Positions 1-32,000 of a stretch of 32,000 nucleotides of DNA are shown here, one piece after another. The position numbers and the translations under genes were made by a program. The DNA comes from Promethearchaeota archaeon (GTDB lineage: Archaea; Asgardarchaeota; Lokiarchaeia; Sigyniarchaeales; Promethearchaeaceae). A model generated the notes under the pieces. The model ran no database searches. It was not told where the DNA came from and saw nothing but the letters and a program-made list of their open reading frames with translations. The stretch spans positions 30,001 to 62,000 of the forward strand of contig JAFGBS010000028.1 of assembly GCA_016933055.1 (NCBI GenBank). Direction: 5' to 3'. The number at the start of each line of letters is the position of its first letter. Position 1 is the stretch's first letter.

Positions 1-2
1 TG

Positions 3-353
3 TTAATTTCTAATGGAATAAATGCAGAAATTTTGCATAAAGTAAGAGAACCAGAGAAGAAACCCAACATTATGGATTCCATCTTGAATCGTGAACTGTC
101 TCTAGTTATCAACATTCCACAAGCACATAACAATCCCGAGAATTCTTATATTACAGAAGACGAATATATGATTCGTCGAAAAGCAGTGGAATTCAACATA
201 CCTGTGATTACCAACATACAGATGCTGGAGTCATTGGTAGAAGCCTTGACTGATCTCTATGATAGAGGGATAAAGAGTGTATCCGAATATTATAAGAATG
301 TATCTGTGAAATCATTGCATGATTATAATCAATATGTAAATACCTATTGGTAG
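3..353 (+). CDS. carB: Carbamoyl-phosphate synthase large subunit, C-terminal MGS-like domain (5'-truncated by window edge)
   Basis: Frame is open from position 3 (LISNGINAEILHKV...). LVINIP...DEYMIRRKAVEFNIPVITN matches the CarB MGS-like domain C-terminus. Confidence 0.8.
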   Translation, partial: LISNGINAEILHKVREPEKKPNIMDSILNRELSLVINIPQAHNNPENSYITEDEYMIRRKAVEFNIPVITNIQMLESLVEALTDLYDRGIKSVSEYYKNVSVKSLHDYNQYVNTYW

Positions 354-434
354 AACCTATAATAATGAACTGTCAAAATAACACAATATCCTAAGAAATC
401 AAAGGAGAATGGGAGATAATTACTACTTGAAACT

Positions 435-443
435 AAAAAAAAA
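435..443 (-). terminator. Oligo-U archaeal terminator candidate (minus strand)
   Basis: A9 run on + strand, 12 nt past the zinc-ribbon stop at 456. Confidence 0.4.
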
Positions 444-455
444 GACTCCATTAAT

Positions 456-957
456 TTATTCTTCCCAATATAGATGCAAACCACACTTTGGACAAAGTTT
501 TGATCGGATTGGGGTTAATTGACTACAGATAGGACATTTTCAGCAGCCCTAGCTTGTGGGAAAGGATTTTTATTAATGGGTTTGGGACGGTGGTTTGAGA
601 TGTCCCTACAGGTTTTGTAACATGTTTGTCATTAAGATAATTAATGAAATGCACTACCTTATTCTTTATTTCATTAACTAAACCATTTGCATCCATTACT
701 AATACGACTGGGCAGACTCCAAGGGGTACGTAAAAATACTTATCCGAAGGTAAAAAATTAAGTAACAACCCCATCATGATGAACAATGAAATTGCCGTCA
801 ATATAAAAATTCCAATTAGCTCCGCAATAGGAGGCTTACTGAATTTTTGTTTATATTCCCCACATTCCCCCATTCTCAATTGCATAATATCCTTTATTTC
901 AAATTTTTCTTTGACGGCTTTATTCTTGTTCATGCTTGAGATTATGTCGATTTGCAT
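456..957 (-). pseudogene. Two-TM membrane protein with C-terminal CxxC-x10-CxxC zinc ribbon, split by an apparent +1 frameshift at 537-540
   Basis: ORF 957-523 has two hydrophobic segments. The alternative frame 539-456 reads KCPICSQLTPIRSKLCPKCGLHLYWEE* and joins if one base of the TTTT run at 537-540 is removed. Could be an assembly indel rather than a true pseudogene. Confidence 0.55.
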
Positions 958-1037
958 CTAGAAATATATTTTGAAATATGATTTTGTCACTAGAGTGAGA
1001 AAGGGGAACCTCCACTTATTTAATGTAGGGAATAAAT

Positions 1038-2051
1038 TCATTGAAATATTGAAGTATCAATGCTCACTTCTTTGCCTGTTCGACTGGATTCGTAAATTGC
1101 ATCAATTACTGCAGTAATTTTCAAACTTTCTTTACCAGTAGCATTGAATGGTTTGTTTCTCATTACGTAACTTATAAAAGCATCTACAATTTTCCCGTAA
1201 CTTAGTAGACCTTTAGCATCTAATGGATATTTTTTACGTTTAACTCGTTGCCATTTCACTTGTGAAAAAATAGAACCTCTAAACAAAATATTTCCTTTTT
1301 CTCCAAATATGCTGATGTGAGTACCTGCTCCAGGGTCATTAGCTGCGGAACTGAGAACTTGAGCGATAGCTCCACTCTCAAACTCAATTAATCCCATTCC
1401 AACATCTTCCACTTCAATATCATGTCTTCGAGTGGCAATTTTCCCACTTACTGAAACTGGAGTACCTAATGCCCAGATAAGTATGTCAATGAAATGTATA
1501 GCATGAGTCATTAATGTCCCCCCTCCCGCTGTTTCGAGTTTTCCGCGCCATGGGCTTGACTCGTAATAATTTTTGGTTCGTTTCCATGGAACATTTACTG
1601 TACCATACATAATCTTTCCAAGATGCCCATCTTGAACAGCTCGAGCCATATTCACTGCTTGAGGATTATATCGGTTTTGAAAGTCAACTCCTATTTTTAC
1701 GCCTTCTTTTTCTGCCTTGTTTACAATACGGATCGCATCGTCCAATTTCGTTGTTAAGGGTTTTTCTATGAAAATGTTGATATTGTTATCGATTGCATCA
1801 TCCATCATAGATGTATGCGTAAAATGAGGAGTTGCAATATATACAGCATCGATATCCTTGCAGTAGTCTTCATAAAACTCATCGGTTGAACAACAATAGG
1901 GGGTTCCCAATTTTTCGCTCCATTTCTTTGCAGATTCCTCGTTTATATCAACAATACATGCCAGTTTAGCCCGTTTGTTCCTTTGAATCATAAATTGGAC
2001 GGTTTTGAAAATTCCACCGGTACCTATAGCTGCAAAATTGAGTTGATTCAT
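1038..2051 (-). CDS. Gfo/Idh/MocA family NAD(P)-dependent oxidoreductase
   Basis: N-terminal Rossmann motif IGTGGI, YIATPHFTH, EKP motif (IFIEKPL) and GGGTLMTHAIHFID. Confidence 0.92.
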   Translation of the reverse strand: MNQLNFAAIGTGGIFKTVQFMIQRNKRAKLACIVDINEESAKKWSEKLGTPYCCSTDEFYEDYCKDIDAVYIATPHFTHTSMMDDAIDNNINIFIEKPLTTKLDDAIRIVNKAEKEGVKIGVDFQNRYNPQAVNMARAVQDGHLGKIMYGTVNVPWKRTKNYYESSPWRGKLETAGGGTLMTHAIHFIDILIWALGTPVSVSGKIATRRHDIEVEDVGMGLIEFESGAIAQVLSSAANDPGAGTHISIFGEKGNILFRGSIFSQVKWQRVKRKKYPLDAKGLLSYGKIVDAFISYVMRNKPFNATGKESLKITAVIDAIYESSRTGKEVSIDTSIFQ

Positions 2052-2224
2052 TAAGAACTATTAGAATTTTTGCTTCAAAAATGATGTGTAAAATTAGAAT
2101 TAGATAATAGATCTGCAGACTATCTATTTATCCAATGCTAAATGGAAGGTTGGGATCTCTCATTATATCAAATAATTCCAGAAAATGCAAAGAAATAAAA
2201 TTCTGAAAAATTGTAATTTATCTC

Positions 2225-2944
2225 ATGGCCGATATTTTCCCTATTCCAGATAGTTTAGTCTATTTGCATGGTATTCTTAAATTGGCAGTTGCGGTAACAG
2301 GGATCATACTTTTAGTCCTTACTATCCGAAAACATATAAAAAAAAGTTCTCAAGTTAGTTCCATTTTAATTATTGTATTTTTAGCAATGATTCTCGGATT
2401 AACATTTGCCAGTTTTGATGATTTGTTTGGATGGGAAAATCTTTTAGGATCACAAACTTGGGTTGGATTTGGATTGTCCACGATATTCAATAGTCTAGCA
2501 AACTCATCTTATTTAGCATTATATATTGCGATTTTTATGGCACAAGATAAGTGGAAATCGAAGCACATAATCTTCTTGGTTTCTTTCGGTCTGGTTGATT
2601 TGACTGCTGCAGTGCTAAGCATGGGATATTATGCTTTTGGATGGATCTTTTATCCCTCTATTATTCCTTCAGCAATACATATGATCTTTGCTGCTGTTCT
2701 TTACACTTTCTGGTTAGTTCAGTGCACTCGAATAATTAAAACCTTGACTGAAGAAGATTATATAAGAAGATTCCGATCGTTTCAGATATCATCAATTCTA
2801 ATCCTATTATCAGTGATTGCATTTGCTATCACAGGTTTCAGTGAAACTCGTAGTTATATTACATGGGTCGGATTGGGATTTCTAAGTTTAGGCTTATTAT
2901 TCTCTTATCTTGGATTCTTAAAAACAAAAGAACAAAGTAAATAA
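2225..2944 (+). CDS. Hypothetical seven-transmembrane protein
   Basis: 239 aa with seven hydrophobic segments counted by eye; no soluble catalytic domain. Confidence 0.75.
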   Translation: MADIFPIPDSLVYLHGILKLAVAVTGIILLVLTIRKHIKKSSQVSSILIIVFLAMILGLTFASFDDLFGWENLLGSQTWVGFGLSTIFNSLANSSYLALYIAIFMAQDKWKSKHIIFLVSFGLVDLTAAVLSMGYYAFGWIFYPSIIPSAIHMIFAAVLYTFWLVQCTRIIKTLTEEDYIRRFRSFQISSILILLSVIAFAITGFSETRSYITWVGLGFLSLGLLFSYLGFLKTKEQSK

Positions 2945-3008
2945 AATTAATAATTTATTAGGAAGAAATTCATGATCATCGAGTTGAAATAGAAAATGAA
3001 AAAAGTAA

Positions 3009-3389
3009 TCATTGTTTTACTGCAAAACAGTCAATTTCTACTTTTACTTTCTTCACTATGTCTTTTACAGCTATTGCTGCGCGTGCAGGAAATGGTTCCG
3101 TAAAGAAAGTGGCATATACTTCATTCATTTCGGCAAAATCCTCGATATCTTCTAAGTACACGGTGCATTTCACTACATCGGTCATGTAAAAGCCCGCTTG
3201 CTCCACAAGTGCTTTTAATTTTTCAAGAACTTGCCTTGTTTGCTCCTTGATTGATACATTAACATCATTTGGAATTTGTCCTGATACAAACAATTGATTA
3301 CCAACAATACGATAAGGACTATACGGTCCTACTGGTTTTGATTTCATGAATGAGATTTTATTTGTTTTTAAATAAATTTTATGTTGCAT
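3009..3389 (-). CDS. ridA: RidA/YjgF/UK114 family enamine/imine deaminase (likely start at ATG 3347)
   Basis: GPYSP, LFVSGQIP, VVKCTVYL, FAEMNEVYATFF, PARAAI and KVEID motifs. Confidence 0.9.
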   Translation of the reverse strand: MQHKIYLKTNKISFMKSKPVGPYSPYRIVGNQLFVSGQIPNDVNVSIKEQTRQVLEKLKALVEQAGFYMTDVVKCTVYLEDIEDFAEMNEVYATFFTEPFPARAAIAVKDIVKKVKVEIDCFAVKQ

Positions 3390-3532
3390 TGGATGGGTAT
3401 TCTACATTAAAACAATCTGATTAATCATTTTCATAGTTGAGTAAACTCTTATCTTTGATTTATGGACATTTTCATAAGTAACACACCATATATTAGTGCA
3501 TACTGATAGATTCCGATGGAATAGGCAAAAAT

Positions 3533-4726
3533 ATGAACAACTTGAAAAATTCACTCATAACCCATCTCGAATGTTCTTTTTGCGGTAAAGTGCATGACGC
3601 TGATGAATTGAATACCGTTTGCAAAAAGTGTGGGAAAGTATTATATCCCAGATACGATTTAGAAAAAGGAAAAGAATGTATCACTCCAAATTCCCTACGA
3701 TTACGGAAAACATACAATTTATGGCGATTCCATGAAATTATGCCGGTCAAACAAGAGAAATATCGAATTTCTCTAGGAGAAGGATGGACTCCACTTATCC
3801 ATCTTAAGAATCTTGGTGAAAAAATGGGATTAAAAGAGTTATACCTAAAAGATGAAGGGCAGAATCCTACGGGAACTTTTAAAAGTAGGGGATTATGTGC
3901 TGCAGTAGCGAAAGGGATAGAATTAGGCGTAAAAGAATTCAGTATGCCCACTGCAGGTAATGCGGGAGCTGCTTTAGCCGCTTATACTGCTCATGCAAGA
4001 GTAAAATCTCACATATTTGCTCCAAAAGACACGGATGAATTCATTCAAGTTGAAATGAAAGCAATGGGTGCGGATCTCACGTTAGTAAATGGTTTGATAA
4101 CTGATGCGGGAGCTGAAGCAAAAAAGATCGGTATTGAGAATGGTTGGTTTGATGTATCCACGTTGAAAGAGCCATATCGAATAGAGGGTAAAAAAACTAT
4201 GGGTTTAGAGCTCGCTGAACACTTTGAATGGGGTCTACCGGATGTTATCATCTACCCAACTGGAGGAGGTACTGGTATTGTTGGCATGTGGAAGGCTTTT
4301 ACAGAATTGGAGGAGCTGGGTTTAATCGGACATGAACGCCCTAAAATGATATCAGTTCAACCCGTTGGATGTCAACCTATTGTACGAGCTTTTGAAAATG
4401 GGGATGAATTTGCAGGAACCTGGCCAAATGCTACGTCAAAATTTGGGGGAATACGTGTTCCATCAGCAATTGGAGATTATTTAATCTTAAGAGCGATTCG
4501 GGAATCACACGGAACTGCTATTGCTGTAGCTGATATCCATACTCATGAATCGATGTTGAAACTTGCAAAACACGAGGGTATTATGATCGCAGGTGAAGCA
4601 GCCGCTACAATTGCCGCATTGGAAAAATTGAACGATAATGGATTCGTAGATAAAACTCAAAAAATTGTATTGTTTGGTACAGGTTCTGGGTTAGTAACGC
4701 CTTCGTTATGGTCTTCTTCACCATAG
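3533..4726 (+). CDS. thrC: Threonine synthase (PLP, fold type II) with N-terminal Zn ribbon
   Basis: CSFC...CKKC, SLGEGWTPL, PLP-lysine motif NPTGTFKSRG, TAGNAG, PTGGGTG, FGTGSG. Confidence 0.88.
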   Translation: MNNLKNSLITHLECSFCGKVHDADELNTVCKKCGKVLYPRYDLEKGKECITPNSLRLRKTYNLWRFHEIMPVKQEKYRISLGEGWTPLIHLKNLGEKMGLKELYLKDEGQNPTGTFKSRGLCAAVAKGIELGVKEFSMPTAGNAGAALAAYTAHARVKSHIFAPKDTDEFIQVEMKAMGADLTLVNGLITDAGAEAKKIGIENGWFDVSTLKEPYRIEGKKTMGLELAEHFEWGLPDVIIYPTGGGTGIVGMWKAFTELEELGLIGHERPKMISVQPVGCQPIVRAFENGDEFAGTWPNATSKFGGIRVPSAIGDYLILRAIRESHGTAIAVADIHTHESMLKLAKHEGIMIAGEAAATIAALEKLNDNGFVDKTQKIVLFGTGSGLVTPSLWSSSP

Positions 4727-4958
4727 TGATCTTAATTTTCTGAATTGAATCTTCGAAAAATATCTTCAGGTACAGCCTTGGATGAATGAGAAAATCGAAA
4801 ATAATAATATTGAAGATGATATTGAGGAACATGATAGATACATGAAAATCTAAAAAGTTTAGACGAAACATAGCAATAAGATCGTTTTTTTTAGGAAAAG
4901 GATCGACCAGGGGTATTAATCTCAAAAACCTAAAATCAAATGCAATATCCCTATTATT

Positions 4959-5840
4959 ATGAGCCTTTCAGATTGGGATTCTCAAAAATGGTTAAACAAA
5001 ATCGTACACGCTGCAAAAAAAGCATATGAATCCATCGAAGGGATTATTGGAACTCCCCTTGCTCGGCAGCGGATTCGAAAGAATCAACTTGGGGATACTA
5101 CTTTATGCATCGATAAAACAGCAGAAGATGTTATCTTAAGAGAAATGGGTAAAATCAATCAAAATATAAAAGTGATTACTGAAGAGACTGGAGAATTTTT
5201 CACACAACAAGAAACAGAGGAATTTTCAGATTATCTAGTAATCGATCCCATTGACGGAAGTCATAATGCTTCCTTTGGTTTTCCTATGGCTTGTATTTCC
5301 ATTGCACATGCGAAAGGTCCTCATTTAGATGATGTGGATGCTGGAGTGATAATGAATATTTTCTCGAAAGACATATTCACTGCCATAAAAGGAAAAGGAG
5401 CATTTAGAAACGGTTTTCCCATCCATGTTAATACAAGAAAAGTGCTTCCTAAATGCCTGTTTGGGATGAATTTATCAGTTGATGAGACTTTAGCAGACTT
5501 TGTAAACCGATATGCAAAATTCTTTGATAAATGCAAACCTATGCGCATCCGTGGGATAGGTACCGATGGATTCGCCTTAACTTTGGTAGGTTCGGGTCAA
5601 TTGGATTTATTTTTGAACCTGCAGAATAAAACGCGAACACTTGATATCGCAGCCGCTGCATTGATACTTAAAGAAGCTGGGGGTATATTAATCGATCCTT
5701 ATGGTAATGTGTTAAATTCCCTATTGGCATTGACAACACGGATTTCTTTTATTGGGATTTCTCCCACCTTAAAAAAACAATTGGATCCACTTATTCCAAT
5801 TTTGGCCGAATGCTATAAGAATCAACCTTCTATCCTCTAA
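4959..5840 (+). CDS. Inositol monophosphatase / archaeal FBPase-IMPase family protein
   Basis: DKTAED, ITEE, IDPIDGS and DIAAA metal-binding motifs. Confidence 0.88.
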   Translation: MSLSDWDSQKWLNKIVHAAKKAYESIEGIIGTPLARQRIRKNQLGDTTLCIDKTAEDVILREMGKINQNIKVITEETGEFFTQQETEEFSDYLVIDPIDGSHNASFGFPMACISIAHAKGPHLDDVDAGVIMNIFSKDIFTAIKGKGAFRNGFPIHVNTRKVLPKCLFGMNLSVDETLADFVNRYAKFFDKCKPMRIRGIGTDGFALTLVGSGQLDLFLNLQNKTRTLDIAAAALILKEAGGILIDPYGNVLNSLLALTTRISFIGISPTLKKQLDPLIPILAECYKNQPSIL

Positions 5841-5922
5841 TAGCATTCTAAGGTATAGTAGGATTTGGGAAAACTACCATATAATCTCAAACATAGTTCA
5901 CATTATTGGATGAAGTATTTCC

Positions 5923-6105
5923 TTAAATTCTATATTTTTTTTCTTCCGAAACTGTTGCTGCAACCCCTTCAGGTGTGTGTCTTTGTTCGTCTTTCATATT
6001 CTCATGGGTTTTTATCTTTTTATCAACTTGAGCCCTATCCCTTTTAATTTTTTTAATCCAAATTTTAAACCTATATTTAATTTTCTCCAAAAGCTTCATT
6101 TCCAT
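5923..6105 (-). CDS. Small basic hypothetical protein (60 aa)
   Basis: MEMKLLEKIKYRFKIWIKKIKRD... is the protein-like C-terminal half of ORF 5923-6279; ATG at 6105 or 6099. Confidence 0.5.
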   Translation of the reverse strand: MEMKLLEKIKYRFKIWIKKIKRDRAQVDKKIKTHENMKDEQRHTPEGVAATVSEEKKYRI

Positions 6106-6316
6106 AAAAAAAGGATTTTTGATGACTTTAACATAGAAATAGATGAAGCAATATTGAATTTTGAATAATCGACATCTGTACGGCTTAATCCAATTAAAAT
6201 TTGATCCATTTAATGTTAAACTATTGTAAAACAGCGTCAAACTCGTAAAATAGAAAATTTTACGATAAATCGGAATCAAATTCCGATTCTACTGTACGTA
6301 TAGATGTAGACTACTT

Positions 6317-6520
6317 AAGTAAGAAGTGCGGGCTGGTAGCACGTTGAAGAATGAACCAACAAAGCCGAATGCGTAGCATGAGGCAGATATGCGTAGTGTT
6401 TGATGGTACACCAAATGCATGGCACTTCGTACTATATACCCTCTATTCACCTATCTGATAGGATAGATGGATATCACGGAATAGATGTTGACTAATCAAA
6501 TTAGGTGCTATGGTATCCTA
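6317..6520 (+). ncRNA. Putative structured ncRNA, copy 1 of a two-copy motif (family unidentified)
   Basis: Shares AAGTAAGAAGTGCG (14/14), AGGCA-N2-3-ATGYGTAG, TTCGTACTRTATACC (14/15) and GGTAT with 9620-9802 in the same order. Several helices; G-U pairs form on the + strand. Confidence 0.55.
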
Positions 6521-6590
6521 TACTCTCTACTTTTAACTGGATTGTAATTTTGAAATTATTCTATAAACTACGCTAAAAGCCTGCTTTACT

Positions 6591-6762
6591 ATCCTAAAGA
6601 CAGTTACGTAGGTTTTAACGTAGGGGTGCCTATAACCCCGTTGGTCAATCGATCAACTCATTAGGGATTTTATTTCCGCTATTCGGTGGAGTTTACTGAT
6701 AGTTTTAAGTTAAAACGTTTACCTACTCACCGTAAAGGGTAGAATAGGTGTTGATTAGTAAA
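6591..6762 (+). ncRNA. Putative structured RNA module (four-way junction, hairpin, three-way junction)
   Basis: At least eight helices readable by eye; all wobble pairs are G-U on the + strand. Confidence 0.45.
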
Positions 6763-6952
6763 AAATGAATTTAAATGTTAAAAAATTCAGCGTTATATTT
6801 GCCGAATTACGTGAGGAAATACGTGAAAGTGAAATAAGAATTGAATAAAAAAGGAAAAATTTCCACCACGATATCAAAATAGATAATAATAAATTGTGTT
6901 GTTTCTTTTATCGCCCACATATTAACCAAAATTAATAAACGGAATAGGTAGA

Positions 6953-8575
6953 ATGAATCGTAAGAAGCTGATTGTTTTTCTGATCTGTAGTGGAGCATTT
7001 GTGAGTTGTGTGTTAACTATAAATTTATTACCCACCGGAATCACTAAATCTCTTAATAATTGTACTCTAACATCGGATGGCGTCAAAATCTATTATGATC
7101 TCTTTATACCGAAAGACGATACATCAACAAATAAGACGGGAATAATTCTCGGACATGGAATAATGGTCAATAAGCAATTTTTACGAACGATTGCTATGGA
7201 TTTAGCTAATCACGGATTTGTGGTTGCAGCCTTAGATTTTCGAGGTCATGGGAGAAGTGGGGGAGGTCTTGGTACTGGAAACATTACTACAGATATCATA
7301 GCAATTAAAAATGTCTTATCACTCCGTGGAGATATAAATATGTCCAATCTTGGATATTTAGGATATTCAATGGGTGGTGGTGCTGGTTTTCAACTTCTGA
7401 CAAGTGATTCAGACTTTCGTGCTATGGTAAGTCTAGCTTCTAGTGGTTCTAGTCCCTATAATCCACCTAATCTATTGATTTTGCACGGAAAGATAGACGA
7501 AGTAGTAAATTATCAGGATGTTTTACAGTATATAGAAAACCGCACGGGTATTTCTGCAGAAAATGTCCAACCGGGAATGATTTATGGCTCAATCACTGAT
7601 GGAAATGCTACTAAACTAATCCTTTCTAATACTGACCATCTATTTGCTCCTTATAGCCTTAATAATATACTTGAAACGCGAATATGGTTCCTTCAAACTC
7701 TAAAAAATGTAAATAATCCTCCCACTGAAATGATGAATTATGGTTTGCTGTTAGTTTTTGTATTATTGGCGACTTCTACTGGAATTTCGGCGTTTATTTT
7801 AGTAGCAGCATTTTTTGTAAAGAAATTATCCATTCAAAAATCTGAAAACGAGGAAGCACTCGCCATATTGGAAAAAATTTCTCAAAAAGATCTGCGAAAG
7901 CAAGTAATCAAAAGTTATTGGTATATAGTGGTTCCACTATCAATACCAGGTGTTCTCTTCGGAGCATTCTCATTTGTACTACCAATCTATTTTATGTCAT
8001 TAATTGTAATACTTCTCTCGGGCAATGCAGCAGCAAGTTTCTTTTATCTTTGGTATCTTCTAAAAAAGAAGCACAATGTGAAATTTGGTAGGTTCTTAGG
8101 GTACATATTCAGAAAATCCTCGATTAGAAATGTGATAATTGGAATTGGATTGGGTCTTATTTTATATGCAGTCTTAGGCTTGTCTATCGGATATATCTTT
8201 GGAATCGTGCCCGGAGTCAACAAATGGGGGTGGGCAGCATTTTATTGGATTTTTATGTTTTTGATAGTATTTTCCAACACTCTATTCTTTCGAACGATTT
8301 ATGGTGATCCTAATAAGACCTTTTCTGGTAAATTTAAGGAGTTGGGATTAGTTACGGCAATGAGCTTTATCCCTATAACCATAATCGTATTAATCTCGGT
8401 AGCAATCTTTCGAAGCCTCTTCAACATTCAATTTCTAATACCTATGTTCCCCTTGATTCTTCTCATAAACGCTATCGCTATTAAACTATACAATGTGAGC
8501 AGAGATATTGTGCTATCTTCTCTGCTTAACAGTGTAATGCTAACCATATTCGCTATTTCACTGAGTTTCTTATAA
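6953..8575 (+). CDS. Alpha/beta hydrolase with N-terminal signal/anchor and C-terminal multi-pass membrane domain
   Basis: HG oxyanion motif, DFRGHGRS, nucleophile elbow GYSMGG, candidate Asp (HGKIDEVV) and His (NTDH); about 8 C-terminal TM segments. Confidence 0.85.
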   Translation: MNRKKLIVFLICSGAFVSCVLTINLLPTGITKSLNNCTLTSDGVKIYYDLFIPKDDTSTNKTGIILGHGIMVNKQFLRTIAMDLANHGFVVAALDFRGHGRSGGGLGTGNITTDIIAIKNVLSLRGDINMSNLGYLGYSMGGGAGFQLLTSDSDFRAMVSLASSGSSPYNPPNLLILHGKIDEVVNYQDVLQYIENRTGISAENVQPGMIYGSITDGNATKLILSNTDHLFAPYSLNNILETRIWFLQTLKNVNNPPTEMMNYGLLLVFVLLATSTGISAFILVAAFFVKKLSIQKSENEEALAILEKISQKDLRKQVIKSYWYIVVPLSIPGVLFGAFSFVLPIYFMSLIVILLSGNAAASFFYLWYLLKKKHNVKFGRFLGYIFRKSSIRNVIIGIGLGLILYAVLGLSIGYIFGIVPGVNKWGWAAFYWIFMFLIVFSNTLFFRTIYGDPNKTFSGKFKELGLVTAMSFIPITIIVLISVAIFRSLFNIQFLIPMFPLILLINAIAIKLYNVSRDIVLSSLLNSVMLTIFAISLSFL

Positions 8576-8608
8576 AAGGAACAGACATAATTGAGGATTT
8601 CAATTAAT

Positions 8609-9382
8609 TTATTGATTTTCATCCGAAAGATGATTTTTCAAAAAAATCAGAGTATTAGTAATATAACTTTCCAAATATGTACCCTCAAAATCATGGGATG
8701 CACCCTCAATTAACTTCAGTTCATGATGGCTGTCATCCGGCATCATAGCGAAAGCATTTTTTATAGATTCTGGATTTACTGTTGTATCTTTGGTCCCTTG
8801 AATAATGAGTGTCGGCAAAGTAAACTCGCGAAGATTCTTACCAATATTTAAGGTTAAAACTTCATCCATGAATTTCTTACCAAATAATAATTTTGGACCT
8901 GCTCCTGTGTGGTTCATCTTCATGGGTTTTGAGGAAATGGCAAATTTAATTTTTCCTAAAATCTTTTGCAAAGGGGAAATAGAGTTCATTAAATCAAAAG
9001 CAGGGGACCAGAAAACTGCACAAAACCTGTTTGGGAGTGGCGAAAGTAACGAAATTAATCCTCCTAAACTAAGTCCCAAGGTAGCTATGTTATTGTAAGA
9101 CTGGGATTTTGCCCATTCCCACACATCTTTAAGATCAGTTTGAAGAAGCGAAAGCGAAATCGGTATACGGTTGTTCTCCCCAAATCCGGAAAAATCAAAT
9201 AATAGGACATCAAATCCTTCAGCTAAAAATATTTCAGCAGCAAAAGGAAATCGACCATGTTCAAAACGATCTCCTAATCCTCCGTGGCAAAATATTACCA
9301 GATTTGAGTTGTTTTTGCTGTATAATGTACAGTGCAATTCATAATTAGTTGGTTTATTAATCCTAAAGGTATCTACTTGCAT
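8609..9382 (-). CDS. Alpha/beta hydrolase (esterase/peptidase S9-like)
   Basis: FCHGGLG, FDFSGFGEN, GLSLGG, IQGTKDTTV, GASHDF catalytic-triad motifs. Confidence 0.88.
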   Translation of the reverse strand: MQVDTFRINKPTNYELHCTLYSKNNSNLVIFCHGGLGDRFEHGRFPFAAEIFLAEGFDVLLFDFSGFGENNRIPISLSLLQTDLKDVWEWAKSQSYNNIATLGLSLGGLISLLSPLPNRFCAVFWSPAFDLMNSISPLQKILGKIKFAISSKPMKMNHTGAGPKLLFGKKFMDEVLTLNIGKNLREFTLPTLIIQGTKDTTVNPESIKNAFAMMPDDSHHELKLIEGASHDFEGTYLESYITNTLIFLKNHLSDENQ

Positions 9383-9619
9383 ATCTCAATTCATCTGGAA
9401 ATTTATATGGAATTATTTATGGATAAGGATATAATCGTTTATATTTCTCTCCCATTGTTTGAGGAGATCTAATTTAATTTCGCCAACATCTATTCTATCC
9501 TGTCCAACGAGAAAGTTACCATTTTAAAGGAATACTATCGTAAAATAGGACGGAACGTATGGACCAGAATGAATTCAGCAAGTTATCGCCAATTTATTAC
9601 CGAACAGCAAATAGTAGTC

Positions 9620-9830
9620 AAGTAAGAAGTGCGAGTAGATAGCATGGTTAAGATTAACACGAGTGCTAGATAGAAAGGCAAAATGTGTAGCACGATTTAA
9701 ATAAAACGTATACAATCACATCTATCGGATGCAAATCGGCAGACTTTCGTACTGTATACCGTCTGTGTATCTACTCTTAGGACATGTGTACATCAAGGTA
9801 TAGGATTCGACTCCATACAACCATAGTAAC
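9620..9830 (+). ncRNA. Putative structured ncRNA, copy 2 of the two-copy motif
   Basis: Same ordered conserved blocks as 6317-6520 with a compensatory helix change; followed by T9 at 9849-9857. Confidence 0.55.
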
Positions 9831-9848
9831 CATTTTTAATGTTCTTTA

Positions 9849-9857
9849 TTTTTTTTT
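9849..9857 (+). terminator. Oligo-T terminator candidate after ncRNA copy 2
   Basis: T9 run within a T-rich stretch, with no annotated + strand CDS immediately upstream. Confidence 0.4.
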
Positions 9858-10046
9858 CTTGTGTATTGAATTGGATAAGCTTTTACTGCCAGATCTTTTA
9901 ATTTCTCGTTAGAAAATACCCTAAAAAATGATGGAGAGATGTATTTTATTAAATTCATCTAGTATAACGATAATTGAATCAAGCTTTAATCTCTATTTTG
10001 TACTCGCATCGACAATGTATAAATCCGAATGTGAATTAATCTTCTT

Positions 10047-11489
10047 ATGGGAAATTCTACAACAGCCGATGAAATTTGCTTGAGATGTAAAGGAGCTCGG
10101 ATGTTATGTGGAAAAACTCATTGTCCTCTACTTATAAAAAGTTCAATTCTTAAGTCAATCGCTCCTCTTGATATGTATAAAAAAATTCAGAGGGATAAAA
10201 TTATCTTTGGTGCCAGTCCTCCGGGTGTATTTGTGGGTCGTTTCGGTTATCCTCAAGTTAATATAGGTCCGATGATCCCCATAAATGAAGACCTTATTGA
10301 AAAAGCGGTGTTACTGAATCCAACTGTTACGACAAAAGATACTAGTGTGCTAGATATCTCTGAATTTTGGTATGGAAAATCCCAAGAAGAAATCATCACT
10401 TATCGAAGCTCTCTAGCTCGATCTAATTTTAAACTAAATGTATATTCCCCCTCTAAATCAACCGGTTTTAAAACTCTCGAAGAAGTAGAAGAGAAACTTA
10501 CCTTAAATGAAAGAAGATTATTGGATGCAAGTCAAGAATTGGCAATGTCAAAGATTTCTATAGACACTGAATCCAAAATCACCCGATTAATGCCTCAGTT
10601 GACCATGGATCCCCATTCTCCTCCCCTTGGACCCATATTTACTCCTGAAACTATTCGTATAGTAGATAATATAAAAGTCAATCCAAGAGTGGATTATGCA
10701 GTTAATGATAGTGATCTCAACGCAACGGATGCGATTTTCGACTATCTCTATAAACCCAATCTCACTTTGTTGAATGAAGATTATCATTCTCACAAACTCG
10801 TTCTTGGAACGGAAATGGTTCGACTGTTAAGTAGCGGATTACTGGGAACTAAAGAACGTCGAAAAATCGTGCCCACTCGCTGGGCTATCGCAGCTGTGGA
10901 CGATATCACAAGTAAGCGTCTAGCAAAAGAAATTCGTCACTATCCTGAAATCAATCAGTTCTATACCTTTCATGGTAAATATCTGGACAATAATTTCGTT
11001 ATTTTATTGATTCCAGGCCCGTGGTCATACGAAATGATGGAGTGTTGGGCAGCAAATTCTATATGGACTCAGACAGTCCCAGGAGTTCAAAATGCCGATA
11101 GTTTTCGAATACCAAAAATTATTCAAGACCACGAAATGGAAACGGGTCGTAAAAAATATGCTTCAAATATTACGGGAGCCTATTATGCAGCTAGGAAAGA
11201 AATCGTCGAATTTCTCTATCTCAATCATAAACAAGCTCGAGTAGTACTGTTCCGTGAGATAAAGGGGGGTTATTTAGTTCCTTTAGGCGTTTGGGTGATC
11301 AGAGAGACTGTACGCAATATTCTAAAGGATGGTTTTGGTTCTGATAGCATGAACAAACATGAAACTTTGGATGATGCCCTTATTCGAATTCGGGAAAATT
11401 TTTCCGTACCGTTAAAATATTGGCTGCAAGCAAGTAAATTTCTCAAAATAATCCGTACCCAAAGAACCTTGAATGAGTGGATGAAATAA
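10047..11489 (+). CDS. nreA: Archaeal Nre-family DNA repair protein with C-terminal PIP box
   Basis: N-terminal CxxCKG...CGxxxCP, SPPGVFVGRFGYP, VPTRWAIAAVDD, GAYYAAR, PLGVWVIRE; terminal QRTLNEWM PCNA-interaction motif. Confidence 0.9.
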   Translation: MGNSTTADEICLRCKGARMLCGKTHCPLLIKSSILKSIAPLDMYKKIQRDKIIFGASPPGVFVGRFGYPQVNIGPMIPINEDLIEKAVLLNPTVTTKDTSVLDISEFWYGKSQEEIITYRSSLARSNFKLNVYSPSKSTGFKTLEEVEEKLTLNERRLLDASQELAMSKISIDTESKITRLMPQLTMDPHSPPLGPIFTPETIRIVDNIKVNPRVDYAVNDSDLNATDAIFDYLYKPNLTLLNEDYHSHKLVLGTEMVRLLSSGLLGTKERRKIVPTRWAIAAVDDITSKRLAKEIRHYPEINQFYTFHGKYLDNNFVILLIPGPWSYEMMECWAANSIWTQTVPGVQNADSFRIPKIIQDHEMETGRKKYASNITGAYYAARKEIVEFLYLNHKQARVVLFREIKGGYLVPLGVWVIRETVRNILKDGFGSDSMNKHETLDDALIRIRENFSVPLKYWLQASKFLKIIRTQRTLNEWMK

Positions 11490-11528
11490 ACCCTTAGGTT
11501 TTTTAGTTTCTTTGAAATATAATTTATT

Positions 11529-12383
11529 ATGCTTCCTTCCCGTATTGGTGTTGAAACTTACTCATTCAGACATGAACTAAGAAAGGGTACTTTATCTCTA
11601 TATGAAATATTTCGAATTGCTAAATATTTAGAGCTCCATGGATTAGGTCTTCATTATGATCATTTTACGGCGGAAGAATTACCTCGAATTGTGGAGGAAG
11701 CAAAAGGATTTGATCTATCTATATATGCATTGGGTCCTAAAGGAGATTTGATTAGTCCCCCTGATAAGAGAGACAAAATAATTAATAATTATAAACATTA
11801 CATAGATCTTGCAGGAGATAATGGTATTCCATTTGTTCGAGCTTTTATGATGGGGCATATTTATCGATTAAACAAGTTGATCGGTCAAAAGAAGCAGTTT
11901 CAATTCGCAGTAGACACGATCTCCCCTATTGTAGAGTATGCTGAACAGAGAAATGTCTCCTTGTCCATTGAATCCCATTGGAAATTTTCTTCAGATATAG
12001 AATTCATGAATACCATTTTAGAACACTTTTCTACCAAAGCTTTGGGATGGTTATATGATTTTGGTAACTATTATTCGGAAGAAGACCGATGGGCTGCTTT
12101 AGAACTTATTAAAGAACGCCGCTTGAATTACGTTCATGCCAAAATGTATGCATTTAACCGTATTGGATTCGAAACTAAATTAGATTATATGAAGTTGATA
12201 AGAGAATTGAAAAAAGCTGACTACATGGGGATATATTCAATTGAATTCGAAGGGAAATTGTCTGATATGGATGGTGTAGCCAAAAGTTATGAGTTATTGA
12301 TGCATTGCATATACGGAGACGCCCATCATATTAATCCAAATCCAAATACAAAAGTATTATGGGAAATTGCCAAAGAAAACTAA
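11529..12383 (+). CDS. Sugar-phosphate isomerase/epimerase family TIM-barrel protein (AP_endonuc_2 / IolE-like)
   Basis: LSIESH, YDFGN, HAK and YSIEFEG metal ligands. Confidence 0.85.
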   Translation: MLPSRIGVETYSFRHELRKGTLSLYEIFRIAKYLELHGLGLHYDHFTAEELPRIVEEAKGFDLSIYALGPKGDLISPPDKRDKIINNYKHYIDLAGDNGIPFVRAFMMGHIYRLNKLIGQKKQFQFAVDTISPIVEYAEQRNVSLSIESHWKFSSDIEFMNTILEHFSTKALGWLYDFGNYYSEEDRWAALELIKERRLNYVHAKMYAFNRIGFETKLDYMKLIRELKKADYMGIYSIEFEGKLSDMDGVAKSYELLMHCIYGDAHHINPNPNTKVLWEIAKEN

Positions 12384-12390
12384 GCATACC

Positions 12391-12398
12391 TTTTTTTT
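12391..12398 (+). terminator. Oligo-T terminator candidate
   Basis: T8 run 8 nt after the stop at 12383. Confidence 0.35.
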
Positions 12399-12444
12399 CT
12401 TGTCTGCATAAGTTTTTTATTTTCAAATCTCATAAGATAGATTC

Positions 12445-14484
12445 ATGTCGTTCAAATACACAAAAAACTTCCTCAGTCATTTTATTGTTCTAAGTGTGTT
12501 GTTCATCTTTTTCTTTCAAATGTTGAGCGACCTAATTGAAGCTATTTATACTATGGATTTACTCAATACTACTCTAGATGCAAAAGTTCTTGGAATCGCT
12601 TTTCTATTTACCACTCCATTATTGTTTGTATTTTGGAAAAAAGTTCCAAATTTATTTCTCAAAATCATTGGATTAATAGTTATTACTTTCAGATTGGCAG
12701 AACCTTTCGTTCGAACTCCGTTGAAAATCATACTGGGAGGTATTTCCGTTGGGTCTTTTTTACTCTTTTTACCCGCATATATGGTGCAAATGAAAAATAG
12801 TGAATCATCAATAATGGGATTTTTATTTTCACTCAGCATTGGATCTTCTACACTATTGATACTCTTATTCAAGACGTTAAATACTAGTTTGGATATTTCG
12901 ATGGTAGGATATACTCAGAGTATAGGATGGATCCTTGGGATTGGTGCGGGAATATTTCTCTTTTCCGTGAAAACCCCTTTAATAACTGGTGAAGATCCTT
13001 CACTTGCGTCAAAGTCAAATATTCCAGAATCACCGATTAGAGTGAAAAATAAAATTCTTGGTTCAATTACCGGTTTATTTTCCATACTAATGCTACTTTA
13101 TTTTGCGTATAATAGCCCGGCAGTATTTACTCGTTGGTTTGAGATCAATTATTTTGGAGCAGTAATCACATTAAGCATCGTATACGTGACAGCGATTGGG
13201 ATATCTGTTTGGAAACCCCACATTCTAGCTAATATAAAAAAACTGCATTTGTTGATATGGAACTTAATATTTTTCATTACACTTGTGGTCATGATAGTGT
13301 TAAATCAAACCAGTTTCATTAATGTGAATAACGGACAAGTAGTTATTGCGTATCCTACTCCTTGGTATTTGCAGATTTTGACATATTTTAACCTTATTCT
13401 CTCGCCCGTTTTATTTTTAAATATATTTATGTTCATCCAAAATCTCTATCAAGTTCCGATGAAAAATGGAAGATTAATCGGTTCATTCTTGTTAAATGAA
13501 TTAGTTTTAGTAATTCTAATATTTGCACTCATCTTTTCCAACGTGTGGGGGTATGTAGAACCTATTTCTACTTATTTTAGAGGGTTGATCTGGGTACCCT
13601 TTGCGGTAATAGGATTATATACTTTATTGATTATCGGATTACCGAAATTTGCTTGGAATAAGAACATCCTTGATTTTAAGCACCCCAGTAATTCTTTCAA
13701 ATCAGCAATCTCTGCAGTTTTTCTAATTGTTGTGGTCTTAAACGGTGTGTGGGCATATATGACACTTCCTCATCCAGTGAATGTTGACGGCATGGGAACT
13801 ACCTCACTAAAAATAATGACCTATAATATTCAGCAAGGTGCAAATAACACTGGCGATAAGAATTTTGACGCACAATTAGCACTCATTATGGAGATTGACC
13901 CTGATATTATTGGATTACAGGAATCTGATACAACAAAAATAAATACGGGTAACACTGATGTGGTTGGATATTTTGCGGAAAAATTGGATTATTATTTATA
14001 TTATGGTCCCAAATCAGTAATGCAAACGTATGGGTGTGCAATTCTGAGTCGTTATCCCATTCAGAATTTTTATTCCTTCTATACCTATGGGGATGAAGAT
14101 GAGATAGGTAGCGTTTTTTGCGAAGTGGTAGTTGGAACGCGCATATTTAATGTATTTGTAAATCATCCCGCTGGTTCGGCGGAGGCAAAACTCGCACATA
14201 CGGTTGCTATGCTATCATTGGCAGACGAACTTGAAAACGTGGTCTTAATGGGAGATTTTAACTGGAGAGAAAATACACCTTATTACGCTTTAGTAAACGC
14301 TTCTTATGTGGATACATGGAGAACTAAATGGCCTACTGGAATAGATGATCTGGGGTTAGAAATGACCAGCACAATCGATCACATTTTTGTTTCGGATACC
14401 TTCTCAGTTTTAGATGCTCGATATATTCCGGAACCCGAATCGCAAACTGATCATCCCGCTTATTGGGCGGAAATTAGCTGGTAA
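12445..14484 (+). CDS. Multi-pass membrane protein with C-terminal endonuclease/exonuclease/phosphatase domain (CWH43/PGAP2IP-like)
   Basis: About 13-14 TM segments, then MTYNIQQG, GLQESD, GCAILSRYPI, VLMGDFN, IDHIF and TDHPA EEP motifs. Confidence 0.82.
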   Translation: MSFKYTKNFLSHFIVLSVLFIFFFQMLSDLIEAIYTMDLLNTTLDAKVLGIAFLFTTPLLFVFWKKVPNLFLKIIGLIVITFRLAEPFVRTPLKIILGGISVGSFLLFLPAYMVQMKNSESSIMGFLFSLSIGSSTLLILLFKTLNTSLDISMVGYTQSIGWILGIGAGIFLFSVKTPLITGEDPSLASKSNIPESPIRVKNKILGSITGLFSILMLLYFAYNSPAVFTRWFEINYFGAVITLSIVYVTAIGISVWKPHILANIKKLHLLIWNLIFFITLVVMIVLNQTSFINVNNGQVVIAYPTPWYLQILTYFNLILSPVLFLNIFMFIQNLYQVPMKNGRLIGSFLLNELVLVILIFALIFSNVWGYVEPISTYFRGLIWVPFAVIGLYTLLIIGLPKFAWNKNILDFKHPSNSFKSAISAVFLIVVVLNGVWAYMTLPHPVNVDGMGTTSLKIMTYNIQQGANNTGDKNFDAQLALIMEIDPDIIGLQESDTTKINTGNTDVVGYFAEKLDYYLYYGPKSVMQTYGCAILSRYPIQNFYSFYTYGDEDEIGSVFCEVVVGTRIFNVFVNHPAGSAEAKLAHTVAMLSLADELENVVLMGDFNWRENTPYYALVNASYVDTWRTKWPTGIDDLGLEMTSTIDHIFVSDTFSVLDARYIPEPESQTDHPAYWAEISW

Positions 14485-14490
14485 TCGTTA

Positions 14491-14500
14491 TTTTTTTTTT
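14491..14500 (+). terminator. Oligo-T terminator candidate
   Basis: T10 run 7 nt after the stop at 14484. Confidence 0.4.
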
Positions 14501-14569
14501 AATTTTTTTCATGGTTAAAATTTTATCCAGAAGAATTAATAATGACTATCACCCATAGGGATAACTAGA

Positions 14570-15388
14570 ATGTCAGAGTATGAATATTGGGTTGTTGAAG
14601 ACCACAAGATGGGTATTTTTTGGTTGAAATTGAACCGACCAAATAAACGTAATGCATTCAATGAAGCTGTCGCATTGGAATTGGGAGAAGTGTTAGATGA
14701 ATTTAGGACAAATGAAGAAATCCGAATTTTAATCCTCTCCAGTACATCTGATGCGTTCTTTTCCGCTGGTGCGGACATTGATTGGTTTGCAGCTATAAAT
14801 GGTGAAGAAGCCGAGGAAATATCTAAGAAGAGTCATGAAATATTTGGAAAATTACAAGAATTACCCTTCCCCGTGATTGCTGCCATTAAAGGAGTATGTA
14901 TAACTGCAGGTTTGGAAGTAATTCTGTGTGCAGATATGATTTACGTAGCGGATAATGCAAAATTGGGGCTAATCGAAACGGTTTTTGGAATTACTCCAGG
15001 TGGGGGGGGCACTCAACGTCTTGTCAGATTGATAGGACCTAATAGGGCTAAAGAGATGATATTCAATGCTCGGATCATAGGAGCTGAAGAAGCAGAAAGG
15101 ATCGGATTAGCTAATGCAATGTTTCCTTTAGAGGGTTTTGAGGAAAAAATTGATCGTATCGCCAGAAAAATGCTGATGAATGATCAAGGTGCAATTTCTC
15201 GTTGCAAGAAACTCATAAATTTGGCAACCTATTCCAACGACGAAGGATTTCGGGAAGAACAATACTCATTCAATACTAGCTTTGCTTCTGGGGAGCCTCG
15301 CAGTAGACTAACTGAATATAAAAAACAACAAGAACGTGAAAAACGTCGAAAAGAACGTAAGCAGAAGAAGGCAGAAATAAAAAAATAA
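14570..15388 (+). CDS. Enoyl-CoA hydratase/isomerase (crotonase) family protein
   Basis: LNRPNKRNA, FSAGADI, PVIAAIKG, both catalytic Glu (AGLEV, GLIET), PGGGGTQRL; highly basic C-terminal tail. Confidence 0.92.
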   Translation: MSEYEYWVVEDHKMGIFWLKLNRPNKRNAFNEAVALELGEVLDEFRTNEEIRILILSSTSDAFFSAGADIDWFAAINGEEAEEISKKSHEIFGKLQELPFPVIAAIKGVCITAGLEVILCADMIYVADNAKLGLIETVFGITPGGGGTQRLVRLIGPNRAKEMIFNARIIGAEEAERIGLANAMFPLEGFEEKIDRIARKMLMNDQGAISRCKKLINLATYSNDEGFREEQYSFNTSFASGEPRSRLTEYKKQQEREKRRKERKQKKAEIKK

Positions 15389-15632
15389 GAGACAGAATCC
15401 CAAAGCCCCGGATTATTCAAAAACAATTATATTTTTTTTAAAACCTAATGATATAACTAGGCTTGCAATTACAAGCACATTTTCTCAGACGATTCCTTTC
15501 GTTATTTTTTGTCGAAATAGTGAATCTGATTGCGATTTATAATTTTATAGGTATGGTTTTTATGGAATGATTGATGTGATTTTGTTAGAACTACATACCT
15601 ATTAAAAAGAACCTAAACAAGAGTAAATTATT

Positions 15633-16586
15633 ATGCAGACTGAAGTTCAACACGTCAAACAATCCGAAGACGCTAATTTACGAATTAAAAAGCGTTATAG
15701 GGAGTTGAATAGCACAAAAGAATTAATCATCGATGATCCACGAGGATACTCAGTACAAAAAGTATCTAGTCTGGCACGTTTATTGCATGAATTTACTAGA
15801 TTTAGTAAAAAAAAGAATACAATCTGGGCAATCGCAGAGGCTGATATAACTGATGTTTTGGACAGGTTACAGGAACATAAGAAGAAAACGGGAGAATCAA
15901 TTAGTTTCACGGCTTTTTTAATTACAGTTTTCGCACGAGTTGTAGCTCTTCATAAATATCCCATGAACTCGATCATAAAAAAAGGAAAAGAGATTTATAC
16001 TTTTAATGATGTTGATTTTTCTACCAACATCGAACGAACTTTTCCGGATGGAACGAAGCGACCTATCAGCTACACCATTCGAAAAGCAAATGAGAAAACA
16101 CTACGTCAAATTAATGATGAGCTAAGCGACGCTAAAATTGCGAAACTAAAGACTGCCACCAGTACTAAGGGTAAAAAAGGATGGATTAAATGGGTGATAA
16201 AACGATTACCTAACTTTCCTCGTTGGATTCGGTATTTACTTCTGAGGAAAATGTTTAACGATCCCATTTTGAAAAAAAATTCCATGGGCACAGTTAATTT
16301 AACTGCCGTAGGAATGTTTGGGACTGGTATGGGTAAAATGATACATATAACTCCTCATACTCTTAGTATTGGAATCGGAGGCATTGATGATTTGCCTTTT
16401 GTTATCGATGGCAAAGTCGTTCCAAGAAAGAAGATAGGTATTACCTTAGCGATGGACCATGATGTTATAGATGGTGGACCGGCCACTCGATTTTTCCATG
16501 ATGTTCGCCAGTGGTTAATGTTTTTCTGTCATGAAGCCGACTGGTGTTTTAAAAGTTTGGAAAATCCACCTATAAAAACTGAATAA
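15633..16586 (+). CDS. Stand-alone 2-oxoacid dehydrogenase E2-like acyltransferase catalytic domain
   Basis: EADIT, ISFTAFLI, GTVNLTAVG and TLAMDHDVIDGGPATRF (DHxxxDG); no lipoyl or E3-binding domain. Confidence 0.82.
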   Translation: MQTEVQHVKQSEDANLRIKKRYRELNSTKELIIDDPRGYSVQKVSSLARLLHEFTRFSKKKNTIWAIAEADITDVLDRLQEHKKKTGESISFTAFLITVFARVVALHKYPMNSIIKKGKEIYTFNDVDFSTNIERTFPDGTKRPISYTIRKANEKTLRQINDELSDAKIAKLKTATSTKGKKGWIKWVIKRLPNFPRWIRYLLLRKMFNDPILKKNSMGTVNLTAVGMFGTGMGKMIHITPHTLSIGIGGIDDLPFVIDGKVVPRKKIGITLAMDHDVIDGGPATRFFHDVRQWLMFFCHEADWCFKSLENPPIKTE

Positions 16587-16716
16587 ATAGTATTATCTCT
16601 TCTCTTGTCTGTTTTTTTGGTTCTATTCTATCTTATTATTTCAATTTCAGGAATCCCCTCTATTTCTTTCTTAAGGTGAGATCATCTTACATAAAAAGGA
16701 CAACTGATAATCAAAT

Positions 16717-17622
16717 ATGAGTAGTATGTGGAAGATTAATCCTCAACCGTTTATAAAAAATAATCGCCCTCTTATTTTTGCACATCGTGGGGATAGTGCG
16801 TTAATTCCCGAGAATACGATGCATGCTTTTAAGGATGCTTATCAATTGGATATAGATTGTATCGAGACGGATGTGCATATGACCAAGGATCAAAATTTTG
16901 TCTTATTCCATGATCCCAATTTAGAGAGAACTACGGATGGAAAAGGCTCAGTCGCCGATTATACTCTATCAGAACTGAAGAACCTCGATGCTGGATATAA
17001 TTTTCAACCACAAGGGTCTAATGATTTTCCATTTAGAGCTAAGGGTTTAAAAATCCATTCACTTGAAGAGATATTACCGCTCTTTCCAAAAGTAAGGTTT
17101 AATATTGATATCAAATCTGAAAACCCATTAGCTCCTGAGATATTAGCCCAAGAATTGAAAGAATTGGGAGTAGAAGATCGTGTGTGTGTAGGATCCTTCC
17201 ATCAAAAGCAAATTCAGCGTTTTCGAAAATATTCAAAAATTGCCACGAGTGCTGGACCAAAAGAAGTACTCCGATTTCTATTGAAATTTTATCTATGGAG
17301 AAAACGGGTATCCAAGTTAATAGAAAGCAAAAAAAAGCCAATATCATATCATGATACCATAAATAACCAAAAAATGGTTTTTGGTCAAGCACTCCCCTAT
17401 TATTCGTTACAAATCCCATTACAAAAATCGATAATCAAAATTGTTACACCCCAATTTATTGAATTTGCGCATTTGGTAGGAATTGCGATTCATGTGTGGA
17501 CTATTAACGAGGCTATGGTAATGAAGAAATTGCTACAATGGAATGTTGACGGAATCTTTACTGATAAACCCCGAGTACTCATTAAAGTATGGGAACAATT
17601 ACAAAACACTTCAGAACTTTAA
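16717..17622 (+). CDS. Glycerophosphodiester phosphodiesterase (GDPD)
   Basis: FAHRG, PENT, IETDVHMTKD, FHD, NIDIK, HVWTIN, DGIFTDKP. Confidence 0.92.
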   Translation: MSSMWKINPQPFIKNNRPLIFAHRGDSALIPENTMHAFKDAYQLDIDCIETDVHMTKDQNFVLFHDPNLERTTDGKGSVADYTLSELKNLDAGYNFQPQGSNDFPFRAKGLKIHSLEEILPLFPKVRFNIDIKSENPLAPEILAQELKELGVEDRVCVGSFHQKQIQRFRKYSKIATSAGPKEVLRFLLKFYLWRKRVSKLIESKKKPISYHDTINNQKMVFGQALPYYSLQIPLQKSIIKIVTPQFIEFAHLVGIAIHVWTINEAMVMKKLLQWNVDGIFTDKPRVLIKVWEQLQNTSEL

Positions 17623-17736
17623 GATTGTGGAAGAGTTTTATTTCATACCAAGTCCTATAAGCATCTTTGCTAAATTGTCTTATTTCCGTTTAAACGAATA
17701 AATAACATTTTTCTAAAATATCAAAAACTTCTACAA

Positions 17737-19299
17737 ATGGAACCACAAAAAGTTCATGAAAGGGAAAAAGTTACTTTCCGGCACAAATTAGTGTATGGAT
17801 TAGGACAAGCTCCAGGGGCTGCGTTTGGTGGCTTTATGGGAAGTATACAGACTTTTTACTACGGTTGGATGGGTTTAAATTACAGATTCATTTTTTGGAC
17901 GCAAGTTATATATGCAATTTGGAATGTGGTTAATGATCCATTATTTGGTCATCTTCAAGATAAAACTCGTACTACCAAAGGTCGATATATCCCATGGATT
18001 AGGTGGACAGCACCATTTTTTACACTTGCCTTTATTGCTGTTTTCTTTCCGGCTCAAACTTGGGCATTCAAAGTGAGTGGGGAAAGTACCCAATGGATTT
18101 TAGCGTTGTGGTACTTAGTTACACAATTAGCCTATGATACAGGATTCACAATAATTTATATCGCTCATGTAGCCCTAGCACCTCAGATGACCATGGATGA
18201 AAAAGAACGAACTCAGATACAAATTATATCGACCTTGTTTAATATTATCATCGGTGGGATTTTCACATTTGTCCCACTAATTTTTCTTGTTGACCCCAAT
18301 TTACAAAAAATACGTATTTTTCAAATATTTGTGGTGATTGTGGGATTAATAAGTTTCATACCTTGGCCAATTCTCGTAAGAACAATCATTGAACGAAAGG
18401 AATTTATTCCTCCCAAAGAAAATCAATCCAGTTTCTGGGAAAATGTAAAACACGTATTAAAAAATCCTTCTGGACGCTCATATATCTTTTATGATGGAAT
18501 ATCTGTGTTTTTATTTAATGCAGTATTCGTAGGATTGCCCTTTACCCTTGAGTGGATATTTGGAATGAAGGAAGAATACAATCCTGGCTGGGGACTTGTT
18601 GACATCCTTCCCTATTTAGCTATACCCATCGGTGCTTTGATAATTGGTATTTTCATTCAACTCAAGATTCCAAAGCCCCGATCTGAACGGGGATTTGGAG
18701 GAGATGTGAAAACTGCATTGATGTATTCCTTAATTACACAAGCGATCGGTTCGATAATCAGTTTCCTGGGAGTACTGTTTAGTACTAATCTAAATTATTT
18801 TGAACTGAATTTACCCAATCTTGCATGGTTAATTTCTATAGGAATGGGTATTACATTCTTGGGATTTAGCGGAGATATGATTTATCACAACGTGATGAGG
18901 GCTGATACGATTGATTTTGATGAAATTTCTACAGGAGAACGCCGAGAAGCAGTCTATGCTGGCATTGGGTGCATATTTTCGAAACCTATGATAAGTGTCG
19001 CGCTGATTTCTGTGCCTTTTTTTATGTCATTATTTGGATTGGTACCCGCAGCTCCAGAAGATCCCACTAATTCCCGTCTTATTGTCGAAATGGGATTCAG
19101 AAATGCAGCCTTAGGCGTCGCACTAGGCGTTTTTTTAGTACCCGCAATAGTAGCGATCATAGGAGCTATTGCATGGAAATTCTACCCCTTGGATAAGCAT
19201 ACATTAGCAGAAATGAGGATTAGGTTGGAAAAGATGCATAAGAAAAAACGGGAAGAGCGCTTATCACAAAATGATATGGAAATTAAAAAAAGTGAATAG
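17737..19299 (+). CDS. MFS transporter, glycoside-pentoside-hexuronide (MFS_2/MelB-like) family
   Basis: WNVVNDPLFGHLQDKTRT..GRYIPW, ER and ADTIDFDEISTGERREAVYAG motifs; 12 TM segments. Confidence 0.9.
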   Translation: MEPQKVHEREKVTFRHKLVYGLGQAPGAAFGGFMGSIQTFYYGWMGLNYRFIFWTQVIYAIWNVVNDPLFGHLQDKTRTTKGRYIPWIRWTAPFFTLAFIAVFFPAQTWAFKVSGESTQWILALWYLVTQLAYDTGFTIIYIAHVALAPQMTMDEKERTQIQIISTLFNIIIGGIFTFVPLIFLVDPNLQKIRIFQIFVVIVGLISFIPWPILVRTIIERKEFIPPKENQSSFWENVKHVLKNPSGRSYIFYDGISVFLFNAVFVGLPFTLEWIFGMKEEYNPGWGLVDILPYLAIPIGALIIGIFIQLKIPKPRSERGFGGDVKTALMYSLITQAIGSIISFLGVLFSTNLNYFELNLPNLAWLISIGMGITFLGFSGDMIYHNVMRADTIDFDEISTGERREAVYAGIGCIFSKPMISVALISVPFFMSLFGLVPAAPEDPTNSRLIVEMGFRNAALGVALGVFLVPAIVAIIGAIAWKFYPLDKHTLAEMRIRLEKMHKKKREERLSQNDMEIKKSE

Positions 19300-19328
19300 A
19301 AATAAGATCAATTTAATATCTCTTTATT

Positions 19329-19919
19329 CTATCCTAACACGTATTCTATGGATAATTGATTAAAATATGGGCTTCCCGAATCTGTTGCTACCCGAAAACC
19401 AGATGCTGCCCCTGTCCATGCCCTTATTTCGTAATAATTTTCAGCACTAGTAGCATTAATATATAAACTACCCTTTGCATAATAAAAAATATCAATGACC
19501 GGATTACCAGTCGAAAATCTTTCAAAATATGCCTTTTCAGTGTTATTTTCCATTAAATAAACCCAAAAAGTCGAATCAACATCAAGAATTCCTCCAAAAA
19601 CCACAGCAAGATTGATTTTATATAATCCTGGAACAATTAAAGAAAAACGTGTGCTATTAATTACGTTGACATAATTAGTTTCCAGTACTATTTGATCCTC
19701 ATACTCAATCAGAAAATTGCTAACTGTAGTGTAAAGTGGATTATTTACCAAGTTCTCATCTAAATCCTCCCACAGTGCGACAAGCTTCAAACCTTCAGTT
19801 TCATGGGTATGATCATCTCCTCCCAAAAAGGTATCATTTACAAACATATAGCCACTCAATCCTAATCCTGCGATTGCAAGTATCGCTAAAAAAATAATTG
19901 CTCCTTTATTATTTGCCAT
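19329..19919 (-). CDS. Hypothetical single-pass membrane-anchored beta-rich protein
   Basis: N-terminal hydrophobic helix, His-containing linker, beta-strand-rich body (FSLIVPGLYKINL). Confidence 0.7.
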   Translation of the reverse strand: MANNKGAIIFLAILAIAGLGLSGYMFVNDTFLGGDDHTHETEGLKLVALWEDLDENLVNNPLYTTVSNFLIEYEDQIVLETNYVNVINSTRFSLIVPGLYKINLAVVFGGILDVDSTFWVYLMENNTEKAYFERFSTGNPVIDIFYYAKGSLYINATSAENYYEIRAWTGAASGFRVATDSGSPYFNQLSIEYVLG

Positions 19920-20169
19920 TTTCTTAAACCTTAAATTATGTTCTTAGTTTTGATTATAAACCATTCATAACAAAACAATGTGTATTAATAAATTTATAGA
20001 TTGATTTGTTAGCATGGGAGTAGTATCCCAAAATATAACTCCAGATTAGGTATGGTAGTTGCTTCGGATTATGAGGAAAAAAAGAGTGAGAAATTGGTGT
20101 AAAAAAGAAAAAAATTACTTTTGTCGTACTTGACCATCACCATCAATATGATAAAAAAACAAAAAAAAA

Positions 20170-20862
20170 TTAATCTCCCGCTTCACTAAGGATACGTGGA
20201 ATTAGTGTTCTGAAATTAGAGTTTTGGTTTATACCTTCATTTGAATCGCCTTGTTGTATTACATTTAAGATAGCAATATCCGCTCCATTGAAATAGGCAG
20301 TTCTAATTTTTTCTGGTTGTAATCCTCCTGCAACAGAAATTAACACGTCAAATTTCCCATGTACTTTAGAAATATCCCGATATCGAATAATACTCCTTGG
20401 ATTTGCTTCTTCGTCTCGACCTTTGTGAATCACTACCACATCTGGTATATTTCTTAAAGGAAGCATCCTTCGAAGCGGGTTGTGAACTCCCAGCATATCA
20501 ATTTCGCTGAACACTCTATATCGATGACAAGTTTCTGTGAAAAGATCCAGTGTTTCCGGTGGAGATGATCCAGCAGCAGTAATCATATTTGCACCTGCAC
20601 TGACAGCAAATTCAACCTCTTGTACAGCACCATCAGTCACTTTCAAATCTGCAACTAGTAAACCAGGCCACATACTCCGAATAGAGCGTACTCCTGCCAT
20701 TCCTTCTCTTTTACAGAATGGCGTCCCAGCTTCAATTATGACTCTTGGATCGTATGGAATTTGTGGGAGGACTTTACGAACTTCATACATATTATGGTTG
20801 AAAGCAATTTGAATATAACGTCTATTTGGGACCAAAGCCGTTGCCAGTCGTCTATTACTCAC
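20170..20862 (-). CDS. HUMPS / 3-hexulose-6-phosphate synthase-like (OMPDC superfamily) protein
   Basis: IIEAGTP, VADLKVTD (DxKxxD), AGANMIT, IHKG, VAGG; GTG start with GGGGGTG SD. Confidence 0.8.
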   Translation of the reverse strand: MSNRRLATALVPNRRYIQIAFNHNMYEVRKVLPQIPYDPRVIIEAGTPFCKREGMAGVRSIRSMWPGLLVADLKVTDGAVQEVEFAVSAGANMITAAGSSPPETLDLFTETCHRYRVFSEIDMLGVHNPLRRMLPLRNIPDVVVIHKGRDEEANPRSIIRYRDISKVHGKFDVLISVAGGLQPEKIRTAYFNGADIAILNVIQQGDSNEGINQNSNFRTLIPRILSEAGD

Positions 20863-20873
20863 GGCAACACCCC

Positions 20874-21656
20874 CTATTCCATGATCTTCTTAACTGCTTT
20901 TTCAAAACTACTAGGCATAAAGATTACGATCTTTTCTGAGGGATCCTGACTTATATCGCGTATCGTTTGGAGAGTACGTAACTGCAATCCTGCAGATCCT
21001 GATAAGATCTCTGCCGCCTTCCGAAGATTTTCCGCTGCTTGTAACTCACCTTCAGAAGCGATTATGACAGCCCGTTTATCTCGTTCAGCTTCAGCTTGTT
21101 TGGCCATTGCTCGTTTCATTTCTGCCGGTAGTTCTATCTCTTGTATCTTAATGCTGGAAATATCGATTCCCCAAGTATCTGTTTCTGCATCAACAATCTG
21201 TTTGATTTCTTTTGCCACCTTCTCACGTTCGGTTAGAACTCCGTCTAATTCCATATTACCTACAACATCTCGAAGAGCAGCTTGAGTGTATTGTCGTACG
21301 GCAAAAGCATAGTTTTCTATTTTGTTAATAGCATCCGCTGGACGTTGGACTTTGTAATAAACAACCGTGTTAGCTAAAACGGGTATGTTGTCACGTGTGA
21401 TAATCTCTTGGCGGGGTATATCTGCAGTTACTATACGTAGATCAACTTTACGAGCCTTTTCTAACCCGGGTATAAGATAAATTAACCCTGGACCGACTGT
21501 TCTCCGGTATCGACCGAGGCGGAAAACAACTAACCGTTCATATTCCAATACGACTTTAATTCCACCGAGAAGACAACATAGGAAAATAAACACTAAAACG
21601 CCAATTATTATTCCTATATAGCCTCCTGGTCCTATAATTTGAAACATTTTTCTCAA
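20874..21656 (-). CDS. SPFH/band-7 stomatin-like protein
   Basis: YERLVVFRLG, VDLR, PRQEIITRDN, ALRDVVG, AMAKQAEAER, LQLRTLQT. Confidence 0.93.
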   Translation of the reverse strand: MRKMFQIIGPGGYIGIIIGVLVFIFLCCLLGGIKVVLEYERLVVFRLGRYRRTVGPGLIYLIPGLEKARKVDLRIVTADIPRQEIITRDNIPVLANTVVYYKVQRPADAINKIENYAFAVRQYTQAALRDVVGNMELDGVLTEREKVAKEIKQIVDAETDTWGIDISSIKIQEIELPAEMKRAMAKQAEAERDKRAVIIASEGELQAAENLRKAAEILSGSAGLQLRTLQTIRDISQDPSEKIVIFMPSSFEKAVKKIME

Positions 21657-21825
21657 TTCTCCAATTTTGCATTATATGCAAAATGTTATGTATCTATCAC
21701 ATTTTCGAATATAAAAAAGTGGGTTCTAGGTTTTATTGAAATTTTTTATGTTTTTTATCCATCCATTCTAAAAAAATTTGGAATTTCTGATGAATTTATT
21801 TTGAGAGATATATTGCTAACACATA

Positions 21826-22779
21826 ATGAAGTTCCGTGACCAACTAAGAAATAAATTACAATCCGAAATTCCCGAAAATTTATTGCCATTATTACCCTCC
21901 GGTATCCAATTCATCAGCACCATTGCTGTATTGAATTTAAAGGAAGAACTTTACGACTATAAAATCCAGATAGGAAATGCAGTAATGACTCTAATACCCA
22001 AAACTACGGCCGTCTGGGTACGAACAGGAACTATTTCAGGACAATTTCGAACACCGGAGGGTTTGGAACATATATGTGGATCTACCGAGACAGAAGTCAT
22101 TCATACCGAGAATAAAATCCGTTATAAATTTGATTTTACAAACATTATGTTTGCCAAGGGAAATGTAACCGAACGTCAGCATTTACCGAAATTGGTTAGA
22201 CCTGGAGAAATAATCATAGACATGTTTGCTGGAATTGGATATTTCTCATTAGGGATTGCGATGTATGCGAAACCCGAACAAATTTATTCCATTGAATTGA
22301 ATCCTATCTCGTATAAATATCTGGAAGAAAACATCCGACTTAATAAACTAACTAAGAAAATCACTCCCATTCACGGAGATTGTGCAGAAGAAACTTTGAA
22401 ACTGGGAGATCATGGAATAAAAGCAGATAGGATTATAATGGGTGTATTTCCTGCTCCATATTCTTATCTAAAAGATGCGATCTCGGTAGTTAAACCAAAA
22501 AAACTTGTACCGAAAACAGACATTGAGACATTTATTGAAAATACCGAGAGTAGTTCTCATTTTGATCTTTATCCTTCTCTAAAAATGATATCGAACACAA
22601 TATTGCATTTTGAAGGTGTAGTGATAGGACGAGATTTCACAGAATTCTACCAAAATATACAAAAAGAGATCCGCCCTCTTGGATTCGATAGTGCAATCAT
22701 CGCAACGAGGTTCGTAAAATCGTTCGGACCGAAAATGTATCACGTTGTGTTAGATCTAGCAATAGGAACACAAGATTGA
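21826..22779 (+). CDS. taw2: Taw2/Trm5 (Met-10+) family class I SAM-dependent tRNA-modifying enzyme
   Basis: HTENKIRYKFD, IMFAKGNVTER, DMFAGIGYFS, IELNP, ADRIIMG. Taw2 is favoured over Trm5 by the MF..GN..ER segment. Confidence 0.75.
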   Translation: MKFRDQLRNKLQSEIPENLLPLLPSGIQFISTIAVLNLKEELYDYKIQIGNAVMTLIPKTTAVWVRTGTISGQFRTPEGLEHICGSTETEVIHTENKIRYKFDFTNIMFAKGNVTERQHLPKLVRPGEIIIDMFAGIGYFSLGIAMYAKPEQIYSIELNPISYKYLEENIRLNKLTKKITPIHGDCAEETLKLGDHGIKADRIIMGVFPAPYSYLKDAISVVKPKKLVPKTDIETFIENTESSSHFDLYPSLKMISNTILHFEGVVIGRDFTEFYQNIQKEIRPLGFDSAIIATRFVKSFGPKMYHVVLDLAIGTQD

Positions 22780-22919
22780 AGTTAATTGAAATTTTCAAAT
22801 AAAAATAGAAATTTTTCAAGTATTTTTCGTAAAATTAGAAACGTTTCCATACTTATTCACTGATCATTGGATGCAATTTTTTTTTGCTTTCATCCTAAGC
22901 GAACGCGGACCCATCAATG

Positions 22920-22927
22920 TTATAAAT
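22920..22927 (+). promoter_or_regulatory. Candidate archaeal TATA box for the MPN operon
   Basis: TTATAAAT about 115 nt upstream of ATG 23040. Confidence 0.3.
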
Positions 22928-23039
22928 ATCCAATTGTATGAAGAATCGAGGAAATAAACACCTCGAAAGAATTAAGCTTAAAGCAAAAGAAACTTCATTA
23001 CATTTTATAGTTCGATAATTCATTACACACGGTGCTGAA

Positions 23040-24410
23040 ATGACAAGGGATTCAAGCAAACAAGATCAAGAAGTATTCATTAAATGGACAGCATATCTTG
23101 ATATGATGAAGCATGTTCTTCGGTTTGGTTCCAATGCCATTCCTAAGAACAGTTGCCGGGAATGCATGGGTTTATTAATCGGTCATTTATCAGGTACAGC
23201 GAATGATAAGGGTATTCAACGAGTCATTATCGAGGTTGCAGTTCCGGTATCGCATGGAGGTAGTATTGAAGTTGCTTTTCGACCTCAAGATTATGTAGCT
23301 TTTAGTGAACTTGAAGAACAATATTTGGAACGTGGTTGGTTTACGGTCGGTTGGTATCACTCTCATCCCGGTTTAACATGTTTTTTCTCTTCCACAGACA
23401 TTATCAATCAGTTAGGTTGGCAGACTAACAATCCCAGTGCTATAGGGATTGTGTGGGATCATCAAAGACTATTCAAAAAAGGGGATATGGGATTTGAGAT
23501 GTATCGTCTTGATAATCCTGCACTGGGTCCTGCATCTGGTTACCATAAGGTGTCTTTTACGGTCGAAACACCTAATAATATAGACTATTATAGTAAATTC
23601 GCAGAGATTATAACGAGATATCAGAGTACTTTACCTCCTATATTTGAAATTAATGAAGTACCTACTATATTCAAAGAAATTCAATTCCCAAAAATTCACT
23701 TGAGACTACCCCAAAAATTTGAAGATGAAATGGGAGAATTATTCAACCAGTTTCGTTCTCTATCAGCTGAGGAATTCGAATCAGCTATTGCATTATTCAT
23801 CCACAAATTAACCACCGATCTGAACGATTATTCTCAAAGTATTGCGAGTGTTTACCAGTTTCTACTCATAAAATTACAATCTTTATTTATTAGTCTAAAT
23901 CAAGCAGTTGGTCGCATTCAGCATTGGTATACGAACAGCATTCAAGAGTTTTTACAATCATTGGACGGTAAATTAAAAAATATGCTTTCTTTTAATGATG
24001 AACAAAAATTAGAAGTACAGGGAAATCTAAATGATATCATCATAAATATCGAAGATAATCTAAATAAGGCGTTTGATAGGGAAATCAAAAAAAGTTTGAA
24101 TGAGATTGCACAAAGGATAGCAATCATCGTGGATAAATATATGAAAATTGGTGAAACTTCTCGGATTGCTGCAAGCGAGATCGCAATTCAGAAACAAGAT
24201 ACAGATGATATTTTTAATTTATTCAAACAAAAAATCGTTCAAGTGAAATCAAACGGTGTAAAAACCGTTGCAGAAACGGGTAATAACTTAAATAATGAGA
24301 TGAATGAAGTTAGTGAGAGACTATTTGGGATCGAAAGACAAATTGAAGTGATTAATAAACGAATAGGGACCATATCAAAAAATCTTAAAAAATGGAGGCG
24401 GAAACTGTGA
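23040..24410 (+). CDS. JAMM/MPN+ metalloprotease (Rpn11/CSN5-like) with long C-terminal coiled coil
   Basis: E41 in ECMGLLIG; complete JAMM motif H107-S-H109-x7-S117-xx-D120 (WYHSHPGLTCFFSSTD); helical heptad-like C-terminal half. Confidence 0.88.
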   Translation: MTRDSSKQDQEVFIKWTAYLDMMKHVLRFGSNAIPKNSCRECMGLLIGHLSGTANDKGIQRVIIEVAVPVSHGGSIEVAFRPQDYVAFSELEEQYLERGWFTVGWYHSHPGLTCFFSSTDIINQLGWQTNNPSAIGIVWDHQRLFKKGDMGFEMYRLDNPALGPASGYHKVSFTVETPNNIDYYSKFAEIITRYQSTLPPIFEINEVPTIFKEIQFPKIHLRLPQKFEDEMGELFNQFRSLSAEEFESAIALFIHKLTTDLNDYSQSIASVYQFLLIKLQSLFISLNQAVGRIQHWYTNSIQEFLQSLDGKLKNMLSFNDEQKLEVQGNLNDIIINIEDNLNKAFDREIKKSLNEIAQRIAIIVDKYMKIGETSRIAASEIAIQKQDTDDIFNLFKQKIVQVKSNGVKTVAETGNNLNNEMNEVSERLFGIERQIEVINKRIGTISKNLKKWRRKL

Positions 24411-25660
24411 ATCAAGATCAAATAAATTCCCACGATCCCTCAAAAGGAATTCTTACTATTACACCCGAGGCATTTATTACCTTATTAAAACATGTATTGT
24501 TCCACGTGGATCCTTCTTCACTTCAGCAGTTATCAGTTGGTGGCATTCTTACTGGAGATATTATAGATGAGGACATTATTATAAAGGAAGTCATCCCTTG
24601 TTTTCACGGGCATCAACTTAAAATGGAATTTGTTGACAATTATCAAAAAGTGTTATCCCAAAGAATCCCCAAAAGTGGAAAAGCAATGGGATGGTATTCC
24701 TCCCGCTTAGGAGATAATGTTGAATTTAATCCAAACAATCTTCAAACCCATAGTTTATTCCAGAATATGGAAAATCCTAAAGCCTTCACATTAATCATTG
24801 GTTTGCAAGCAGCAAATGATCTTCCTGTTACTCTCAAAGCATATAGATTTCACGATTTAAAAAATAAAATATTCGATAATATTAAACCACTTTCAATAGT
24901 TGTGCAACCACCTGAATCAATTAACGTGTTTGAGCATATTCAGAAAATAATTGAAGGTTTTCAAGGACAAAAATCGATTCACCAAGATGAAATCCTCTTG
25001 GAAAATGCTCTTAGAGCCCCCATCGGGAATCTCGCTTCTTCTTCACCAGCAGCTCGAATAGTACTCGATAAGTTCAAAAATTCTACCAATACGATTAAAG
25101 AATTTTTACTAGCTAATGAAGCTAAATTATATTCCGTAATAAATTCTATTTTGCGTAATATTCAAGATGGATTTAATTCTGTATTACAAGGAATGCAAAC
25201 TACCTTAAAACAAGAAGCTGAGGTGATAATGGAATCTGTAGAGCAAAATTTTGAAGAAATCCAAAAAGATGGTGATAACTTATCTGTAATCTTAAACCAA
25301 ATGACTGATAAAATCTCTATGGATTATGGTATACTTCTAAAGAATGTCTTAGAGCCTAAATTAAAAGATTTTAAAGACAATCTTGTGGAGATAGTTGAGG
25401 AATCTGCAGATATTGAGCATAAAATCGAATTATTCACAGATTCGGTTAAAGGACAGCAGAATACATTGGAGATATTCAGAAATTCGTTAGAAACAGATAC
25501 CAGTTCAGTTGAGGAAAGCATTAAAGTACTTAAGAAGAAATTAGATGATAAAAACTTGGGAATCAAGAAAACTACGGAAAAATCCATAGATAAAATTCAA
25601 GAAGAAATGAAAAAAATCGAGGAAAGTCTTCAAAAAATAGAAAAAATGATGGAAAACTAA
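24392..25660 (+). CDS. Catalytically inactive MPN- paralogue with long C-terminal coiled coil (probable start GTG 24407)
   Basis: Aligns by eye to the upstream MPN (KHVL, GILTG, GWY, AYRF) but lacks all JAMM ligands. GGAGG SD at 24394-24398 and GTGA start/stop overlap. Confidence 0.8.
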   Translation: MEAETVNQDQINSHDPSKGILTITPEAFITLLKHVLFHVDPSSLQQLSVGGILTGDIIDEDIIIKEVIPCFHGHQLKMEFVDNYQKVLSQRIPKSGKAMGWYSSRLGDNVEFNPNNLQTHSLFQNMENPKAFTLIIGLQAANDLPVTLKAYRFHDLKNKIFDNIKPLSIVVQPPESINVFEHIQKIIEGFQGQKSIHQDEILLENALRAPIGNLASSSPAARIVLDKFKNSTNTIKEFLLANEAKLYSVINSILRNIQDGFNSVLQGMQTTLKQEAEVIMESVEQNFEEIQKDGDNLSVILNQMTDKISMDYGILLKNVLEPKLKDFKDNLVEIVEESADIEHKIELFTDSVKGQQNTLEIFRNSLETDTSSVEESIKVLKKKLDDKNLGIKKTTEKSIDKIQEEMKKIEESLQKIEKMMEN

Positions 25661-25671
25661 TTTCCCATAGA

Positions 25672-27462
25672 TTATTCTACCATCGTTTTGATTTTACCTA
25701 TTTCCTCAATGTATTCTAGAGATTGATGTTTAAAGTAGGTATTGTATAAGTCGGCATATTTTCCTCCTTGTCGCATTAATTCTTCATGATTTCCTTCTTC
25801 CACAATTTTGCCGTTTTCTAATACAATTATCCGGTTGACTTTGCGTACAGTCCAGAGTCGATGAGCGATAATGATTGATGTTCTACCCTGCAGTGTTTGT
25901 TCTAATGCTTCTTGGATTCGAGTTTCGGTGAAAGGGTCAACAGATGCTGTTGCTTCATCTAAAATAAAAATTCGAGGGTCTTTCAATAAGATTCGAGCAA
26001 ACGCCACTAATTGGCGCTGACCCATAGATAAAACTTTTCCTCGTTCCCCTACATCTGTCTCCAATCCATGGGGCAAATCCTCAACCCAGTCCGACCCTCC
26101 TGCGAGTTCCAATGCGTCCATGACTTCCTCTTTTGTAGCATCCAGTTTTCCGTATTTCACATTATTTTCCAAGGTATCTGCCCAAAGAAATGGTGTTTGA
26201 GGGATAAAACCAATCTGAGAACGTAAACATTCTAAGTCAAAATCACGGATATCCACACCATCCATCGTTATGGTCCCTTCTTGAAACTCGTAGTACCTCC
26301 CTAATATTTTTGCTAAAGATGACTTACCCGCACCTGTATGACCAACGATTGCTAAGGATTCACCGGGTTTCACGTTTAAGCAGAAAGTGTCAAATATATT
26401 TGAATTCTCCTTATATCCAAATGTTAAATTGTCGATATCAATGGCACCCTCTTGAATCACACAAATATTTTCTTGTGTTTGGTGAACCTCTCTTTCTGCA
26501 TCAATTAAACTAAATAATCTTTCTGCTGCAGATAATCCAGATTGAAATTGTGGCCAAAAAGCACTTATACTGAACAACGGGAAGAACAATAACCAAATAC
26601 TTTGGATAAATAAATAGAGATTCTGGCTGGATAAGATACCCCCAAAATAGGCAACTGCTGCGATCACTATACCTTGAATTAGAGTGAGGGTGGGGAAAAT
26701 AAAGTTGAGTAATAAAGCTCGGCGCAGGTTAACTCTAAATGATTGTGCATTAACTTCATTAAATTGTTCATACATCTTTTTCTCCTGCCTGAAAGTCTTC
26801 ATTACTTGAATTCCGCTCATGGATTCATTCACAAAAGCATTTACATTACTCAGCGCTTGCTGCCCCTGAAGACTGCGTTTCCTAGCAGCTTTTCGGAAAG
26901 AAAGCGCTGTTATGAGTACTAAGGGAAAAGATGCTAACACAATAAGAGCTAATTTCCAGTTGAAAATGAACATGGGGATAAAAATAATTATAACTACAAG
27001 CAAACTGGATGAACTCTCCATAAGTATGTTTGCCATGTCAGCGAAACTAGTAGTATCTGAGTTGATTCGACTAAGCAATTTTCCTACCGGATATTTATCA
27101 AAAAAGGCCATATCTTGATTGAGTACAGCTTTATGGGCATCCTTTTGCAAATTTAATATCAAATCTCCTATAATCTTAGAGGAGTTGCTCCATTGGACAT
27201 AATTAAGTATATAAGTGAGACCAGTTAACAAAAACAATCCCACTAAAAATACAATTAGTAATGTTTGGTTGTCCTTACCATTTAAAATCAAATCTCCAAT
27301 AAAAGGTACCAATGAGCCCAATAGCGCTGAACAAAATAAACAACCAATAACCAACAGCAATTTTTTTTTAAAAGGGTTGAAATACGGTAATACACGTTGA
27401 ATTAATACTTTATCTGAATATTTTCGATCATAATCCTCATCTCCAAGACCATACCAGACCAT
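25672..27462 (-). CDS. ABC exporter subunit (TMD+NBD), heterodimer chain 2
   Basis: Walker A GHTGAGKS, degenerate signature LSMGQ, Walker B ILDEAT, H-loop IAHRL. Confidence 0.93.
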   Translation of the reverse strand: MVWYGLGDEDYDRKYSDKVLIQRVLPYFNPFKKKLLLVIGCLFCSALLGSLVPFIGDLILNGKDNQTLLIVFLVGLFLLTGLTYILNYVQWSNSSKIIGDLILNLQKDAHKAVLNQDMAFFDKYPVGKLLSRINSDTTSFADMANILMESSSSLLVVIIIFIPMFIFNWKLALIVLASFPLVLITALSFRKAARKRSLQGQQALSNVNAFVNESMSGIQVMKTFRQEKKMYEQFNEVNAQSFRVNLRRALLLNFIFPTLTLIQGIVIAAVAYFGGILSSQNLYLFIQSIWLLFFPLFSISAFWPQFQSGLSAAERLFSLIDAEREVHQTQENICVIQEGAIDIDNLTFGYKENSNIFDTFCLNVKPGESLAIVGHTGAGKSSLAKILGRYYEFQEGTITMDGVDIRDFDLECLRSQIGFIPQTPFLWADTLENNVKYGKLDATKEEVMDALELAGGSDWVEDLPHGLETDVGERGKVLSMGQRQLVAFARILLKDPRIFILDEATASVDPFTETRIQEALEQTLQGRTSIIIAHRLWTVRKVNRIIVLENGKIVEEGNHEELMRQGGKYADLYNTYFKHQSLEYIEEIGKIKTMVE

Positions 27463-29394
27463 TTAAGCATCCTCCTTAATTAGTACTTCTAATGGAACAT
27501 CAAATCGCTTGAGAAATATTTTCCGGTATTCCTCACTCGTTTTTAACAATTCTTTGTGGGTTCCTTGAGCAATAATTTCTCCACGCTTGAATACTAAGAT
27601 CTTATCTGCCCAACGTATCTGAGACAATCTATGAGTAATAATAAAAGTAGTCCTCCCCTCAGCTACTTTTTGCATAGCGTGTTGGATTTTATCCTCCGTA
27701 GCTGAATCGATAGCTGATGTAGAATCATCTAAAATTAAGATTTTGGGATTACTGATAAATGCACGGGCAATGGCTATTCTTTGTCGTTCTCCCCCTGATA
27801 ATTGAACCGAGTCTTCTCCCTCACCTATTTTTGTCTGAAATTCATTTGGATATTTCATAATAAAATCGTACGCTTGAGCATCTTTAGCAGCTTTAACTAC
27901 CTCATCCATAGAGGAAACCCTCCCAAAGCTAATATTTTCGAAGATAGTAGTCGCATAGAGAAACACATCTTGTTCAATATAGGAAATTTGACTTCTCAAT
28001 GATTCCAATGTATATTCTTGCAAAGATCTACCGTCGATAAGGATTTCACCCGTTGTGACATCATATAATCGTGAAACTAGCTTAGTACAAGTAGTTTTTC
28101 CTGATCCCGTTGTTCCCACTATCGCAACAGTTTGCCCTGGTAACACTTCAAAATTCAGATTTTTCAAAACAGCATTTTTTGATTTTGGATAGATAAATGA
28201 TACATTTTCGAATGTGACTTTACCCTTGATTTCCAAACTCTTCCCACGGCTAGTATCCAATTTCTCGGCTTCCTCATTCATCATCTCTAATAAACGTTCA
28301 GACGCGGATTTTGCATACCTCATCACTTGAAAGGTCCATAAGGAAATAAAAGTTGGTCGACGTAAAGACACTAATAAAGACACATACCCAATGATCCCTC
28401 CTATTTCCAATGAATGAGATGTGGGAATGTATCCTAAATTAATCAAAATCCCATGTCCTAACCCAATCACTACAATCAATGACATCATGAGAATTGGGAG
28501 GTATTTAGCTTCAATTATACCTTGCCTTATCAAGGCATCCCGATACGCACGAGTTTTGGATAAATATTTCTTAGTTTCATGTTCTTCAAGTGTTAAGCCT
28601 TTCACAACTTCAATTCCCGATAAAGTTTGGTTCAGAACAGAATTCATCTCACCAAAATTCGTCCGTAAATCGCGCGTAACAGGACCAAGCCTCTTAAAAT
28701 ACTTCTGTACATAAAATATTAGAAATATTAAGAATGCCGTTGGAATAATGGCTAACTGAGGTGGATATTTTAACGCAATGGTTACGATTGGGATAACAAG
28801 AGAAGCAATCGCTTCACCAATTAATGCTAATGCAGGACTGACCATATAATTAAGCATGCGAACGTCATCTGCTGTTCTAGCCATGATCTCTCCAACTTGT
28901 TGTTGATCATGAAAATTCTGACTTTTACCCAATAAATTTAAGTAGAATTCATGCCTTCCGTCCCGTTCCATCCTCTGAGCAAGCAATTCTCGGCTAAAAT
29001 TTCCGACCATTCCGAGTACAGGTCGAATAATACCCCATGCCAAAATTAACAACACATATCGAATTAATCCTTTATATATTGAAGGATCAAAGATGTTTCC
29101 AAAATTTGTGATTACATAATCGACAGCATCTCCAAGCATAACAACAAGTTGCGAAAATGCGATTGTGGAAGTTATCATAAATATTAACCAAAAAATAACG
29201 AGAAATTTGTTCGATTTATGAAATAAATGTTTAATAATCCATCTTGAAGATCCTTTCTTTCGTACTCTTAAGAATGGATCTTCTTCCAAACCGAATTCCA
29301 CTCCTTTTTCGTAATAATCAGGAGGTATTTCCAATTCTTTACCTTGAAATGTCACTACACTAGCCTCAAATATACATGGTGAATTTCGGATCAA
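27463..29394 (-). CDS. ABC exporter subunit (TMD+NBD), heterodimer chain 1
   Basis: Walker A GTTGSGKT, signature LSGGE, degenerate Walker B ILDDST. Its stop abuts the partner ATG (TAAATG) with a GGAGG SD. Confidence 0.93.
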   Translation of the reverse strand: MIRNSPCIFEASVVTFQGKELEIPPDYYEKGVEFGLEEDPFLRVRKKGSSRWIIKHLFHKSNKFLVIFWLIFMITSTIAFSQLVVMLGDAVDYVITNFGNIFDPSIYKGLIRYVLLILAWGIIRPVLGMVGNFSRELLAQRMERDGRHEFYLNLLGKSQNFHDQQQVGEIMARTADDVRMLNYMVSPALALIGEAIASLVIPIVTIALKYPPQLAIIPTAFLIFLIFYVQKYFKRLGPVTRDLRTNFGEMNSVLNQTLSGIEVVKGLTLEEHETKKYLSKTRAYRDALIRQGIIEAKYLPILMMSLIVVIGLGHGILINLGYIPTSHSLEIGGIIGYVSLLVSLRRPTFISLWTFQVMRYAKSASERLLEMMNEEAEKLDTSRGKSLEIKGKVTFENVSFIYPKSKNAVLKNLNFEVLPGQTVAIVGTTGSGKTTCTKLVSRLYDVTTGEILIDGRSLQEYTLESLRSQISYIEQDVFLYATTIFENISFGRVSSMDEVVKAAKDAQAYDFIMKYPNEFQTKIGEGEDSVQLSGGERQRIAIARAFISNPKILILDDSTSAIDSATEDKIQHAMQKVAEGRTTFIITHRLSQIRWADKILVFKRGEIIAQGTHKELLKTSEEYRKIFLKRFDVPLEVLIKEDA

Positions 29395-29469
29395 ATTAAG
29401 AAGTTTGTATTTGGTCTCATTAATAAAAAATGGATTTTAAGTGAAAAAAAGTGTTAAGAAAGGATTTAG

Positions 29470-30804
29470 TTATACTTTGATGTAAATATGATACCTATCC
29501 ATTAACCAAGCAACAAGATACATAATCAGCATAGGCACCAGAAAGGCAATTAATCCCATTAGATCTACCAAAGGGTGTGTCAATTCTGCAACTCCAAATA
29601 ATGAAGCCATTTGGGTCCTAAATGCTAAAGCATCTCCCCATATTTCAGGATAGGTTAGAGTAAAAATCCCTTGAAACAAGAATAAGAATAACGCATTACG
29701 TCCAATATGAGTAAGAGGGGGAATTTTATATTTATAAAAGAACTCGAGTGAAAAAAACACTATAACCAGCAAACAACTGAATGCAATCGCAAGTAATCCC
29801 AATGAAAGATTAATACCATGATGTTCTGCGGTTTGGAAAAAATCTACAATGAAATGCAGCAATCCTGTTATCAGCATAATTGGAATGACTCTTTTCTTAA
29901 ATCCTATAATCTGATCATTGGGATCCATTTGCATCCAATCCCATATACAAGTAGCAGTTATTGCTATTGCTCCCATGGCTAACATATCAAATGGGATGTC
30001 CCATTGTGACCAGAATGCTTGGATTGACGCATTGATTATTGGTTTAAATTCCCACATAATAAAGTGTCCTAGATAGATAATAATTGCTATAATGATACGA
30101 AAATCAGGTTTTTTAATTAAAAATACAAATACTGCTGCAAAAAGAGTACCCCATGCTAAATGTGCTGGTGCTTCTAAGAAAAAAGCACTCCAAAAATAAC
30201 CGGAACCTAAAACTTTAGGAATACGAGCTTGAACACACCATAAACCAATAGAAGACAAAGCCCAAACTACTCCAAAAAGTGGCCGATAGATATTATCTTT
30301 AAATTTTCTCAAATTCCGGAGTACAGCTGCACCAACTGTTATTAAAACCCATATAACTAATGCGATGACTTTAAAGATTGGAAAATCGAAATCCACCGAA
30401 ATTACTTGAGAAATCCAGAAAAATGAAAAAACTCTATGTAACACAGTTAACCAAGCAAAGTGCAACCCTTTTTTTTCAACTTTACTTTTAAAACTAAGAC
30501 TTAGTGAAATTCCTAACATAAACATGAAGATTTGTGAGCCCAAATCGATGATAGTAATAATCACGGGTTGTTGATCATAATACTCCCAACCATGATTCAA
30601 CCAAGTAGGCCCCAAGGGTGGTGTAATAGCAAAATTCTCGGAAGCTAATTCCCAAGTCAAGGATGCGATTACCAAAAACACGATAACCATACCTCTAAAT
30701 TGATCAAGCCAGTCATATCTGGGATGAGTTGATCTCTTAAATTGTCCCTTAGAAATTCCTTCAGTATGAACTTCTTCGGAATTTAATTTTTCGTTTTCAG
30801 GCAT
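29470..30804 (-). CDS. Heparan-alpha-glucosaminide N-acetyltransferase-like (DUF1624/DUF5009) multi-pass membrane protein
   Basis: RYDWLDQFRG, LNHGW...ITIIDL...FMFMLGIS, IGRNALFLF; about 11 TM segments. Confidence 0.75.
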   Translation of the reverse strand: MPENEKLNSEEVHTEGISKGQFKRSTHPRYDWLDQFRGMVIVFLVIASLTWELASENFAITPPLGPTWLNHGWEYYDQQPVIITIIDLGSQIFMFMLGISLSLSFKSKVEKKGLHFAWLTVLHRVFSFFWISQVISVDFDFPIFKVIALVIWVLITVGAAVLRNLRKFKDNIYRPLFGVVWALSSIGLWCVQARIPKVLGSGYFWSAFFLEAPAHLAWGTLFAAVFVFLIKKPDFRIIIAIIIYLGHFIMWEFKPIINASIQAFWSQWDIPFDMLAMGAIAITATCIWDWMQMDPNDQIIGFKKRVIPIMLITGLLHFIVDFFQTAEHHGINLSLGLLAIAFSCLLVIVFFSLEFFYKYKIPPLTHIGRNALFLFLFQGIFTLTYPEIWGDALAFRTQMASLFGVAELTHPLVDLMGLIAFLVPMLIMYLVAWLMDRYHIYIKV

Positions 30805-30927
30805 ATTAAATCACGCAAAAAATATTTTCACTATTCATTCTGATATCATAATAACAATTTTTGTTCAGTGCTGAACTATATAAAGCTTCATTAGGTTGCG
30901 AGAAAAGAGAAAAAAAAGCGAAAAATG

Positions 30928-32000
30928 TTAGAATTTAAGGTAAATCTTGAATCTGTCTAACACCCATGCGATACAAATCAATAGAGCAATCGGAACAAAA
31001 AACAAACCAAGTCCAATAGCATTTCCAAGCAAGCCGGGAAACCGTCTTCGAAAATCGTAAGCATTAAACCAAAAAAATCCGTAAAAAAATAGGTAGATTC
31101 CTTGTAGGAGAAACATTAGCAATGCATTTCGACCAAGTGGAGTAAGAAAGGGCATTTTCGCATCAAAATAGGTATCCCACGCGTAAAACATAATAAGAAA
31201 AAAAATCGCAAAAAAGATGGATAAAGCTGCTAACGAAGCGGTAATCCCATCATGTCGTGCTGGTTGGAGGAAATCAACTACGAAATGGAAACACAGTATG
31301 AATACCCAATAAGGAAGTATACGTTTTTTTATTCCATCTAATTGAGTGGGATAAGACTTGAGTAGCCAATCACTAACGCAAGTGGCTGAAATAGCAATGG
31401 CTGTCATATTGATGATATTAAAGGGAATACCAACGACATCCAAAGGAGTTCCGGGAAGAACTTCAAAAAACCAGTGGGTTGGGTGGGTTAACTTTGTTTT
31501 AGCAAGTTCCCATAATCCGATATGAATAGCGAACAAACCGAATGATGCAAGGATTCGACGATCAGGATTTTTTACAAGAGTCAGAAAAAATACTGCAAAG
31601 AGAGACGCCCATGCTAAATAAGCGAGAGTTTCATTAAAAAAGATAGTCCAGATATTCTCTTCGACAGTAGGGAACCAAATAATAACTGAAAGGACAGACC
31701 AACCTAACATTAAAAGAATTTTTTCATTCGATTTTTTGAATAAGGTTATCCGCAATATAATTGTCAATGTTGTTATAAATATCCAAGATAAAATGCAAAT
31801 TACGTCGAATCGAGTCAATTTCCAATCAGGTAAAATACGGTAGAATATTTTCGTTACTTGGTTTACCCAGAGTAACGCAAAAAATCGAGAAATACCACTT
31901 ACCCATGCATACCATAATCCTATCTTCTTGGATTTGCTATTAAAAGAAATTGCTGAGCTTATACCGAGAACAAACATAAATAAAGATGAACCCATATCGA
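30928..32000 (-). CDS. Tandem paralogue of the HGSNAT-like protein (5'-truncated by window edge)
   Basis: DMGSSLFMFVLGIS, LAYLAWASLF, LGRNALLMF and terminal YLKF parallel 29470-30804; the frame runs off the window. Confidence 0.75.
   Translation of the reverse strand, partial: DMGSSLFMFVLGISSAISFNSKSKKIGLWYAWVSGISRFFALLWVNQVTKIFYRILPDWKLTRFDVICILSWIFITTLTIILRITLFKKSNEKILLMLGWSVLSVIIWFPTVEENIWTIFFNETLAYLAWASLFAVFFLTLVKNPDRRILASFGLFAIHIGLWELAKTKLTHPTHWFFEVLPGTPLDVVGIPFNIINMTAIAISATCVSDWLLKSYPTQLDGIKKRILPYWVFILCFHFVVDFLQPARHDGITASLAALSIFFAIFFLIMFYAWDTYFDAKMPFLTPLGRNALLMFLLQGIYLFFYGFFWFNAYDFRRRFPGLLGNAIGLGLFFVPIALLICIAWVLDRFKIYLKF

Follow-up and report, generated by a model that had tools for sequence, protein, structure and literature searches.

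The locus examined here raises the question of whether two similar noncoding stretches, about 3.3 kb apart in the genome of a Loki-type Promethearchaeota archaeon, encode a structured RNA or belong to some other class of repeat. The original prediction, made from the window (the whole 32,000-nucleotide stretch of DNA analyzed), described four sequence blocks that recur in the same order at both places, took them for an RNA motif present twice and bearing a compensatory base change, and proposed a new ncRNA family, cis-regulatory leader, ribozyme, or non-autonomous mobile RNA element. Our analysis favors, with a probability of about 0.83, the reading that both loci are copies of a MITE-type non-autonomous DNA transposon. 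The repeat family to which they belong has inverted-repeat ends, lies between genes irrespective of orientation, is flanked by TA-rich, palindrome-like sequence, and is patchily distributed; on this evidence, it represents an orphan MITE of an ordinary kind rather than a new RNA.

All of the strings quoted in the prediction are present where it placed them. The 14-nt block 1, AAGTAAGAAGTGCG, is identical at 6317–6330 and 9620–9633 and belongs to a 39-nt segment in which the loci share 77% identity; block 3, TTCGTACTRTATACC, was recovered at 6426–6440 and 9746–9760; and the two halves of the proposed covarying helix, ATGCG (6389–6393) and TGCAT (6416–6420), are likewise in place. The two loci are also homologous, with similarity far beyond chance. 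The family, however, is much larger than a pair. When the source genome (G000; 3.76 Mb, 36 contigs, 91% complete) was queried by BLAST with copy 1, 51 matches were returned at E up to 10, more than 15 of which cover window positions 6360–6502 at 68–87% identity. An nhmmer profile made from 15 copies and applied at an E cut-off of 0.01 gave 43 matches on 17 contigs, some 30 of which, at roughly 200 nt, are close to full length. The core of copy 1 matches the family at E 1.1e-50 (nhmmer) and, in a cmsearch with a covariance model made from 30 copies (R1), at 181.6 bits (E 1e-38). Copy 2 matches the profile of the other genomic copies across 9613–9814 (nhmmer, E 2.4e-10) and R1 end to end across 9595–9826 (cmsearch, 112 bits, E 2e-23). 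The features of the two copies and of an abutting element are as follows.

6166–6167, no strand: TA flanking the left end of copy 1 (from the sequence)
6168–6181, + strand: left terminal inverted repeat (TIR) of copy 1, ATCGACATCTGTAC, diverged from RTCAACATCTATNC (inverted match to 6479–6492)
6168–6492, + strand: whole MITE-like unit of copy 1, 325 bp, without an ORF (inter-copy similarity and TIRs)
6291–6507, + strand: conserved core of copy 1, the RNA candidate of the original prediction (full-length match to R1)
6364–6384, + strand: hairpin GCC-GA-AUGC-GUA-GCAU-GA-GGC with a symmetric tandem G.A loop (85% of cells paired across 30 copies)
6444–6473, + strand: hairpin UAUUCA/UGGAUA, 6444–6449 with 6468–6473 (88.6% of cells paired)
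6479–6492, + strand: right TIR of copy 1, GAATAGATGTTGAC (exact match to the family terminus)
6493–6494, no strand: TA common to copy 1 and the abutting element (from the sequence)
6495–6755, + strand: second, related MITE with right end GAATAGGTGTTGAT (BLAST copies and terminus listing)
9483–9495, + strand: left TIR of copy 2, CCAACATCTATTC (terminus search)
9483–9811, + strand: whole unit of copy 2, about 329 bp (left TIR, with core and right end from the model alignment)
9595–9826, + strand: core of copy 2 (full-length match to R1)
9797–9811, + strand: decayed right terminal repeat of copy 2, GGTATAGGATTCGAC, aligning with GGAATAGATGTTGAC of copy 1

The repeated unit extends well beyond the segment first noticed. 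Similarity between copies spans about −194 to +140 around position 6360 and reaches about 190–300 nt upstream of the start given in the prediction (6317); inverted ends found upstream of the core define copy 1 as the 325-bp unit at 6168–6492. Across the family, units are 325–430 bp long and bounded by imperfect TIRs, RTCAACATCTAT ... ATAGATGTTGAY, usually flanked by TA. An inverted TCAACATCTAT-type terminus lies 110–240 nt upstream of the core in nearly every copy, and in most copies the core ends with a ATAGATGTTGA-type right end. Copy 2 is an older, more decayed member of the family. The gap at 6168–6755 consists of two stacked elements with one TA in common; the second (6495–6755) has an interior unlike that of copy 1, termini of the same kind, and more than 20 partial BLAST copies in the source genome, mostly of its right-hand 60–75 nt. 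On the minus strand at 5923–6279, a listed 118-aa ORF without a Pfam match runs with its first third into the left part of copy 1; any real gene there more likely starts at the ATG near 6100, which would leave a very basic product of about 59 aa.

The placement of the copies is that of dispersed noncoding repeats. No ORF of at least 110 aa overlaps any copy, and the units have no coding capacity. All 33 long copies are intergenic; 17 of 32 share the orientation of the downstream gene and 15 oppose it, the 33rd having no downstream ORF. This random orientation argues against a cis-regulatory leader, one of the roles first proposed. Two contigs of the source genome end inside family copies (C2:1–83 and C18:27–92), and the repeats are thus one cause of breaks in the assembly. 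The family has subfamily structure, with conserved blocks alternating with swapped hairpin inserts.

The termini themselves are sharply overrepresented. The exact terminus TCAACAYCTAT occurs 67 times in the source genome, against 3.6 expected by chance. Flanking these 67 termini, T stands at −3 and A at −2 in 50 each, and R at −1 in 60; the dinucleotide TA occupies −3/−2 in 50 of the 67, a 2-bp repeat that lies inside a conserved flank and is therefore ambiguous between a target-site duplication, a target preference, and a longer TIR. The outer flank as a whole is conserved as TTTT-n-A-Y-T-A-R (for example, at window positions 6160–6168 and 6492–6500) and mirrors the tip of the element, which produces the palindrome TTGAYTARTCAA; 19 instances are present where 3.5 are expected, nearly all at element ends. 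Either the terminal repeat runs on into this conserved flank, or the flank is a target site of narrowly defined sequence that resembles the element itself. Three inherited variants of the right terminal repeat occur, each only a loose match to the left one. Conservation is higher in interior blocks, AAAGCCGAATGCGTAGCATGA and TTCGTACTATATACC among them, than in the right repeat, which hints that the interior is under some constraint. TIRs of this kind also bound many other small repeats of the genome, a result close in spirit to the match to an IS end that the prediction had named as evidence against itself.

Alignment of the family also changes the reading of the four blocks. Block 2 (6381–6396 paired with 9676–9690) is out of register, whether the copies are aligned by MAFFT or by the model. 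The string ATGCGTAG occurs twice in copy 1, at 6369–6376 and 6389–6396, and it is the former that corresponds to ATGTGTAG of copy 2; the surrounding copy 2 sequence AAAGGCAAAATGTGTAGCACGA (9674–9695) aligns with AAAGCCGAATGCGTAGCATGA of copy 1 (6362–6382) and not with 6381–6396. The claimed compensatory change from C-G to U-A in the AUGCG/UGCAU helix therefore compares non-homologous positions, and only 38% of cells are paired there. Block 4 is similarly misassigned: GGTAT at 9797 falls within the decayed right repeat of copy 2 and aligns with GGAAT at 6478–6482, the start of the right TIR of copy 1, while GGTAT at 6512 belongs to the neighboring, different element. The helix between blocks 1 and 3 does not hold as a conserved stem, with 66% of cells paired across 30 copies and four positions unpaired in about 20 of the 30; its long GAAGUGC/GCACUUC form is limited to the subfamily of copy 1. 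The closing helix AUACCC/GGGUAU, paired in 77% of cells, shows no covariation, falls below shuffled controls, and was rejected. These "stems" are partly the inverted motifs of the element and partly chance pairings of the subfamily of copy 1.

Several known RNA classes were considered for the two gaps. None of the 4227 models of Rfam 15 matched anywhere in the window at its gathering threshold, in agreement with the statement that the related noncoding elements lack an Rfam match; the sub-threshold matches in both gaps are noise at E 1–10 that lie outside the conserved core or barely overlap it. ARAGORN found no tRNA or split tRNA in the window. A group II intron, suggested by a GUGCG 5′ end, was rejected, as the downstream ORFs encode alpha/beta hydrolases and Nre rather than reverse transcriptases, and no intron model of Rfam matched. 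No sequencing run that contains this DNA is catalogued as RNA, and the two metatranscriptomes of the source study contained no contigs from this stretch; neither observation carries weight for or against expression.

A small-RNA gene carried by the repeat is the rival that deserves most attention, and we consider it improbable. The approximately 200-nt core would be transcribed on the plus strand from an internal TATA-like box, TTTAAATA, and would fold into a tandem-GA hairpin and a 3′ hairpin; its product might act as a cofactor or regulator of the mobilizing enzyme of the element, or form a host-domesticated sRNA family with variable inserts. The box lies about 25 nt before the core in many copies, at a fixed distance in most, and could be an archaeal TATA box; copy 1, however, lacks the consensus, and most copies have, within the putative RNA, a T5 run that should stop transcription in archaea. 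Only two short hairpins, 6364–6384 and 6444–6473, are kept family-wide (85–89% of cells). Both include a few both-side changes (in the first, e.g., GGC/GCC in copy L033 and in the copy of genome G030), and their G-U pairs are correct only on the plus strand. The second, which in copy 1 encloses a variable CTATC/GATAG insert, ranked first in an all-against-all column scan; beyond this single 6-bp helix, that scan found nothing longer than 5 bp and no long-range helix. RNAalifold returned no consensus pairs from 30 copies. Covariation over the whole structure is slightly above shuffles, yet within the range that relatedness alone can give. Relative to dinucleotide shuffles, the MFE z score is −0.64 for copy 1 and +0.52 for copy 2, with means over 33 copies of −0.55 on the plus strand and −0.58 on the minus strand; neither strand thus folds better than shuffled controls, and folding shows no bias toward one strand. 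The variable hairpins consist in large part of one hexamer, GGATAG/CTATCC, in inverted pairs. Enriched 6.6-fold in the elements, this hexamer is similar to the inner portion of the terminal repeat, and such pairs would fit repeated DNA sites for protein binding at least as well as RNA stems. The better conservation of the interior blocks than of the right terminal repeat could speak for an RNA, and a narrower version, in which the conserved 200-nt interior is a transcribed sRNA with its own TATA box and two hairpins that serves as cofactor for a mobilizing enzyme of unrecognized kind, would explain both that pattern and the missing known transposase if true; we regard it as less probable still. 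The evidence does not support a structured RNA bearing a compensatory change, nor, consequently, a new ncRNA, ribozyme, or leader; of the four alternatives originally offered, only the non-autonomous mobile element comes close.

The taxonomic distribution is also that of a mobile element. The search for further copies by covariance model, suggested alongside the prediction, found the family in three genomes. AMARA_1 (G001), the only other genome of the genus, contains two copies, and G030, from another family of the order, contains a single complete copy (L058 1501–1905; G030:C32:22294–22698) with its own degenerate inverted ends and flanks unrelated to those in the source genome; horizontal spread or a mis-binned contig are possible explanations for this stray copy. 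Model searches found no copies among the remaining 118 sampled genomes of the order, nor among 151 genomes drawn from across the phylum, a combined scope of about 254 other Asgard genomes. A conserved 19-mer queried against the genome contig collection matched AMARA_1 and otherwise gave only chance matches; the terminus pattern gave two chance matches in metagenome contigs and 24 in viral contigs, the latter single, unpaired, and unrelated, with no viral match to a core 17-mer. So narrow and patchy a spread, essentially one genus plus one stray copy, is the pattern of a mobile element; wider occurrence would be expected of a conserved functional RNA.

The closest known counterparts are probably the TA-flanked prokaryotic MITEs derived from IS630/Tc1-mariner-type elements, such as Sulfolobus SM1 and Neisseria Correia/NEMIS. 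Like these, the units are about 0.3–0.4 kb long, lack an ORF, have TIRs and a TA at both ends, and occur as tens of dispersed intergenic copies with subfamilies and internal fold potential. They differ in showing no sequence similarity to any named element that could be compared, in an unusually extended flank consensus (TTTT-n-A-Y-TA) that mirrors the tip of the element itself, in the loose match of the three right-repeat variants to the left repeat, and in the absence of the transposases of that group: neither PF13358 (DDE_3, IS630) nor PF01359 (mariner) was found in the source genome, the congener, or G030, the latter being a weak result because this model is silent in control genomes as well. 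PF01609 (DDE_Tnp_1) is represented in the source genome by one decayed fragment on a 7.7-kb contig. Pairs of inverted termini 0.15–4 kb apart enclose few ORFs, none of them a clear transposase-sized candidate (by length, not by domain scan). With no partner transposase found, the family is best called an orphan. Identical multi-copy IS elements are often lost from metagenome-assembled genomes. Resemblances to structured RNAs are more superficial. The family shares with Rfam 15 families its noncoding nature, conserved blocks split by variable hairpin inserts, and a tandem-GA internal loop, but not a gathering-score match or a consensus structure. The omega RNA of TnpB/IscB and the bridge RNA of IS110 are transposon-encoded guide RNAs, and the family resembles them as a noncoding, partly structured segment at a transposon end; both were rejected, as the source genome has no TnpB domain (PF07282) and no recombinase ORF adjoins any copy. 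The family also has classical TIRs, which to our knowledge IS200/605 and IS110 lack.

For the MITE-type transposon that we favor, we infer a transposase and a cut-and-paste step. A transposase supplied in trans would bind the terminal repeats, and perhaps also the internal GGATAG/CTATCC motifs, and would insert the element at a TA inside an AT-rich, partly palindromic site (TTTTnAY-TA-R...). The units would have spread by cut-and-paste transposition, and the enzyme would now be absent from the assembled source genome or not recognizable there. Common descent of the copies, with mosaicism among subfamilies of the element, would then account for the conserved blocks and the swapped hairpin inserts. 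Recognition of the family has value for annotation: it fills many intergenic gaps of a Loki-type genome, breaks its assembly, and mimics novel structured RNAs by eye, so that naming it prevents the same false lead. It is of modest further interest as a family without an identifiable transposase, and as one that clusters at variable regions where the gene blocks of congeners differ, which bears on Asgard genome rearrangement.

One such region is the surrounding 4.2 kb, which involves the following genes.

4959–5840: inositol-monophosphatase-family (IMPase) gene
6953–8575, + strand: alpha/beta-hydrolase gene
8609–9382, − strand: alpha/beta-hydrolase gene
10047–11489: Nre gene

The IMPase and Nre genes are adjacent in AMARA_1, with about 58 nt between them, and 4.2 kb apart in the source genome, where an extra block (about 5843–10015) contains a small ORF, copy 1, the second MITE, the two hydrolase genes, and copy 2. 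AMARA_1 has the two hydrolase genes at a different place, about 3 kb away from other family copies. This arrangement, together with the excess of TTGAYTARTCAA at element ends, could be taken to mean that the units are recombination or cassette-boundary modules, their palindromic TTGAY-TA-RTCAA sites serving a site-specific recombinase that shuffles gene blocks such as the two hydrolases between copy 1 and copy 2. We consider this very unlikely, the most doubtful of the readings weighed here: the edges of the block do not fall at element ends but about 320 nt beyond copy 1 and about 200 nt beyond copy 2, copies 1 and 2 have diverged too far for homologous exchange, most copies in the genome are solitary, between unrelated genes, and in either orientation, and no recombinase is linked to them. 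A composite transposon formed by copy 1 and copy 2 was rejected on the same position of the block boundaries, off the element ends. We read the block as repeats accumulating in a rearranging region. Among 12 other genomes of the taxonomic family, none has the IMPase–Nre adjacency, which is seen in the congener only and so leaves no outgroup with which to polarize the block. No base-level empty site was recovered; short contigs from a 2017 hot-spring metagenome of a different study (X2) are identical to parts of 5100–10172, both MITE copies included, so that a nearly identical strain is present in a second sample as well.

Follow-up and report, generated by a model that had tools for sequence, protein, structure and literature searches.

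Dimers of an MPN+ and an MPN− protein are central to the lid of the proteasome, to the COP9 signalosome and to both eIF3 and the complexes of BRCC36, and are regarded as a eukaryotic feature. In the pairing of BRCC36 with KIAA0157/Abraxas, the MPN+ enzyme needs its MPN− partner for activity and the C-terminal helices form a bundle (PMC4579573). Rpn8 and Rpn11 are arranged in an antiparallel manner (PMC6043591). An MPN+/MPN− organisation is not known in archaea, and the archaeal CsRpn11 was crystallised as a parallel homodimer held through H1 and H4, which was likened to Rpn8–Rpn11 (PMC6043591). The 32,000-nucleotide stretch of Promethearchaeota archaeon DNA analysed here (the window) carries two adjacent genes for MPN proteins, ORF1 (MPN-A) and ORF2 (MPN-B), whose families are referred to below as A and B. 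It is considered probable that they represent a two-gene operon of one Loki-type Asgard order encoding an A/B heterodimer, convergent with the eukaryotic MPN+/MPN− pairs and likely to act on isopeptide-linked ubiquitin (Ub) or ubiquitin-like (Ubl) substrates. No published description of the A/B pair was found in the literature searched.

ORF1 was found to match the Pfam JAB family (PF01398) with an E-value of 4.8e-12 and a score of 46.2 bits, where the cut-off is 22.5. Alignment showed a complete JAMM pentad with the spacing E...HxH-x7-S-x2-D, made up of the same residues (E41, H107, H109, S117 and D120) that had been listed in a preliminary description of this DNA made from the sequence alone. 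The likeness to Rpn11 stated there was also correct, as the segment VGWYHSHPGLTCFFSSTD pairs with vvgwyhshpgfgcwlssvd of yeast Rpn11 in a search of the PDB. Rpn11 was the best sequence match among solved structures (E 4.2e-11), and this search together with Foldseek gave Rpn11, CSN5 and BRCC36 as the nearest solved relatives, with BRCC36 (E 1e-5 to 1e-3 in the PDB search) weaker than either Rpn11 or CSN5. With the predicted structure of ORF1 as query, Foldseek returned Rpn11 (4ocm_E, E 1.7e-11, TM by target 0.69) and 5u4p_B (TM by target 0.74). By these comparisons ORF1 is an Rpn11/CSN5/BRCC36-like JAMM protein with a predicted intact zinc site. The coordinates of this and the other features of the locus are given in Table 1.

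Table 1. Features of the MPN-A/MPN-B locus (positions are those of the window; residues of ORF2 are in ATG numbering)
Feature	Position	Strand	Length or basis
TTTTATA, possible archaeal TATA box ~34 nt upstream of the ORF1 ATG	23003..23009	+	Read from sequence, inference
ORF1 (MPN-A), predicted catalytic JAMM/MPN+ subunit	23040..24410	+	456 aa
ORF1 MPN domain, residues ~10-196, with helix 1 (16-30) and helix 4 (181-195)	23067..23627	+	Model
E41 codon, general-base Glu of the JAMM motif	23160..23162	+	Alignment
H107-S-H109-x7-S117-x2-D120, intact JAMM zinc site of ORF1	23358..23399	+	Alignment
ORF1 helical tail, residues 225-455	23712..24407	+	Model; 333-452 is the predicted coiled-coil part
ORF2 (MPN-B), predicted pseudo-enzyme partner	24392..25660	+	422 aa from ATG 24392 or 417 aa from GTG 24407
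GGAGG, Shine-Dalgarno-like, within the 3' end of ORF1, 8 nt upstream of GTG	24394..24398	+	Sequence
GTGA, likely ORF2 GTG (24407-24409) overlapping the ORF1 stop TGA (24408-24410)	24407..24410	+	Sequence
ORF2 MPN− domain, residues ~20-192, with helix 1 (25-37) and helix 4 (178-192)	24449..24967	+	Model
S48, at the site of the catalytic Glu	24533..24535	+	Alignment
S103-S-R105-x7-N113-x2-N116, fully degenerate former zinc site of ORF2	24698..24739	+	Alignment
ORF2 helical tail, residues 219-421	25046..25657	+	Model; 301-420 is the predicted coiled-coil part

Within ORF2, all five ligands of the JAMM site are replaced, and the substituting residues (S48, S103, R105, N113 and N116) and their numbering agree with those first proposed. 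In the 7/7 full-length orthologues the second His has become Arg, with the Glu and the first His also gone. The single ORF2 sequence falls below the Pfam JAB threshold. Its suggested status as a paralogue of ORF1 was upheld by a BLASTP match that is weak yet above chance (E 2e-4, 19% identity over 130 residues) and by profile and fold evidence. A profile of the ORF2 family matched eIF3h (2.4e-5) and Rpn11 (3.2e-5) in the PDB at 26 bits each, and Foldseek matched the ORF2 model to Rpn11 (4o8x_B, E 7e-10, TM by target 0.70), to CSN5, eIF3h and CsRpn11, and to chains from the BRCA1-A and BRCC36–KIAA0157 complexes. Ten open frames, full-length or nearly so and of ~50% identity, represent the ORF2 orthologues, and the best conserved stretch of the protein is residues 321-360. 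The model of ORF2 indicates that the MPN fold and the tail are retained though all five catalytic residues are lost in the window lineage.

Both models have a mean pLDDT of 69 and a pTM of ~0.45, with values of 55-80 in the tails and mostly 78-91 in the MPN core of ORF1, so that confidence in both is only moderate. The long helical tails anticipated for both proteins appear in these models as ~200-230 residues each, with helices beyond the MPN domain at residues 225-240, 243-313 and 320-455 of ORF1 and 219-241, 243-337 and 341-421 of ORF2. An atlas search for the tail of ORF1 yielded no feature matches of use, with only generic long helices as structural neighbours, and an AlphaFold DB cluster search added nothing beyond MPN proteins that had no name or an automatic one. 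Pfam matches of the tails to Apolipoprotein, Baculo_PEP_C, ATG17-like and DUF1664 entries were rejected as homology, all being far under their cut-offs, and are read as generic helical similarity. Two giant Asgard coiled-coil proteins (P0133 and P0134) were likewise rejected as relatives of the tails, the likeness being compositional (best pairwise E 0.28) and involving Apolipoprotein-type Pfam repeats.

At the junction of the two genes, the GTGA overlap and GGAGG Shine-Dalgarno-like sequence reported earlier are both present. GTG 24407 is the likely start of ORF2, given that the database record of the protein (P0001) has 417 aa and that a Met is found at the aligned position in 7/7 full-length orthologues, three of which start there. 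A start at ATG 24392 is possible, and the two genes overlap with either codon. It should also be noted that if the candidate TATA box upstream of ORF1 is real, the leader of the ORF1 transcript would be very short or absent.

The distribution of the pair was examined by counting B-type genes at a threshold of E<=1e-75. Within the GTDB order of the window, one family had them in 124/135 genomes and a second in its single genome, and they were patchy in the window's own family (3/13 in addition to the window genome). None was found in 11 genomes drawn from the class's other families or in ~250 genomes from other Asgard classes. A genome of the same genus (G131, 76% complete) gave no match to ORF2, and the pair is absent from the cultured strain MK-D1. 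Apparent occurrences on loci that NCBI names as Hermod-, Hod- or Odinarchaeota were discarded as evidence for other lineages, since the same contigs belong in GTDB to genomes of the window's order (G199, G204 and G256). Among the genomes sampled, the A/B pair is thus seen to be confined to one Asgard order. The adjacency of the two genes, named earlier as a point to check in relatives, was observed in 71/72 A genes, each with a same-strand B immediately downstream and gaps mainly of -1 to +15 nt; the exception ends 20 nt short of a contig end. No longer fused A-B proteins were found by search, an absence that counts as weak evidence. The five-residue site (EHHSD) is intact in 43/43 non-redundant copies of A and in 44/44 of the other MPN paralogues, but in only 12/62 of B, among which ~30 kinds of degenerate pattern occur.

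Genes surrounding the pair are not conserved. In the window, TYW2/Trm5-like, Band-7 and OMP-decarboxylase-like genes lie upstream and two ABC exporter genes downstream; these neighbours are common to a close relative, and a more distant pair lies among unrelated genes. No PCI gene is present in the window, and a genome-wide search with PF01399 gave weak matches only (<=33 bits) on other contigs, with control genomes matching as well (4/14). No ESCRT gene was found near the pair.

To place the two families, a quick tree was made of Asgard MPN paralogues alone, so that the relation to Rpn8 and CSN6 was judged by relative scores and the Asgard topology. A and B each formed one clade (SH-aLRT 97) and were sisters to each other (SH-aLRT 89), with single-gene long-tailed MPN proteins of other Asgard lineages just outside. 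Of the two placements named in the preliminary description, with Rpn8/CSN6/eIF3f or beside ORF1, this Asgard-only tree returned the second. A B protein with an intact site (P0131) scored 144 bits against the ORF1 MPN domain. Its top matches in the PDB were CsRpn11 (57 bits) and CSN5 (43 bits), and the matches comprised MPN+ chains only, with no MPN− family. The Asgard tree and PDB scores came out against orthology of B with Rpn8, CSN6 or eIF3f, and common descent of the pair with BRCC36 and Abraxas came out negative as well, B stemming from the A/B duplication. By these criteria B is a sister paralogue of A arising from an old tandem duplication, and not a sister to Rpn8/CSN6.

The window B branch is very long (1.55 + 0.48 substitutions per site). 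In the free quick tree its clade was joined with two other long branches (L080 and L013), a grouping rejected as long-branch attraction; a constrained tree uniting it with the intact B of its nearest relatives scored better (log-likelihood 20.8 higher, p-AU 0.74). As the basal and many other B copies retain the full active site, the inactivity of B appears to be derived and repeated, and the window lineage is placed as having lost its ligands independently. The position of B as sister to A, the matching of intact B to MPN+ proteins rather than Rpn8/CSN6 and the confinement to one order together favour an A/B arrangement that originated within this order, as a convergent counterpart of the eukaryotic pairs and not as their ancestor. 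The preliminary description had offered an ancestral arrangement or a convergent local duplication, of which the convergent, lineage-specific duplication is retained and the ancestral option is not.

An interaction of the two proteins, also suggested previously, was supported by complex prediction, with a score of 0.72 (runs of 0.72, 0.72 and 0.74) against 0.00 for the best of three controls. Among solved complexes 58/80 reached the mark applied, as did 2/110 of the mismatched pairs, counts that are approximate here as own alignments were supplied. The runs had a contact agreement of at least 54% and a partner pLDDT of at least 64. The pass may partly echo model memory of the solved Rpn8–Rpn11, CSN5–CSN6 and BRCC36–KIAA0157 dimers. 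Predicted contacts fall between helix 1/helix 4 of the ORF1 MPN domain and helix 1/helix 4 of that of ORF2, and ORF1 333-452 is paired in parallel with ORF2 301-420 at a constant offset of 32 residues.

From these data a working model can be proposed. ORF1 and ORF2 would be co-translated by way of their overlapping stop and start codons and would assemble as a 1:1 heterodimer, with helices 1 and 4 of the two MPN domains packed as a four-helix bundle and the tails joined in a parallel, in-register coiled coil of ~120 residues, or roughly 18 nm. A would be the cleaving subunit, and B would stabilise, position or regulate it, in the manner of Rpn8, CSN6 and Abraxas/KIAA0157 towards their own active subunits. 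The likeliest substrates would be ubiquitin or ubiquitin-like isopeptide conjugates; ubiquitin, E1 and E2 genes are present elsewhere in the genome. In lineages in which the site of B is intact (about a fifth of the non-redundant B copies), the complex may hold two active subunits.

Other explanations have to be set against this model. In one of them the pair would be ancestral to the eukaryotic MPN+/MPN− dimers, with ORF2 orthologous to Rpn8, CSN6, eIF3f or Abraxas and the arrangement passed on to eukaryotes. In its favour, Rpn11, CSN5 and BRCC36 are the nearest solved relatives of ORF1, the MPN− protein eIF3h is the best PDB sequence match of the ORF2 family, and the predicted dimer uses the helix-1/helix-4 surfaces of the CsRpn11 dimer (PMC6043591). 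However, the eIF3h match is no better in bits than that to Rpn11, and such an ancestry is rendered very improbable by the position of B as sister to A within Asgard, the full active site of basal and many other B copies, the exclusive matching of intact B to MPN+ proteins and the restriction of the pair to one order, with none in the other Asgard classes sampled. It is barely credible that ORF2 is a functionless duplicate heading for loss, even with five of its five ligands gone, a very long branch, orthologues of only 47-50% identity (65-69% for ORF1) and no match in the same-genus genome. The reading frame is uninterrupted in the window as in 9/9 relatives, invariant columns are numerous and cluster in the tail, neither the start overlap nor the Shine-Dalgarno-like site has been lost, and inactive B copies persist in >100 genomes.

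Closer to the favoured model, A and B could act separately, for example as stalked homodimers, with ORF2 serving as a non-enzymatic coiled-coil adaptor, decoy or substrate receptor. The parallel H1/H4 homodimer of the CsRpn11 crystal (PMC6043591) is in keeping with this, as is the presumed self-association of the single-gene proteins that branch outside the A/B clade, and the complex scoring is known to let through close cousins of a true partner as well. It is nevertheless an unlikely explanation in view of the tight adjacency of the genes, usually at near-zero or overlapping spacing, and of the gap between the heteromer score and its controls. In addition, the site is kept without exception in A but degenerates in B, a pattern consistent with a single catalytic subunit in each complex, and the predicted interface residues are conserved above the rest (tail 0.90 vs 0.77, MPN 0.82 vs 0.75, permutation p 0.03). 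The complex could also be real without being a deubiquitinase, acting instead on some other Ubl (for example of SAMP/Urm1-like type), on a precursor peptide or on a protein that is not a Ubl, with the stalk as a tether to a cellular structure. The substrates of prokaryotic JAMMs are varied, and five MPN proteins are encoded in the window genome. As stated in the preliminary description, the window is devoid of Ub, E1 and E2 genes; a Ub-E1-E2-JAB operon with its own, separate JAB protease is found on another contig (C16) of the same genome, where the ubiquitin gene occupies 93130-93303, and none of the loci examined showed linkage of the pair to a gene of the ubiquitin system. For this reason ubiquitin is put forward as the A-B substrate from family resemblance. 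Against another type of substrate, ORF1 scores higher with the eukaryote-type JAB (46 bits) than with Prok-JAB (34 bits) and every one of the solved proteins nearest to it is a Ub/Nedd8 isopeptidase, which makes this possibility quite unlikely. The convergent heterodimer with probable Ub/Ubl substrates is thus the preferred reading.

If so, the same design would be present as an independent invention in the archaeal phylum closest to eukaryotes. Independent invention in Asgard would imply that it is easily reached, from a homodimer by way of a duplicated heterodimer to a dimer with one dead subunit. The pair would also be a second JAMM system in the Asgard ubiquitin toolkit, unlinked to the ubiquitin operon. 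Since related genomes combine an A that is always intact with B subunits in every phase of decay, any functional gain from inactivation would be directly testable. More tentatively, and with some doubt, it can be proposed that one Asgard order independently invented an obligate active/dead MPN heterodimer on an ~18 nm coiled-coil stalk, an editor of ubiquitin signals separate from the Ub-operon protease and from any proteasome lid, with B caught at every stage of becoming a pseudo-enzyme. Were this true, those stages would be an intact site, loss of the Glu, loss of one His, loss of all ligands and a convergent His-to-Arg filling of the metal site, and would provide a natural series for how and why MPN+/MPN− pairs arise.

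Among described systems, the ESCRT-associated AMSH/STAMBP/Sst2 proteins resemble ORF1 in the JAMM core (E ~1e-5) and in combining a stand-alone MPN+ domain with a helical targeting region; they differ in having no MPN− partner and in the N-terminal location of their helical MIT domain. CsRpn11 of Caldiarchaeum subterraneum (PDB 6FJU, 6FNN) is likewise an archaeal eukaryote-like JAMM and the top PDB match of intact B. In contrast to the pair, it is encoded by a single gene in a Ub-E1-E2-E3 operon, without an inactive partner or long coiled coil, and the window genome has a separate operon-linked protein of this kind on contig C16. The active/inactive paralogue dimers Rpn11–Rpn8, CSN5–CSN6 and eIF3h–eIF3f include the top matches of ORF1 by sequence and fold (TM by target ~0.7), and the A/B contact is likewise predicted to involve helices 1 and 4 of the two MPN domains. 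The A/B genes differ from these PCI-complex pairs in being without PCI-domain partners nearby, B is no closer to Rpn8, CSN6 and eIF3f than to MPN+ proteins, and the helix-4 pair and tails run parallel in the model, unlike Rpn8–Rpn11. BRCC36–Abraxas/KIAA0157 (ABRO1), the core of BRCA1-A and BRISC, differs in that there is no orthology, B being the sister of A. The A/B tails are also far longer (~200-230 residues, with ~120 in a predicted two-stranded coiled coil), no further A/B subunits are known, and B appears still catalytically intact in some lineages. The architecture predicted for the pair nonetheless resembles it, with an MPN+/MPN− dimer in which each subunit carries C-terminal helices. 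The ORF1 model aligns over 320-329 columns with the BRCC36 chains 6gvw_B and 6h3c_B, reaching into the tail, and the ORF2 model matches other chains in entries of the BRCA1-A and BRCC36–KIAA0157 complexes, namely 6gvw_F/A and 5cw3_B/D. Judged by these models, A and B probably form a pair like the eukaryotic dimers of a deubiquitinase and a pseudo-enzyme.

The region 23040-25660 was found to be occupied by two genes on the same strand, ORF1 and ORF2 (see Table). The product of ORF1 matched Pfam JAB above threshold (E 4.8e-12), and the complete JAMM set reported in the preliminary description (E41, H107, H109, S117, D120) could be read from the alignment. Its closest solved relative in a PDB sequence search was Rpn11 (E 4.2e-11), the alignment bearing out the claimed segment likeness, with matches also to the Caldiarchaeum Rpn11 homologue (8.8e-8), CSN5 (5.7e-7) and AMSH and BRCC36 (about 1e-5). 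As a single sequence ORF2 reached none of the Pfam thresholds. However, its description as a paralogue of ORF1 was upheld by BLASTP (19% identity across 130 residues, E 2e-4) together with MPN-type profile and fold matches. A profile built from ORF2 together with its nine relatives matched eIF3h (2.4e-5) and Rpn11 (3.2e-5) in the PDB, and the AlphaFold model (34 input sequences, mean pLDDT 69) matched Rpn11 (4o8x_B, E 7e-10, TM by target 0.70), supporting an MPN fold, with further structural matches to CSN5, eIF3h, CsRpn11 and the BRCA1-A and BRCC36-KIAA0157 chains. All five catalytic positions are indeed replaced in ORF2 (S48, S103, R105, N113, N116, numbered from the ATG). The helical tails noted for both proteins appear in the models as very long helices after a low-confidence linker. 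The GTGA overlap with GGAGG is likewise present at the junction, and ORF2 is more likely to start there than at the ATG, since the protein is recorded in the database with 417 aa and orthologues have a Met aligned to this position.

Features of the A-B pair, related loci and unmatched frames
Feature	Location	Coordinates	Strand	Remarks
ORF1 (A)	window	23040-24410	+	456 aa
ORF2 (B), from ATG	window	24392 (start)	+	422 aa
GGAGG	window	24394-24398	+	junction
GTG, ORF2 start candidate	window	24407	+	junction
TGA, ORF1 stop	window	24408-24410	+	junction
Open frame	window	19329-19919	-	196 aa; no Pfam match at E<=0.001
Open frame	window	29470-30804	-	444 aa; no Pfam match at E<=0.001
Open frame	window	30928-31995	-	355 aa; no Pfam match at E<=0.001
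C and zinc-ribbon gene	L039	1452-2408, 2661-3308	-, +	
C and zinc-ribbon gene	L004 (window genome)	910-1869, 1983-2600	-, +	
Ub-E1-E2-JAB operon (L119, L121)	G000, contig C16	about 93130-96045		classical Asgard ubiquitin operon
Fifth MPN+ protein of window genome	L002, contig C16	466-1878	-	470 aa
A gene in two open frames	L035 (genome G211)	44-640, 706-1491	+	198 and 261 aa
A genes with insertion	L067, L071, L073, L074, L076, L077, L079	near 3474-4928		

Close orthologues of ORF1 and ORF2 (hereafter A and B) adjoin each other on metagenome contigs, as directly checked at locus L008 and inferred for three further contigs from the matching lengths of the contigs on which A and B were each found, with 65-69% identity to ORF1 and only 47-50% to ORF2. 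Distant loci keep the same tandem of an A gene followed immediately by a B gene. At the loci fetched, a same-strand B directly followed 71 of 72 A genes, mostly at a spacing of -1 to +15 nt, and the adjacent pair is thus kept in related genomes; the sole exception stops 20 nt short of a contig end. A search for a fused A-B protein found none. The neighbours of the pair are not conserved: those of the window (upstream, genes resembling TYW2/Trm5, Band-7 and OMP decarboxylase; downstream, on the opposite strand, two ABC exporter genes) are common to the close relative L008, and the more distant L005 pair lies among unrelated genes.

A B-family profile was searched against 400 genomes of the phylum (E<=1e-75). 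Within the order, B was detected in 124/135 genomes of family f3, in the single genome of f2 and in 3/13 genomes of the window's own family f1, plus the window genome. It was detected in 0/11 genomes of other families of the class and in none of about 250 from other classes, and the pair is absent from the cultured strain MK-D1. Occurrence in Hermod-, Hod- and Odinarchaeota, as suggested by NCBI labels, was rejected: these contigs are GTDB genomes of the window's order, and the pair is therefore not shown outside it. The NCBI titles concerned are those of MAGs at L040, L069 and L063 (also L079, L084 and L094), of which three instead read Nanopelagicaceae, Bathyarchaeota or Deferrimicrobium. 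L040, L069 and L063 correspond to G199, G204 and G256 of the order, with identical coordinates and scores, which points to unreliable labels or to mis-binning of the contigs.

The JAMM pentad was intact in 43/43 non-redundant A copies (two of these being gapped at the Glu in the alignment), in 20/20 copies of the shorter paralogue C and in 24/24 other long MPN proteins, but in only 12 of 62 non-redundant B copies. About 30 B patterns were seen, including EHHSD, QHHSD, AHHSD, ESHSE, EIHTD, EHRSD, EIRTT, NHIQN and the SSRNN of the window, the most degenerate B in the data set, and a single genus-level group can hold several states. The second His is replaced by Arg in three separate clades (the window clade, EIRTT/ELRTT and EHRSD), and the side chain of this Arg might occupy the empty metal site. 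In the ORF2 R105 column, the change from CAY to CGY is one transition. In one A subgroup a four-residue insertion within the JAMM motif (HSHPNLFQHKIFFSPTD) lengthens the His-to-Ser spacing; the B partners of this subgroup carry Gln where the catalytic Glu would be. At L035 it is the A gene that is split, the adjoining B being whole with an intact EHHSD site; this may be an assembly error, or A rather than B may be broken in this lineage.

Binding of the two proteins is supported by prediction of the full-length complex using our own alignments A2 and A3, which scored 0.72 (runs 0.72, 0.72, 0.74) against 0.00 for the best of three controls. The 0.72 mark is met by 58/80 solved complexes and 2/110 mismatched pairs, counts that are rough given the use of our own alignments. 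Contacts agreed by at least 54% between runs, with a partner pLDDT of at least 64. The confident predicted contacts between the MPN domains involve helix 1 and helix 4 on each side (ORF1 16-34 and 175-200, ORF2 28-42 and 171-192). Those between the tails link ORF1 333-452 to ORF2 301-420, with residue numbers always 32 apart and a 3-4 spacing, as in a coiled coil whose strands run parallel and in register for about 120 residues, or about 18 nm by arithmetic. As the predicted interface resembles the published H1/H4 MPN interface, the score may partly owe to solved MPN dimers. Within the ORF2 clade, predicted interface positions exceeded the others in conservation (tail 0.90 vs 0.77, MPN 0.82 vs 0.75, p 0.03), although the core of coiled coils in general tends towards a similar bias. 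The tail portion of the B profile also matched giant Asgard coiled-coil proteins (P0133, 2239 aa; P0134, 1907 aa); both carry Apolipoprotein-type repeats above Pfam's cut-off, and they were rejected as relatives of the B tail since the similarity looks compositional.

The pair had been proposed to be either ancestral to the eukaryotic arrangement or a convergent local duplication. In a quick MPN-domain tree (123 rows, IQ-TREE quick search, LG+C20 PMSF, no eukaryotic sequences), A and B each formed one clade (SH-aLRT 97 for both) and were sisters (89), agreeing with the option that ORF2 is sister to ORF1; single-gene long-tailed MPN proteins of other Asgard lineages fell just outside, and basal B copies had an intact site. 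One intact B copy matched the ORF1 MPN domain at 144 bits and any PDB chain at 57 bits at most, its PDB matches being exclusively MPN+ proteins. Because of this tree, these matches and the order-level distribution, a lineage-specific tandem duplication, convergent with the eukaryotic pairs, is favoured over ancestry. Within the A clade, ORF1 of the window falls together with its counterparts at L005 and L014, of which L014 belongs to the same family as the window, and both have intact B partners. The free tree joined the very long window B branch to two other long branches; constraining the window B clade with the L005 and L014 B copies raised the log-likelihood by 20.8 (p-AU 0.74), in an AU test weakened by the constraint having been chosen after the first tree was viewed. 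As the nearest relatives of ORF1 have intact partners and the constrained tree is better, site loss in the window lineage was independent, took place inside the MK-D1-related family and was followed by fast evolution.

Pairs of family f3 usually have a zinc-ribbon protein gene and a divergent C-type MPN+ gene ahead of them, a module directly upstream in 27/71 pairs whose flank could be checked. The C protein, an intact MPN+ paralogue, is about 316 aa long and has a short helical tail; its gene is divergent from that for the zinc-ribbon protein (about 205-215 aa, C-terminal double zinc ribbon). In the window genome this module lies alone on contig C17, separate from A-B, and MK-D1 has the C type only. 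The window genome also carries an operon for ubiquitin (PF00240), a ThiF-type E1 (415 aa), a UQ_con E2 (175 aa) and a JAB protease (266 aa), which makes the existence of ubiquitin conjugates in the organism probable; contigs C17 and C22 hold, respectively, a second ubiquitin-like match and a second E2. The A-B pair is thus an extra JAMM system, unlinked to the ubiquitin operon. It is reasonably likely to be a heterodimeric isopeptidase with A as the catalytic subunit and B as a structural or regulatory pseudo-enzyme, and by family resemblance its substrate would be ubiquitin or a Ubl. The C-terminal half of a fifth MPN+ protein (L002) had no Pfam match and by eye resembles TPR-type helical repeats more than coiled coil; relatives of this protein, some 510-540 aa long, occur widely among Asgard genomes (L088-L118).

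Full-text literature searches found no description of an archaeal MPN+/MPN- pair, the nearest reports being of Asgard clusters with single Jab1/MPN genes only, and such an organisation has been stated not to be known in archaea (PMC6043591). The same study found that the parallel CsRpn11 homodimer uses an H1/H4 interface, called reminiscent of Rpn8-Rpn11, and the predicted A-B dimer resembles this homodimer in associating via helix 1 and helix 4.
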